Assembly: GCA_034530875.2 (NCBI GenBank)
Contig: JAVRCJ020000007.1
Location: 160,001-224,000 of the forward strand
DNA length: 64,000 bases
Direction: 5' to 3'
Origin: Nostoc sp. DedSLP01
GTDB lineage: Bacteria > Cyanobacteriota > Cyanobacteriia > Cyanobacteriales > Nostocaceae
The notes beneath the pieces were generated by a model. It did no database searches and was not told where the DNA came from. It was given only the letters and a program-made list of their open reading frames with translations. Positions 1 to 64,000 of the stretch are shown here, piece by piece. Position 1 is the first letter of the stretch. Each line of letters opens with the position of its first letter. A program made the position numbers and the translations under genes.

Positions 1-412
1 CACCACCCCATTGAACGATCGCAGCCCAACCTTCCACACAAACATGACGGATAATCATAGAAGCCAGCGGCAAAGCTTGAATATCTGCCATACTGAGGCT
101 CAGAGGATTATTGACCTCACCATCAACAATTAAACGATATTTTTCTAAATCAATAATTGGATTATACCTGAAGCTATTAACTATTAATGCTTCTGGTTCG
201 ATTTCGCTGAGAGAAAATTCTGGTATCAGCTTTTGTGGTTGAAAGATTAATTTTTCAACCTTTTGATTTAGTGGTTCAGAAAGTTTCCCAACGACATCTT
301 CAAATAGCGGCGTTCCACAGCCACCAAGAAAAAAACTTATACCAGAAACTCCAGATATTTGTAAAAATTTGCGGCGTGTTAATTGTGGATGCTTGGCACG
401 AAATAAGTTCAT
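1..412 (-). CDS. Molybdopterin-dependent oxidoreductase (MsrP/sulfite oxidase family), 5' part; runs off the window start
   Basis: Hand translation from ATG at 412: MNLFRAKHPQLTRRKFLQ (twin-arginine signal)...YRLIVDGEVNNPLSLS...RHVCVEGWAAIVQWGG, the Moco-binding CVEGW motif. Not in the ORF track because it is truncated by the window edge. Confidence 0.85.
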   Translation of the reverse strand, partial: MNLFRAKHPQLTRRKFLQISGVSGISFFLGGCGTPLFEDVVGKLSEPLNQKVEKLIFQPQKLIPEFSLSEIEPEALIVNSFRYNPIIDLEKYRLIVDGEVNNPLSLSMADIQALPLASMIIRHVCVEGWAAIVQWGG

Positions 413-1011
413 AGTTCAAAAGTTAATATTTAGCAATTAGCGAAACCTGGCTTTTGTCATTTGTGCAAGTGTTTACAACCGGAAATAGTGCAATATTTTA
501 GCGGATCGACTTAGTACTGAATTTTAGCCTGATTTGGTACTAGTTTTTTACAAAGTTCTAATAACAAGCACTGGGGGGAAAATCGCTGTAATTTGCCCTG
601 TGTTTCGCTAAAACCAAGGCTCAAGTATTCAATATGACTTTTCCATCATCTTTGACACTGATAACAGTTGAATATTTTTGACAAATAAGCTAGATACATT
701 TTCTCAAATTTTGGTACTATAGCTTGCTTAGACTCAACTAGGTAATTTTCAGATGTTACAGAGAATCATAGTTGAGGAAAGCGATCGCAAAAATTTACTT
801 TGACAACTCTCAGTACTATTCACTTCTTCTTGCTTGCGAAAAAAACAGGGAAATTATCGAAACTATTCGGTCTAAAACCGAACTTCGTTCAAAGTTTTTG
901 GAACGGAGTATATATAAATCCTCGTTAAAAAAACGGTCTCCTGCCGACGCTCGCAGACTCGCTAACGCTGCGCTATCCTGCCCCCTGCCTCCTGCCTTCG
1001 TTAATAAAACC

Positions 1012-4000
1012 TCACCATTGAGGATTTGCCATAATTAATGCTGACGCATCTGAACTATTTAATGGAGGCGAGAAAAAATATCCTTGAGCATATTCACAGT
1101 TCAATTTTCTAATAAAAGCTAGTTGCTCTTGTGTCTCTATTCCTTCAGCAGTAACCTGTATCCCTAATTTGTGTGCTAGGCTAACAATTATCTCAATAAT
1201 TTCTAAATTTTTATTATTAGAATTCATCTGACTGATGAAACATTTATCAATCTTCAATACACTAATTGGAAAGCTAGAAATCCGGGCTAATGAAGAGTGA
1301 CCCGTACCAAAGTCATCAATTGATATTTTAACGCCTAAATCTTGAATTTGTGAGAGAGTAGCGGTTGTGCGATCGCCGTTTTCCATAATTAAGCTTTCAG
1401 TAATTTCTAGAATTAGAATGCTGCGATCGATACCACTTGAGTCTAAAATCTGCTCAATCTGCTTAATTAAATTCGGCTGAGAAAACTGCTTAATAGAGAG
1501 ATTAACATGGATTTTTTCTAGCACACTGGGACACTCATTGAGCCGCCAAGCTTGCATTTGGTGGCACGCCTCATGCATTGTCCAGTAGCCAATCTCGATA
1601 ATTAGTCCAGTTTCTTCTGCTAAAGAAATAAAATCTCCTGGACTAACCAAACCACGTTCTGGATGTTGCCAGCGCAGCAAAGCCTCAAAACCAACAATAG
1701 AACCACTAGCGAGGGAAATAATCGGTTGATAATAAACTCGAAATTCTCGACGTTCGATTGCACGGCGTAAATCGTTTTCTAAATGCAATCTGGCTATAGC
1801 TGACGCATACATATCTGAATTGAATAACTCGTAGCGCGCTCTGCCTGATGCCTTAGCTCGGTACATTGCTGTATCCGCATCTCGAAGCAGCTCTTCTGGT
1901 TGGTTATAGTCTACTGTTGAACTTAAAGCGATACCAATACTGGCGGTGGCGAAAACTTCTTGTCCGTCAAGCTCAATTGGTAACACCAATTCTTGTTGAA
2001 TCCGTTCAGCTAATTTGATAGCATCTGAGGCATCTTGAATTGGTTCAACTAAAATAGTAAATTCATCTCCTCCAAGCCTTGCTCCTAAATCCGAAGGTCG
2101 CAGACATACTTTTAGTCTACTAGCGATCGCCAGCAAGAATCGATCTCCAATTATGTGCCCAAGACTGTCATTAATTACCTTAAACCGATCTAAATCGATA
2201 AACAGTACAGCAAATAAATAATTCTCTTGTAGCTTAGTTTGCTGGAGTGCATATTTTAAGCGTTCTATAAACAAAGCTCGGTTTGGTAAATCTGTTAGCG
2301 CATCATAAAAAGCATTATGCAGCAATTGTTCTTCTACTCGTTTGCGCTCCGTAATATCATGGGTATGCCCGAGAATCTGATAAATTTGTCCATGTTCGTT
2401 TAACAGTGGAACGTAAGTAACAATTATGGTAAAAATCCCGCTAGGCAAATTAATCTGACACTCTCCAGTTTGTAAGGTGCGTGTCTCTACAGTTTTTTTC
2501 AGCAGTGGTAAATAACTATTTGTAACTTCAAATGGAAATAGTTCTTCATCTGTATGACCAATAAGTTCTTCCTCAGAATAACCACTGCGGTTAATGCCAA
2601 AAGCATTGATAAATTGCAACCGTCGCTCGGCATCATAAATTACAAATGGATGAGGGATATTATCAATTGCCAATCGAAATCGCTGTTCGCTCAGATGCAA
2701 AGCTTCTTCTACTTGTTTGCGCTCGGCAATCTCAGCTTCTAGTTGTCTGTTAGTCTCTAAAAGTTGAGCAAATGATTCTTGTAATTGAGTAGCCATTTGG
2801 TTATGAGCCTGAGCGAGAACTCTTAGTTCTTCAATACCCTCTACTGCAACAGTTTCGTCTAATTTTCCCTTAGCAATTTCCTGAGAGGCTAAAATTAAGC
2901 GGATAATTGGTTGGCTAATCCAATGAGAAGTAATCACTCCCGTTATTGTAGTCAGTATCAATGTTCCTAAGCACAGCAAAATAGTGATTCTTGTATTGGC
3001 TTCGATATGTTCCATAAAGTCGGCTTCTGGAACCACTACGACAATTACCCAATCGAGTCCGTAGTCATCTTCAAAGGGCATTAGATAGATGAATTGCCGC
3101 TTACCGTCAATTTCAAAGTCTAGCTGCTGGGTAGAATGGATGTTTTTAAAGTTAACAAAGCGTGTATTCAAATACTGTGCTGTTAAACGAGTGACACGAT
3201 CTCTACTCGCCAAAGATGTCACCCGTTTATGCTTTTTTTTTCCTGAGGAATTATTAGGTATAAAAAGTTGTTCGTTTGTAGAACTAGCTACTAAATTTCC
3301 AGAGCGCTCGATAATAAATGTCTTTCCCGAACGTCCAATTTTTAAACTTTGTAAAAATTTACTAATTTGAGATAGAGATAACGTTGTATTTGTGACACCT
3401 AATAAAGTATTATTTTGCCCGTAAATAGGCCGGGTAGCGCTGATTGCTAGCCCTGATGAAGAAAAATAAGGATAAATTTCAGTCCAAGTATTTTTACCTG
3501 CTTTTACTGCTTTTGTATACCAAGGACGAGTACGAGGATCGAAACTGGTGCTAACTCGAATTAAATTAGTAGGATTACCTTGGCTATCGGTGTTATAAGT
3601 ATAGTATTTACCACTTGTTGATGCATTTTTCATACGGATTACTAGCGAACCATCATGCAAGCGATCTACCGCATAAATATCTCCTTGCTCGCTTCCAAAA
3701 GCGATGGGGCTAAAAGACTTGAATAATTGCATTTGATACCAGAAATGGCGTTGTAGACTTTTGGATTGTTTCAAATTCAACTCGCCAAAACGAATGGCAT
3801 TCGTATTTATTTGAGTGACGAGTTGGGGTTTCTCCATGTAATCTGTGATATATGAATGAATCCGATTTGCTATTTCATTCCTTAAATGAATAGCAACCTC
3901 ATCAACAGCTTTCTGCCCATTTTTTAACGACAAGAATGCTGTTAGTCCCACAGATGCAAAAATTTGCAGTACAAAAGGTACTACTAAAACTACACGGAGT

Positions 4001-4053
4001 GGCATTCTCGTAAACCCAATAAAGATTGGAGAACATAAATTTCGCCGTGTCAT
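1012..4053 (-). CDS. Membrane diguanylate cyclase/phosphodiesterase (Cache-HAMP-PAS-GGDEF-EAL)
   Basis: Two TM segments, FDPRTRPWY Cache motif, HAMP, PAS ending HDITERK, RLGGDEF, FEALLRW, DDFGTG. Confidence 0.93.
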   Translation of the reverse strand: MTRRNLCSPIFIGFTRMPLRVVLVVPFVLQIFASVGLTAFLSLKNGQKAVDEVAIHLRNEIANRIHSYITDYMEKPQLVTQINTNAIRFGELNLKQSKSLQRHFWYQMQLFKSFSPIAFGSEQGDIYAVDRLHDGSLVIRMKNASTSGKYYTYNTDSQGNPTNLIRVSTSFDPRTRPWYTKAVKAGKNTWTEIYPYFSSSGLAISATRPIYGQNNTLLGVTNTTLSLSQISKFLQSLKIGRSGKTFIIERSGNLVASSTNEQLFIPNNSSGKKKHKRVTSLASRDRVTRLTAQYLNTRFVNFKNIHSTQQLDFEIDGKRQFIYLMPFEDDYGLDWVIVVVVPEADFMEHIEANTRITILLCLGTLILTTITGVITSHWISQPIIRLILASQEIAKGKLDETVAVEGIEELRVLAQAHNQMATQLQESFAQLLETNRQLEAEIAERKQVEEALHLSEQRFRLAIDNIPHPFVIYDAERRLQFINAFGINRSGYSEEELIGHTDEELFPFEVTNSYLPLLKKTVETRTLQTGECQINLPSGIFTIIVTYVPLLNEHGQIYQILGHTHDITERKRVEEQLLHNAFYDALTDLPNRALFIERLKYALQQTKLQENYLFAVLFIDLDRFKVINDSLGHIIGDRFLLAIASRLKVCLRPSDLGARLGGDEFTILVEPIQDASDAIKLAERIQQELVLPIELDGQEVFATASIGIALSSTVDYNQPEELLRDADTAMYRAKASGRARYELFNSDMYASAIARLHLENDLRRAIERREFRVYYQPIISLASGSIVGFEALLRWQHPERGLVSPGDFISLAEETGLIIEIGYWTMHEACHQMQAWRLNECPSVLEKIHVNLSIKQFSQPNLIKQIEQILDSSGIDRSILILEITESLIMENGDRTTATLSQIQDLGVKISIDDFGTGHSSLARISSFPISVLKIDKCFISQMNSNNKNLEIIEIIVSLAHKLGIQVTAEGIETQEQLAFIRKLNCEYAQGYFFSPPLNSSDASALIMANPQW

Positions 4054-4741
4054 CTACGGGCAAATCCAAAAATTATGTTACAGAAGAATTTTTGAGCAAA
4101 TTTGCTATTTTACATAGCTATTTCTCCATTCTATTTAAACTTATTTACAGAGGCGGTAATTAGTAGATCCTGCTCCAGTGCGTTACAAAAGTTACAAATA
4201 ATTTAAAACTAAACGGTATAGTTTAGCTATGCGACAAATAAAAGTTGCGAATTTTGTTGAAAAGTCCGAAATTGACTTATATTCGTCACAATTTGATACC
4301 CAGAAGTAACAAACATCAAGATAACGAATAGCAACTATAGGAATCTGATTTAATTCGAGAATCACTCGTTTAAAGGCTATCTATAAAGTAAAAATAAAAT
4401 TTTTGTAGGGTATCTTAGGTGCGTATTTCGAGATTAATTGTCACGATAAATATGAAATGAGTACCTAACGCACCAGCTTGTATATCGGTGCGTTACGACT
4501 TGAGCCTAACTATAAGCTCATGGTTGTAACAATTCTTTAATATAATCTTTTGCCAACTGGTTGTAGGGAAACCTGGTCATTAGCTGATTTTTGAGCTTAG
4601 GAGTATTTTACAAGTAGCGCTTTTGGGCGAATCAAGAGATTTTGCCTACAGTCTACCTGAAGAACATGACCAGGTGCGATCGCTCCAATAGAATTTCAAA
4701 TTCAGCTAAATAATCTTTCTTATCTAGTGATTTTGATAAAT

Positions 4742-5620
4742 TTACCAGTTTCGCCACCCGCCTTTGGGTGCGACTTCATCAGTAGTAGACTTGAGTCCGT
4801 GACCTTGAATTAAAGATTGATATTCTGTACTGCTTGCCCAGCGGTCAATTTCTCGCGCGCGTAGTACTGGTACTGGATGAGTTAATTGGGCTGTACGGGC
4901 AGCTTTGACCATTTCACCGAGTTCGGTCTTGCTAATATCATCGTAAGCGCGGGCTTGAGCAACGAAGGCATCGAGGTTGAGTTGTGGCGCTAAGGTAGGA
5001 GAACCACCAGCTAGTTTCATCAAGACGGACATCACAACTTTAGGGTCTTGGGTTGCTAGCAATGCGGCGCGATCGCAGGTAAACTCAGCACAGCGTACCC
5101 ATTCCAAAAGTTGTGCTTGTATTGCTTGGGCAATGAAGCCTCCGACATTCGGCACAATTGCCGCAGCTAATATTAATAAATTTACTGGCGTCAAATAAAC
5201 GCTATGGTCGCATTTGAGATGTCCCAACTCGTGGGCAATTACTGCTTGGATTTCTTCTGGCGTGAGGATATCAATTAAGGATGTGTGTACAACAATAAAA
5301 GGTTGCTTACCCCGCACAGCAAACGTATAAGCATTGGGAGCAGGATGCTGCCGGACATACAACTGAGGCGGCTCTATATCCAGGATTTTACAAGCTTCTA
5401 ATAACAGCTGGTGTAAATCGGGCAGTTGTTTTTCACCCACCAGAACACTTGAGGCAATATTTTCCACATAAAAAACCTGCTCTGCCATTGGCCCGAGCCA
5501 ATTTCGCACCAACATATCTATGCCTGGTATCTGCCTAAGCGCATTAGTAGCTTCCAGGTCTAACGGATGACGAAATGAATCAGCTTTTAAACCAATCAGG
5601 GGGCTTTTAAACAAGGACAT
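4742..5620 (-). CDS. M48 family zinc metallopeptidase
   Basis: AHELGH (HExxH), EFTCDRAA and THP motifs; start taken at MSLFKSP (ATG 5620). Confidence 0.9.
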   Translation of the reverse strand: MSLFKSPLIGLKADSFRHPLDLEATNALRQIPGIDMLVRNWLGPMAEQVFYVENIASSVLVGEKQLPDLHQLLLEACKILDIEPPQLYVRQHPAPNAYTFAVRGKQPFIVVHTSLIDILTPEEIQAVIAHELGHLKCDHSVYLTPVNLLILAAAIVPNVGGFIAQAIQAQLLEWVRCAEFTCDRAALLATQDPKVVMSVLMKLAGGSPTLAPQLNLDAFVAQARAYDDISKTELGEMVKAARTAQLTHPVPVLRAREIDRWASSTEYQSLIQGHGLKSTTDEVAPKGGWRNW

Positions 5621-5992
5621 AGTGCAGCAAGCTATAAAAAATACAACTATGGAAGCTGGCTGGTTCAAGAAACAGCCTTCCACAGATAGTATAGCGATTT
5701 AAGTAGAGTAGGCATTACTCGCTAAAGATATGCAGCTCTTGTCGGAGGAGATGAGGGAGATGAGAGTCAAAGGGCAGAGAGACAAGGGAGACAAGGGGAA
5801 TAATTCTTAACTCCTAACTCTTGGAAAGACTTGGGTTAATTGCGTCTCTCCTAACTCTCAATATTGGGCGCATTGTTAATTGCTCATTCTTAACTATTAA
5901 CTCCTAACTCAGCACAGGCTAAACGCCCCGCGAACAAAACTCCTCATCTTCCTCATCTTCCTCATGAGAGCATCAATCTCAACCTATAAATT

Positions 5993-7360
5993 TCAACTTG
6001 ACAAGCTACTGACGCTGGGAGTGATTTGTGGATTTGCTGATGCTTCGCCTACGCGTTGAATTTTAGCTCCCAATTGCAGCAATTTGGCATCAAGTCGATC
6101 GTAACCGCGATCGAGGTGCTGTAATCCCTGAATTGTGGTTTTTCCTTCTGCTGCTAGTCCTGCTAACACTAATGCTGCCGATGCTCGCAAGTCTGTGCCT
6201 AATACTGGTGCGCCAGACAGCTTCGGAACACCCCTGACGAAAGCAGCATTGCCTTTGACACGAATATCTGCCCCCAAACGATTTAACTCTGAAGCATGAC
6301 GCAAGCGATTTTCAAAGACAGATTCGTTAATTACGCTGTCGCCTTCAGCCAATGTCAGCAAGGACATAAATGGCGCTTGCATATCTGTGGGAAAACCTGG
6401 ATGGTATTGCGTTTCGATATCTGTTGCTTTCAGAGTTGTTGCTGGGAGGACACGTAAGTGGTCGGGTGCTTCCTCGATGATTGTCACTCCAATATCGCGC
6501 AGCTTGGCAATCACTGGGATGAGATGTTCTGGAGCCACCGGTGAGAGGCTAAGTTCTGAACGGGTAATTGCTGCTGCGACTAAGAACGTGCCTGCTTCAA
6601 TGCGATCGGGGATAATACTGTAGTCAACAGAATGCAACTTGGGGACTCCTTCGATGATAATTCTGCTAGTCCCCGCCCCAGTAATTTTTGCTCCCATCGC
6701 GTTACAGAAGTTAGCCAAATCAACTACTTCTGGTTCTCTGGCAGCGTTTTCAATAATTGTTTCGCCTTCTGCTAAGGTAGCCGCCATCATCAAATTTTCT
6801 GTGGCTCCGACACTGGCGATGTCTAAGTAAATTTTCGCTCCTTTTAATCTCTTGCTGCTACCAGGAACGTAGGCATTACAAATACCATGTTCAATCTGTA
6901 CCTCAGCTCCCATTGCTTGCAGTCCCCGGACATGCAAATCAACTGGTCTTGCTCCAATGGCACAACCACCTGGTAAGGGCATCTGCGCTACTCCCAGTCT
7001 TGCTAAAATCGCACCAATGGCGAAAAAACTCGCTCTCAACTGGGTAACTAGTTCGTAAGGAGCTTTTGATGTTTTAATTTCGCTGGCGTTGATGTCTAAG
7101 ATGTCGCCGTTACGTGTTATACGTAGACCCAAAGCCGATAACACCTGACCCATGCGTTCGACATCTGCCAATAAGGGAACATTGCGGATGCGGCAATCAC
7201 CCGGACACAGCAAGGCTCCAGCCATGATTACTAATGCTGCATTTTTTGCCCCGCTAATTTTCACATGACCCTGCAAAGGATGCCCGCCCCAAATTTGCAA
7301 AACTGAGGAGTCTGCTTTCGGAGCAAATTTAGCATCTGGTAAGCTGGTAGAAGGATTAAT
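5993..7360 (-). CDS. murA: UDP-N-acetylglucosamine 1-carboxyvinyltransferase
   Basis: [50 protein letters not shown]. Start extended to an ATT at 7360 behind GGAGG; the ORF track starts at TTG 7300. Confidence 0.95.
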
Positions 7361-7678
7361 AATCTTACCTCCAAAAGTAATACGTATTTTATGTGCCTGA
7401 AGTTGGTTTTGATTCTACATTAAAGATTTAATTTGTCCACATTTTAAGACAACATCTTTGATTGAAAAATGTGTTTTTGAGCCACAAGCAAGGCTCAGAG
7501 CCAGTAGGAGCAAGGTTTTCAACTTTTTGAAAAATTTCACAAAAAAGAATGGTTAAGTACCACTTACAAGTAAAAAATATTACTCAGGAATAAAGCCTAA
7601 GTATTTGTTAAAAATCGATACTCGACTAGAGATTCGTAACATATCAGTGCTAACGCATAACGAAATATAACGGTAATT

Positions 7679-8242
7679 CTATTTCGTATTGGATGCTTCA
7701 GCAGGCGAAAAACTAAACTGCGATTTAATATTCCACCGTCTGCCATCGTGAAGCAATAAAGTTAGTTCGTCAGCTGTAAACTCAAAATACAATTGACGCT
7801 TTTCAAATTCTGGCCAAGCAGCTTTAAAATTTTGCTTTGTTAAATCTCGAAATGCAACTGTCATGTGGGGTTTAAAAGGTCGCGTTTTAGAAACTTCGTC
7901 AACAACTCTCAATTTGCTTTCTAGATAAGTGAGTAAATCAGCTTGCAAAGTCAAAAGTTCTGGAGTTTTCACCACATCAATATATATAACGCGGGGTGGA
8001 AAGGCTGCAAATCCGTTGAGTGTAATCGGTACTGGTTTTTGTTCGCTAGCAAATTCCTTCAAAGATGCTTCTAGCAATGGGAAGTTAGCATCTGCCCATT
8101 CAAATGGCGGTTGCAAGGTAATATGAGGCGGAGACTTTTGTGCGCCGCGGCTGGCGTAATTGTCAGCAAAATACTGCTTGATTTGATTAGCGTAGTCCTG
8201 AATATCTTGTGGCGGTAAAAGTGCAATGAAAAAACGACTCAT
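7679..8242 (-). CDS. 2'-5' RNA ligase / 2H phosphoesterase family protein
   Basis: Two HxT motifs (PHITL, PHMTV) and N-terminal RFFIAL. Confidence 0.88.
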   Translation of the reverse strand: MSRFFIALLPPQDIQDYANQIKQYFADNYASRGAQKSPPHITLQPPFEWADANFPLLEASLKEFASEQKPVPITLNGFAAFPPRVIYIDVVKTPELLTLQADLLTYLESKLRVVDEVSKTRPFKPHMTVAFRDLTKQNFKAAWPEFEKRQLYFEFTADELTLLLHDGRRWNIKSQFSFSPAEASNTK

Positions 8243-8561
8243 TGAATTTTAGATTATGGGAATATTTCTATGATCGTAATTTTTTTGCCTGAAAGTCTGG
8301 TTTAAAAAGGATTTTTGTTTTTACTCTAAATAGAGTGTCAAAGAGCGATATGGTGCTTGGTAGTAAAGCTGTAATGCAAGCAATGGCAGTTATGACTCAG
8401 ATGTTTCCTGACTTGTAAGTGGGGAGTAGGGAGTAGGGGAAAGACCACTTTCATACTTGGTGGTGAAACTTCTTTCATCAGGACTGCCCTGCTTGAGATT
8501 ATCGTTACCACTAGGAATCTAAAATTTAAAATCCAAAATTGTTATACAAGGTCGCAAGCAG

Positions 8562-8828
8562 ATGCCAATATTCGTAAAGATTGAACAAGGGAAAGTCGAT
8601 AAATCTACCTTTGACCGATACGTACCTGCCCATAAAGCCTACGTTGAGGAGTTGATTGCTAAAGGACACAAAGCCAGAACAGGCTATTGGGCAGAAGCGC
8701 GAGGCGGGATGTTACTGTTTGAGGCAGCTTCAAGGGCTGAGGCAGAAGCGATTGTTGCCAGCGATCCCTTGGTGCAACACGGTTGTGTGGACTACCAGCT
8801 TTATGAATGGCGAATTGTTATGGAATAA
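8562..8828 (+). CDS. YciI family protein
   Basis: H...GGMLLFEA...DPLV pattern, 88 aa. Confidence 0.85.
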   Translation: MPIFVKIEQGKVDKSTFDRYVPAHKAYVEELIAKGHKARTGYWAEARGGMLLFEAASRAEAEAIVASDPLVQHGCVDYQLYEWRIVME

Positions 8829-8865
8829 GACACATTTACTGACTTTTGATGTTATGCTTTTATAA

Positions 8866-8960
8866 GACCTGGATCTATGCGACTGCAACACCCAAACCTT
8901 GTCAGAACCGGAAGGTAGCAGCAACACGGGAGGCTTGTGGTAGGCGTAGTCTCCGGGTCG
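8866..8960 (+). ncRNA. ffs: Signal recognition particle RNA (4.5S)
   Basis: Long hairpin with ends GACCTGGA/TCCGGGTC and the conserved domain IV TCAGAACCGGAAGGTAGCAGCA; extended -10-like TGTTATGCT just upstream. Confidence 0.92.
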
Positions 8961-8987
8961 CCCTATTTCTAGGAGCGTTCAGCAGAA

Positions 8988-9371
8988 ATGCCTGGTTTTG
9001 GAGATATTGTTCAAAAAGCTTTTTACCTTGGCGTGGGATTAGCTTCTTACGCTGGAGAAAAAGCAGGGGGGAAATTAGCCGAACTGCGATCGCAAGTCCA
9101 AAAACTGGCAGATGAAATGGTAGCCAAGGGCGAAATGACCACAGAAGAAGCTCGTCGCTTTGTCGAAGATATGATGAAGCAAGCCCAGCAGCCCCCAGCA
9201 TCTGGTGAAACCCCTGAAAAAACTCCTCCTTCAGAACCTCGCCGCATCGAAATTTTAGAGGAAGATGAAGAACTAACGGTGAAAGAGCCATCAGGCGAGA
9301 ACGTGGATAACTTACGCCAACAAGTGCTAGAACTGCAAGAAGAGTTAAAACGATTGCAACGCGATGAGTAA
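8988..9371 (+). CDS. Phasin-family / polyhydroxyalkanoate-granule-associated-like protein
   Basis: KAFYLGVGLA...DEMVAKGEMTTEEARRFV pattern and C-terminal coiled coil; AGGAG upstream. Confidence 0.75.
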   Translation: MPGFGDIVQKAFYLGVGLASYAGEKAGGKLAELRSQVQKLADEMVAKGEMTTEEARRFVEDMMKQAQQPPASGETPEKTPPSEPRRIEILEEDEELTVKEPSGENVDNLRQQVLELQEELKRLQRDE

Positions 9372-9527
9372 AAAGCGTTATTTTAGCTTTAAGCTTCAGT
9401 TAAAACTGGCATTTTGATATGGCGTTACATATAAAAATCTAATATGATACGTTGCCTAGTATAATTTAGTGCTTCAAATAGGACAGCACAGCATCTCCTG
9501 CTTATAGCCTGTAAAGGCATCAAGTTT

Positions 9528-9929
9528 ATGGAACAATGGCAAAAAGATTTAATAGAAATTGTAGAAACAGTGGCAGATGAAGTAGAGCATTTCTTCCTGG
9601 GAATGGGTGAAATGGTAGATGCTTTTTTTGAGCTAACGGAAGAAATTACCGAGCAAGTACACAGTAACATTGTCACTGAAGTCGATCGGTATTTACAAGA
9701 TTTAGCCGAACCGATGATAGAAGCTTACTGGGATTTGGAAGACGTTGTAACAGATATAGACCCGAGTTTTCCTTATTCAATGGAACCCACAGCTGAAAAA
9801 AATCCAGCTTGTATGGGTTGTATTCACTATCACGGTCAAGTTTATGGCGGTAACTTGTTAGTTTGTGCCATGCATCCCCACGGTTATGAAGATGAGAATT
9901 GTCCAGACTGGGAGAAGGAAAAGTTTTGA
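9528..9929 (+). CDS. Conserved cyanobacterial hypothetical protein with C-terminal Cys/His motif
   Basis: Acidic helical N-terminus; CMGCIHYHG...CAMHPHG...CPDW. Confidence 0.7.
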   Translation: MEQWQKDLIEIVETVADEVEHFFLGMGEMVDAFFELTEEITEQVHSNIVTEVDRYLQDLAEPMIEAYWDLEDVVTDIDPSFPYSMEPTAEKNPACMGCIHYHGQVYGGNLLVCAMHPHGYEDENCPDWEKEKF

Positions 9930-10077
9930 GTGGGACTGGGAAGATGGCTTCTCCAAGGGAAAGGAGAAAAGGGCAAGGGGCAAAGGGAATAAACGTTACA
10001 TACATTCCTTTTCCCTTTAACCTTTCCCCCTTTCCCTACCCGAACGGTTTTGACCAATGACTAATGACAAATCACAA

Positions 10078-10497
10078 ATGACAACTAACAATTTACCTGA
10101 GAGTGTATCCCAGCCAAGCCAAGAAATGAAGTATGGCGAGCGTAATATTGCTGAAGGCAAATTAATTACCTTTCCTAATCCGCGTGTGGGTAGGCGATAT
10201 GACATTAGCATTAGTTTGCCGGAATTTACTTGTAAATGCCCGTTTTCGGGGTATCCTGATTTTGCGACTATTTATATTACATATCAGCCTGATGAACGAG
10301 TAGTGGAGTTGAAGGCACTCAAGCTTTACATTAATAGTTACCGCGATCGCTATATTTCTCACGAAGAATCTGCTAATCAAATTTTGGATGATTTTGTCGC
10401 AGCTTGCGACCCCTTAGAAGTCACTGTAAAAGCCGATTTCACCCCCCGCGGCAATGTTCATACCGTCGTTGAAGTACGTCACCAAAAGGCTGATTAA
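10078..10497 (+). CDS. queF: NADPH-dependent 7-cyano-7-deazaguanine (preQ0) reductase
   Basis: PEFTCKCPFSGYPDFA, VELKALKLY, SHEE, PRGNV; the upstream ATG at 10057 lies in STRR repeats. Confidence 0.95.
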   Translation: MTTNNLPESVSQPSQEMKYGERNIAEGKLITFPNPRVGRRYDISISLPEFTCKCPFSGYPDFATIYITYQPDERVVELKALKLYINSYRDRYISHEESANQILDDFVAACDPLEVTVKADFTPRGNVHTVVEVRHQKAD

Positions 10498-10680
10498 TTA
10501 TTGGGCATGGCATCGAGCATTGGGAGATGGGGAGCAGAGGAGGCAGAGGGGGCAGGGGGAGAAAGAATTAATGACTAATGACTAATGACTAAATAACTAA
10601 ATAACTAATGACATTAACAGCCAAGATGTGTAAAGTAGTTGAAGATCAGTTAGCCAATCTAATCTTTAACGCATCCATCT

Positions 10681-10929
10681 ATGGATAGAAAAAGTAAAAA
10701 AACCCGACGCCTTTTGCTGCTAGTTGTTTCCTGTAGTGTGACAGGTGTAATTTTAGGAGGTACTGCTAGTTGGGCAGAAAGCAATCTGTGTTTGCAAGAT
10801 AGCAAGGTTACAAGTGATTGTCTAACCCAAGACCCAATCGAAAAAACTATCCAAGGGATGAGTGCAGGATTGGTAGCTGGGGCTGGGGCTGCTTTTGGTG
10901 CAGCATGGCAGTTACGCCATGAAGACTAA
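10681..10929 (+). CDS. Small membrane hypothetical protein
   Basis: Two hydrophobic segments with a Cys pair between them. Confidence 0.6.
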   Translation: MDRKSKKTRRLLLLVVSCSVTGVILGGTASWAESNLCLQDSKVTSDCLTQDPIEKTIQGMSAGLVAGAGAAFGAAWQLRHED

Positions 10930-11170
10930 GTTAATATACACCCAAGTTTAATCGAAACTTTATTAGTTATAGCAGGAGGCAGAAGGCAGGAGGAAAAGTC
11001 TTACTATTCCCAGCATTCAAGCTTTTTAAATCTCCTAACATATCTGGCTACAGCTATATTAGTTTTCTATTACAAAGTCTGAGCGCCGACAACCGACGCT
11101 CAGATTTTGTGCTTTGTCATTGGGGGACAAACCTTGCAAGTTAGACATCCAAGTTTATTGGCGTAAAAGC

Positions 11171-11881
11171 TTAAAAGCGATAGTTGCGATCGCGTACCCA
11201 CATACTAATCGGTAATGCATTTCCTTGGGGATCGACTTTCGCCTTGACTACGATGGGTGGTACTTGTCCCCTCCTAGCGCGTTGGGCTTGCAAGTCGTTT
11301 CTAATTTGCTGCCGTTGGTTTTCGGAAATGTAATATGTTTCTAAGCCGTAGTTGACGGAACCATCTTCATAGACGCCTCTTAAGGCTACTTGATTAGCTC
11401 TAAGGGAAATGGGGCGTTCGCTACTGACTCGTATTGGTCTCCAAGCTCTAGGAACGCCACGATTAGAAGATACTTGCTCTTGTAAAGTTACGTAGATTGT
11501 GGTTCCTTCAGGCAATCTTCTGCCACTTCCACGGCCTTTGCTGACTATGGTTTGCCAACCAGGTAGTCTGCTCAAATTAGCAGTCCGGGAAATGTTGTAA
11601 TCTAATGCTAGGCTATTTCCTTGTAGTACATCATTAGGATTTACAGGCACGGTTTGTAAAATCACCGTCTTGCCTGTCATGTCTGTGTAAAGCGCTTGGG
11701 CTGGCACTGCCATAATTAGCCCTGTTTGCACCGCCAATGGTGCTAGCAACCGCCATACAGGTAAGGGCTTATTTGCTTTTTGTTCGGTAGCAATCAAGTA
11801 ATCCCGAAAAGTCACTTTGTTGGAAAATTCAGCTTCGGGAGACAAGGATTTATTTTTAGATTCAGAGGAATTACTGGTCAT
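11171..11881 (-). CDS. GDYXXLXY domain membrane-anchored protein
   Basis: GKTVILQTVPVNPNDVLQGNSLALDY and YGLETYY; lies next to a DUF2157 gene, the usual partner. Confidence 0.8.
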   Translation of the reverse strand: MTSNSSESKNKSLSPEAEFSNKVTFRDYLIATEQKANKPLPVWRLLAPLAVQTGLIMAVPAQALYTDMTGKTVILQTVPVNPNDVLQGNSLALDYNISRTANLSRLPGWQTIVSKGRGSGRRLPEGTTIYVTLQEQVSSNRGVPRAWRPIRVSSERPISLRANQVALRGVYEDGSVNYGLETYYISENQRQQIRNDLQAQRARRGQVPPIVVKAKVDPQGNALPISMWVRDRNYRF

Positions 11882-12050
11882 GAGCGTAGTCCTAAAAAGC
11901 AGGGAGTAATGAAGAGGACAAAATTAACGAAATTAGGACTGACGCAGAGAAACTTTAACAATTTTAGGTTTTGGATTTTGGATTTTGGATTGAAGAAAAA
12001 ATCTCAAATCCATAATTTATCCTGAATTCTGAATTCTGAATTCTTTCACA

Positions 12051-13472
12051 CTACTTTTGACTTGTAGACTTAGATCCACCAGTTTGGCGGCGTTCAAACC
12101 AAAGTCCAGCACTAATTAAAGCTGAACCGCACAAAACAAAGACTAGAGACTTAAAAAGTAAGTCGGTATCATACTCTTGTACCCGACTGATAATTTGGAG
12201 TGTTAATAACAGCATACCTCCCCAAAAGGAACCTCTGTTGTTTAATTTCAACCCTTCTTGAATTAGTCCCCAGGCTAATATTGCTAGAAGTATATTGAAA
12301 ATAAAAATCCCAAGTTCATCAATCCGGCTGATAGTTTGATGCCAAAAAGGCACTAAGGCAATAAAGACAAGAAAAGTAGTAATGACAGCGGTCGTAAAAA
12401 TCACTTCGCGGCGCGGAGGATTATTTCTTTGACGCAGTAGAAACAACCATTGCAACACCGCCAAGCCGCTGAGAATTCCCAAATCGATTATCGGCAAAGA
12501 CTCGAACAAGTTTGTCAAATTCGTTGGCTGATTATAGCTATAATCAGGAGATTCCCAGACCCAACGAAAAGACAGGACATAGAAGACAAGGCCAAAGCTT
12601 ACCAAACCTAAATTACGAGCCAGGGATTGAAACAACCTGTAATTTATGGTTGGAAACAGCAAGTCATCATAACTCCAGAATAATGCAGGTGGGAGTGCAA
12701 AAGCAAAAGATGCCACCCAAGGGGCTATATCAGCATAATTTAGGAGTGGGAGAGGATTGAGGTTGGCTTGTAAGGAACTAGCAAACACAAAGGCTGCTAG
12801 AACAAAAATCCAACGCGATCGACAGAAGTAAGCTAAAGGCACAAACACCAGCCATGCCAATAGGGGCATGTGCTGCACTACTAGCCGCGACCAAACTACT
12901 TCACTTGAAGGGTACCACAAATCTTCTAGTCCCGTCCAATAGCCGATTTCCACAAGGACAATTGATAAAATTCCTAAGGAATTTAAGAACAGACTATAGG
13001 CCATGACTGCAACACCAAAGCCCCAAGCGAGAAATAATTGCGAAATGGAACCGCTAATATTGAACATCTGCGCCATGAGCAATAGATTTGCACCTAAAAT
13101 AAAAGCACTCAAAATTAGCAAACCCTCTCCCAGTAGACGTTTGCTTTTTTGAATTTTTTTTCCTTCAGGTTGTTTCCAACTGTAAAAACCAGTAATAGCC
13201 GTTGCAAAAAACAAACTCATGAGTAGAATGAATTTAACTTCTCGCGAGCCTGATTGCCAATTTGCTGCTACAAAGGTAATTATGCCTAAGCATAAAAGGA
13301 CGCTGCCGATCGCAACCACCATTGCAATAAAGCGATCGCGTGCAGCAGCTTCCAGGTTTTTAAATTGGTAACGTTCTGCTATTTGTTCGTACTGCGAAGA
13401 ACTTATTATTCCTTCATCCCTCCATATTTGTGCTTCTTTGCGTAATTTTTGCCCAAAATTATCTAAGAACAT
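12051..13472 (-). CDS. DUF2157 domain multi-pass membrane protein
   Basis: W..EGIIS..Q...I...Y N-terminus, GIITFVAANW, many TM helices; GGAGAAGG upstream of ATG 13472. Confidence 0.85.
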   Translation of the reverse strand: MFLDNFGQKLRKEAQIWRDEGIISSSQYEQIAERYQFKNLEAAARDRFIAMVVAIGSVLLCLGIITFVAANWQSGSREVKFILLMSLFFATAITGFYSWKQPEGKKIQKSKRLLGEGLLILSAFILGANLLLMAQMFNISGSISQLFLAWGFGVAVMAYSLFLNSLGILSIVLVEIGYWTGLEDLWYPSSEVVWSRLVVQHMPLLAWLVFVPLAYFCRSRWIFVLAAFVFASSLQANLNPLPLLNYADIAPWVASFAFALPPALFWSYDDLLFPTINYRLFQSLARNLGLVSFGLVFYVLSFRWVWESPDYSYNQPTNLTNLFESLPIIDLGILSGLAVLQWLFLLRQRNNPPRREVIFTTAVITTFLVFIALVPFWHQTISRIDELGIFIFNILLAILAWGLIQEGLKLNNRGSFWGGMLLLTLQIISRVQEYDTDLLFKSLVFVLCGSALISAGLWFERRQTGGSKSTSQK

Positions 13473-13659
13473 GACCTTCTCCGGTGCAGTGGGGTAGCTT
13501 GGCCATTGCATTCCCAATGGCGGTCATTATATTTTGAGTATGAAGCCAAAAGCCTTAATTACACTGTTCTTATGTAACAGTTTTACTTGTATTCTGATAC
13601 AACGAAATTAGTAAAAATTCAGAATTCATAATTTTAACCATAATTTTTGATATATCTAT

Positions 13660-14625
13660 ATGGAAAAACCTTCTAATTTATTACTTAAACTATCGCGGCG
13701 TTTGTTCGCTAATCTCGAAGAACAAGAAAATTTTATTCAGGCATTAATAAATCCTCAGCCGTTTTCATCTAGCATTCTTTGGTGCCATGAAAAACCTGAA
13801 AATTTGCCTTTTACAGTAGAAACACCAACTTATTGGCAACCGCAATTTATAGACCGTTTACGTTTGGGAGAAAAACCTGGTCAACATTCCCTCCACGAAC
13901 AAGGATATTTTTATTGTTTGGATTTTTCTTCGGTATTTGCAGCTTCTACTTTGTTAACAATTCTTCAGGCAGTAAATTTAGTTTTTGATATGTGCGCTGC
14001 ACCGGGAGGAAAAAGTATTTTTGCTTGGAAAGCTTTGCAACCGCAGCTACTCATTAGTAATGAAGTAATTGGCAAACGTCTAGGAATGCTAATTTCTAAT
14101 TTGAAGCGTTGCCATGTTAGCCCTAGTGCTGTAGTTAATAGAGATTCGAGTATATTTGCTCAAATGATTTCATGTTCGAGCGATTTGGTAATCGTAGATG
14201 CTCCTTGTACCGGGCAATCTCTACTTGCTAAAGGGGAAAAAGCACTCGGTTGTTTTCATCCAACTGCTATTAATAAAAGTGCAAATCGTCAAAAACGTAT
14301 TATAGCTAATTCTGCCAAAATTGTTTCACCACAAGGATATCTTGCTTACATGACTTGCACCTATTCACCAGAAGAAAACGAGCAAGTTTGTGAATGGTTT
14401 TTAGAACGTTTTCCTCATTTTCAAGCCATAGAAGTGAGCCATTTAACAAAATATCAATCGCATTTAACTACGATGCCTTGTTATCGGATGTTTCCTCAAG
14501 ATAGGTTAGGATCTGGTGCGTTTACAATACTATTTAAAAATACTGATGAAGGTGAGAGGCAGGAAATTAATTTAGATACAATGTCTTCACTATATATAGC
14601 AATGGACAGGACTATTAGGACGTAA
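13660..14625 (+). CDS. RsmB/RsmF (NOL1/NOP2) family RNA m5C methyltransferase
   Basis: DMCAAPGGKS, VDAPCTG, YMTCTYSPEENE. Confidence 0.9.
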   Translation: MEKPSNLLLKLSRRLFANLEEQENFIQALINPQPFSSSILWCHEKPENLPFTVETPTYWQPQFIDRLRLGEKPGQHSLHEQGYFYCLDFSSVFAASTLLTILQAVNLVFDMCAAPGGKSIFAWKALQPQLLISNEVIGKRLGMLISNLKRCHVSPSAVVNRDSSIFAQMISCSSDLVIVDAPCTGQSLLAKGEKALGCFHPTAINKSANRQKRIIANSAKIVSPQGYLAYMTCTYSPEENEQVCEWFLERFPHFQAIEVSHLTKYQSHLTTMPCYRMFPQDRLGSGAFTILFKNTDEGERQEINLDTMSSLYIAMDRTIRT

Positions 14626-14641
14626 TTTCCAATCTGGGTAA

Positions 14642-17173
14642 TTATGTCAAAATTGCCCCACCCATCAACCTTTCATACCGATACTTCAATTCTTCTTTCA
14701 TCAAATACCAACGCTCTAAAGTCACATCCATCTCTATAATTTTCTCCGCAGCTTGGCGCGCTAAAAGTAAAACTTCTTCATCTTCCACTAAACTCGCTAA
14801 AGTAAAATCTGGCACCCCAGATTGACGAGTTCCCAGTACTTGCCCCGGGCCGCGAAAACGCATATCCATTTCAGAAATGAAGAAACCATCCTGAGACTGT
14901 TCTAGCACCCTCAGCCGTTGTTGAGCGTCAGGATTCCTAGAACTGCTCATCAACAAACAGTAAGACTGAGCCGCACCGCGACCAACGCGCCCCCGTAGTT
15001 GGTGCAGTTGCGATAAACCAAATCGCTCTGCATTTTCAATGAGCATGACTGTAGCGTTAGGTACGTCTACCCCCACTTCTACTACTGTTGTTGAGACTAA
15101 AATGTGTGTTTCGCGATCGCGGAATTTAGTAATAGCTTCGTCCTTTTCCACCGAACTCATGCGACCGTGCAGCAGCCCCACCTGAAAATCTGGAAAAACG
15201 CTCTCTTGTAACTTTTGATGCTCGTCAACAGCCGATCGCAAATCTAATTTTTCTGATTCTTCCACCAACGGCAGCACCACATAAACTTGTCTTCCTTGGA
15301 CAATTTCTCGCCGCATCAGGTCGTAGGCATGGTTGCGTTGCTGACCTGATAATACTGTTGTCTGAATCTTTTGCCGCCCTGGTGGTAACTCATCAATTTG
15401 GCTGACATCTAAATCTCCGTGTATCGTTAGTGCTAGCGTTCGCGGAATCGGAGTCGCTGTCATAGTTAACACATGGGGTTGCTCGCCTTTTTGCTGTAAA
15501 CGCGCTCGTTGTTCTACCCCAAAACGATGCTGTTCGTCAATCACTACTAAGCCTAAGTGCTGAAAATTTACCGGGTCTTGAATTAAAGCATGAGTTCCCA
15601 CTAATAGCGGCAGTTCCCCTGTTTCTAACTGAGAATGTATTTGTCTGCGTTTTGCAACTTTAGTGGAACCAGTCAGTAATTCTACTGGTAAATGCAGCAG
15701 GTTAAACCAACTAACTAACTTGCGATAATGCTGTTCTGCCAAAACTTCTGTGGGAGCCATCAGCGCGGCTTGGTAACCGGATTGAATTGCTGCAAGGATA
15801 GCCAGCACCGCAACAACTGTTTTACCAGAACCAACATCGCCTTGCACCAAACGATTCATGGGTGCAGGTTTTTGTAAGTCGTTGAGGATATCGTTAATAA
15901 CTCGTTGCTGCGCGCCAGTGAGTTTAAAAGGCAGTATTTCGTAGAACTTCTCTATAAGTTGACCGCGTGGCGCGAGGACGGCAGCTTTTTGAATTGCTTT
16001 TGCTTGTTGTTGGCGTTGCAGCAAACCAAGTTGCAGGTAGAAAAATTCGTCAAAGACTAGGCGACGCCGAGCAACTTGCAGAATTTCGCCATCTTTGGGA
16101 AAGTGGATATTGGCGATCGCATCTTTCAATTCCATCAAAGCATACTTCTGCCGCAAACCACTTGGTAGAGGGTCTTTCAGGAGAGCCGCAGCAGGCAAAG
16201 CAGCAATTACCGCTTGTCGCACCGCATTCGCCACCACTCCCTCAGTCAATGCATAAATTGGCACCACGCGTCCAATATTCAGCGACTCAATGGCATCTCC
16301 TGGATTTGCCAAAACCTCTAATTCTGGATTATCCAGCGTCAGACCGTATTTACTTTCTTTAACCAACCCACATGCTGCAATAATACTACCTACGGGATAG
16401 CGGCGTTTTAAACTTTCTTGCCAACCGCGACTACTGTAGCGCGTACCTGCGTAAAAACGCCCAATTTTAATTTGACCGCTGTTATCTTTTACTAACAGTT
16501 CTAAAATTGATAATTTCTGATTTTTCGGGCTAGTAAAACAGTTACAGCGCTTCACCGTCGCCACTATTGTCACCGTCTCACCCGCTTGTAACTCGCGGAT
16601 ATTCACCTGACGCGCGTAGTCAATGTGGTCGCGGGGATAATAAAACAGCAAATCGCGGACGGTATATAAACCAAGACGCGCTAAATTATCAGCTCTTTTA
16701 AAGCCGATTTCCGGCAAATCGCTGAGTTTTTGGTCAATCCTCGGAGCCAGCCTCCGACTCACCTCAGCAACAATTGGAGTGGTTGGATTTTGAGTTTTGG
16801 ATTGATAACTTCTCCCCTGCTCTCCTGCTCCCCTGCTCCCTCCGAAGTTCCGGTCGGAGGAAGCCTCCGCTCGGACTTCTCTCTGCTCCCCTCCCTCTTC
16901 CCCCTGCTGTAGCTGGTAAAGATACCTACGAGTCTCTGCTACTAAATGTTGTCTTTCTTCCAATGCTAGATGTGGATAACTAGCAAATTGCACCGCTAGC
17001 CCTTGCCAACGCCGACGCTCGCTTTGGGGTATACCTCCGGGAAATTTCCCCAAAGTCAAGCTGAGGAATTCGCTAAAGCGATATTGTCTGCCCATCAAAT
17101 CTGAGAAACCATGTTCGGCTTCTACTGCTAAGGCTTTTTGCAATCTGATCCAATCTGGTTTCTCATTACTCAT
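14642..17173 (-). CDS. recG: ATP-dependent DNA helicase RecG
   Basis: QGDVGSGKT, DEQHRFG, TATPIPRTL, QLRGRVGRG, RGPG. Confidence 0.97.
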   Translation of the reverse strand: MSNEKPDWIRLQKALAVEAEHGFSDLMGRQYRFSEFLSLTLGKFPGGIPQSERRRWQGLAVQFASYPHLALEERQHLVAETRRYLYQLQQGEEGGEQREVRAEASSDRNFGGSRGAGEQGRSYQSKTQNPTTPIVAEVSRRLAPRIDQKLSDLPEIGFKRADNLARLGLYTVRDLLFYYPRDHIDYARQVNIRELQAGETVTIVATVKRCNCFTSPKNQKLSILELLVKDNSGQIKIGRFYAGTRYSSRGWQESLKRRYPVGSIIAACGLVKESKYGLTLDNPELEVLANPGDAIESLNIGRVVPIYALTEGVVANAVRQAVIAALPAAALLKDPLPSGLRQKYALMELKDAIANIHFPKDGEILQVARRRLVFDEFFYLQLGLLQRQQQAKAIQKAAVLAPRGQLIEKFYEILPFKLTGAQQRVINDILNDLQKPAPMNRLVQGDVGSGKTVVAVLAILAAIQSGYQAALMAPTEVLAEQHYRKLVSWFNLLHLPVELLTGSTKVAKRRQIHSQLETGELPLLVGTHALIQDPVNFQHLGLVVIDEQHRFGVEQRARLQQKGEQPHVLTMTATPIPRTLALTIHGDLDVSQIDELPPGRQKIQTTVLSGQQRNHAYDLMRREIVQGRQVYVVLPLVEESEKLDLRSAVDEHQKLQESVFPDFQVGLLHGRMSSVEKDEAITKFRDRETHILVSTTVVEVGVDVPNATVMLIENAERFGLSQLHQLRGRVGRGAAQSYCLLMSSSRNPDAQQRLRVLEQSQDGFFISEMDMRFRGPGQVLGTRQSGVPDFTLASLVEDEEVLLLARQAAEKIIEMDVTLERWYLMKEELKYRYERLMGGAILT

Positions 17174-17248
17174 TGCTTATTGGGCATGGGGCATAGAGGG
17201 GAGGTGGGGAGATGGGGAGGCAGGGGGAGCAGAGGGGCAGAGGGAGAA

Positions 17249-17297
17249 ATGACTAATGACTAATGACTAATGACTAATGACCAATGACTAATGACTA
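17249..17297. repeat. STRR heptamer tract (ATGACTA)n; other STRR tracts at ~10570-10610, ~29690-29790, ~31680-31740
   Basis: Tandem 7-mers (and related 9-mers) typical of heterocystous cyanobacteria. Confidence 0.85.
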
Positions 17298-18161
17298 ATT
17301 TTCAAACCAACTAGCACGCCAGGCAGCTTCAGCTTCTGCAACTGACTTTTCTCGAAGTTTCTTTTGATAGTCTCGTTCTAGCTTGTTGAGCTGAACTAAG
17401 ATACCGCGGATCTGTCTGCGTTCGGATGAAAGTGTAGGGTCAGCAAATTCAATTTCTCCCAGTCGCAAATTAATAGCCATAATCTGCGTCAGGTTAGAAT
17501 CTTCTGACTGCTGCTCGTTTTCAATTTCAATTATTAAGCTTAATAAGTTGGGCGGCCCTGGCATGACTTCGGCAGATGCTTCTGATGCAGCTGCGGCTGC
17601 GGCAGCTAAAATCGGTTCTGGTAATTTTTGAGGTAATACCCCGGCTTTTTGTAATAAAACATTAGCATCATGGGAAATTTTTTTCAGTATTTCTTGGGTA
17701 ACCTCTTCTAAGTTCTGTTGCCATTTTGCCAGTTCTATAGGGCTAGAAATATCAGGAGTAAAAGGTTCAAAGTTAGAGATGCCAGCAAATACAGCAGATG
17801 GTGAAGATGCTACTTCCTCCTCTGACTCATCTTGCTCATCTTGCTCATCTGGCTTATCTGGCTTATCTGCCTCATTTTTGTCATTTTTAATATAAGTAAT
17901 CAATTGCTCGGCTGTCAGTTGACCTAACTTGCGAATCCCTTGTTGCAATTGCTGGCGCTGATTTAATGACAAACCCAGGAAGTTTTCTGGATACCCTTGA
18001 GTACATAAATGGTAAGTAGCTAGAATCAGCTGTTTTTGTATAGCTAGCCCCAAGGTGGCTAGATAACTAGCATAAGCGGTTTGTAGTTCTAGAGCGATCG
18101 CTCCAATCGCTTCTTTTAGTGCTGCAATATCTCGCTCAATTCGCTCAATTGCTCTTGCCAT
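17295..18161 (-). CDS. Conserved cyanobacterial hypothetical coiled-coil protein
   Basis: 288-aa ORF with YHLCTQGYP motif and C-terminal AEAEAAWRASW; between tsf and recG. Confidence 0.7.
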   Translation of the reverse strand: MARAIERIERDIAALKEAIGAIALELQTAYASYLATLGLAIQKQLILATYHLCTQGYPENFLGLSLNQRQQLQQGIRKLGQLTAEQLITYIKNDKNEADKPDKPDEQDEQDESEEEVASSPSAVFAGISNFEPFTPDISSPIELAKWQQNLEEVTQEILKKISHDANVLLQKAGVLPQKLPEPILAAAAAAASEASAEVMPGPPNLLSLIIEIENEQQSEDSNLTQIMAINLRLGEIEFADPTLSSERRQIRGILVQLNKLERDYQKKLREKSVAEAEAAWRASWFEN

Positions 18162-18382
18162 AACTTCTCGTTCTTACCCATATCAACTATTTCATAGTAC
18201 AAATGCACTTATTTATTTTAGGATAACTTTCCCAGGCATTTTAAATTCTGAATTATAGCAGCAGGCAGGAGGCAGGGGGCAGGAGGTCAAACTATTACCA
18301 TTCCTAACATTCACCCTTGTCATTATGTCCTAATCTATGTGGCTACGGCTATATATGCGAAATTTCGCTGTATTAATAAAAT

Positions 18383-18409
18383 ACAGGTCAGGCTATTGGC
18401 TTGACCTGT
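18383..18409 (-). terminator. Hairpin downstream of tsf
   Basis: ACAGGTCAGGC/GCTTGACCTGT stem followed by TATTTTATT on the minus strand. Confidence 0.6.
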
Positions 18410-18489
18410 CTGGTAAAGGGTCATTGGTCACTTATCCTTTACAAATCACAAAAGACTAATGACAAATGACCAATGACCAATGATTAATA

Positions 18490-19434
18490 TTACTTACCGC
18501 CCATTTGTGCGGCAACTTCTTCAGCAAAGTTACTTTCTTGCTTTTCAATGCCTTCGCCCAGTACATAGCGGACAAAGCGATTTACTTGGACTTCTTCGCC
18601 TACTTGCCCTTTGACTTGCTTCAACAATTCTTCTACAGAAATACTTTGATCGCGAATATAAGGTTGATCTAGCAAAGTCAATTCTTTAAGGCGTTTGTCA
18701 ATTCGTCCCTGAACAATCTTTTCTTTGATGTTATCTGGCTTGTTTGCCAAATCATCTTTGCCCATTTCAATATCTTTTTCTTTTTGGGCGACTTCGGCAG
18801 GAATTTGGTCTAGGCTGACATACTCGACATTGGGGCAAGCTGCAACTTGCATGGCTGCGTTCCGTGCCAAGCTTTGGAACTCTTCTTTAGTAGCAGCTGA
18901 ATCTGTTTGGGAACCCAATTCTACCAATACACCAACTCGACCGCCAGTGTGAATGTAGCTGTCCACCAGACCCTGCGTGCCTTCTGCTAGTGCAAAAGTG
19001 ATAAAACGACGCAGTTGGATGTTTTCGCCAAGCGTCGCAATAGTTTGCTTGATGAATTCATCTACAGTCACGCTGGGATTTTCAATATAGGGTTGAGCTA
19101 ACAAAGATTCAACACTATCAGCGCTCACTGCTTGCTTTGCCAGGTTCTTGACCAAAGCTTTAAAAGCTTCGTTACGAGCCACAAAATCAGTTTGGCAGTT
19201 GACTTCTATGAGTACACCGACCTGACCGCCTGGTTCAATGTAGGTGTCTACTAGACCTTCTGCCGCAATGCGATCGCTTTTTTTACCCGCCGAAGTGATG
19301 CCTTTTTTCCGTAGCCAGTCTGCGGCTTCTTCTATGTTGCCATCAGTTTCTTTCAGCGCTTTTTTGCAGTCCATCATGCCAGCACCAGTTTTTTGGCGTA
19401 GCTCTTGGACGAGTTTTGCAGATATTTCCGCCAT
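18490..19434 (-). CDS. tsf: Translation elongation factor Ts
   Basis: [35 protein letters not shown]. Confidence 0.98.
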
Positions 19435-19659
19435 GTTCCCTCAATTCCTAAACTTGACCTCGAATTATAATCGCTCACCTAATTTAGTGCTGAGTCACCG
19501 AAGTTCAAACCAACTTGAGCCGCTGTGACTTTTGGTTTTTTGAGTGTTGAGTTATCAATTTAAAATTGACAACTCACAACTTCAAAAATCAAAACTTAGC
19601 ACTATCCAATTTGCTGGGTATTTCTATCTTACTCAGCAGCTTTACCCAAGCATGAAGCA

Positions 19660-20457
19660 CTATTCTTCATCTTCATCATCATCGGGAACCAGGCTGTCAG
19701 TATAGTCGCTTTCTTCGTAGTCTTCGTCATACTCAGCGCCGTCGTAATCTTCGTAATCTTCTTCGGCATCGAGTTGACCGTGACGACCTTCATAAATGGC
19801 ATCTGCCAATTTTCCGACTATCAGCTTAATCGATCTGATGGCATCGTCGTTGGCGGGGATGGGGATGTCAACTACATCCGGGTCGCAGTTTGTATCCAAC
19901 ATGGACACAATGGGAATGTTGAGCTTTTGGCATTCTTGAACAGCGTTATATTCCCGGCGTTGGTCTACAATCACCACGATATCGGGGACTTTTCGCATTG
20001 TTTTAATGCCACCCAAGTATTTTTGCAGCTTCGCCATTTCCCGACGCAGCATCGACGCTTCTTTTTTCGGCAATAAATCTAATGCACCGCTTTCTTCGCG
20101 CCGTTCCAAATCTTTGAGGCGGTCTACCCGTGTTTTGATAGTTGCCCAGTTGGTCAACATTCCGCCCAACCAGCGTTGGTTAATGTAGTGCGAACCGCAA
20201 CGGCTGGCTTCTTGAGCAATAATTCCAGCAGCTTGCCGCTTAGTGCCGACGAAAAGAAATTTCTTTCCTTGCTCTGCTTGGGTTCGCATATAACTATAAG
20301 CGTCTTCCATCAACTGGGCAGTCTGTACCAAGTCGATGATATGTACGCCATTACGGGAAGTGTAAATGTAAGGAGACATTTTTGGGTTCCAGCGGCGGGT
20401 CTGATGCCCAAAGTGAACCCCTGACTCCATCATTTGAGCCAATGAAACAACTGGCAT
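19660..20457 (-). CDS. rpsB: 30S ribosomal protein S2
   Basis: [33 protein letters not shown]; true start MPVVSL at 20457. Confidence 0.98.
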
Positions 20458-20459
20458 AT

Positions 20460-20542
20460 ATTTTTTAACTCCGATTCGGGTTAAACCTCCATCCAAGCGT
20501 ATTTCCCAATCGGGAAACACCCGAATTCTTAGATGTGCGAGA
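20460..20542 (-). promoter_or_regulatory. Structured rpsB 5' leader (probable S2 autoregulatory element)
   Basis: ATTCGGGT...ACCCGAAT outer stem, TTCCC/GGGAA inner hairpin, GGGTGT and TGGAGG motifs typical of rpsB leaders. Confidence 0.65.
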
Positions 20543-20656
20543 TTAGTTAACCATACTAGGTTAGCATATTGGGGAAAGTTAGGGGAAAGGGCAAAAGGGG
20601 GAAAGGGAAAAGGTAGGTTTATTCCCTTTGCCCTTTCCCCTTTTCCCCTTGCCCAA

Positions 20657-21706
20657 TTATGCAAACTCGATAGTCTCAACAAACTCTAAAATATTCTCTT
20701 TGATATATTCGGCTTCTTCTTCAATTGAATCGGGAATTTCGCCATTAAGAAAGCTGTGCTGGCTGCTGACTATGTACAAAAATTCACCATTGATAAAGGT
20801 CAGTAGCCCTCTATATGCATCTAATCTGACGGCAGTTCCGTTATTTTCTTGCTTGGAAATTGTCGAACCTTTGGGCATATCAACTAATACGTAGTAAGCC
20901 CCTTCTAAAGTGTCTTCTAAATATTCAGTATATTCTATAGAAGCATCTGGTACATTTGCCAAAATTGCTTGGGGTACATATTTTTCTACTAAGATTGATT
21001 GTAAATATTTTTGCTGTCCAACGGACTCTAGTTCCTCTAACTCTTCTGCGGGGAAAGGATAATAATCAATTCTTAGCAAAGTACCCAGATCGTCGGAAAA
21101 CCCGACTACTCCTTCTTGACTTTGAATTCTACCGCCGTTTTCGGGATCGACTGGAACCGATACTGTAAAATTCCTTAAGGGCGATTGATAGATCTGTTGA
21201 GTATATTCATCTATTACTACTGTTTCATCTTCGTCATCGTCATCATATTCTTCTTCTGCTTCTTCAAAGGCTGCAATTACCTCTTTAATAATTTCCTCTG
21301 CTTCTTCATCTTCGAGTTCCAAAGCTGTTTGTAGCTTTTTGAGGTAGCCTTGTTTGGCTTTAGGAATGGCGAGTTCATCGTCTAAAAGCACTATCACGCC
21401 GGCGGCGAAACCATCAAGTACTAATTCATCGGAGAGAGAAATTTTAGCAGTATTAAATAAGGCGCCGAGTCCTTCGTCTTCTGCAATACCAATTAGTCTA
21501 TCGACGATTTCGACAATTTCATCTTCTGAGTATTCCTCAAAAACCTCGAACTCCCAAAGAATACCTGCTAAACTTTCTGCATCTACATCTTCAACTGATA
21601 AATCGGCGATCGCTGTGACAGTTGCGATCGCAGCTACAGCTTCCTCTGGACTTAGCGATTCTTCTGATGTCTCGGATGAATTAAAAATCTTATCATATTT
21701 GCTCAT
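20657..21706 (-). CDS. Very acidic protein with TerB-like N-terminal domain
   Basis: [15 protein letters not shown].. helical N-terminus resembling cyanobacterial TerB-family proteins; unknown C-terminal domain. Confidence 0.6.
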
Positions 21707-21937
21707 AATTTTTACCAGGATCGATTGCTTTATAGTAATAAAAGCTTGGAAGTGACAATGGTCAGTTTAGCAATGGAATGAATCTGCAAAATAAAAATTT
21801 TTGTCATACCTGGATTAGACCAATTTGGTATTTGAGATTTGAGATTAAAAGCCTTTACCAAAAGGCTGTTTGGTAGAATTTCAACAAAGGCGATCGCAAA
21901 AAAATCCCACTACCAAGGATGAAAAATATTTCCTCCC

Positions 21938-23203
21938 CTACTCCCCACTCCCTATTCCCCATTCCCCATCCTCTTTTTCCCCATCGTTGACATACAGAAA
22001 GCGTTCGGCAATGTTTTCATAAAAGCTGGCGTCAAACCAGTAACCCTGATGCCCTTGGTCGCCCCAAGCTGCTTGATATTTCATTTCAACGTTATCGAGA
22101 TTTTCGTAGTAATCCAGGTGACCGCTTATTGGATCTTTAAGATGGTAGTAATTCACCCAACGAACGCGATCGAGTTTGCATTCGACTGGACTTTTGAGGG
22201 AGTATTTATTTTTCTGTGTAAATTGTGGTTTGACGCGGAAGGAGTTGAGGTGTTCTAAAATTCGCTGTCTAATATACTGTCCTTCCTGTGCTACCTCTCG
22301 GAAGAAAAAAGCGATTTTATCTAGTGGCGAACCAAAGGTAATTAATCCTTTAATTTTATCCAGCAATATACTTTGATTCTTGTCTTGAGAAAGACTTGCT
22401 TCCACACATAAAAGGTTTAATGTATCGTAAGCAATACAACTGCCAAGAGAATGCCCAGCTATTATTACTTGGTCGTAATTTGCTCGTTTATCTTTCAGAA
22501 TAGCTTTCAGCAATGTTAAAGATTCTCTGAGTATTTGCTGACGAATTGTTTTGTAGGGCGATTTTTGGTCTGTGATACTGTAAATGGCAATATCACCAAT
22601 AAAATTAACTATGGGTGGAGTTACAAGTTGTTTGCTTAACTGCCAAGCTGATTGGAGAAAACGACCTTGGAGAAATGGCCCTGCAAAGAACAGAATTAAC
22701 CAAACTCCCATTCGTAATACTGGATATAAAAAGTTAAATATCCGCAGTAATATAGTTAGCGATCGCAAGCGGTATAGAAAAAAACCTTTCCTATTTTTGT
22801 TAGCCAAAAGATTGTCTAACAGAGGTTGGTTTTCTTTCCTGTTATAAAATTTGATTGTGCCATTCAGTGTTTGTTCTGCCCATTGCAATATTTCAGATAC
22901 AGTGATTTTTTTTTCTGTATAAGCTGACCAATAGTACTCATGAATATCAATTAGCCAATCTTCATTGCTGTCATTTGGTTGCAATCTGACAAAGCTTTCT
23001 GTCCACAGAGAACCAGTTGATAGTCTGCGCCTAGCAATTAAGTGTTCTAATTGGAAGTTTAAATTTTGTCTATCGAAGTATTGCAGAAAATTATGAGTGA
23101 AAAAGTCTACAGTCTCTAAAGGATTTTGTTCGCCAATACCGTGAATAAATAAAAATGCTGTGCGCCCTTTGAGCAATCTAACCTTTTTTGGATTATCTGT
23201 CAT
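21938..23203 (-). CDS. Alpha/beta-hydrolase-fold hypothetical protein
   Basis: FIHGIGEQ, GHSLG nucleophile elbow, TFGSPL, DPIS, late His. Confidence 0.75.
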   Translation of the reverse strand: MTDNPKKVRLLKGRTAFLFIHGIGEQNPLETVDFFTHNFLQYFDRQNLNFQLEHLIARRRLSTGSLWTESFVRLQPNDSNEDWLIDIHEYYWSAYTEKKITVSEILQWAEQTLNGTIKFYNRKENQPLLDNLLANKNRKGFFLYRLRSLTILLRIFNFLYPVLRMGVWLILFFAGPFLQGRFLQSAWQLSKQLVTPPIVNFIGDIAIYSITDQKSPYKTIRQQILRESLTLLKAILKDKRANYDQVIIAGHSLGSCIAYDTLNLLCVEASLSQDKNQSILLDKIKGLITFGSPLDKIAFFFREVAQEGQYIRQRILEHLNSFRVKPQFTQKNKYSLKSPVECKLDRVRWVNYYHLKDPISGHLDYYENLDNVEMKYQAAWGDQGHQGYWFDASFYENIAERFLYVNDGEKEDGEWGIGSGE

Positions 23204-23734
23204 ATTATAATTACCATTTTGATAGGAATACTTGGGTTATTTTAGCTATGATGACCTAGCTGTTGTTACTCAATAATTAGTGTTATTAGAATTTCCAGTA
23301 AATTAATTTATATATTGTTGATTAATTCTTTTTTACTTTATTACTTTTTTTTGAAATCTCAAAAATAATTAGTTATTTTTTAAACAATTAATTTTCCTTA
23401 ATTTATGCGTAAATTTCAAAAACCGTGCGGCAAAATCCGTCTACTTTCATCATACAGAAGCCTGCCTCAGTATTTACCGTAAATTTTTTGCTGTTCTATT
23501 GATAGTATTAATTTTTATTAAAAAGAAACGACCGCTAATAACTGCTATATTCCTGCGTTTTTATCCTCTAGCAGATGAATTATACCTATCGATAGAATTA
23601 TAAACTAGCTAGCGATAGATACCTACACCGCAGGCGGGATGTCAAAATATCGTTGTTTCATAGCTACACAAAATATTCAAAACACGTACTGTCGAATATA
23701 CAAACATACAATTCTGCAAGATTTTGAGTTTCTT

Positions 23735-25663
23735 ATGGTAAAGACCCCTCCATCCCAATTTTCACCAGATCAGTACACAGTAGATTCACCAGCAGAGAAA
23801 GTTGAAGCTTTAATACAAACACCTCCAACAGATACTGAAATAGATCTAGATTTTCTCTATACTAGGGATATTGAATTTCGTCAAGAGACAATCTACTTTC
23901 TTGTGGTCGATCGCTTTTATGATGGCGATCCAGATAACAGCGAAGGTGCAAACTCAGAACTCTACGATCCAACTAGGCAAGACTGGGGTAAGTACTGGGG
24001 TGGCGACTTGCAAGGCGTAATTGACAAATTGGATTATCTGAAAAACATGGGAGTTACCGCCATTTGGTTAACTCCCTTGTTTGAACAGGTGGAAGAGTTA
24101 TTTGTCGGTAATGCTGCGCTACACGGTTATTGGACAAAAGATTTTAAGCGAATTAATCCTCGGTATATTGCTGACGGAGAAAATCCTTCTTTAAACGCTA
24201 CTCAAGAAGAGAAAAATACCACCTTCGATCGCTTGATTACCGAACTGCACAAGCGCAATATGAAGCTGATATTAGATATTGTCTGCAACCATAGCAGTCC
24301 TGATACCAGCGGTAGTAAAGGTGAATTGTATGATGATGGCGTGAAAATTGCCGACTTCAATGATGATGTCAATCACTGGTATCACCACTATGGCGAAGTG
24401 CAAGACTGGGAAGACGATTGGCAAGTGCAAAACTGTGAATTAGCCGGTTTAGCAACCTTTAATGAAAACAATAGTGATTACCGTCAGTATATCAAGTCAG
24501 CAATTAAACAATGGCTAGACCGGGGCGTGGATGCGCTGCGGGTGGATACAGTCAAACACATGCCAATTTGGTTTTGGCAAGAATTCACCGGGGACATCAC
24601 CAATCACAAACCAGATGTGTTTATTTTTGGTGAGTGGATTTATAGTCATCCTGGTGACGATCGCTCTGTGGAATTTGCCAATCACTCAGGCATGTCCATG
24701 CTAGACTTTGGGCTATGCGTAGCGATTCGGGCAGCACTAGCGCAAGGTTCCGAAAACGGATTCCATACAATTCAATATATTTTCGACCAAGATCATCGCT
24801 ACAGTGGCGCTACAGAGTTGGTCACCTTCATTGATAACCACGATATGCCGCGCTTTCAATCGCTGAACCCCGATCCAGCGATGTTGAGGGTGGCGATCGC
24901 CCTAATTATGACATGTCGCGGTATACCGTGTATTTATTACGGTACAGAACAGTATCTACACAACGACACTGACGGCGGTAACGATCCTTATAATCGCCCG
25001 ATAATGGAAAGTTGGGATACAGATACAGAAATCTATCGTTACATTAGGTTATTATCTGGTTTACGCCGACTCAATCCCGCAGTGTCAATGGGTAGCCACT
25101 GGCAAAAATACTTAACAAATGATGTGTATTGTTACGTCCGCCGCTATCGGGATTCACTGTGTTTTGTAGCTTTAAACCGGGGTGGAGAAGTTACTTTACC
25201 AGAAGTAGAAACAGAATTACCTGATGGCGAACATACCTGTGTAATAACTCGCAACAAGTATGAAGTCAAAGACGGTAAAATCTACGACTTAGTACTCGAA
25301 GAACGAGGAGTAGTTGTTTTCAGCCACGTAGGAGAAAGGATTAAAGGGCAAACCATAGTCCGCGTCCAGCTTAATGGCGTGCAAACTCAACCTGGTGAAA
25401 TCATTGTTGTGACTGGAGATTGCCCAGAGTTAGGTAACTGGGATATCAGCAAAGCGTATCCCTTGGAATACATCAATACTAATACTTGGTTTGCGGAGAT
25501 TCCCTTTAATGAAAGTGCAGGTAAGCTGATTGCTTATAAATATGCTATGTGGCGGGAAGGACAATCGCCCCTACGGGAAAATCTCGTTAACCGCCGCTGG
25601 GTGATTGCCAAAGAAGGTACCGTAAAATGGCGTGATACCTGGGCTTCCGGGCGGGAATCGTAG
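23735..25663 (+). CDS. GH13 alpha-amylase / cyclomaltodextrin glucanotransferase-like enzyme with C-terminal CBM20
   Basis: DRFYDGD, GGDLQG, HGYW, RVDTVKH, FGEW, FIDNHD; starch-binding GDCPELGNW. Confidence 0.92.
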   Translation: MVKTPPSQFSPDQYTVDSPAEKVEALIQTPPTDTEIDLDFLYTRDIEFRQETIYFLVVDRFYDGDPDNSEGANSELYDPTRQDWGKYWGGDLQGVIDKLDYLKNMGVTAIWLTPLFEQVEELFVGNAALHGYWTKDFKRINPRYIADGENPSLNATQEEKNTTFDRLITELHKRNMKLILDIVCNHSSPDTSGSKGELYDDGVKIADFNDDVNHWYHHYGEVQDWEDDWQVQNCELAGLATFNENNSDYRQYIKSAIKQWLDRGVDALRVDTVKHMPIWFWQEFTGDITNHKPDVFIFGEWIYSHPGDDRSVEFANHSGMSMLDFGLCVAIRAALAQGSENGFHTIQYIFDQDHRYSGATELVTFIDNHDMPRFQSLNPDPAMLRVAIALIMTCRGIPCIYYGTEQYLHNDTDGGNDPYNRPIMESWDTDTEIYRYIRLLSGLRRLNPAVSMGSHWQKYLTNDVYCYVRRYRDSLCFVALNRGGEVTLPEVETELPDGEHTCVITRNKYEVKDGKIYDLVLEERGVVVFSHVGERIKGQTIVRVQLNGVQTQPGEIIVVTGDCPELGNWDISKAYPLEYINTNTWFAEIPFNESAGKLIAYKYAMWREGQSPLRENLVNRRWVIAKEGTVKWRDTWASGRES

Positions 25664-25892
25664 AATAGGAGCAAAACCCTTCGGGAAGGGAAAAGGGAAA
25701 AGGTGAAAGGGAAAAGGAGGGATCTTGCCTTTGCCCCTTGCCCTTTGCCCTTTGCCCCTCTGCTCCTCGCTTGGTCTAGAACCAGAAGCTTAAGATTTTG
25801 GTATGAATTAGGAATTGAAAATGGCTGGTGTAAAATTGTCATTTGTGGCCTAATTTCTTTAGACACATTTACTGCTACCAGGTGCGATCGCG

Positions 25893-27053
25893 ATGACAAA
25901 TAGACCTCCTTACGAACCTGAGTCATCCCCAAAAAATGCCCTTGGCTTTGATGAATTTATAGCCATTCTGGTTGCCTTCGCTACTATCGGAGCAATTCTT
26001 TTTTGGTCGCTCTCCCGCAGAGATTCGAGTTGGAATTTCAACAGTTTGCTCTCGCTTTCCTCCACTTTGTCTGGTAGCGTGCAACCAAATCAAGTATTAC
26101 CCTCTCCTACTCGCAAAGTAGAATCAAATCCAGTCTCAAAATTAAACTCATCTCCACCTGAAACTATTGAACCTAAGACATCCTCATTGCCGACTAATAA
26201 CGCAACTCCTTTCCCTGAAGTATTACCACCTCCTGAGGTAACTCCGACTCAATCCCCCAAACCACAGACATCTGTACCCTCTTCAGTAGAGCTTGACTCA
26301 GCAATTAAAGCGTCAGCTTTGCCTTTAGTTACTCCAGCAAAACAGAAATCTATTATTCCACCGCCAATTGCATTTAACGATGTGCCTAATAACTTCTGGG
26401 GTCGGCGTTTTATAGATGTTCTTTCTTCTCGTAATATTCTCAAGGGGTTTCCTGATTATTCTTTTAGACCAAATGAGCCTGTAAACCGGGCTGAATTTGC
26501 TGCCATCCTGCAAAAAGCCTTTGACAAAGAATTGTCTAAAAGTGCGATCGCATTTCAAGATGTACCAGCAAAATTTTGGGCAAATTCAGCAATTAACCAA
26601 GCCATCAGTAGCGGATTTCTCAAAGGCTACCCACAAAAAACCTTCAAACCACAACAAAATATTTCACGAGCGCAAGTTTTAGTTGCCCTTGCTAGTGGTT
26701 TAAATTTAAAAACACCTACTTCGCCCAATCAGATTTTAAGTATTTATCAAGATGCTAAAGATATTCCCCCTTATGCTGCCAGTAAAATAGCTGCTGCTAC
26801 AACCAATGGACTTGTAGTTAACTATCCAAACCCACAAATACTTGCTCCTAATAAAGTAGCGACTCGTGCTGAAGTGGCCGCAATGATTCATCAAGCTTTA
26901 GTTAAGCAAGGCAAATTGAAGGCAATTTCATCTGAAAACATTGTCCGTAGGCGTAGCCCAACCCAGCCATCGCCTAATATATCTCCACAACCTGCCCAAA
27001 CTCCAAAACAGAAGCCAAAGGTTAATCGATCGGTAGGCGGTTCATCTCAATAA
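25893..27053 (+). CDS. S-layer homology (SLH) domain protein
   Basis: N-terminal TM, Pro/Ser-rich linker, three SLH repeats (FNDVP..FW, GFPDYSFRP, RAEFA, TRAEVAA). Confidence 0.9.
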   Translation: MTNRPPYEPESSPKNALGFDEFIAILVAFATIGAILFWSLSRRDSSWNFNSLLSLSSTLSGSVQPNQVLPSPTRKVESNPVSKLNSSPPETIEPKTSSLPTNNATPFPEVLPPPEVTPTQSPKPQTSVPSSVELDSAIKASALPLVTPAKQKSIIPPPIAFNDVPNNFWGRRFIDVLSSRNILKGFPDYSFRPNEPVNRAEFAAILQKAFDKELSKSAIAFQDVPAKFWANSAINQAISSGFLKGYPQKTFKPQQNISRAQVLVALASGLNLKTPTSPNQILSIYQDAKDIPPYAASKIAAATTNGLVVNYPNPQILAPNKVATRAEVAAMIHQALVKQGKLKAISSENIVRRRSPTQPSPNISPQPAQTPKQKPKVNRSVGGSSQ

Positions 27054-27140
27054 ACTAGCATTTTCAATTTGAGATTATCAGATTTTAGGCGTTGCTGATT
27101 TCATGTATAAAAACGATTGTGCATGATATCAAAATCGTTG

Positions 27141-27167
27141 TAGAGACGTTGCATTGCAACGTCTCTA
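27141..27167. repeat. REP-like palindrome
   Basis: TAGAGACGTTGCA-T-TGCAACGTCTCTA perfect inverted repeat; related palindromes at 47362-47387 and 57430-57454. Confidence 0.8.
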
Positions 27168-27179
27168 AGTGTGTATTAC

Positions 27180-27900
27180 TTATTTTTCTATTGTGACTAA
27201 TTTCATCATTCCTTGATCTTCATGGTCTAGGATATGGCAGTGCAAGACGAATTTACCATTAAATTCCGTTGGAAACTTGTATCGCAGTTGACCCATGATG
27301 ATGGGCATGATACCAATGAGTGCCAGCTGGATGGCGTAATGGTAATTCAATTTCAATCGGGTAGGAAGGGTCTGGATCTCCCTCATTTTTGTTGGGTTCC
27401 ATTTCCCTCAATATATTGTCAGCACGATCGCTGCGGGAAACGTGAAATCCGTGAGTATGGAAATTAGTAGTATTAAAGTCGTGTGGAGTATTAGAAGAGC
27501 CTGTGTGTTCTGGCTGTGGTGGGAGACTGTTGACTAAAGCGATCTTCATGCGATCGCTTGGCTTGACACGCAGCGTCGGCCCCACTAAGTTGCCATTGTA
27601 GGAACGAAGATGTACTGGGCATCCGGCAATTACGTTATCGCCATATTTGACTTCTAATGGAGTTTCCAACACACCATCTTGAGATAAAATCTCCGTTGGA
27701 TTCTGAAGGTCAGCACCACCATACTTGTTAATATCAATCGTCTCTTTAGCACAAGCATTCAAATTAGCAGCATTATCTACTTGCTGTGCAATCTCTAAAG
27801 AAGCTGCGTATGAAGCGGGTGATACTGTAACTAAAAGTACTATTGTTACAGCTATTACACAGAATATATTAAAGATGCGTTTTCGCATTATGGTACTCAA
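27180..27900 (-). pseudogene. Multicopper oxidase with large internal deletion and frameshift
   Basis: Signal peptide, TNFHTHGFH and HWYHAHHHGST (Cu sites of domain 1) join, out of frame, directly to the terminal FVLHCHILDHEDQGMM. Confidence 0.85.
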
Positions 27901-28115
27901 TTAATGATGTTGAACCTGAATTTACTAAGTTGCAGCCAAAAACATCTATCTTAAGAAAGACAGCAATTAACTTGACAAACTCTAGCAATTTTAGGTGCGG
28001 ATCGGGATTAACTGTAAATAGCTACAACAGGTTATTAATACTACTTAATTTTTGTGGAGAAATAAAAATATAGCGTTTCCAACTGGGTAGAGAAATTTTT
28101 AGGGGCGCATAGCTA

Positions 28116-28307
28116 TCACCTGTGTCAACTTAACGCGAAATCTTTGCTATGACCTAGTTTTGAATTCACTCATTCAATATCACGATCTGCGTCACCCCAC
28201 CCCGGTTTTGTCTAAAGCCAAAACCTCCCCTCCCCTTGGCAAGGGGAAGGGTTGGGGTGGGGTAAAATGATTGTGGGGCAAGAGTTTGAGCTTAAGTTGA
28301 CACCAAT
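28116..28307. mobile_element. MITE-like element with terminal inverted repeats
   Basis: GTGTCAACTTAA (28122-28133) / TTAAGTTGACAC (28292-28303), internal GC-rich palindrome, flanked by GCATAGCTA/GCGTAGCTA. Confidence 0.7.
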
Positions 28308-28706
28308 GCGTAGCTATTTGCCCCTACCTCTTATGTCACAAAAGCGAGAAATTTTATAAATGCTGGTTGCAATTAAATATAAGGGTGCGTTCAATTACCG
28401 TTTTTATATGCTTAGTAAAAGCGATCGCTTTGCAGGAATATGTTTATTATTTTATAAGCGAAAAATTAGCAAGATATTCAACTATTAGCTTAGAAATTCA
28501 CAAAAATATTTTTAATATTGAGAAAAATCTGAGTCTCGGTTTTTGATAATTCAACAGATTAGGTTGACTGAAATCGAAAACTTTTAAAATGGGAGACGCT
28601 ACGCCTAGCGAAATCCCTACTGGTATGGCGCACACTCAGAACAGGATGTGATTTTGAATTAGAGCATTAGCGTAGCGTCTTTGCACAAGAAGCGAGAATT
28701 TAGATA

Positions 28707-29141
28707 TTAAGCTTCTGGAATTTTACCGACAACTTGTGATTTAAGAGTAGTGATTTCACTAGTTAACTCTTTCCTAGTTGAGGCTTTGAGTAAATAGCGG
28801 TAAACAAACCAAACAGAGTAACCAATACCAATCAACTCAAAAGTAGGAGCAACCAAGGGAATATCATTTAAAGCATCTAATACTGCCAAGAGTACTTTAA
28901 CGCCAACAATCGCTCCAACAATTAAACCAACGCTAACCAGGGGCTGCTTATATTGATTAAAGAAGTTCCCCACGTATTCGGGTAACGATGCTAAAAAGCT
29001 AGAAACTTGCTCTCCATACTTTATCCATTCCTCTTGGGGCTGCGCGGGAGGCTGGATTTTGGTAATAGTGCCAGTTTGGCTGTTAATTTCTGGCACTGTA
29101 GCATCTTTGGATGTGGTTTGCGTAAAATCTTGTTCTGCCAT
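28707..29141 (-). CDS. CAAD domain protein (CurT/CURT1-like thylakoid membrane protein)
   Basis: LDALNDIPLVAPTFELIGIGYSVWFVYRYLL..STRKEL; AGGAG upstream of ATG 29141. Confidence 0.88.
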   Translation of the reverse strand: MAEQDFTQTTSKDATVPEINSQTGTITKIQPPAQPQEEWIKYGEQVSSFLASLPEYVGNFFNQYKQPLVSVGLIVGAIVGVKVLLAVLDALNDIPLVAPTFELIGIGYSVWFVYRYLLKASTRKELTSEITTLKSQVVGKIPEA

Positions 29142-29936
29142 TTTCACTCCTATAAACTTTGACAGTTGAGTTTTTCTAATCTAGATAATTACAACTAAAA
29201 GACTGTTGATTAGGTAATGCACGAGTCCCCCACTAAAATTGGGTCAAAGGCACAAAACGTTTATAGTATCCTATAACCATAATTGCCCCGAATCTCTACT
29301 GCATCAACTCCAAGGTAGAGAGCCAGTAGGAGGATAGAACTCAAAAGGCAGCAGAATATATGACGATTTGGTTCCCTCAGTTGGATTTTTGTCATTAACT
29401 ACAGTCCTTTGGTTGTAAATTATCCGATTCCGTGTCATTTGCTCATAATCGTACTAAATCTAAGTACAAAATATGCAAAAATTAATCCACCTTTCATTTA
29501 TATAAGCTTAAAAGCTGATTTTGCACGATATTAAAGCTATTTTAAGGCGGGCTGGCTAATAAATGCATTGGTATTGATATTAATACGTAATATCAGTTTT
29601 TCTGTGTTTACCTATACTTGACTTTAAAACATTTTTATGATATGAGGCATGGGGCAGAGTAGAGGGGCTGGGGACTGGTGGCTGGAGAGATGGGGAGTGT
29701 GGAGAGTGTGGGGAGTGTGGGGAGAAAGAGAATTTATGCCCCCCTCTCTTCCCACACCTCCCACACTTCTCAATGCCCCATGCCCAATAGTCTATAAGCT
29801 TATCCTAATTATTTAGCCAGTATTGATTTGCTCTTGCTATAAAAGAGGATAATCTAGATGTTAATCACTAGTTAAAGTGTTTGCACAAGCTAGACTGATT
29901 TGGTGATGTTTGCGGGAAGGCAAGGAGGTTTGAGAA

Positions 29937-31661
29937 ATGCCGACTCAAAAGCCAACCCCTATTGACAGCAGTTCAGAAAGCAAAGAAGTGTCAGCGTCAG
30001 ACCCATTGACAGACGAACTCCCAACCATAGAATTTCCCTCACGAGGGAAACTCAAAGCCAGTTCATGGCGCATTCATCAAAAAATCGGCTATGGCTACTT
30101 TGTGGCTATTGGAATTGGCTTTTTTGGTTCGCTGACAGGGTTGGTAATTGCCAACTATTACCGAGGAAAGGAAGTCAGGCAATTAAATCAGGCCCACGAA
30201 CAAGGACAGCTACTGAGTAATTATAAGGATGCAGTAGTAGGGGCACAATTGCATAGTTCTAACTTGGTTGCTGTGTTAGAAAATCCACAACAGTTGGAAA
30301 GCAAAAAAGCTGATTTCCTCAAAAGTTTTGAAAAAGCCAAGCACCTAGAGTCAAAAATTAACGGCTTTATTGAGAGTAAACCTCGAAGGTTAGCTGCAAC
30401 AAGTTCTACTTTACAGACGTTATTGCAGGATTACAAAATTAATTTAAAAGCTTACGCTGACCAAATTGAGGGAGTTTTAAAGAAAATTGATTCCCAGCCA
30501 GTACAGCCTGAAAAGATTTCGTCAGTACGATCGCAATTATTAACGATCATGCGTAGCCAAACAGCTATGCAGCTAGAGCAGCTTTCGCAAAATTTGACTA
30601 ATATCCTGCAAACTGCTGAAGTTCAAGAGCAAGAAAGGCAAAAAGCTGTTGAGCAGGCAAGAATAGTTGAGCGATTCATTGTGATTGTGAGTATGCTGGT
30701 TTCGGTGGCGATCGCAGCTATTATAGCTTGGCGGACTAGTAGAGCGATCGCTGAGCCAGTAATCGTTGTCACCCAAGTAGCCGAACAAGTGGCGAGGAAA
30801 TCTAATTTCGATTTGCGAGCTCCCATCACCACTGAAGATGAAATTGGTTTACTCGCCAAATCTCTGAACCGTTTGATTGAGGCAGTTTCTGAGCGCACAA
30901 AAGAACTACAACAAGCTAAAGAATTAGCCGAAGCAGCTAGCAACGCAAAAAGCACTTTTTTGGCAAATGTCAGCCATGAATTACGCACACCCTTAAATGC
31001 CGTAATTGGCTTGAGCCAACTTCTAGAAGACGACGCTACAGATCTTGGTTTATCGGCAGACTTTATCACAGACTTAGAAACAATTAACTCTGCTGGCAAA
31101 CATCTACTGCACTTAATTAACGAAATCCTCGACTTGTCAAAAATTGAAGCGGGGAAAATGACTCTCTATCCAGAGACATTCGAGATTGCGATGCTGATTC
31201 ATAATGTTGTCCTGACAGTCAAACCAACTATAGAAAAAAATGCCAATATTTTAGAAGTGGATTTAGACGATGGACTTGGCACGATGTACGCCGATCAAAC
31301 TCGGATGCGCCAGGTGTTATTAAATTTGCTCAGTAATGCTGGTAAATTTACAACAAACGGCAAGGTGACTCTGACAGTTAAAAGAGAAAAGGACGACTAT
31401 AAACCAGAAGCTCCTTTAGGAAGTATTACTTTTACTGTTAGCGACACAGGTATAGGTATGTCCGAGCGTCAAAAGCAGCACTTATTTCAACCTTTTACCC
31501 AAGGGGATACATCGACTACAAAAAGATACGGCGGTACGGGGCTGGGTTTGGCAATTAGCCGTCACTTTTGCCAGATGATGGGCGGTGAAATTATTGTCAG
31601 CAGTCAGCCGGGAGTTGGTTCGACTTTCACGATTCGTCTGCCAATGACTGTGCAGGAATAA
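29937..31661 (+). CDS. Membrane HAMP-domain sensor histidine kinase
   Basis: [36 protein letters not shown]. Confidence 0.95.
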
Positions 31662-31816
31662 ACTGGGTGAAAGTGCGATGGGGAGATGGGGAGGTGTGGG
31701 AGGTGTGGGAGGTGTGGGAGGTGTGAGAAGTGTGGGAAGCATAAATTCTTTTTCTCGCTTCACTTCCCCCATCTCCCCACACTCCCTGCTTGCCCTATGG
31801 GCCATAGCTAAATTGA

Positions 31817-33898
31817 TTACGAATTAGGTTCGCCAACTAAGACAATTGAACATTTCAATTCTTGAATTATCTGGGTTGTGACTTGGCTAACGGAGAGTCC
31901 GCCGGCTGTGCGATAACGGACAGAACGTAACACGACTAAATCAAAAGCTTGAGCTTGGCGAATTACTGCTTTTGCAACATCATCACCCTTGACGGTTTGA
32001 ATATTGGTATTTACCTGTAACTGGCTTTTAGAGGCGATATCAGACAATTGAGAGACAAACCTTTCCACTAGATTTGGGCGGGCGTTGCGATCGCAAACGT
32101 GTAACAATACAACTTCTGCCTGATTTACGTCAGCCAAAATCTGGGCAAACCGTAAAGCGCCTATGGTTTGGCGTGTTAAATCTCCAACTGGTACGAGAAT
32201 TTTGCGGATTGTCTTGGGACTGCTCAAAAGGCGCGTCACTGCTACCGGACAATGAGAAGACCAAAAGACACTATCAATTACGCTACCAAATAAACGAGCG
32301 CGTAAACCTGTTGTCCGCGACCAACCCATCACCACCAAATTAGCGTTTTGTTCTCGACTAGTGCGGCTAATTGCCAAAGCCACATCATCATCAATGCGAT
32401 TTGTAGGTGAGACTTCTACATCAAATTCTTGACTAATTTCTTTAGCTAAATTCAACCTTTGCCGACTTTGTTCGAGTCCCGTTACTAATTGCGGATCGTC
32501 CATTTGGATATGCGCTCTGGTAATAGCTAATGGTACAATCCTGCCAGATTCATGACTAGCTAACAATGCTGCCATTTCTATCAAATAGCGCTGGGTTTGA
32601 GGGTTGTATATTGGCACTACAACAGTAAATAAATCTTCCCTTTTTTCTATTAACTCATCTTCACTACTTCCCCACCAAGTAGCCAGACTATCTGTTTGAA
32701 AATCTGTCTCTTGCACCTGTAAGTAAGAAGCAAATCTTGCTGTGATTACCGGGCCTAATATTGCAGTCACCAGCATGAGGACAATCACGCTGTTTAACAC
32801 ACCTTCATTAATTAGCCTTTCCCCCGCAGAATTCATGCTTTGATAAGCTACCAAAGTTGCTGCTAGTGTAGCTGCAACCTGTGGGAGCGACAACGACCAC
32901 ATCGTTAACAATTCAGCCGTATTGTAGCGGTACAACAGTTTGGCTAAGAATGCGGCGATAAATTTGCTGCCAATCAAAGCTACTACAATTGCCACAGTCA
33001 GCCAAATTGAACTGAGAGTTTTAATAAATGCGGGAATATTAATCAATAATCCCATGTCCACAAAGAAACAAGGGATAAATAAAACACTGCCAATAAACTC
33101 AATTTTCTCTTTGACTGGGCTACGTCCCAGAACATCGTTGACAGCTAGACCTGCTAAAAAAGCACCAACAATTTTTTCAACTCCAATAATTTGCGCTCCT
33201 ACAGAGGCCAAAAATAATGCCAGTAATATGAATAAAAATTGGTTGCTTTGTTCGTCTCCAGAACGGCGAAAAAATTCTTTTCCTGCCCAGTCAAAGCCAA
33301 ACAAGACAACGACAGAGTAAATTGCTAATCCACCTAACAACATCGCTAAACTCAAGGCAGAGAATTCTCCTCCATGAATTCCCACACAAATTGCTAGTAC
33401 CAGCAAAGCACCTGTATCAGTAAAAATTGTCGCTCCAATTGTCACTGTTACAGCTTCATTTGTTACCACACCTAAACGGCTGACAATCGGATATGCCAAG
33501 AGAGTATGGGAAGCCAGCAAAGAACCAATTAAAACTGAAGAATTCCAACTAAAATTGAATAAGCGTCCCGTAATAATACCAGCAATTAATGGAACTAAAA
33601 ATGTAAATGCGCCAAACCCCATCGAGCGATTTTTAGTTTTTTTGAATTGCTCTAAGTCAATCTCTAAACCTGCTACGAACATTAAATAAAGTTTACCGAT
33701 TTCTGAAAGCAGTTTAATAGTTTCAGACTCGGAGTTTAACAACTTTAGTCCATTTTCTCCTAGTATTATACCTGCAAATAACAATCCTACTAAGCCAGGA
33801 AGTCGCAAACGCTCAAATATAGGGGGTACAGTAAAGATTACTATCAGCAGAATCGTAAACGCAACGATTGGACTGTCTTTTAGTAAGTCTTGTATCAT
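31817..33898 (-). CDS. Cation:proton antiporter (CPA2/Kef type) with C-terminal universal stress domains
   Basis: LMFVAGLE, many TM helices, C-terminal FGSVIDSV..CPV USP-like region. Confidence 0.9.
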   Translation of the reverse strand: MIQDLLKDSPIVAFTILLIVIFTVPPIFERLRLPGLVGLLFAGIILGENGLKLLNSESETIKLLSEIGKLYLMFVAGLEIDLEQFKKTKNRSMGFGAFTFLVPLIAGIITGRLFNFSWNSSVLIGSLLASHTLLAYPIVSRLGVVTNEAVTVTIGATIFTDTGALLVLAICVGIHGGEFSALSLAMLLGGLAIYSVVVLFGFDWAGKEFFRRSGDEQSNQFLFILLALFLASVGAQIIGVEKIVGAFLAGLAVNDVLGRSPVKEKIEFIGSVLFIPCFFVDMGLLINIPAFIKTLSSIWLTVAIVVALIGSKFIAAFLAKLLYRYNTAELLTMWSLSLPQVAATLAATLVAYQSMNSAGERLINEGVLNSVIVLMLVTAILGPVITARFASYLQVQETDFQTDSLATWWGSSEDELIEKREDLFTVVVPIYNPQTQRYLIEMAALLASHESGRIVPLAITRAHIQMDDPQLVTGLEQSRQRLNLAKEISQEFDVEVSPTNRIDDDVALAISRTSREQNANLVVMGWSRTTGLRARLFGSVIDSVFWSSHCPVAVTRLLSSPKTIRKILVPVGDLTRQTIGALRFAQILADVNQAEVVLLHVCDRNARPNLVERFVSQLSDIASKSQLQVNTNIQTVKGDDVAKAVIRQAQAFDLVVLRSVRYRTAGGLSVSQVTTQIIQELKCSIVLVGEPNS

Positions 33899-34513
33899 TT
33901 GTAATATTTAATCCTAAATTTTTTAGCGTAAATTTACATACGAAAATCAAATAAAATTTTCGTAGACTTAAGTTTTTTGATGAATGGTAATTAAATCCTT
34001 CACAGCATAAATGCTGCATTGCGATCGCAGTTCTATCTCAAGAAGGGTTTATTTATATCAAAAGGCATAAATATATGATTTTTGACCAGAAAAAATATTA
34101 TGGATATTTGAAGATTGTAAATAGTAACTAAGAATTATAAATCTTGATATTTGAGAAAAATATAAGTTTTTACGGTAGATAATTTCAAGTATTAGCAAGC
34201 TAATAATTTTAATATCAAAATAATGTCAATAATTTTTCAAATGACACCATCAAAGTTGGTAATTTAAATTTTTGAAAAAATTAAAATAATAGTTTATTAG
34301 GACTCCTAGTTGATTTTTGCGAAGCTAAATACACTTTTTCCCTTTTTCCCTACTTGTACAAGAAGTCTTAACTTATGCGATCGCAGTTTGCACAGCTAAC
34401 TGAGTATATTTGCTTATCTGCCTGCTATAATCTGGAAAAATCTGGAAAAGCACTTCTGTGGGTTCCTATCAATGATAATTTTAAGCATTGGGAACCCCTA
34501 AAGATGAGAGTTT

Positions 34514-35200
34514 ATGAACGCAGCCGACGATAAAACAATTGTTCGCGAGTATTTCAATTCCACAGGGTTTGACCGTTGGAGGCGAATTTACGGCGATGGC
34601 GAAGTCAACAAAGTCCAGCTAGACATCCGCAATGGGCATCAGCAAACCGTAGATACAGTTATCGAGTGGCTAAAAGCTGATAACAATTTACCAGAACTAA
34701 CAATTTGCGATGCTGGCTGTGGTGTAGGTAGTCTCAGCATTCCACTGGCGATAGATGGTGCCAAGGTCTATGCCAGCGATATTTCTGAAAAAATGGTGGA
34801 AGAAGGCAAAGATAGAGCTTTACAAACCTTGGGAAATGCTGAAAATCCTACTTTTGCCGTGCAGGATTTGGAATCGTTGAGTGGTAGTTACCATACTGTT
34901 ATTTGCTTGGATGTCCTCATCCACTACCCCCAAGAAAAAGCTGATGAAATGATTTCTCACCTTTGTTCTTTGGCACAGTCGCGGATAATTCTCAGTTTTG
35001 CACCCAAGACCTGCGCTTTGACTATACTCAAGAAAATTGGCAGTTTCTTTCCCGGGCCGAGTAAAGCAACGCGCGCATATTTGCATCGTGAGGCGGATGT
35101 GGTGAAAATTTTGGAAAAGAACGGCTTTTCAGTGCAACGTCAAGCGATGACTAAAACTCGCTTCTATTTTTCCCGCTTACTGGAAGCTACGCGTTTATAA
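34514..35200 (+). CDS. chlM: Magnesium-protoporphyrin IX methyltransferase
   Basis: YFNSTGFDRWRRIYG, DAGCGVGS, LDVLIHYP, SKATRAY. Confidence 0.96.
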   Translation: MNAADDKTIVREYFNSTGFDRWRRIYGDGEVNKVQLDIRNGHQQTVDTVIEWLKADNNLPELTICDAGCGVGSLSIPLAIDGAKVYASDISEKMVEEGKDRALQTLGNAENPTFAVQDLESLSGSYHTVICLDVLIHYPQEKADEMISHLCSLAQSRIILSFAPKTCALTILKKIGSFFPGPSKATRAYLHREADVVKILEKNGFSVQRQAMTKTRFYFSRLLEATRL

Positions 35201-35381
35201 CTTCCTCATATTCTTGATTTTTCCTTATCAGCTGTGGCGTGGTAACGCTTAAGTTGTGCATTAGATGTAGGTTGGGGAGCCACTGCGTTGGACGGGTTTC
35301 CCGGTTTAAAGCAAGTGGGGTTTGAGTAACGCCAAACTAAATTATAGATCTTGATGTTGCGTTAACGTCAGAAAACCCAAC

Positions 35382-36164
35382 TTACAATTTTTTATCGTTT
35401 AAATAACCAATAACTGTCTGTTTCCAGAAGTTTACTTTGTTTTCTCGTGTTGGTGTTTTACCAAGAAGTTTACGCCATGTACCATTGGCAGCCCCACTAG
35501 GATGAGGAAAGGGTAAATGTTTTATTTTTAAACCTAAATTATTAGCAGTTTCATTAGCTTTTTTTCCCCAAGTGATGAGTGCAATTGGTTCAAAGATATT
35601 TAACTCGTCTTGCAAAATTTTGATGGAGCGATCGCAATCTTTTTCACTAACACCAATACTGCGATAACCGTTATTAGGTTCGCTGACCCAAATTTTGAAT
35701 ACATCTGTCAAATAAACCCGATAGCCTTCTTCTAGTAAGACTTGGATCAAATCAAAGTAAAGTCTGGTATTTCGCAGCTTTTCACGGCAGTTCTTCAAAT
35801 GCATTGCGTATGGCGTTCCTATAACAATTTCTTCTCTTCTTTTATTGCTTCTTCTTCGAGGGTCTTGTCCAAGGATGACAACTGTCTTTTTATCCGAAAC
35901 ACCATTATCTAGTTCAAGAATGCTAGGAATATCAATTCCGATAATTAGAGCTTCATCATAAAGTTTTTGGAAGTTTGGATCGCCTGAACGAAAAATATTT
36001 CTGTTGATAGTGTGTTCGGGATAGCCCTCTACTTCAAATTCTTCACGCATCACTTGATAGAGGTTATTTAATTCTTCTTGTTTAATATCAAAAACTTTAG
36101 ATATTTCCTCATACAGTGCTTGAAATTCACAGCTTTTGAAATTTGAAAATAAATATCGTGACAT
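35382..36164 (-). CDS. Uracil-DNA glycosylase superfamily protein
   Basis: VILGQDP (motif A) and FPHPSGAA (motif B). Confidence 0.7.
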   Translation of the reverse strand: MSRYLFSNFKSCEFQALYEEISKVFDIKQEELNNLYQVMREEFEVEGYPEHTINRNIFRSGDPNFQKLYDEALIIGIDIPSILELDNGVSDKKTVVILGQDPRRRSNKRREEIVIGTPYAMHLKNCREKLRNTRLYFDLIQVLLEEGYRVYLTDVFKIWVSEPNNGYRSIGVSEKDCDRSIKILQDELNIFEPIALITWGKKANETANNLGLKIKHLPFPHPSGAANGTWRKLLGKTPTRENKVNFWKQTVIGYLNDKKL

Positions 36165-36379
36165 AAAGGCAAGGTATTTTATAATCTAACTATTTATTAG
36201 AATGCCCAATTTTGTCACAATTAATTCATAGGAATGGTGATAATTCAATATACAAGGTTGGGTTGTAGCTTGCTTCCACGAAGTGGTACAAAGTGAAACG
36301 CAACACCCTTATCCAAGTTGGGTTTCGCTCTGCTCAACCCAACCTAAGTTAACTGTGCCCCTACTATAAACTATTGAAG

Positions 36380-36670
36380 TTACGAAAACTTGTCTTCAAC
36401 ATTTCTTGATTGATGTAATACTCGAAAAATTTCTATGCCGTTAGTTATTTTTGTGTAAAACACAATGTAAGGTTTTACAGGAAAGCTTCTAAGTTCCTTC
36501 ATTAAATCATCTCGCTTTTTGCCCATATCAGGAAACTGAGCAAGCATTGGAAAACGATTGAGAATTTGAGCTATCTGTTTGTCGGCTGCAAGTGCATCCT
36601 GTTGAGCAAGGTAAGTCCAAATATCTTCCAAATCTTGTTCGGCTTGCTGGGAAAGTCTGTAATGATTCAT
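36380..36670 (-). CDS. Type II TA toxin, RelE/ParE family
   Basis: YRLSQQAEQDLEDIWTY...P.MG...LRSF...YIVFY...RVLHQSR. Confidence 0.92.
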   Translation of the reverse strand: MNHYRLSQQAEQDLEDIWTYLAQQDALAADKQIAQILNRFPMLAQFPDMGKKRDDLMKELRSFPVKPYIVFYTKITNGIEIFRVLHQSRNVEDKFS

Positions 36671-36672
36671 TG

Positions 36673-37017
36673 TCAGCTATCCAGCTTTAGCTTATTCTGT
36701 CCTCGCGCTTTGATATTTTCGAGCAAATTAGGGAGAGACTCATCATTGTATTCATTATATTCTCCATGCTTTAGCTGTTCGGCTGCGATCGCAATATCTC
36801 TCTGTAATGCTTCAAACTTCAACTGACGCACTTCTTCCTCTGCAAGCTCAAGTCTATGAATCATTTCCTGAAAGGCACTTGCATCCTGGACGACGACTTC
36901 TGCTTTGCCATTGACAGTCAGCACAAGAGGTGATTTGGTCGCTTTGATACGCTCTATAAACTGTTTGACGTTGCGCTTGAAGTCTGTAAGTGAGTGAATA
37001 TTCTCTAGATCGATCAT
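36673..37017 (-). CDS. Type II TA antitoxin, Phd/YefM family
   Basis: IHSLTDFKRN...PLVLTVNGKAEVVVQDA; directly upstream of the toxin. Confidence 0.9.
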   Translation of the reverse strand: MIDLENIHSLTDFKRNVKQFIERIKATKSPLVLTVNGKAEVVVQDASAFQEMIHRLELAEEEVRQLKFEALQRDIAIAAEQLKHGEYNEYNDESLPNLLENIKARGQNKLKLDS

Positions 37018-37388
37018 AAAATAGATATTGAATTAAGTGCTGAATTAAAACTCTATTCAATACTATCAAGCTTATCATATACTAACGTACCAATTTGCAT
37101 ATCACAAAACTGGTAAATTATCAACACTATTTTTCCAAGTTATATGGATTTAGCAATTCAATTGCTAAAATTTACTCCTGTGCAAGTATTTAATTTAGCC
37201 CAAGATTATGGAAGTGATTTATCAGAAGGTAGGTGGTTGGGCATCCATATTTCATTAGATCGAAAAGTTTTGCGTTAGCGTACCCCTTTGGGGAAGCAAG
37301 CTACGCGTAGCGTCTCGAAGAGAAGCTCACCGTTGGCGGAGCCTCTCGTAGAGAAGGTATCGCTCATACTAAAGAACAACTTTGTACA

Positions 37389-37826
37389 TTATTTACAATT
37401 TTTTTGCAGAAGAGATATAGCGAGTTCAAAACTATTAGGTTGAGTTTGTACTGCAAAGGCTTCTCTTTCTAAATCTTGTCTGCGGATATCAGTATAGTGC
37501 ATAAAAAATGGTCGAGCATAATTAATAGGCTCAATATTTAAACCTAAAGTTTTTATTTTGCCTTTACCCGCACAGACTTGTGCAGCATGAACAGCCTCAT
37601 GAATTAGGGTTTGAGTACCGATATTTAACTCAAAAACTACTGGATTAATCCAAATTTTTTTAGTCTTTTCTTGTAATAAACCATAAGCACCACGCTGAGG
37701 TGGTAGTTGAATAATCACCGGAAAATTAAATTTTTCTAATTGTTTTTTTAAATCGATAAATTTTTTGTCTGGGGTCGCTACTTGAGAAATTAATAATAAA
37801 GAATTTAATAGTACAGTTTGGATCAT
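37389..37826 (-). CDS. Hypothetical secreted protein with HExxH metallopeptidase-like motif
   Basis: TLIHEAVHAAQ...EREAF. Confidence 0.65.
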   Translation of the reverse strand: MIQTVLLNSLLLISQVATPDKKFIDLKKQLEKFNFPVIIQLPPQRGAYGLLQEKTKKIWINPVVFELNIGTQTLIHEAVHAAQVCAGKGKIKTLGLNIEPINYARPFFMHYTDIRRQDLEREAFAVQTQPNSFELAISLLQKNCK

Positions 37827-37923
37827 GAAAATTTATGTATTAGATTTAAGCTCAGCCATAATCTTTCATATTATATGCGCTTAGTTAACCATGAGCTAAT
37901 AATCCTAATTATTCTTGAAAGGC

Positions 37924-37960
37924 AAACTCTCCAACTTGTTTAAAAAATTGGAGAGCTTTT
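37924..37960 (-). terminator. Hairpin downstream of the transketolase-like gene
   Basis: CTCTCCAA...TTGGAGAG stem flanked by A/T runs. Confidence 0.55.
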
Positions 37961-37978
37961 AGTTTCGGCGATCGCAAA

Positions 37979-39892
37979 TTATCTAATCAAATCTTTCACC
38001 TTGTTCATAATACTCACTGGGTCAATTCCTTGATGTGGATATTGTTCCCACAAACCGCCGCAACCTTCTCTATGAGTACCAAGATAAGCGTATTTGGGAG
38101 TCAACCCACGCTCTAACAGCCAGCTGCCAAAACGGCTGCCTAATCCAGTTCGGCGATTAAATGGCTCAACCACAAGTACAAATGGAGCATTACCGATTTT
38201 TGCGATCGCCTCTTCGTCAATAACGTTTAGAGTTGGTTTATTAATTAAACCTATATCTAAACCTTCTTGCTTCAGACGCTCAACGGCATCGAGGGCGCGA
38301 TACAGAGCATCACCAAAGCTAACAATGTAGCCTTGCGTTCCTTCTCGAATTACCTCATCTTTACCAGGAATAAATTTATAGTCACTGCCAAAAAATTCCT
38401 GGCCGTTGTTGTCGAGAATTGATGGTACTTTAGAACGGGTGGAAAAAATAAACCGCAGTCCAGCTTCAAAGAATACAGACTCTACACAAGCTTTCATCTG
38501 ATTGGCATCAGCTGGAAAGTAAAGACGTGTTTGGTAGCCATCATCTAAACCATTGTCAGCGAACATATTATTGAGGCCGAAGTGGCAGGTATTATCCGCC
38601 ATATCGTCGATGCCTGCATGAGAAAAGTGACAAAGTACGTTGGAATAATTCAACCGCGCCATCGTAATCTCTGAAATACACATTTCTAAGAAGGCGCTAA
38701 AGGTTGCGAAAATACCTTGTTTTCCTGACTCCATCCCAAATCCGGCAGCAGCAGAAAAGTTGCTTCGTTCCATAATGCCAGAGGAAATAAAAATTTCCGG
38801 GTAAGCTTCGTGAATTTTCTTCAGACCGCACGAGCCTTCAAGGTCGCTATCGATAACTCTCACTTTTTCCTTACGTTCTACTTCGCTGAGGCGACTTAAA
38901 ACACCAACCATCGCATCACCGAACACATTACGATTAGCATTCCATTTGTCACTGGAACCGAGAAAAGTGTAGGTTTGTTTCGGTTTCTGAATACTCTTGA
39001 GGTAATCAACAGCAGCAGTTTGTCCCCGTGATTCTAGATATTTAATAGCTAACTCTACAGAAATCACATCGTGACCGTGAATAGAGCCTTCTAAACCTGC
39101 AATACCAGGACACATGGGGCGTTTATTAATGATGGCAACTGGGCCGGGAGTATTCACAGCTTCGCGAATCCGACTGTATAGGTCGTCTAAGTCTTCCCCA
39201 TCTCCTGCGAGTATCTTCAATCCATGTCCTTGTAAGGTTTTGGCGACACTGAAACCAGGGAGATATTTGGAAGGATGTCCGGCGATTGTCACGTCATTAT
39301 CATCAATAATTAGCTTGACGTTAAGATGTTGAGCGACAGCCAACCGAGCAGCTTCAGCATCGTTGCCTTCTTGCTGAGAACCATCGGAACCAAGGCAGAA
39401 AACCACTTTACCTGGATTTGCCATTGCCACACCATTGATGTAAGGCCATATATGTCCCAATCGTCCAGAACTAAATTTGACGCCAGGAGTTAGCCCTAAT
39501 TCTGGATGTCCTGGTAAGCGAGAATGTGCTTGACGATAGTGTAGAAGCTGCTCGGTTGGTAAATCACCGTGCAAAGCTGCCATTAGATATTGAGTTGCGA
39601 CTCGATGTCCAGCCTCATCAAAGAAAGTCGGCACAAACTTATCGGGTGCTGAATTAAACAAGGCATCAAGTACGATCGCCTCTGGTACTGTGTCGAATGG
39701 CCCTCCAGTGTGACCGCCTACCCCTGTCGCAGCTCCCGTGGCTGTAAAAAACACGATCGCATCACGACACAGTTGAATGTTTGCTTTTAGGTTCTCTCGT
39801 TGCTCCGAGGTAAGAGTTGCATTTGCCAAATCGAGAACTACTGGTTTGTAAGCACTCAAATCAATGGGAAATTGAAGCTTGGTAACAGTCAT
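37979..39892 (-). CDS. Thiamine-diphosphate-dependent transketolase-family enzyme
   Basis: GGHTGG, LPGHPE, SSGRLGH, SDGSQQEG...DDND TPP motif, DSDLEGS, GIMER. Confidence 0.88.
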   Translation of the reverse strand: MTVTKLQFPIDLSAYKPVVLDLANATLTSEQRENLKANIQLCRDAIVFFTATGAATGVGGHTGGPFDTVPEAIVLDALFNSAPDKFVPTFFDEAGHRVATQYLMAALHGDLPTEQLLHYRQAHSRLPGHPELGLTPGVKFSSGRLGHIWPYINGVAMANPGKVVFCLGSDGSQQEGNDAEAARLAVAQHLNVKLIIDDNDVTIAGHPSKYLPGFSVAKTLQGHGLKILAGDGEDLDDLYSRIREAVNTPGPVAIINKRPMCPGIAGLEGSIHGHDVISVELAIKYLESRGQTAAVDYLKSIQKPKQTYTFLGSSDKWNANRNVFGDAMVGVLSRLSEVERKEKVRVIDSDLEGSCGLKKIHEAYPEIFISSGIMERSNFSAAAGFGMESGKQGIFATFSAFLEMCISEITMARLNYSNVLCHFSHAGIDDMADNTCHFGLNNMFADNGLDDGYQTRLYFPADANQMKACVESVFFEAGLRFIFSTRSKVPSILDNNGQEFFGSDYKFIPGKDEVIREGTQGYIVSFGDALYRALDAVERLKQEGLDIGLINKPTLNVIDEEAIAKIGNAPFVLVVEPFNRRTGLGSRFGSWLLERGLTPKYAYLGTHREGCGGLWEQYPHQGIDPVSIMNKVKDLIR

Positions 39893-40167
39893 AAATTTAT
39901 TCCTGGGAATTTAGAAAGGGCAATGGCATTTGGAAACTTGCAACAAATCAGAAATTCAGGCAATGGCAATCCGACCGCTTTTGTTTAATAAAGCAGACTA
40001 TCAAAAGTCATTGAAAATGCAGCTAAGATTGTTAAATCTTGCTTGCACGAATGTGCTTGAATTTATTTAAAGGTGACGAGAAACGTGCAGGAACCTGCAT
40101 ACCTATGAGTATAAACTCACAAACGTGCAATTTCAAGATTAAATATGCAACTTCAGGAAAATAAATT

Positions 40168-40923
40168 ATGCTAACTGCGGAGCGACGGCAATTCATCTTA
40201 GAGATTCTGCGTCGTGACAAAAAGGTGCTGTCATCGGAACTGAGTGCGGTTTTAAAGGTTTCTGAAGATACGATTCGCCGGGATTTGCGGGAATTAGCGG
40301 AGTCGGGTTTATTGCAGCGCGTTCATGGGGGGGCGCTGCTAATTTCGCCAGCGATCGCTTCTTATGCCGATCGCCAAAAGCAAGCACCGAAAGAAAAAGA
40401 AGCGATCGCCCGTGCAGCTGCTAAATTAGTCTCTCCAGGGCAGGTGGTAATTTTAGATGGAGGCACCACGACTCTGCAAGTAGCTCGGCATTTGCCTGTC
40501 GATTTGCAAGCGACAATTGTCACAAATAGCCCTCCCATTGCTGTAGCCTTAGCAGAACATCAACATATAGAAGTTGTTATGTTAGGCGGAAAACTCTACA
40601 AAAAAGCTTTGGTCAACGTTGGTGCTGCTACAGTTGAGGCATTACGGATGATTCGTGCAGATTTGTGCATGTTGGGAGTGTGTAGCCTACATCCAGAATT
40701 TGGAATTAGCGTACAGAACTTGGACGAAGCCCATGTCAAACGAGCCATGATTGCTGGAGCAGCCGAGGTAGTTGGATTAGCCACAGAAGAGAAGTTAGAC
40801 ACTGCTGCTGCTTATGTTGTGGAATCGATTCATGCCCTAACTTACCTCGTAACAGCACCAACTGTATCCGATCGCCTGCTAACTTCTTACAAAGCTTTGG
40901 GTTTGGCGATCGTTCGTGAGTAA
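40168..40923 (+). CDS. DeoR/GlpR family transcriptional regulator
   Basis: VSEDTIRRDL, RVHGGA, LDGGTT, VTNS. Confidence 0.95.
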   Translation: MLTAERRQFILEILRRDKKVLSSELSAVLKVSEDTIRRDLRELAESGLLQRVHGGALLISPAIASYADRQKQAPKEKEAIARAAAKLVSPGQVVILDGGTTTLQVARHLPVDLQATIVTNSPPIAVALAEHQHIEVVMLGGKLYKKALVNVGAATVEALRMIRADLCMLGVCSLHPEFGISVQNLDEAHVKRAMIAGAAEVVGLATEEKLDTAAAYVVESIHALTYLVTAPTVSDRLLTSYKALGLAIVRE

Positions 40924-41176
40924 ATAAGGGAACTGGAAAAAATAAATAATAGGTTTAGGTGGTTGAGTGTTGACTGACACCGTTGGCGAAATATTTCTTA
41001 ATGCTGGAAATGCTTGTGCTGTCGTGGAAACCTGCCAACGAAAGTTTCCAAAAACCACCCTTCCAATGAATTCGCCAACGGTATCTTCGCTACTTTCCCC
41101 CATCAAGGAAGCTTGAATAGCTAACGATGTCAACCTCCTCAATGGTGGGCGGCTAGGCAAAAAGCTCGGAAGTCTT

Positions 41177-41355
41177 TAGGACTTACGCATTGACAGGAAA
41201 AACCAAATATGAGGTATGGATTTCAAGCATTAAACCTTGATTTTTCGACACTTTTTAGGCGATCGCTATTTATCCAAAGATGATTGATTAAAGCCTGAAA
41301 CGACGTATTTTCGTTAATGCACAAGATAATCAATTTGTACAGTGCGTAAGTCCTA
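41177..41355. mobile_element. MITE with 13-bp TIR and 5-bp target-site duplication
   Basis: TAGGACTTACGCA...TGCGTAAGTCCTA flanked by GTCTT on both sides (41172-41176, 41356-41360). Confidence 0.85.
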
Positions 41356-41420
41356 GTCTTCTCTATCAGCGCGGTGCCTTCAATTCATGGGCAGGCAGGC
41401 AGCAGGTGAGCCAATCAGGC

Positions 41421-42260
41421 TTACAGCATGGGAAGCACCCGGGGACGAGATCCGGTCGGGAAGGCTGCGTCGATTCGATCGAGTTCGGTTTGGGTCAGAT
41501 TGAGTTCCCCAGCTCCCGCGTTTTCAGCGGCGTGTTCGGGGTTGGATGCTTTGGGTATTGCGAAGAGCGAGGAATGCCGCACCAGAAATCGGAGCGCGAC
41601 TTGGCGAGGGGTGGCGTTATGGGCGGCGGCGATTTCCTGTAGTACGCGACCTGCGGTTGTGCGCGAGCTGGGAAAATCCCCATGACCGAAGGGGCTGTAT
41701 GCGACTACGGCGACCCCATGCTTCTCACACCAGGGGATCACAGCATGTTCGATCGCTCTCTGTCTCAAATGGTAAAGGACTTGATTGCAGACGAGAGAAC
41801 CCTCGCCAGCGATCTTCTGGACTGCTTCAAGGTCAGGCACATCGAAGTTGCTCACGCCCCAGCAGAGAATCTTCCCCTCGTGCTGAAGCTGCTCGAAGGC
41901 AGCGATCGTCTCCTCCAGTGGGTGTTGACCGCGCCAGTGCAACAGATAACAGTCCAGCTGATCGGTATGAAGTCGAGCGAGGGATTTCTCGCAGGCTACG
42001 ATCGTCCCTCTCCGAGAAGCATTTCCAGGAAGAACCTTGGAAACCAGGAAAACCCGATCGCGTCGTCCAGCGATCGCCTCTGCGACCACCTCCTCGGCGC
42101 TACCGTACATCTCTGCCGTGTCGATATGGGTCATGCCGAGATCGAGTCCTTGGCGCAAAGCCGCGATCGCAGAGGCGCGGTCACCGTTGTCGATGTACCA
42201 GGTTCCTTGACCGATCGCTGCCACCTCGCGCTGCGTGGAACCAAATCGATGCTGTTCCAT
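41421..42260 (-). CDS. Aldo/keto reductase
   Basis: GQGTW, IDTAEMYG, LVSKV, LLHW, WGVSNF, AYSP, IPKAS. Confidence 0.93.
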   Translation of the reverse strand: MEQHRFGSTQREVAAIGQGTWYIDNGDRASAIAALRQGLDLGMTHIDTAEMYGSAEEVVAEAIAGRRDRVFLVSKVLPGNASRRGTIVACEKSLARLHTDQLDCYLLHWRGQHPLEETIAAFEQLQHEGKILCWGVSNFDVPDLEAVQKIAGEGSLVCNQVLYHLRQRAIEHAVIPWCEKHGVAVVAYSPFGHGDFPSSRTTAGRVLQEIAAAHNATPRQVALRFLVRHSSLFAIPKASNPEHAAENAGAGELNLTQTELDRIDAAFPTGSRPRVLPML

Positions 42261-42290
42261 ACCTGTCCTCCTGATTAACGCTCCGAGTCC

Positions 42291-42854
42291 TCACACCATC
42301 TGCTGTACCTGCCCTGCATGGCTGAACAGCTCGATCGTTTCCCGGTTGAAGGCTGGGATGTCGTCTGGCTTGCGGCTCGACACGAGGTTGTTATCAACTA
42401 CAACTTCCCGATCTACCCATTGGGCACCTGCGTTTTGGAGATCGGTCTTGAGCGACGGCCACGAGGCGATCCTTCGTCCGCGCACCACATCTGCCTCGAT
42501 CAGAGTCCAAGGCCCGTGGCAGATCGCCGCTACCGGCTTGTTAGTATCGAAGAAGGACTTTATAAACTCGATCGCCTTAGCATTAGTCCGAAGTTGATCT
42601 GGATTGGCAACACCACCGGGAAGCAGGAGGGCATCATAGTCGGCTGGATTTACTCGATCGAGGGGGACATCTACCGGGAAAAAATCCCCTTTGTCAAAAT
42701 GGTTCCAGCCCTGAACGCGATCGCTCTTCGGTGAAATAATGTAGGTTTGAGCACCTGCTGACTCAAGGGCAAGCTTTGGTTGAGTCATTTCAACTTGCTC
42801 AAAGCCATCTGTAACCAGAATGGCAACTTTCTTATTTGTGAGTTCTTCTGTCAT
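42291..42854 (-). CDS. PfpI/DJ-1 family (type 1 glutamine amidotransferase-like) protein
   Basis: GFEQVE, LLPGG..NPD.LR, AAICHGPW, SRKPDD. Confidence 0.93.
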   Translation of the reverse strand: MTEELTNKKVAILVTDGFEQVEMTQPKLALESAGAQTYIISPKSDRVQGWNHFDKGDFFPVDVPLDRVNPADYDALLLPGGVANPDQLRTNAKAIEFIKSFFDTNKPVAAICHGPWTLIEADVVRGRRIASWPSLKTDLQNAGAQWVDREVVVDNNLVSSRKPDDIPAFNRETIELFSHAGQVQQMV

Positions 42855-42908
42855 CTCTACCTCCTAAAGTGTTAGCTAGATTTGGTTTTTTCGTGTTCTT
42901 GTGGGGTT

Positions 42909-44087
42909 TTAGGCAGCCTGACCTGGCTTGAGCACGATCTTGATACAGTTGTCCTTCTTGTGTTTAAAAATCTCGTAGCCGTGCGGTGCTTTCTCTAGCG
43001 GTAAACGGTGAGTGATTACAAAAGATGGGTCGATATCGCCATTTTGGACGCGCTCGAGTAACGGGCGCAAGTACTTATGAACGTGCGTTTGTCCCGTTTT
43101 AAATGTTAAGGCTTTGTTCATGGCAGCACCCATCGGTATCTTGTCTACAAAGCCGCCGTAAACACCAGGAATTGAAACAGTGCCACCTTTGCGACAGGCA
43201 ACAATCACTTGCCTTAGGGCAGTGGGTCGGTCGGTTTCCATACGCACGGCTTGCTTTACCTGGTCGTAAAACGCATCAGGGCCCGTACCGTGGGCTTCCA
43301 TTCCCACAGCATCCATGCAAGCATCGGGGCCGCGACCACCCGTCATTTCTTTCAATGCTTCACCCACCTCGACTTCCTCATAGTTAAGGACTTCTGCCTT
43401 GCCGTCTTTCGCCATCTGTAGGCGTTCGAGAACTCGATCGATTGCAATGACGCGCTCGGCACCTAGCATATATGCACTTCTAATGGCAAACTGTCCGACT
43501 GGACCGCAGCCCCAGATCGCTACAGTATCTCCTGGCTGGATATCGCAGTTTTCCGCTGCCATATAGCCAGTGGGGAAAATATCCGTCAGAAACAGGACTT
43601 GTTCGTCTGTTAGTCCATCCGGAATCTTGAATAAACCGACATCGGCAAAGGGAACGCGGGCATATTCAGCTTGACCTCCAGCATAGCCACCCATCATATG
43701 GGAGTAGCCGAAAAGACCAGATGGAGAATGACCCATCAGTTTTTCCGGTATCCAGCCGTTGGGGTTGGAGTTATCGCACAGCGACCACAAATCTTTTTGA
43801 CAAAAGAAACACTGACCGCAGGAAATGGTAAAGGGGACGACAACGCGATCGCCTATCTTCACATTCTTGACGGCACTCCCTAGCTCGACGACCTCCCCCA
43901 TAAATTCATGACCAAGGATGTCGCCCTTTTCCATCGTGGGGATGTAACCGTCATAAAGATGTAAATCAGAACCGCAAATCGCCGTTGACGTGATTTTAAC
44001 AATCGCATCACGCGGATTGATGATTTTTGGATCGGGTACTGTATCAACTCGTACATCGTTAGCGCCGTGCCAGCAAACTGCTTTCAT
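42909..44087 (-). CDS. Zinc-dependent alcohol/formaldehyde dehydrogenase-like protein (copy 1)
   Basis: ICGSDLH, GHEFMG, structural-Zn Cys cluster, GCGPVG. Confidence 0.93.
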
Positions 44088-44092
44088 AATCT

Positions 44093-44572
44093 TTAACCTC
44101 CCTTTGGTTGACCTTCTGTTGTTGCAATCTCGCCTGTTTCCATCAGCATTTTGAAGCGGCGTAAATCATCTCCAATCTGCTGTTCTGGTTCTTCGCCGAA
44201 GAGTTTGGCAATGGTAGCTCCAATCGCACCACCAGGCGGGTTATATTCCGTGACGACCTTTACCTCTGTACCGCGATTGGCGGGTGCTGGCTGGAAGCGG
44301 ACAGAACCAGAGTTATCAACATCTGCACCTTCAATCGAAGCCCAAGCAATCAATTCGTTTTCCCGATCTTCAATGATGTCTGCATCCCATTCAATACTTA
44401 CACCTAACGCCCCACTGGTCGTCCAGTGCGTTCGCTTATTATTGTGTACTTTTACGTCTTTGAGATGCTTCATGAAGCGCGGCAAGTTCTCAAAGTTATG
44501 CCAAAAGCGGTAGAGTTCCTCTGCTGGTTTGTTAATCGTTACCGTCTTTTCAACTTTAATTGGTTGGCTCAT
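44093..44572 (-). CDS. SRPBCC (polyketide cyclase/START) family protein (copy 1)
   Basis: [10 protein letters not shown]...W..FENLPRFM...[20 protein letters not shown]. Confidence 0.88.
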
Positions 44573-45048
44573 GTCTATTGTCTCCCGTGTTTGCTGTATG
44601 GTGCTTTGTTTATCGCAGTTTGGACAAACAAATTTGTCCAAACCCTAATACCAGGAGTGGAGAACAGTGTAGAATAAAAGCTTATTAGCGAGAGGTATGT
44701 AAAAGTCTCTTGAAAAAATTTACCCTTCGTATCAGCCTTCTAGACTACTAAAAAATTAACTACTACAAATGAATACCTGAACCTTAAAGCTTTCAACTAA
44801 ACCTAACCTCTAACTAAAGAATGGGATTGGTGTTAAGTTAGTTGGTTCTCGCTTATACCTTGGCGTAATGCTAAGGAAGCTTTCATTATTTTTCCTCTTT
44901 TGTATTAACTCAAAACAGGCTGTGGGGTATAGGAATTAAAAATCTCAAAACAGTACACCCCACACCGTTCGGCTGACGCTCACGGCGGAAGCCCTACTCC
45001 CTACACCCTGCCCTGACGAGATTGCGTCTTTTCAAACGCAACATTTAC

Positions 45049-46218
45049 TCAAGGCTGCAATCTGACTTTTATGCAATTGTCTTTTTTGTGCTTAAATAAC
45101 TCAAACCCTTGCTTTGCTTCCGTGAGGGGCAAGTGATGTGTGAATACAATAGATGGATCGACTTCACCCTTCAAAACGTAATCCAGCAAAATAGGCATAT
45201 ACTTTTGACCGAACATTTGCCCCATTCTGAAGGTCATGGCTTTGTTCATGGCAGCACCCATTGGTATTTTGTCTACAAATCCACCATAAACACCCATGAT
45301 TGAAAGAGTACCAGCTTTGCGACCGCTGACTATCATTTGCCGCAGGATGTGAGGGCGGTCTGTTTCTAAGCGAACCGCTTGCTTGGCTTCATCGTAGAAT
45401 CCTTCTAAACCAGAGGCGTGGGCTTCTAGTCCCACTGCATCAATGCAAGCATCGGGGCCGCGTCCTCCGGTCATTTCTTTGAGGGCGTCACCGGCATCAA
45501 CTTCTTCATAGTTGATGACTTCTGCTTTGGCAAAATCTTTAGCTAGTTGCAGGCGTTCGGGAACTCTGTCAATGCCAATGACGCGTTCTGCACCCAAGAG
45601 ATAAGCACTACGCATAGCGAACTGTCCCACTGGGCCGCAGCCCCACACTGCTACGACATCTCCAGGCTTGATATTACATAAATCTGCACCCATGTAGCCA
45701 GTGGGGAAAGCATCGGAAATTGGTAGCAGTTTTTCGTCAGGAATATCTTTAGGAACTTTGATTGTGCCCAAATCGGCAAAGGGTAAGCGCACGTATTCTG
45801 CAAAAGCACCTGCGTAGCCACCAAAAGCGTGGGAGTAGCCATAAATGCCTGATGTAGAATAACCGTATACCTTTTCTGCTATCCAGGCATTGGGATTGGA
45901 ATTATCACACAACGACCACATTTGCCGTTCGCAGTAGAAGCAATGACCGCAACCAATCATTGAAGAAACAACGACGCGATCGCCTTTTTTCAATCTCTTG
46001 ACTTCACTACCAATTTCAACGATTTCGCCCATAAATTCGTGACCGATAATGTCACCGGGTTGCATTGTTGGAATGTAGCCATCGTAAATGTGCAAATCAG
46101 AACCGCAGATAGTTGCTGATGTAACTTTGAGGATAGCGTCACGGGGATTAAGTATTTTTGGCTCTGGCACTGTTTCCACCCGTACATCGTTAGCGCCATA
46201 CCAACAAACAGCTTTCAT
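45049..46218 (-). CDS. Zinc-dependent alcohol/formaldehyde dehydrogenase-like protein (copy 2)
   Basis: Paralogue of 42909-44087 with the same motifs. Confidence 0.93.
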   Translation of the reverse strand: MKAVCWYGANDVRVETVPEPKILNPRDAILKVTSATICGSDLHIYDGYIPTMQPGDIIGHEFMGEIVEIGSEVKRLKKGDRVVVSSMIGCGHCFYCERQMWSLCDNSNPNAWIAEKVYGYSTSGIYGYSHAFGGYAGAFAEYVRLPFADLGTIKVPKDIPDEKLLPISDAFPTGYMGADLCNIKPGDVVAVWGCGPVGQFAMRSAYLLGAERVIGIDRVPERLQLAKDFAKAEVINYEEVDAGDALKEMTGGRGPDACIDAVGLEAHASGLEGFYDEAKQAVRLETDRPHILRQMIVSGRKAGTLSIMGVYGGFVDKIPMGAAMNKAMTFRMGQMFGQKYMPILLDYVLKGEVDPSIVFTHHLPLTEAKQGFELFKHKKDNCIKVRLQP

Positions 46219-46221
46219 AGT

Positions 46222-46710
46222 TTACCCTTTACCTCTTGGTTGACCTTCAGTTGTGGCAATTTCCCCTGCTTCCATCAGCATTTTGAAGTGACGTAAATCT
46301 TCTGTGAGATTGTGTTTTGGGTCTTCACCAAAAAGTTTGGCGATCGCATTTCCAATTGCACCACCAGGTGGGTTAAATTCTCTAACTACTTTCACTTCAG
46401 TACCGCGATTACCTGGCGCTGGCTTAAACTGAACTAAGCCAGAATTTTCAATTTCTGCACTTTGAACTGAAGCCCAGGAAATTATTTCGTTTTCCCGGTC
46501 TTCAACAATGACTGTATCCCACTCTAAGTTTTTATCTAAAAGTCCTTCAACAACCCAGTGGGTTTTTTTATCATCGTACACCTTGACTTCTTTGAGATGC
46601 TTAATGAAGCGCGGTAAATTTTCAAAGTTACGCCAAAATTGGTAGAGTTCTTGTGCTGGTTTGTTAATCGTTACCGTTTTTTCAACTTTAACTCGTTGGT
46701 TCGCCATCAT
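46222..46710 (-). CDS. SRPBCC family protein (copy 2)
   Basis: Paralogue of 44093-44572; AGAGG upstream. Confidence 0.88.
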   Translation of the reverse strand: MMANQRVKVEKTVTINKPAQELYQFWRNFENLPRFIKHLKEVKVYDDKKTHWVVEGLLDKNLEWDTVIVEDRENEIISWASVQSAEIENSGLVQFKPAPGNRGTEVKVVREFNPPGGAIGNAIAKLFGEDPKHNLTEDLRHFKMLMEAGEIATTEGQPRGKG

Positions 46711-47402
46711 TACCTCTTGTGCTTACTTGGCATATATTGTTTTGTTGTTTTATATAAAAGCTTAAAAAGATTTATTTATCTATTTAGCAATCCAATTTGA
46801 TTTTTGAATTGCTAGTAAACAAAGGAAACAGAGCAAAAATCTACTTAGCTTCGCATAAATCAAACAGGAGTTGTATTGTTTAAATTTTTATTTAAAAATG
46901 AATCATTTAGAGTCTTTCAATAGTATTATTTCCTAAAAATATTCCTATTACAAAAGGAAGAGTTATTTTTTTAATAGTTACTAAAGTTTCTCCTCATTAA
47001 ATATGATTTATATTTTGATAAAAGTAAGTTAAAGTAAGTATTTTATATCTATCTTTTAATAGCTTAATCGTTAAAATTTGCTAGCAACTGTCTAGCAAAT
47101 TATAATTGATAAATAGTCTACCAATAGAAGTAGAAAATAACCTCAACCAGAGGGTAGGGTGTCTGAATTGCATTTTGCTTGTTAATTCTGCTCTTTATTG
47201 GTAGCTTAAAACTACCATGAATCAATCTTGAGGATGATTTAATACTTTTAGAGATTGTTTTAAAAGTGGCTGGCTGTAATTTTAATCGCATTTTTACCTA
47301 CCTTAATCCCACCAATAGATCGGAGGGAAACAAGAAAAATCAGTTTAACGTACCAGTTTTTTAGACGCGATTTATCGCGTCTCTACATGAGATAAATAGC
47401 GC

Positions 47403-47654
47403 CTCTTCATTGTTACACGCACTCTGTAGCAGCTTCCGCCTTGGCTGTAGTAACTTCTGCCTTCACGTTTCAGTGTTACGCGCACCCTGTAGCAACTTCC
47501 GTCTTGGCTGTAGTAACTTCTGCCTTCACGTTTCAGTGTTACGCGCACCCTGTAGCAACTTCCGCCTTCACGTTTCAGTGTTACGCGCACCCTGTAGTAA
47601 CTTCTGCCTTCACGTTTCAGTGTTACGCGCACCCTGTAGCAACTTCCGCCTTGA
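47403..47654. repeat. Tandem array of twelve 21-nt units of two types
   Basis: A = CGTTTCAGTGTTACGCGCACC; B = CTGTAG(C/T)AACTTC(C/T)GCCTT(CA/GG); order A' B B A B B A B A B A B. Confidence 0.92.
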
Positions 47655-47761
47655 CTTTATTAGAAACGTTTTTCAATAAAAATCAACAATTTTACGTATG
47701 ACAATGTTTTAAGCAATTGTCCACTATAGAGTTATGGCAAATTTAGAAATAGGTATTAATT

Positions 47762-48124
47762 ATGGTAAGAGCGAAACGTAATTCACGTGTTCTCGGTAAA
47801 GCTGAAACACGTTTGGCAAGTGTTAAATCCATCAATCCAATTCTAGATGTTGGGGAAGGTTTAACAGTTAAAGATTATACTGATAGAATTGAAAAACTGA
47901 GAAAATCTCTTGAAGCTTATAATACTACTCTTTCTACTATCGATATCTTACTAACCCAAATCGTTGAAAACGAAGAAGATTTGGCTGACTATTCTGAAAA
48001 GTTTTTGCGTGGTATTGCTTATAAATTTGGTAGTAATAGTTACGAATATAAAATGGCTGGAGGTACTCGTAAAAGCGAGCGCAAGCGTACTGGGCGTCAA
48101 AGCGTGGTTTTACCTACTAGCTAA
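47762..48124 (+). CDS. Conserved hypothetical protein (120 aa, coiled coil, C-terminal YxMAGGxRKSER)
   Basis: Clean ORF with AGGT upstream; basic termini and a helical core. Resembles, from memory, an uncharacterised cyanobacterial family. Confidence 0.8.
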   Translation: MVRAKRNSRVLGKAETRLASVKSINPILDVGEGLTVKDYTDRIEKLRKSLEAYNTTLSTIDILLTQIVENEEDLADYSEKFLRGIAYKFGSNSYEYKMAGGTRKSERKRTGRQSVVLPTS

Positions 48125-48147
48125 AGTTAGAACAAGTTGTAACGCAC

Positions 48148-48176
48148 ATACCCGACTTTTTTAAAAAGTCGGGTAT
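48148..48176 (+). terminator. Palindrome/terminator after the 120-aa gene
   Basis: ATACCCGACTTTTT-T-AAAAAGTCGGGTAT. Confidence 0.65.
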
Positions 48177-48410
48177 TTAAATCTAGGCAATATGCGATCG
48201 CACATCTTTTATAATAAATGGCTTAATTTCATTTCTTGAATGTAGTTACTTTAGCTCACCACTTCACACAGCCGTTACCAACCATAGTATTTTTTACCTG
48301 GTTTCTGACGTCAATATCTGATAACAATAGAGAGCTGCTAAGAGTTGAAATCAAAGCCAAACAACACCAAAGGTTCTAAAAATAGTCACATCTGGCTAAT
48401 GCAACGTTAA

Positions 48411-48540
48411 TATAGGACTCACACTTGATTTTTGAAAAAAATCAGTACATCCAGACAAGGCTTCTGTCCTACTCCCTACTCCCCATTCCCTACTCCCTGT
48501 CTACACAAATAAATTCTCCAAATCAAACCTGATTCCTATA
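48411..48540. mobile_element. MITE-like repeat
   Basis: TATAGGACTC...TTGATTT / AAATCAAA...GATTCCTATA imperfect inverted ends with an internal STRR tract. Confidence 0.6.
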
Positions 48541-48541
48541 G

Positions 48542-49078
48542 TTAATTTACATTAGAAGTACTTGTGGGTTCTTGGGCAAGTTCATCTTTTTTAGCAGTAA
48601 CTGAAAGATGTACGATATGTACCGAACAAGGAGCATGGTGAAGGACGTAGTTACTTACACTACCGAGAAATAATTCGGTTAGCCCAGAACGACCGCGACG
48701 CCCCATAACAATTAAGTCAGCGTCATAACTACGCGCTAAATCACAAATAATTCGACCAGGATTGCCAACATTTTGAGTAAATTCTATAGTAATTCCTGCT
48801 CTATGAGCTTTAGCAGAGTAAATCTGTAACATTTGGATACCTTGATTTTTAAAGGCGTCCCATTGCTTTTGGTATAACTCGAAGCTTTGACTATTCAATC
48901 CTGGATAGTAGTCGAAATTAGACACCATAGGTACGTAAGGACTACCCTCTTCTTCTGGTGATAAGACATGCAGTAGCATTAAGTTCGCTTGTGTTAAGCT
49001 TGCTAAAGCTAATGCTTGGTCAAAAACCTTTTGTCCTACTTCCGAGCGATCTAATGCAACTAAAATCTTTTTAAACAT
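48542..49078 (-). CDS. Universal stress protein
   Basis: FKKILVALD, DLIVMGRRG, LGSVSNYVLHHAPCSV; GGAGG before ATG 49078. Confidence 0.93.
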   Translation of the reverse strand: MFKKILVALDRSEVGQKVFDQALALASLTQANLMLLHVLSPEEEGSPYVPMVSNFDYYPGLNSQSFELYQKQWDAFKNQGIQMLQIYSAKAHRAGITIEFTQNVGNPGRIICDLARSYDADLIVMGRRGRSGLTELFLGSVSNYVLHHAPCSVHIVHLSVTAKKDELAQEPTSTSNVN

Positions 49079-49398
49079 AGAGACCTCCATCTCTATTTGA
49101 ATTTTAGGTTACTGAAACGTTTGAGTTTTATAGTTATATTTATAGCAAAAGAATTTGAGAGACTTGTGAAGAAAGCAAATGTATCCCATTGCATAAATTG
49201 CGAAAAGGGAAAAAGAGGAATCTTCCTTTTTGCTTTTCCCTTGTTTTCCCTTCTTCTTTAATTTCAGGAGTTACGCACTCAGATCCCTCAACCCACTGAC
49301 AGCGTTTTTCGTTCTAGTCAATTAACTTCAGCGCCCCTTTGCGTTAAAAAATTTAATATTTGGCGCACCCTCATAAAGAAACGGTATAAGTCGTAAAT

Positions 49399-52263
49399 TT
49401 ATTTAACAGCGCAAGAAGCAGATACAACGGCTGACTTATGAGGTGTCACAGTTGGTATTTGAGCAACTAGAACCACATTACCATCAGCATCTACTATCCA
49501 ACCTTGGGCTTCGACTATTTGAGATGGTTCTTCCGCAGAATTAACTTTCTGTAAATTTTGTTCTTGATTTCTCTGTTTGGAACTAACTGCTCTATTTTTA
49601 ATATCGTTAACAGAATTTTCTGCGTTTGGTTCCAGTGAGATCCAATCTACTAAAACTGTATCAGCCGTCAATGGTTCCACAGGATTCGATGCTACTCCGC
49701 CACGTCCCATGACTGTGAATGAACTCCTGCTGCCTTTTCCACTAGCATTGCAATCAGCAGCAATTTGCCGAGATGCATTAACAACATTTACAGGCAGTTC
49801 TGTTAATCCTTTGCTGAGGTCAAAATTTGGTAAGATTATTCCTACTAGACTACTTAATAAAGGGTTTTGCCGAGAAAATGATGTAATGTCGCTGGTTGGG
49901 ATATTACCTGGATTGAGATTTTCTGGGTCAAGTCTCTGTATCTCTGCACCAGTGCGGAGCACAAGCCCAAAGATTCTTTTAGTAGTGATTGCGATTTTAC
50001 CACTATTTCCAAAGGCATTGGCAGTAATATCATTATTTTCTAAGGGAGCCGCAACAACAAAACCATTAAGTGCATTAATTGTGATATTACCTGCGTCGGC
50101 AGGAGATTCTGCCTTGCCTGCATCGGTGGATATTTGACTATTCCGACGCATCAGTAATAAGTCCTGAATTTGGAAGTTGATATTTCCACCCTTACCTGAT
50201 TCAGTTTCCGAGGTGATTTTTCCACGATCGCTTAGTCTGAGAGTCTGTGTGTTGACAACAATATTACCTGCATCGCCTGTTCCCTGGCTACTAACGCTGA
50301 CTTGAGCCAGATCTTGGGCAATAAATTCTTTAGTTTCAATTGCGATATTCCCTCCTGAGCCTATAGAACCACGGCGGGTATTGGCAAATAATCCACTATT
50401 AGGCCCTTCATTTTGGACTTCAGCCGGAAATTTCTCCCGTCGTTGAGCAAAGGTAGGGTCGCTTCCAGAAAGTATAATCCTGTCAGCATCTTTGATGATG
50501 ATATTCCCTGCTTTTCCAGAATTGGCAGTGCTGCTGATAATTTGTCCGCCATTAATAGCTTCAAAGTTAGCTGCGTTAATAGTAATGCTACCGGCAGCAC
50601 TCTGATTGAGAGTTTGAGTATTTACAATCCCACCGTTTGCAATGCTAAAGAGTGGCGTCTTGATGGTAATATCTCCTGCTTTACCTACTGCACCTGCCTC
50701 TGTGGCGGCGAATAAGCCACTAGAAAAACCTGTTTCAAAACTAGTGCCTGAAATAGTTACAGAATCAGAGGCATTAACTGTGATATTTCCTCCAATTCCT
50801 CGCCCTCCCGGTCTTCCATCTTTTTGGCTAATAACAGAAGTACCTATTTGAGTACCACCAGTTAAAGAGAGCGATCGCGTCTTAATATTAATTTCACCAC
50901 CATTACCGACTCCTCCTGATGATACATTACTAAAAATTCCACTTTTTTTGGTTGATTCGAGAGAGACAATATCTGCAACGTCTATGAATATGTTTCCAGC
51001 ATTTCCCTCTGCAAAAGTTCCGGCGTTTATAAAAGCTCCATCTTTTATATAAAGTTCCCTAGCTTTAATGTTGATATTGCCACTGTTACCTTTTCCTGCG
51101 TCTCCCACAGTGCTATCTATACGAGATTCTTTACCAACAACTGTAATTGCCCCATTGCTGACATCAATGTTCACTTCACCAGCATTTCCTGTGTCGAAAG
51201 TAGTAGCTTGTACTTGACTAGCGGTACTTAAAGATAACGATCCAGCTTTAATATTGATGTTGCCGCTATTGCTTTGTCCATCAGAAGATAGCACTCTGTT
51301 GAGGATTTTACTACCGTTTGTAAGAGTTAAAGCTCCTGTGGCATTGAGTGTAATATCTCCAGCTTGACTACCAGCCGTTCCTTGGCTGATACCGCTAAGA
51401 AGCCTAGTTTTATTTCCGGAAATTCCTATATTTCTTGCATTGACTGTAATACTACCGCCACCATTAGCTGTTACATCAACTTTAGCTCCATTGCTTAGTA
51501 ATACATCTGCTAATGCGGTATTCTCAGGAAAACTTAAGCGGAAGTTGTTGTTATCAATATCTAACCCTATTACTCCAGATTCAGCTAATCCTCCTAATTC
51601 GACTCGACCCCCCAAAGCATTTAATCCTCCTTGGTCTAACTTCACTTCTCCACCGACTAATAGCAAACTCTGTCCATCAGGAACTCTTAACCCAAATAAT
51701 TCAACGCCTTCTGAATATACTCCTAGTGGTGCAATTGAATTGTTTTGGATTACTCCTTGGGGATTTTGATACAACAAAGCTGAAGGATTGACTGTCAATA
51801 ATGGAACTTCGGAAACAGAAGCCCTAAAAAAACCCCGATCGCCAAATTGAATAGCATTGGCTGTAGTGCCTATAAATGACGCTTTAACATTCAACTTTGC
51901 ATTTGGCCCAAAAATAATCCCATTAGGATTTATTAAAAATAGGTTAGCATTTCCTAATACGCCTAATGTGCCAAGAATGTTAGAGGGTTGATTTCCTGTT
52001 ACCCGAGTCAGAATATTCTTGGCTCCTCGATCGAGGAACAAAACTGTTGCTTCTTCATCCACATTAAATCGAGAAAAACTGTGAAAAAGATTATTGCCAC
52101 TTTGAAGTCCACCGTCAATATTACAATTTCCTGTGCATTGACCTGGTGTAGTTGGAGTGGTTCCATCTATTTGGATTGATTGAGCTTGAACGCTACTGTT
52201 GATTGCTATCAAATACAATGAAATAGTGCAAACACCCCACAATAAATAAAAATGCTTTTTCAT
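49399..52263 (-). CDS. Filamentous haemagglutinin N-terminal domain (TpsA-like) exoprotein
   Basis: Signal peptide, NLFHSFSRF, NLFLINPNGIIFG, beta-helix G.AGNI.I repeats, cyanobacterial C-terminal EAQGW. Confidence 0.92.
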   Translation of the reverse strand: MKKHFYLLWGVCTISLYLIAINSSVQAQSIQIDGTTPTTPGQCTGNCNIDGGLQSGNNLFHSFSRFNVDEEATVLFLDRGAKNILTRVTGNQPSNILGTLGVLGNANLFLINPNGIIFGPNAKLNVKASFIGTTANAIQFGDRGFFRASVSEVPLLTVNPSALLYQNPQGVIQNNSIAPLGVYSEGVELFGLRVPDGQSLLLVGGEVKLDQGGLNALGGRVELGGLAESGVIGLDIDNNNFRLSFPENTALADVLLSNGAKVDVTANGGGSITVNARNIGISGNKTRLLSGISQGTAGSQAGDITLNATGALTLTNGSKILNRVLSSDGQSNSGNINIKAGSLSLSTASQVQATTFDTGNAGEVNIDVSNGAITVVGKESRIDSTVGDAGKGNSGNINIKARELYIKDGAFINAGTFAEGNAGNIFIDVADIVSLESTKKSGIFSNVSSGGVGNGGEINIKTRSLSLTGGTQIGTSVISQKDGRPGGRGIGGNITVNASDSVTISGTSFETGFSSGLFAATEAGAVGKAGDITIKTPLFSIANGGIVNTQTLNQSAAGSITINAANFEAINGGQIISSTANSGKAGNIIIKDADRIILSGSDPTFAQRREKFPAEVQNEGPNSGLFANTRRGSIGSGGNIAIETKEFIAQDLAQVSVSSQGTGDAGNIVVNTQTLRLSDRGKITSETESGKGGNINFQIQDLLLMRRNSQISTDAGKAESPADAGNITINALNGFVVAAPLENNDITANAFGNSGKIAITTKRIFGLVLRTGAEIQRLDPENLNPGNIPTSDITSFSRQNPLLSSLVGIILPNFDLSKGLTELPVNVVNASRQIAADCNASGKGSRSSFTVMGRGGVASNPVEPLTADTVLVDWISLEPNAENSVNDIKNRAVSSKQRNQEQNLQKVNSAEEPSQIVEAQGWIVDADGNVVLVAQIPTVTPHKSAVVSASCAVK

Positions 52264-52652
52264 AAAAAACAAGTAAAATCGAAGATGAAATATAGCAAGC
52301 TTATTGGACTTATCAAATTAGTTGTGGAGAGAGCAAATAGACAATAAACAATAGTTTTTTTGCAAATTATTTGAGATTGCCATATTAGAAAAATGGAAAA
52401 TCATTAACAGGGAGTAGGCAACAGAAAAATCCTCATAATTATAATGAGGAGATTTATGTCAAGACATATTGAAACTTTATAGCTTGTGCTATCTCGTTTC
52501 AAATATTTTATTTGTTAAGAAAAAATAATAGTGGTTGATACTCAATATTGGGGTAAGCTTTTAAACCTGTCCCCTACCCGTTGGTGCAGGCGAGACACCA
52601 GAAGGCTATGGTAAGAGTCTGTTTTAGTGATTAGCAAAAGCAATGCTCAAAA

Positions 52653-52865
52653 TTAGACAATTAGCTTCGAGGAAAACTCTTTAACAGGATGCGTAGGATC
52701 TATTGTTCCACCATCATCTTTTACTGCATCGCCTTTCTGGAAAAGGGAATTTATTTTATTGACCGGAGCAGTATCATTTGTTTGGCTATCATTAAGTTTT
52801 GCTATATCTTCTTCTACAGAAAATTTTTCTGCGTTAGTCAAATTAGGCTTGATGCTTTGATTCAT
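52653..52865 (-). CDS. Small hypothetical protein
   Basis: 70-aa ORF with ATG start; no recognisable motif. Confidence 0.4.
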   Translation of the reverse strand: MNQSIKPNLTNAEKFSVEEDIAKLNDSQTNDTAPVNKINSLFQKGDAVKDDGGTIDPTHPVKEFSSKLIV

Positions 52866-53004
52866 AACTTCTACCCTGTAGTAAAAAAAACACTGTTAAT
52901 TAGTGCATCAGCTCGAACTGTCAAAATTACGCATCGTGTAACACAACTTCATATTGTTATGGTCTGCTCAAACTTCAATACTTAAGATCCACTGAAAAAG
53001 AATT

Positions 53005-53049
53005 AGGCAAGAGTTATAGACAATTAGGCCTCGTCCATAACTCTTGCCT
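53005..53049. terminator. Strong hairpin
   Basis: AGGCAAGAGTTAT(A)GAC...GTC(C)ATAACTCTTGCCT downstream of 53137-53460. Confidence 0.6.
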
Positions 53050-53136
53050 GACTACGTATGTACTTAATGTTACTAACCTACTTAGAAATGAGTTTTTGCG
53101 ATCGCACCATATCTCCCTCGATGAGATACTTTTGAT

Positions 53137-53460
53137 TTAGAACTCCCTGATTTCGGGTTTCTCTAGAGTAGATCGTCTTTTTAGTATCTCTCTCAAATCA
53201 ACCTTGAGGATAGGTCTATTTGAAGAGAGTTCTCTTTGCCTGAGAATTTGAATTTCTCTCTCAAACGCATCCCTTCCTTGTCTAAAAAATTCTTGAGAGC
53301 TAGATGGAACTAAGTCACGCCCAAAATTTGGAAGTGGTGAAGGAAGCGGAGTAGTAAATTTTTGTTGAGCTTTAGCAGAAGTTTCCCCAACTAGGAAAAA
53401 AGTTGTTGAAAGCGCTAGCACTTTTATTGTTAGAGAACGAATAAGTTTTAAGTTGAACAT
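53137..53460 (-). CDS. Hypothetical secreted protein
   Basis: Signal-peptide-like ..SAKAQ; RDLVPSSSQEFFRQG motif. Confidence 0.6.
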   Translation of the reverse strand: MFNLKLIRSLTIKVLALSTTFFLVGETSAKAQQKFTTPLPSPLPNFGRDLVPSSSQEFFRQGRDAFEREIQILRQRELSSNRPILKVDLREILKRRSTLEKPEIREF

Positions 53461-53837
53461 AGTTAATAGATGTATTGAGTTAATTGTGCGTATTATCAAG
53501 TCATATTAACTTGGTCTAATAATATATAAAGTACACTGACTTTCTGGATGATTACCTCCTACAAATGGGTTAATTTATTTTCAGTAAGCCCATAATTGTA
53601 ATTTGACTTCTCTGTTTCTAAGTTAAGGTATACCTAGAAAGTTTTAAGTAGGTAGACATAGTTAAATGTAAAATACAAAAATTTAAAACCCTAAGAAAAA
53701 CTGGCTTTTCTCTGCTGCCTCCTGCCGACGATCGCGGACTCGCTCTAAGCGAAGCCATGCGGTTGGCAAAGCCTCTCGTAAAGAAGGCTTTACGCTGCGC
53801 TATCCTGCCTTGTGCCTTCTACTTATATGGAGTTTTA

Positions 53838-54803
53838 ATGATGTCTAGTGATGCAATTGTTGAGTCTGAGTTATTAGAAAATGAAGCTGATAAACAGCGC
53901 AAGCCCCGGCAAATTCTCAGTATGCAAGAATTAAGCCTTTTGAATCATCGCTATAACTGGAAAGGGCTACTTCAATTAGCTGGACATCTAGCTGTTATGG
54001 GAGTTAGTGGTTATCTGTGGGCAATGAATTTTGGCAATTGGTTGTTAGCAATACCAGCACTGGTAATTTACGGTTTTAGTTTAGCTGCGATGTTTGCACC
54101 TTTGCACGAATGCGCTCACAGAACTGCTTTTGCTAACAAGCGTTTGAATGAAATTGTGGCTTGGTGTGCGGGTTTGCTTTCATTTTACAACAGCACATTT
54201 TTTCTCTATTACCACAACAGACATCACCTCTATACTCGCACTCCTGACAAAGATCCAGAATTAAACGAGCCGAAGCCAACTAATTTAGGTCGATACTTTT
54301 TAATAATTACTGGTTTACCTTGGTGGTTCGGAAAAATTAGCGGACATTTTCAAACTGCACTCGGTAAACTCGATGATTACCCATTTTTAACTCAAACAGC
54401 ACGAGCTGAAATTATTCGTTCGACTCGTTGGCAATTAGCTGTTTATATAATGGCGATCGCTGTTTCCATAATTGCAGGTCAGCCTTGGTTTTTCCTGTAT
54501 TGGGTGCTTCCCTTAGCTGTCGGTCAACCAATTCTGCGTTTTATTCTGCTAGCAGAACATACAGGCTGTACTCTTGATGAGAATCTACTGACCAATACCC
54601 GTACAACACTGACGTTATTTCCTTTACGATTTTTGATGTGGAATATGCCATTTCATGCAGAGCATCATTTATACCCATCAATTCCTTTCCACGCTCTACC
54701 TACCGCGCATCAACAGTTAAGTTCGCACTTTACCCACATTGAACCAGGCTACATAAAAGTTAACTGGGATATTGTCGATAAATCAAGGCGATCGCTGATA
54801 TAA
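53838..54803 (+). CDS. Fatty acid desaturase family protein
   Basis: His boxes HECAH, HNRHH, HAEHH; GGAG upstream of ATG 53838. The longer ORF start lies in dispersed repeats. Confidence 0.9.
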   Translation: MMSSDAIVESELLENEADKQRKPRQILSMQELSLLNHRYNWKGLLQLAGHLAVMGVSGYLWAMNFGNWLLAIPALVIYGFSLAAMFAPLHECAHRTAFANKRLNEIVAWCAGLLSFYNSTFFLYYHNRHHLYTRTPDKDPELNEPKPTNLGRYFLIITGLPWWFGKISGHFQTALGKLDDYPFLTQTARAEIIRSTRWQLAVYIMAIAVSIIAGQPWFFLYWVLPLAVGQPILRFILLAEHTGCTLDENLLTNTRTTLTLFPLRFLMWNMPFHAEHHLYPSIPFHALPTAHQQLSSHFTHIEPGYIKVNWDIVDKSRRSLI

Positions 54804-55149
54804 CAAAATCTCTGAGTTGTCTACTCTTAGACAACTCCAATTCGCTCGTTGGCTACGCCTAGACAAGCTATAGTTGTTTTTAACACCAGCTTTATAGAGA
54901 ATGTTTGCAATTGTCTGTAGCAGCCTATACTAATTTTTGAAATTGTATTTCATCTAGGCAATATTTATAAATGTAATAAACTTATCAAGTTACTGAAGTG
55001 CCAAATCTTCCTAAAATCAAAGCTTTGCTTTATATTTTTTAACTTTACTAAATCTTAGTTATACAAAAAAATCACAGTATTTATACTGTTGTTAAACCCA
55101 TGAATACTTACTTAATATGTAGCACAATATTTTTATTCTCTCAACGATT

Positions 55150-55443
55150 GTGAAATCTCTTCTACAGACTTACTTAGAACAAGACATTTGGATACTAATA
55201 CGAGAAAAATGGTATTTTGCGACAATTATCGGCGTTTGGGACGATTTATTGTGGTTTAAACATAGAACTTACAATAAAGATACAGAGGAAGATACTCTGT
55301 GGGAAATGGTTGTCAAAATCAGTGAAGTAATAGCAGTTGATAAAGTTAAGTCTGTGATCAGTAGAAAGCCGGACGTGCTGATTTCACGGCTATTAGAAAC
55401 CGAGCAAGGTATATCCGATTGCAATCAAGAACACGAACGTTAA
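55150..55443 (+). CDS. Small hypothetical protein
   Basis: 97-aa ORF with GTG start; possible Sm/SH3-like beta pattern. Confidence 0.5.
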   Translation: MKSLLQTYLEQDIWILIREKWYFATIIGVWDDLLWFKHRTYNKDTEEDTLWEMVVKISEVIAVDKVKSVISRKPDVLISRLLETEQGISDCNQEHER

Positions 55444-55727
55444 TAGACAAGTGCTTTTTGATTGGTGAATTAGAAAATAGGGAATAGGGAATAGGGAATA
55501 GAAAATAGCGAAAGATTTATTGTCTTTTGACTGAGGTATCAATTTTCCAGGCAATTAGATCGCATTATTATTTTTGCGAAGCTAGATACAACTGGAAAAG
55601 GCTTCTTGACTATTATGTATTTCCTACTCCGTATTCCCTATTTCCTAAGGAAGCTCTAATAATAATCTGTTAAACTATCTAAAATTTAAAATTATCGAAG
55701 CTGGTAGCTCAGGGCTGATAACTAAGT

Positions 55728-57404
55728 ATGAGTAAAGCCTTATTCTGTATCGAAAATCTACGAGTTGCCTATCCTCAACGAAGTGGAGAAGAAGCAAGCT
55801 GGGCCGTTGATGATGTATCTTTCACGCTGCAACCAGGTGAAAAAATGGGATTGGTGGGAGAGTCCGGTTGTGGTAAATCAACTATCGGACGCGCAGTCAT
55901 GCGTTTACTACCAGCTTCTAGTCGGATTGAGGGAAGAGTAACATTTCAGGGACAGTCAGTATTTGACTTGACGCCTAACGAGTTGCGAAAATTTCGTGGA
56001 GAAGCGATCGCGTTAATTTTTCAAGATCCGATGACGCGCCTCGATCCGCTAATGACTATTGGCAAGCACTGTATCGAAACTCTGCAAGCGCACTCGCCAG
56101 AATTATCAGCTTCACAAGCTAAAGAAAAAGCAATTGCGACATTGGCAAAGGTAAACATACCCGTAAGCCGTTGGAATCAATATCCCCATGAATTTAGCGG
56201 CGGAATGCGACAACGGGTAGCCATCGCCTTAGCTTTACTTCTCAATCCCAAGTTGATTGTTGCAGACGAACCCACCACGAGTTTAGATGTCACCGTTTCC
56301 GCGCAGATATTACAAGAATTAACGCGGCTGTGCAGTGAAGAAAACATGGGATTGCTGCTGATTTCCCACGATTTAGCAATGGTAGCTGAGTATTGCGATC
56401 GCATCGGCGTCATGTACCACGGGAAGATGGTGGAAATGGGTTCGACGCAAGCTGTATTCAGGCAACCGCAACATGAATACACGCAATCGCTTTTGAAAGC
56501 AGCTTTACATATTCAAACAGTGGATGAAATAGAAAGTGGGGAATGGGGAGTAGGGAGTGGTGAGGAGAAGCAATTAGGGAATATTAATAAGAAATCGCCG
56601 ATTTTGAGTGTTACGGAACTCAAACAACATTACACCATAGAACCTAACTTAGTTGAAAGACTGTTTAAGAGACAAGCCGAGACAATTAAAGCAGTTGATG
56701 GGATTAACTTGGATTTATATCCGGGAGAAATTCTTGGTTTAGTTGGAGAATCAGGTTGCGGTAAAAGTACTTTGTCACGGACAATTTTGCAATTAATTCG
56801 TCCCACTGCTGGCAAAGTTGAGTTTTTAGGACAGGATTTAACTAAACTATCGCGTCAAGAAATTCGTTCTTCACGGCGACAAATACAAATGGTTTTTCAA
56901 GATCCTCATGCTTGTCTGAATCCAGCGATGACGGTAGGACAAAGCATAGCCGATCCTTTATTTATTCACAATCTTGCCGATGCTGCCAAGGCAAAAGAAC
57001 AAGTTTTATGGATGTTGGAAAAAGTTGGCTTAACACCGACACAAGTGTATTATGAACGCTATCCATCAGATTTATCTGGAGGACAACAGCAAAGAGTAGC
57101 GATCGCTCGTGCTTTGATTACTCACCCAAAACTTTTGATTTGCGACGAACCGGTGAGTATGTTAGATGCTAGCGTGCAGTCACAAGTCCTCGATTTGATG
57201 TTGCAATTAAAAGAAGAATTTGAGTTAACTTATCTGTTCATTACCCATGACCTTTGGTTAGCCAGATTTTTGTGCGATCGTATTGCCGTGATGAACGGCG
57301 GTAAAATTGTTGAACTCGGCGATACAAAAAAGATTTTTGCCAATCCTCAACATCCGTATACCAAAACCTTACTAGCTGCTGCTCCCTTATTAGCACGCGC
57401 TTAA
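55728..57404 (+). CDS. Dual-domain ABC transporter ATP-binding protein (peptide/nickel family)
   Basis: Two GESGCGKS Walker A motifs, SGGMRQR/SGGQQQR, DEP motifs, HPYT. Confidence 0.95.
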   Translation: MSKALFCIENLRVAYPQRSGEEASWAVDDVSFTLQPGEKMGLVGESGCGKSTIGRAVMRLLPASSRIEGRVTFQGQSVFDLTPNELRKFRGEAIALIFQDPMTRLDPLMTIGKHCIETLQAHSPELSASQAKEKAIATLAKVNIPVSRWNQYPHEFSGGMRQRVAIALALLLNPKLIVADEPTTSLDVTVSAQILQELTRLCSEENMGLLLISHDLAMVAEYCDRIGVMYHGKMVEMGSTQAVFRQPQHEYTQSLLKAALHIQTVDEIESGEWGVGSGEEKQLGNINKKSPILSVTELKQHYTIEPNLVERLFKRQAETIKAVDGINLDLYPGEILGLVGESGCGKSTLSRTILQLIRPTAGKVEFLGQDLTKLSRQEIRSSRRQIQMVFQDPHACLNPAMTVGQSIADPLFIHNLADAAKAKEQVLWMLEKVGLTPTQVYYERYPSDLSGGQQQRVAIARALITHPKLLICDEPVSMLDASVQSQVLDLMLQLKEEFELTYLFITHDLWLARFLCDRIAVMNGGKIVELGDTKKIFANPQHPYTKTLLAAAPLLARA

Positions 57405-57471
57405 AAATTAGGATACCTCCTGTCTCTTGTACAGACGCGATTCATCGCGTCTCTCCTCCTCCCTCTTTTAA

Positions 57472-58377
57472 CTATTTCCCCTCTGCAATTAATTTCATTA
57501 CTTCTCCACTCGAACCATATAACTCAACAAATCTCTTAAATAACAATGCAGTTTCGTGAGTTGAAGCTCGATTTGAATTGAATAAACGCTCTATTTTTCT
57601 CTCAGCTAAAGTTCTTAAATATGGTAAGTCTTCAAACAGCGTTAAACAAGCAGCAAAATGTAAAATTATTTGCAATAATGGCTTTGGCCATTCTAGGTCG
57701 CTATAAATATCTATAAAAAACTGGTGTTCTGAGTCACTTAATGGGAAAACGTGAAAAATCACAATGATTCTTTTGTTATTGTAGACTGGGATACTCAGTT
57801 CAACTGTATAGGGGCTATGCAATATTAAATCAACTTCCACTATTGGTTGTCGCCAAATTCTCAGAGGATTAGCTGGCGAATCTAATATAGTTTGGAATTT
57901 GATTATCCCACCGATATTTGTATTTTGAAATTTGCTAACACTGAGAATTTTCAGGTTATTCAGGCTAAATTTATGAATTGTTTCCAAGTGCTTTAAGCTC
58001 AAAAGATGATAAATTTGGCATATATAAGGAAAAGGTAAAATATATTCTTGGCTAATCATGTGTAGCTTTTTTATCTTCAGCTTTTCCGCTTGAATCCGAG
58101 AGAGATATTCTTGATATTGACTTGGAGTAAAATCCTTGCTAGTAAAGCTTTCCTCTGGTTTGAGATATATCCAACTGAAAAAAAAGAAAGAAGCTGTAAA
58201 TAGTTGAAATACTTCTACACTCGATACATAGCCATCAGCAAATGCAGCTACACTTCTATCAGTTATGCCAAAAAGCCAAGAGTGAATGCCAAATATCCAT
58301 ATTAGATTTTTTATTTTATCTATAAAAATAGCACTTTCAACTTCTATAGATACGTTGCTAGGTCGAATCTCGCTCAT
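57472..58377 (-). CDS. Hypothetical membrane-anchored protein
   Basis: ~300-aa ORF with N-terminal hydrophobic segments; start uncertain. Confidence 0.6.
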   Translation of the reverse strand: MSEIRPSNVSIEVESAIFIDKIKNLIWIFGIHSWLFGITDRSVAAFADGYVSSVEVFQLFTASFFFFSWIYLKPEESFTSKDFTPSQYQEYLSRIQAEKLKIKKLHMISQEYILPFPYICQIYHLLSLKHLETIHKFSLNNLKILSVSKFQNTNIGGIIKFQTILDSPANPLRIWRQPIVEVDLILHSPYTVELSIPVYNNKRIIVIFHVFPLSDSEHQFFIDIYSDLEWPKPLLQIILHFAACLTLFEDLPYLRTLAERKIERLFNSNRASTHETALLFKRFVELYGSSGEVMKLIAEGK

Positions 58378-59124
58378 AAAATCATCATTTTTATCAAATA
58401 AATTATTAACATAACAACTCAACTTTTTAAGCTTAAAAAGTCTAATATTTGTTATGAAACTTATAGTTACATTAATTTCATCCTAAACATAACTAATATG
58501 AACTACCCTCTATCTTTAGCTGGAGATGCAAGTTATATTTATGAGAATTGAGAAAATCAAACTTTCCATAACTGAGCTTAAAAATACAAAATTTTTATAT
58601 GCATATTTCTGCTTGATGGAAAGCTTCAGAAATTATGTTGTGAGATATTGTAGTCTGTATCTTATGATGCATATATTGAAAATATTCATGTGTTATGATA
58701 GTAAAATCAAGCGTAAATAAAAAAATAAGCTATCTAAATCTAACCAAATATATATACATTAAAATCGAGAAATTTATTCTTACTGACATTAGTGAAGTTA
58801 ACAAGAAAGAATACATACGCTCATCTTTTCTTTTAAAGACGCTACGCAAACGATAAGGGTGCAAAACAATTAGTGGCTGATTTGAATCCTCAACTAATTG
58901 ATATTTAATTTCCCAATTTCCCAATTCTGAGTTCTTCTTCAATATGTTTCTATGAATTAATACTCAATGAACTGCTTGTTAATTTAAAAATGAGTAAATT
59001 AGCGTTTCAGAGGATCTTTATTTCGTTAATATCTGTGAGAATTAGACTATAAGCCGTATAATTGCTACTGTTTAGGCTGTATTATTTTTGAATATTTGCT
59101 GACGATTTTCTCTGAGACTTAGCA

Positions 59125-59628
59125 ATGATTATTCGCCATGCGACTGAAACCGACTTAGCCACAATTGTGGCAATTTACAACGCTGCAATTCCCAGCCGTA
59201 TGGCGACTGCTGATTTAGAACCAGTATCTGTGGAAAGTCGGCTTGCTTGGTTCAGGGCGCGATCGCCTTTACAACGTCCACTCTGGGTAATTGAAGTAGA
59301 AGGAGTAACTGCTGGGTGGCTGAGTTTTCAATCCTTTTATGGGCGGCCTGCCTATAGTAATACAGCTGAGATTAGTATTTACATAGCGCCTGCCTTTCAT
59401 CGGCGCGGTTTGGGAAAACAACTTTTAGCACAAGCAATCCACAAAAGTTGTAGTTTAGGTATCAAAACTTTAGTATCCTTGATTTTTGCCCACAATCAAC
59501 CCAGTTTAAAATTATTTGAAAAATTTGGGTTTCAACAATGGGGATATTTGCCTAAAGTTGCAGAACTCGACGGTGTTGAACGAGACTTAATTATTATGGG
59601 ATTCCGAATTAATCAACCTGTTGCCTAA
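59125..59628 (+). CDS. GNAT family N-acetyltransferase (phosphinothricin acetyltransferase/YncA-like)
   Basis: IVAIYN, RPAY..TAEISIY, RRGLGK, N.PSLKLF.KFGF. Confidence 0.92.
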   Translation: MIIRHATETDLATIVAIYNAAIPSRMATADLEPVSVESRLAWFRARSPLQRPLWVIEVEGVTAGWLSFQSFYGRPAYSNTAEISIYIAPAFHRRGLGKQLLAQAIHKSCSLGIKTLVSLIFAHNQPSLKLFEKFGFQQWGYLPKVAELDGVERDLIIMGFRINQPVA

Positions 59629-59669
59629 TTTCAATATTCTTGTATATGTACGACCAATCCAAAATATTA

Positions 59670-59882
59670 TTAGATGTACATAGAACGCGGTCTAGGATCG
59701 GGAATTGGACGGCCTAAATCCTTAGCCGTTTCTACCCACTCCTGCATCACGAGTTCTACATTATGTAAAGCTTCTTGATAAGTCTCACCATCAGCAGCAC
59801 AGCCTGGTAATTCTGGTACTTCAGCAATAAAAGCTTCATTTTCCCTACTCCAGTAGAGAATGATTTCATAGCGAAACGTCAT
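59670..59882 (-). CDS. hicB: HicB family antitoxin (short form)
   Basis: AEVPELPGCAADGETYQEAL...GRPIP. Confidence 0.9.
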   Translation of the reverse strand: MTFRYEIILYWSRENEAFIAEVPELPGCAADGETYQEALHNVELVMQEWVETAKDLGRPIPDPRPRSMYI

Positions 59883-60132
59883 TTTTATTTCCTAGCTGAT
59901 ACTTAAGAATTACTGCACGAACTTGTTTAACTTGATAGATTTTGGCTTTTCCTCTTTTGTGTTGTAAGTTTAATATTTCCTCAATACCATCTTTGACAAA
60001 AATCCGATGATCGCCACGAATCCGTTCTTTAAAACCCAGTCTGTATAAAAGTTGCCACAATTGCGCAAAAGGGATGTCTGTATCAGAAGTCCCAGAGAGG
60101 ATTTTTTCTAAGATTTTGTCTTGCTGACTCAC
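59866..60132 (-). CDS. hicA: HicA family toxin
   Basis: LGFKERIRGDHRIF...KAKIYQVKQV; overlaps the hicB start. Confidence 0.88.
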   Translation of the reverse strand: MSQQDKILEKILSGTSDTDIPFAQLWQLLYRLGFKERIRGDHRIFVKDGIEEILNLQHKRGKAKIYQVKQVRAVILKYQLGNKNDVSL

Positions 60133-60243
60133 GTTTTTCTGACTGCCTGACTACTTCTATAGTCTCATATTTTTGGAAAAATTTGTTGATGCAAAGAAAA
60201 AGTGAGTTTTATTTGGATAATATGGGGTGATGTTTGCGAGGAG

Positions 60244-60486
60244 TTAAGCTATATACTTGGTATTTTGTAGAATTAAGCAAATATCAAGCATTATCTTCCA
60301 ATTATAAAGTTGAGCAGTTAAATTGGCATTGCGGATACTGGTTAACCCTCCAACCAGAGGTATTACTACTATTGTGCCATCAGCATTACGTTCAAATCTG
60401 ATTAATTCGTTTATTTGATATAGCTGAAAAAATTGCTCATCTGTTAGTTGAATAACAAGAGCAAAGTTAATTTTTAAGGCATCCAT
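60244..60486 (-). pseudogene. Truncated Uma2 family endonuclease
   Basis: LTDEQFFQL...RFERNADG.I......GG N-terminus of cyanobacterial Uma2 proteins; ends after LYNW, without the PD-(D/E)xK core. Confidence 0.78.
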
Positions 60487-60630
60487 AAGATAATTTGTAT
60501 AATAACAAAGTTTATATTTAGTAAAATATTACTAGAAAAAATAAAAGCGAAGTTTTTAGCGATCGCTTTTAGATAAAATATCGCTATCTATATTTGACTT
60601 GGAATACACAAAAGTAGAAATGTAAATTCT

Positions 60631-60852
60631 ATGTCTAATTATCAAGAAGTACTACTGCAAGCTCAAAGCCTAACTCCTGAAGAGCAAATACGCTTAATTG
60701 AAGACTTGTCAAGCTTAATTCGTCAACAGGTAACGATGACACCTAAGCCAAAGCGTAGTATCCTCGAATTACGTGGGTTAGGTAAAAAAATCTGGAATGG
60801 CGTTGATGCTCAAGAATACGTTAATCGAGAACGTGATTCATGGAATGGCTAG
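60631..60852 (+). CDS. Putative antitoxin of a PIN toxin
   Basis: RSILELRGLGK..W.GVDAQEYV..ERDSW; overlaps the toxin start. Confidence 0.8.
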   Translation: MSNYQEVLLQAQSLTPEEQIRLIEDLSSLIRQQVTMTPKPKRSILELRGLGKKIWNGVDAQEYVNRERDSWNG

Positions 60853-61283
60853 TTCAGCTACAGGGGCAAATTGTGGGTTTGGATACTGCTCCACTAATTT
60901 ACTTTATTGAAGAAAATCCTAATTATTTGAATGTTACAGATGCTTTTTTTGAAGCAATGTTTCGTAGCGAGTTTAGCGTTGTAACATCAGTTTTGACTAT
61001 AACGGAAGTGTTAGTCTATCCCTTGCGACAAGGAAACACAGCATTAGCTCAAGAATATCGTGAAATTTTATTTAATTCGCAAGGTTTGACTACTATCGAA
61101 CTTTTTCCTGACATTGCTGAAAATGCAGCACAATTAAGGGCAGATTATAACTTAAGAACCCCAGATGCTATTCAGATCGCTACCGCTATTCATGGAGGTG
61201 CATCATTTTTTTTGACAAACGATGTGCGGTTGCCATCTTTACCAGGGTTATCAGTGTTAGTTTTGGATAGACTGATAGTTTGA
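60840..61283 (+). CDS. PIN domain (VapC family) toxin
   Basis: LDTAPLIY, TEVL, LRTPDAIQIATA, FLTND. Confidence 0.92.
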   Translation: MEWLVQLQGQIVGLDTAPLIYFIEENPNYLNVTDAFFEAMFRSEFSVVTSVLTITEVLVYPLRQGNTALAQEYREILFNSQGLTTIELFPDIAENAAQLRADYNLRTPDAIQIATAIHGGASFFLTNDVRLPSLPGLSVLVLDRLIV

Positions 61284-61412
61284 GTCTTTTTGTATGCTGC
61301 GATCGCTTGTTATAAAAGAGTGAGTGCGAAAGCTTTGCAGAAAACCTCACCAATAAAGCGTAGACACGTAGCGGCTTGTCGTTAGACATCGCCCCGCTAT
61401 AATAATCATTTA

Positions 61413-61754
61413 TTAAGCTGTTGCAAATTCTGTAAATTTTCTCACATCTGGAGGCTGAAAAGCTAACACAATCTCGCTGCTATTTACACCTAAGTTCATT
61501 AATTCAGTTGCTATTCCCTCTTCTGTCCAGTCTTCTTCTATAAAAATTTTTTCATTCTTAATCCGAATATGAACGTGAGTATATTTAAGTCTTTTGCTAC
61601 CTTGCCAATCTACAGTTAACCAAAGATAATGATCGTGATTTTCATCAAATACTAAACAATTTTCAGTAATTCGATCGGGTGATTGACGAGATAAATTATC
61701 ATATTCAGTTAGCACCTGTTTAATTAACTTTCGATATGTTGTTAATTTATCCAT
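61413..61754 (-). CDS. xisI: XisI family protein
   Basis: FDENHDHY...W....R.....[23 protein letters not shown]...GV....IVLAF. Confidence 0.92.
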
Positions 61755-62158
61755 AAAGTAATTTCCTCCCTTTCATTGTTAAAAACAATAAATTCAATTT
61801 GCTGAAGTTTTACCACGGCTTGAATAGATTTTCTTTGAAAGAAAGTATCAAATACTGTATCTCTGATTGCTAGATAAATGTTATAGTTTTTACTGGCTAG
61901 TCGTAAAATATCGCGGTATAAAATATATTGACCCAGAGCATTTTCAAAATCTCTCATAGGAGAAGGACTGAGAAAACTTTTGATTTCTACAACTATTTTC
62001 CGTCCTTATTGTTCTGCTAACAAGGCTTTTTCTACAAATAAATCAGCATAAAGCTCTGCATCTTCATACTGCAAAAAATAAGGGTCAGCTATAATTGTCC
62101 AGCCATCTTTAATTAAGGGATTTTTAACAGCATCATGGTAAATGTCTTTTGCTGGCAT
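61742..62158 (-). pseudogene. xisH: XisH family protein interrupted by an in-frame stop
   Basis: MPAKDIYHDAVKN.LIKDGWTI..DP...then TAA at codon 51 (62006-62008), then KIVVEIKSF...ALGQY..Y...W in the same frame. Confidence 0.88.
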
Positions 62159-62178
62159 TTTCTTTATTGTAGTCTTGG

Positions 62179-62634
62179 CTAGATATTAAATTGCCGCCCC
62201 TTAATTGACGCTTTGATTTCTTCCCAAGTCAGCACATTGTCTGGATTTGAATCGTAATCAGCAATTCGGCGATCGAGTTCTTGTTGCTGCAAATCAGTTT
62301 CCCGATTAATAAATTGCTCGAATAATTCAAAAAAGGTATTTAATGCATCTTTCTCATCCGCAGAATGAAAAAGAATAATACTATCCCAGCTATGAGAAGA
62401 ACTGATTTTAAATCGTCGCTGTATCCAATCTTGAAATTGATTAAATTCTAGCTCTTGTTGAGTTGGTGATAACCCTAAATCTTCCCTACAAGCCATATAT
62501 CCATCTAAAAAAGCTCTCAATCTGGTAATTGAACATCGGCCTAAAAACATTCCTGGCTTTTGTTTAATTCTTTCGAGCATTTCATACAGATATTCATTTG
62601 TAATGATAGGAAGATGATGAGAATTGTTTTCCAT
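62179..62634 (-). CDS. Hypothetical protein with C-terminal addiction-module-like tail
   Basis: IKQKPGMFLG..SI..LRAFLDGY domain plus ELDRR.......P.....WEEIK tail. Confidence 0.65.
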   Translation of the reverse strand: MENNSHHLPIITNEYLYEMLERIKQKPGMFLGRCSITRLRAFLDGYMACREDLGLSPTQQELEFNQFQDWIQRRFKISSSHSWDSIILFHSADEKDALNTFFELFEQFINRETDLQQQELDRRIADYDSNPDNVLTWEEIKASIKGRQFNI

Positions 62635-62852
62635 AGTTTTGAAGTATTAAAAACTTTCTTCTCTAACTTGGAATTGTTGTGCATTAAAAAGCGATCGCTA
62701 ATTTTATGGTTGTACTGTAGGCGATCGCTTGCTATGAAAGAGTGAGTGCGGTTACCTCTTAGGCTTACAAAATTGCGCTTCGTTGCATGTACAACCATAT
62801 TTTGTATATATCTACCTTTTAAAATTAGTAAATATTTATGTAATTGCTATAT

Positions 62853-64000
62853 TTATCCACGATTCTTATTAGTTCTTTTCTCTTTATACTGAATACCCAT
62901 AACTTTGTCTTCTTGCTTAATGAAATAATCATGATTAAAAGAGTAAATTTCTAATCTATCTTCATAGATAACGTGAAGATGATTTTCATATCTAATTGAA
63001 CGAGGGTAAACTCTCCAACGAACTACAGGCTCATAAAAATTTATAATTTTTTGATCGCTACATAAAACAGTTAATGACTCATCATATTCTAAAATCACCC
63101 CAAAATAAGCAGTACCAGCACTAATTACTCTACCTGGAATTGAATCGTTTAAAAAAGTTTCCACCAATGAAAAAGCATTTTTATTCTCATTAGAGACTTT
63201 TGACTGAGTATAGTTAACAACATCAATACTATTAGAATTAGCCATATAGATTTTCTCTTGGCAACCCCAGCTAAAACCTGATTTTTGAAATACTTCTGTA
63301 TCAGGAATGATTCTTCTAAAACCCCTATTTTGGCTTTGAGTATTACTGTTTTTATTGTTATCCCAGCCAAAAGCTGCAAGAAAGCCTGAGGAAACATAAG
63401 AGGAAATATATAAACTTGCAAAAGCCCAATTTACTAAAGAAGAATGCCTATTGCTAACTCTGTAAACTTTGTTATCAACTTCTTCAAGACCAAGTGATTC
63501 AATTCCATAGTTATAGTTATTAAGATGTAATTCAAAAGCACCTTCATCTCCTGCCGCCATACCTATAGTATTTTTTGATGCGCTAATTGATAAAAGCGGA
63601 CAATCCCACAGTTTTTGAGAACGTGTACTAACACCATATTTCGTGTGCTGGCGGTGAATAGCACTAGCAATTAAGCCAGAATCAGTAATCACAAACAAGG
63701 TGTTATTATAAATTTCTGTATCAGTAGGTAAATCATTAGCAATATTATCCTGCCTAGAATATTCAAAATTTTTTAATTTTTTATTTGAAATTAACAAATT
63801 TTTAGCGGATAATTTTTTAATTTTTTTTAAAAGTAGATTCTTAATTTCTGAATCATTTAATATCGGCTGGTTATTCAATTTGTATAAATAATCACCTTCT
63901 ATAAAAGCACTTTTTACAAGAATATCATCTATTTTATCCTTAAAAATTGAACTGATGATGTCATCCCAACGATATACACCTACAGAACCATCCATGTACC
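62853..64000 (-). CDS. Hypothetical AT-rich protein, 5' end outside the window
   Basis: ORF of at least 380 aa reaching the window edge; beta-rich composition. Confidence 0.6.
   Translation of the reverse strand, partial: YMDGSVGVYRWDDIISSIFKDKIDDILVKSAFIEGDYLYKLNNQPILNDSEIKNLLLKKIKKLSAKNLLISNKKLKNFEYSRQDNIANDLPTDTEIYNNTLFVITDSGLIASAIHRQHTKYGVSTRSQKLWDCPLLSISASKNTIGMAAGDEGAFELHLNNYNYGIESLGLEEVDNKVYRVSNRHSSLVNWAFASLYISSYVSSGFLAAFGWDNNKNSNTQSQNRGFRRIIPDTEVFQKSGFSWGCQEKIYMANSNSIDVVNYTQSKVSNENKNAFSLVETFLNDSIPGRVISAGTAYFGVILEYDESLTVLCSDQKIINFYEPVVRWRVYPRSIRYENHLHVIYEDRLEIYSFNHDYFIKQEDKVMGIQYKEKRTNKNRG

Follow-up and report, generated by a model that had tools for sequence, protein, structure and literature searches.

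The stretch of DNA analysed here (the window, 64,000 nt from Nostoc sp. DedSLP01) contains at 47403..47654, on the forward strand, a tandem array of exactly 12 x 21 nt, in which two unit types follow one another as A' B B A B B A B A B A B. Both types share TT-N-Y-G-Y, found once per period at the same position. Tandem Repeats Finder gives the array two rows, one of period 63 (score 291) and one of period 42 (score 262), which are the top 2 among the 80 rows in the window. Together with comparison of the units, this bears out the description of the array in an earlier note on this DNA, including the observation that the unit farthest from the gene is the most degenerate: it has 5 mismatches to its type, the maximum, against 0-3 in the remaining units. 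The array looks non-coding, and an Rfam search over it gave no match. CRISPR-Cas, already discounted in the note, is ruled out, there being neither unique spacers nor cas genes, and bending through A-tracts was rejected as lags 10-11 are anti-correlated.

As the note also had it, an AT-rich spacer (47655-47761; 107 nt, 24% G+C) separates the array from an ORF at 47762..48124 on the same strand, which encodes a 120-aa basic protein (pI 9.6) belonging to no Pfam or NCBIfam family. Most of this spacer is a conserved leader (47669..47761, forward strand), likely the promoter and 5' UTR, which adjoins the start codon over about 95 nt and so lies between array and gene; at 21 loci of the clade defined by at least 69% protein identity, column conservation is 0.76-0.92 over -100..-1 against about 0.4 farther upstream. 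By eye, the leader holds an imperfect inverted repeat (47699-47704 / 47717-47722) and a possible -10 hexamer (47727-47732). A second, clade-wide leader motif, some 66 nt upstream of the start codon, was seen at six paralogues in the source genome, G000 (G000:C7:117374, C46:30660, C3:389262, C43:45781, C14:85598 and C21:86688), and at many other loci too; it is possibly an alternative-sigma promoter. T occupies 67% of the gene's four-fold sites. Among 1599 similar ORFs this is at the 99.9th percentile and may reflect high expression; in paralogues this preference is only mild. There is no avoidance of G at its silent sites (20th percentile; 0.20 across 147 homologues).

Two palindromes lie outside the array and gene: a REP-like sequence at 47362..47387 and a perfect 14-bp inverted repeat after the stop codon at 48148..48176, neither assigned to a strand. 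Both exist as the note reported, but they do not bracket a whole unit as it had proposed, being dispersed through the source genome at 23 and 4 sites, respectively, with up to 2 mismatches, and at 110 and 15 with up to 4. They are generic genome repeats, neither element ends nor part of the unit. The inverted repeat may end or protect the transcript; terminator calling at this position did not call it as a terminator. Elsewhere in the window, 48408-48540 is a dispersed repeat of about 130 bp with dozens of genome copies, and 42909-46710 is a tandem duplication of a two-gene pair, which we take from the sequences to be dehydrogenase-like and SRPBCC-like.

The protein family

Searches with the protein against Pfam, NCBIfam, PHROGs, PDB sequences and the ESM Atlas returned no named family, and 634 representatives at 50% clustering match it. 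The named homologues are from Nostoc, Calothrix, Fischerella and their relatives, named family members also occur across Cyanobacteria, Bacteroidota and Acidobacteriota, and one Atlas cluster of the family is mostly Thermodesulfobacteriota. No A1 member matches NCBIfam NF052641 (the PQLLE family), and the genome search was likewise without a match, as it was in every control genome. In the Acidobacteriota, a search of 301 genomes at E<=1e-8 recovered the gene in only 3. The family is chromosomal: two queries found no relatives in viral contigs, and a search with one query gave 1 match in 72,556 plasmids and 0 in 50,697 phages.

The AlphaFold2 model (pLDDT 94) is nearly all-helical, with helices at residues 9-24, 36-89 and 94-98, so that the protein is predicted to be a helical hairpin with basic ends. 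Consistent with the basic ends noticed earlier, basic residues are conserved at 3-6, 13, 17 and 103-109 and pI has a median of 9.6; residues 36-89 carry a hydrophobic stripe of heptad type. Fold searches, considered also for a Tas or Vipr effector fold, found only generic helical hairpins (best Z 6.6) and gave no DNA-binding clue; such generic matches do not in themselves establish a new fold. No HTH is predicted for the family. Across both clades the only invariant residues are G90, S93 and G100, with E71 and the start Met nearly so, and the otherwise conserved Tyr53 and Tyr96 are lost in the distant clade; judged by this pattern of conservation, an enzymatic function seems unlikely. We found no fused forms of 285-2000 aa, which is weak evidence; the longer representatives look like start-codon over-calls, one of them reading through its own array.

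Arrays and genes across genomes

The earlier note had proposed that homologues be collected and their flanks searched for tandem repeats. The homologue set comprised 199 loci, corresponding to 195 genes and, after dereplication, 147. At a periodicity score threshold of 0.6, 90 of the 129 homologues with at least 500 nt upstream have an array there whose best period is 21, 42, 63, 40, 41 or 62; no other period reached the threshold at any of these 129 loci, and the other 39 lack an array at this threshold. In the downstream control, period 21 was found in 1 of 133 homologues. This clade's array is on the gene's strand in all 33 rows compared, a count that enters one locus twice and includes one row with a truncated gene into which the array is fused. 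Arrays are present at 24 of 25 loci of the distant clade, and at 5/5 loci from the phylum of an Acidobacteriota genome. The proposed pairing of array and protein thus holds strongly across homologues, clades and genomes.

The sequence of the arrays is far less constant than their period. With falling protein identity, array similarity drops from 0.89 to 0.28 (0.27 when shuffled), although linkage alone would also give such tracking. Each protein clade has its own array sequence, with a period of about 21 kept while the sequence is free. Across 62 arrays a weak common pattern can be seen (information 4.3 versus 2.7 shuffled). The periods of 40, 41 or 62, which break the reading frame, are found in 16 of the 90 arrays; mixed spacing of 21+20 or 21+21+20 (periods 41 and 62), as in the array at G000:C19:145538, lies nearer to 10.3-10.5 bp per turn and is a possible handle on helical phasing. 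The median gap from array to start codon is about 190 nt. Within this clade it can be as short as 100 nt or as long as 1364 nt, with further repeats and entire genes inserted in it, and the phase is not fixed.

Some loci are disrupted or carry additional ORFs. In L261 (G267:C71, about 2126-2495) a deletion fuses the array into about codon 20 of the gene, with loss of the leader; in L239 (G233) an insertion with two transposase-like ORFs splits the gene; and L221, L223 and L226 have small nuclease-like ORFs, presumably GIY-YIG-like and DUF559-like by their sequences, next to the array or between array and leader. A core motif which we take to be HIP1 occurs near the array ends in 16/97 cases on each side against 6/85 in controls, a weak signal.

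Co-occurrence was examined in 121 related genomes of the family. The protein family is present in 43 of these genomes and this array in 29: 27 clear array matches all fall within the 43 protein-positive genomes, and two marginal ones (E about 5e-4, 27-30 nt) fall in protein-negative genomes. In all 21 clade genomes, among them one with a truncated gene and one in which it is split, the array precedes the gene, and 16 of the 22 protein-positive genomes without the clade lack it, leaving six genomes with this array and without the clade's gene. The genomes in these tables are kin and not independent, so that Fisher values calculated from them overstate the association. The array's own family is present in 20 of the 68 genera searched.

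Arrays without genes, and movement of the unit

An occurrence of this array elsewhere in the genome without the gene had been set against the idea in the earlier note, and literally there are two, the shorter gene-less copies at G000:C5:260440 and G000:C17:182583. Since gene-less copies still follow the protein at the genome level, the idea is refined and not refuted, but array and gene do not form a closed, one-to-one cassette: there are more gene-less arrays than gene-linked ones. The source genome has 11 family genes, of which 9 have an upstream array (one weak and about 700 nt away); the two without are an intact copy and a broken one, a paralogue with an internal stop and without a clear array (G000:C13:147527-147124, reverse strand). 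At least eight array types adjoin family genes in this genome.

Outside long ORFs the source genome has 68 periodic stretches, some of which may be short genes or noise; 61 were clustered, these being 58 that score at least 0.75 and three weaker ones added by hand. Array families with a gene-linked member have 11, 4, 3, 2 and 2 members, and the two largest, of 17 copies (G000:C14:186119-186464 and 16 related sites) and six (G000:C8:198200-198536 and 5 others), have no adjoining family gene either there or among the gene-linked loci; their partner may be a more distant family. Of the 121 genomes, 40 have the 17-member family; 37 of these belong to the 48 genomes in which either clade occurs, and 3 have no protein match. 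Five arrays of one family lie within 13 kb at G000:C2:184756-197641, one adjoining a distant-clade gene, a cluster which suggests local spreading.

For an unbiased check, 20-kb windows at fixed coordinates were taken from 10 gene-positive and 8 gene-negative genomes; one window was dropped as its genome carries the distant clade, and for three of the negatives the test used profile A1 only. The 60 windows from gene-positive genomes yielded 11 arrays, 8 of them strong (one looks coding and one adjoins a family gene), and the 57 from gene-negative genomes yielded 1 weak array. Gene-less copies occur in both orientations with respect to their neighbours.

The whole unit also changes place. The 21 clade loci lie in about 18 neighbourhoods, three pairs sharing flanks, and no enzyme recurs as a neighbour among them. 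In 12 same-genus genomes, among the matches listed (95 more fall outside), the unit is never beside the genes that flank it in the window, and its homology begins with the array and ends near the stop codon; some of these genomes have two or three copies, and the adjoining pair, presumably a dehydrogenase and an SRPBCC protein, often stays together. For 5 of 48 loci there is both a filled and an empty version of the site, a sixth pair being a shared gene-less copy; these pairs are too diverged for an insertion junction or target duplication to be defined. One gene-less copy occupies the equivalent place in another genus, so some gene-less copies are old. The likeliest mover of the unit would be a host or unlinked enzyme.

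A predicted DNA-coating protein and its alternatives

The locus is likely a two-part chromosomal element, in which a non-coding row of 21-bp units is joined by a gene whose product, small, basic and helical, likely binds those units. The earlier note had offered three readings of the array, as DNA binding sites, as a non-coding RNA and as a heptad peptide. The first fits best, the second found no positive support and the third is disfavoured: double-stranded DNA is favoured by the non-coding look of the arrays, by folding that is not biased to the gene's strand and by a weak two-fold symmetry. This symmetry exceeds that of shuffled sequence at p<=0.05 in 29 of 85 arrays and lies above the null mean in 67 of the 85, with the window's own array short of the cut-off (p 0.22). 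We consider it somewhat probable that the protein forms oligomers which coat its own two-turn repeats as double-stranded DNA, with two turns to each oligomer, and that the unit spreads in chromosomes. An oligomer would be expected because the short helix cannot cover the hydrophobic stripe of the 54-residue helix, and it would probably be an antiparallel dimer. Through its Arg/Lys-rich ends it would recognise a site of weak two-fold symmetry that recurs every two turns on one face of the DNA, and oligomers loading side by side would form a short nucleoprotein filament; by arithmetic from textbook rises, the 54-residue helix, at about 80 A, comes close to the length of 21 bp, at about 71 A. More tentatively, the coated array may promote its own copying, or its copying together with the gene, into new intergenic sites; the enzymes would be those of the host or encoded separately, given that the protein has no conserved catalytic set, and gene-less arrays would serve as extra docking sites.

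Several other explanations were weighed against this DNA-coating reading. Transcription of the array into a repetitive RNA scaffold or guide, on which the protein assembles with one protomer or dimer per unit in a VIPR- or TIGR-like layout, is in keeping with the constant strand of the array in all 33 rows, with a protein basic enough to bind RNA and with the considerable unit variation of some arrays; folding of 44 arrays is also somewhat better than that of column shuffles (mean z -1.5). We nevertheless regard it as unlikely: the opposite strand folds equally well or better (z -1.9), the window's array folds no better than shuffles (z +0.42 and +2.67), there is no G.U bias toward the gene's strand (34/85 arrays) and no Rfam match, the conserved leader separates array from gene, a search of the arrays for alternating fixed and variable segments found none (the period is 21) and unique spacers are lacking, and gene-less copies stand in either orientation to their neighbours. 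A little less likely again is a selfish system of the REPIN-RAYT type, in which the protein, or a recruited unlinked nuclease, cuts and moves the arrays and binding serves mobility only. An array family mostly has a single gene, its gene-less copies being dispersed, and the neighbourhoods in the 21 genomes and the filled and empty versions of one intergenic site are as such a system would give; against this, the protein has no HUH or other catalytic set, Tyr53 and Tyr96 being absent from the distant clade, the units are tandem and not hairpin doublets, no enzyme neighbour recurs at the 21 loci, and the whole unit moves, when RAYTs appear, from the available text, unable to move themselves (PMC3116915).

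The remaining explanations seem improbable to different degrees. The array could be an operator or enhancer of the gene's promoter, read by the protein or a host regulator, as its constant upstream position, strand and median distance might suggest; however, the variable gap together with the conserved leader argues against both a phased operator and a single array-gene transcript, and most arrays have no such gene downstream and have neighbour orientations that match background. More improbable still is hitch-hiking, the repeats arising by slippage and the co-occurrence by lineage history. The genomes are kin, and A never follows A across 500 unit steps, as homology-driven slippage of AB and ABB blocks would give, but slippage leaves unexplained why a period of about 21 is kept by unrelated sequences before genes 30-45% identical in two phyla. 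We give least credence to the array encoding a peptide of seven-residue repeats that pairs with the protein. Three frames are open across 47403-47654, two sense frames are each open in 52 of the 62 arrays of its family, and many open frames read as amphipathic heptads; yet open sense frames number 44 in 102 arrays against 51.7 expected (array bounds including some flank), the frame-breaking periods recur, and variation is not concentrated at third codon positions.

Constant-size tandem repeats of 20-21 nt, and also 40-41 nt, with variable sequence have been described in bacteria, including Cyanobacteria, by Subirana and Messeguer (PMC8161180), who, in the text available, note the two helical turns and propose a polymerising protein, naming neither a protein nor a linked gene. 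The arrays here agree with that class in unit size, in having at least four units, in being non-coding and in forming several families of the same period in one genome. They differ from the species-specific Bacillus repeats of that paper in that the present array family spans 20 of 68 genera, and they go beyond the class in being paired with a gene family clade by clade. The portion of PMC6749651 available adds nothing further on the 20-21-nt class. REPIN-RAYT systems are similar in having one distinctive gene beside its own repeats, gene-less copies in intergenic DNA and several parallel gene-repeat pairs per genome; as described in the accessible text, however, the RAYT is an IS200-like (HUH/Y1) transposase and REPINs are inverted hairpin doublets (PMC3116915), whereas here the protein looks non-catalytic and matches no Pfam or NCBIfam family, the units are phased head-to-tail in tandem, and the gene, too, is found in changing places.

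Plasmid centromere and iteron arrays can be grouped with KfrA; a plasmid location with stability or replication genes, as in such systems, was not found here. KfrA of plasmid RA3 is an alpha-helical oligomeric protein with repeats upstream of its own gene, features seen or predicted here too, but in the text available it has an HTH and five 9-bp repeats that overlap its promoter on a plasmid (PMC7783346), in contrast to a chromosomal family without predicted HTH, with a variable gap and many gene-less arrays. CRISPR, TIGR and VIPR share a periodic intergenic array beside a dedicated protein gene, but are described in the available text with fixed/variable alternation, periods of 60-79, 18 and 5 nt, and known effector folds; the main text of the same preprint contains no "21 nt/bp" and its section 2.3 names no 21-nt class (bioRxiv 10.64898/2026.10.21.760802). 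A literature search, covering mostly openly available main texts, found no paper on this gene-array pairing. The pairing is real and widespread and apparently undescribed as a pair, the repeat class itself being published.

Why unrelated bacterial repeats keep a 20-21-nt period is, in the text available, an open question in print (PMC8161180). A broader and more tentative proposal, which we hold possible but doubtful, is that the protein is a non-enzymatic ruler, polymerising on sites spaced by two turns with many parallel specificities and seeding docking arrays chromosome-wide; as part of this proposal, the ruler would be the missing factor behind the constant-size repeats, and either a selfish spreader or a sequence-addressed chromosome organiser. 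A candidate protein family can now be named for these repeats and matched protein-array pairs are supplied, for which mismatched pairs of the same genome can serve as controls, and dozens of gene-less sites are predicted to be targets. If the reading is true, the family would be a compact group of DNA-coating proteins with many natural specificities, and would represent a non-enzymatic route of repeat spread.
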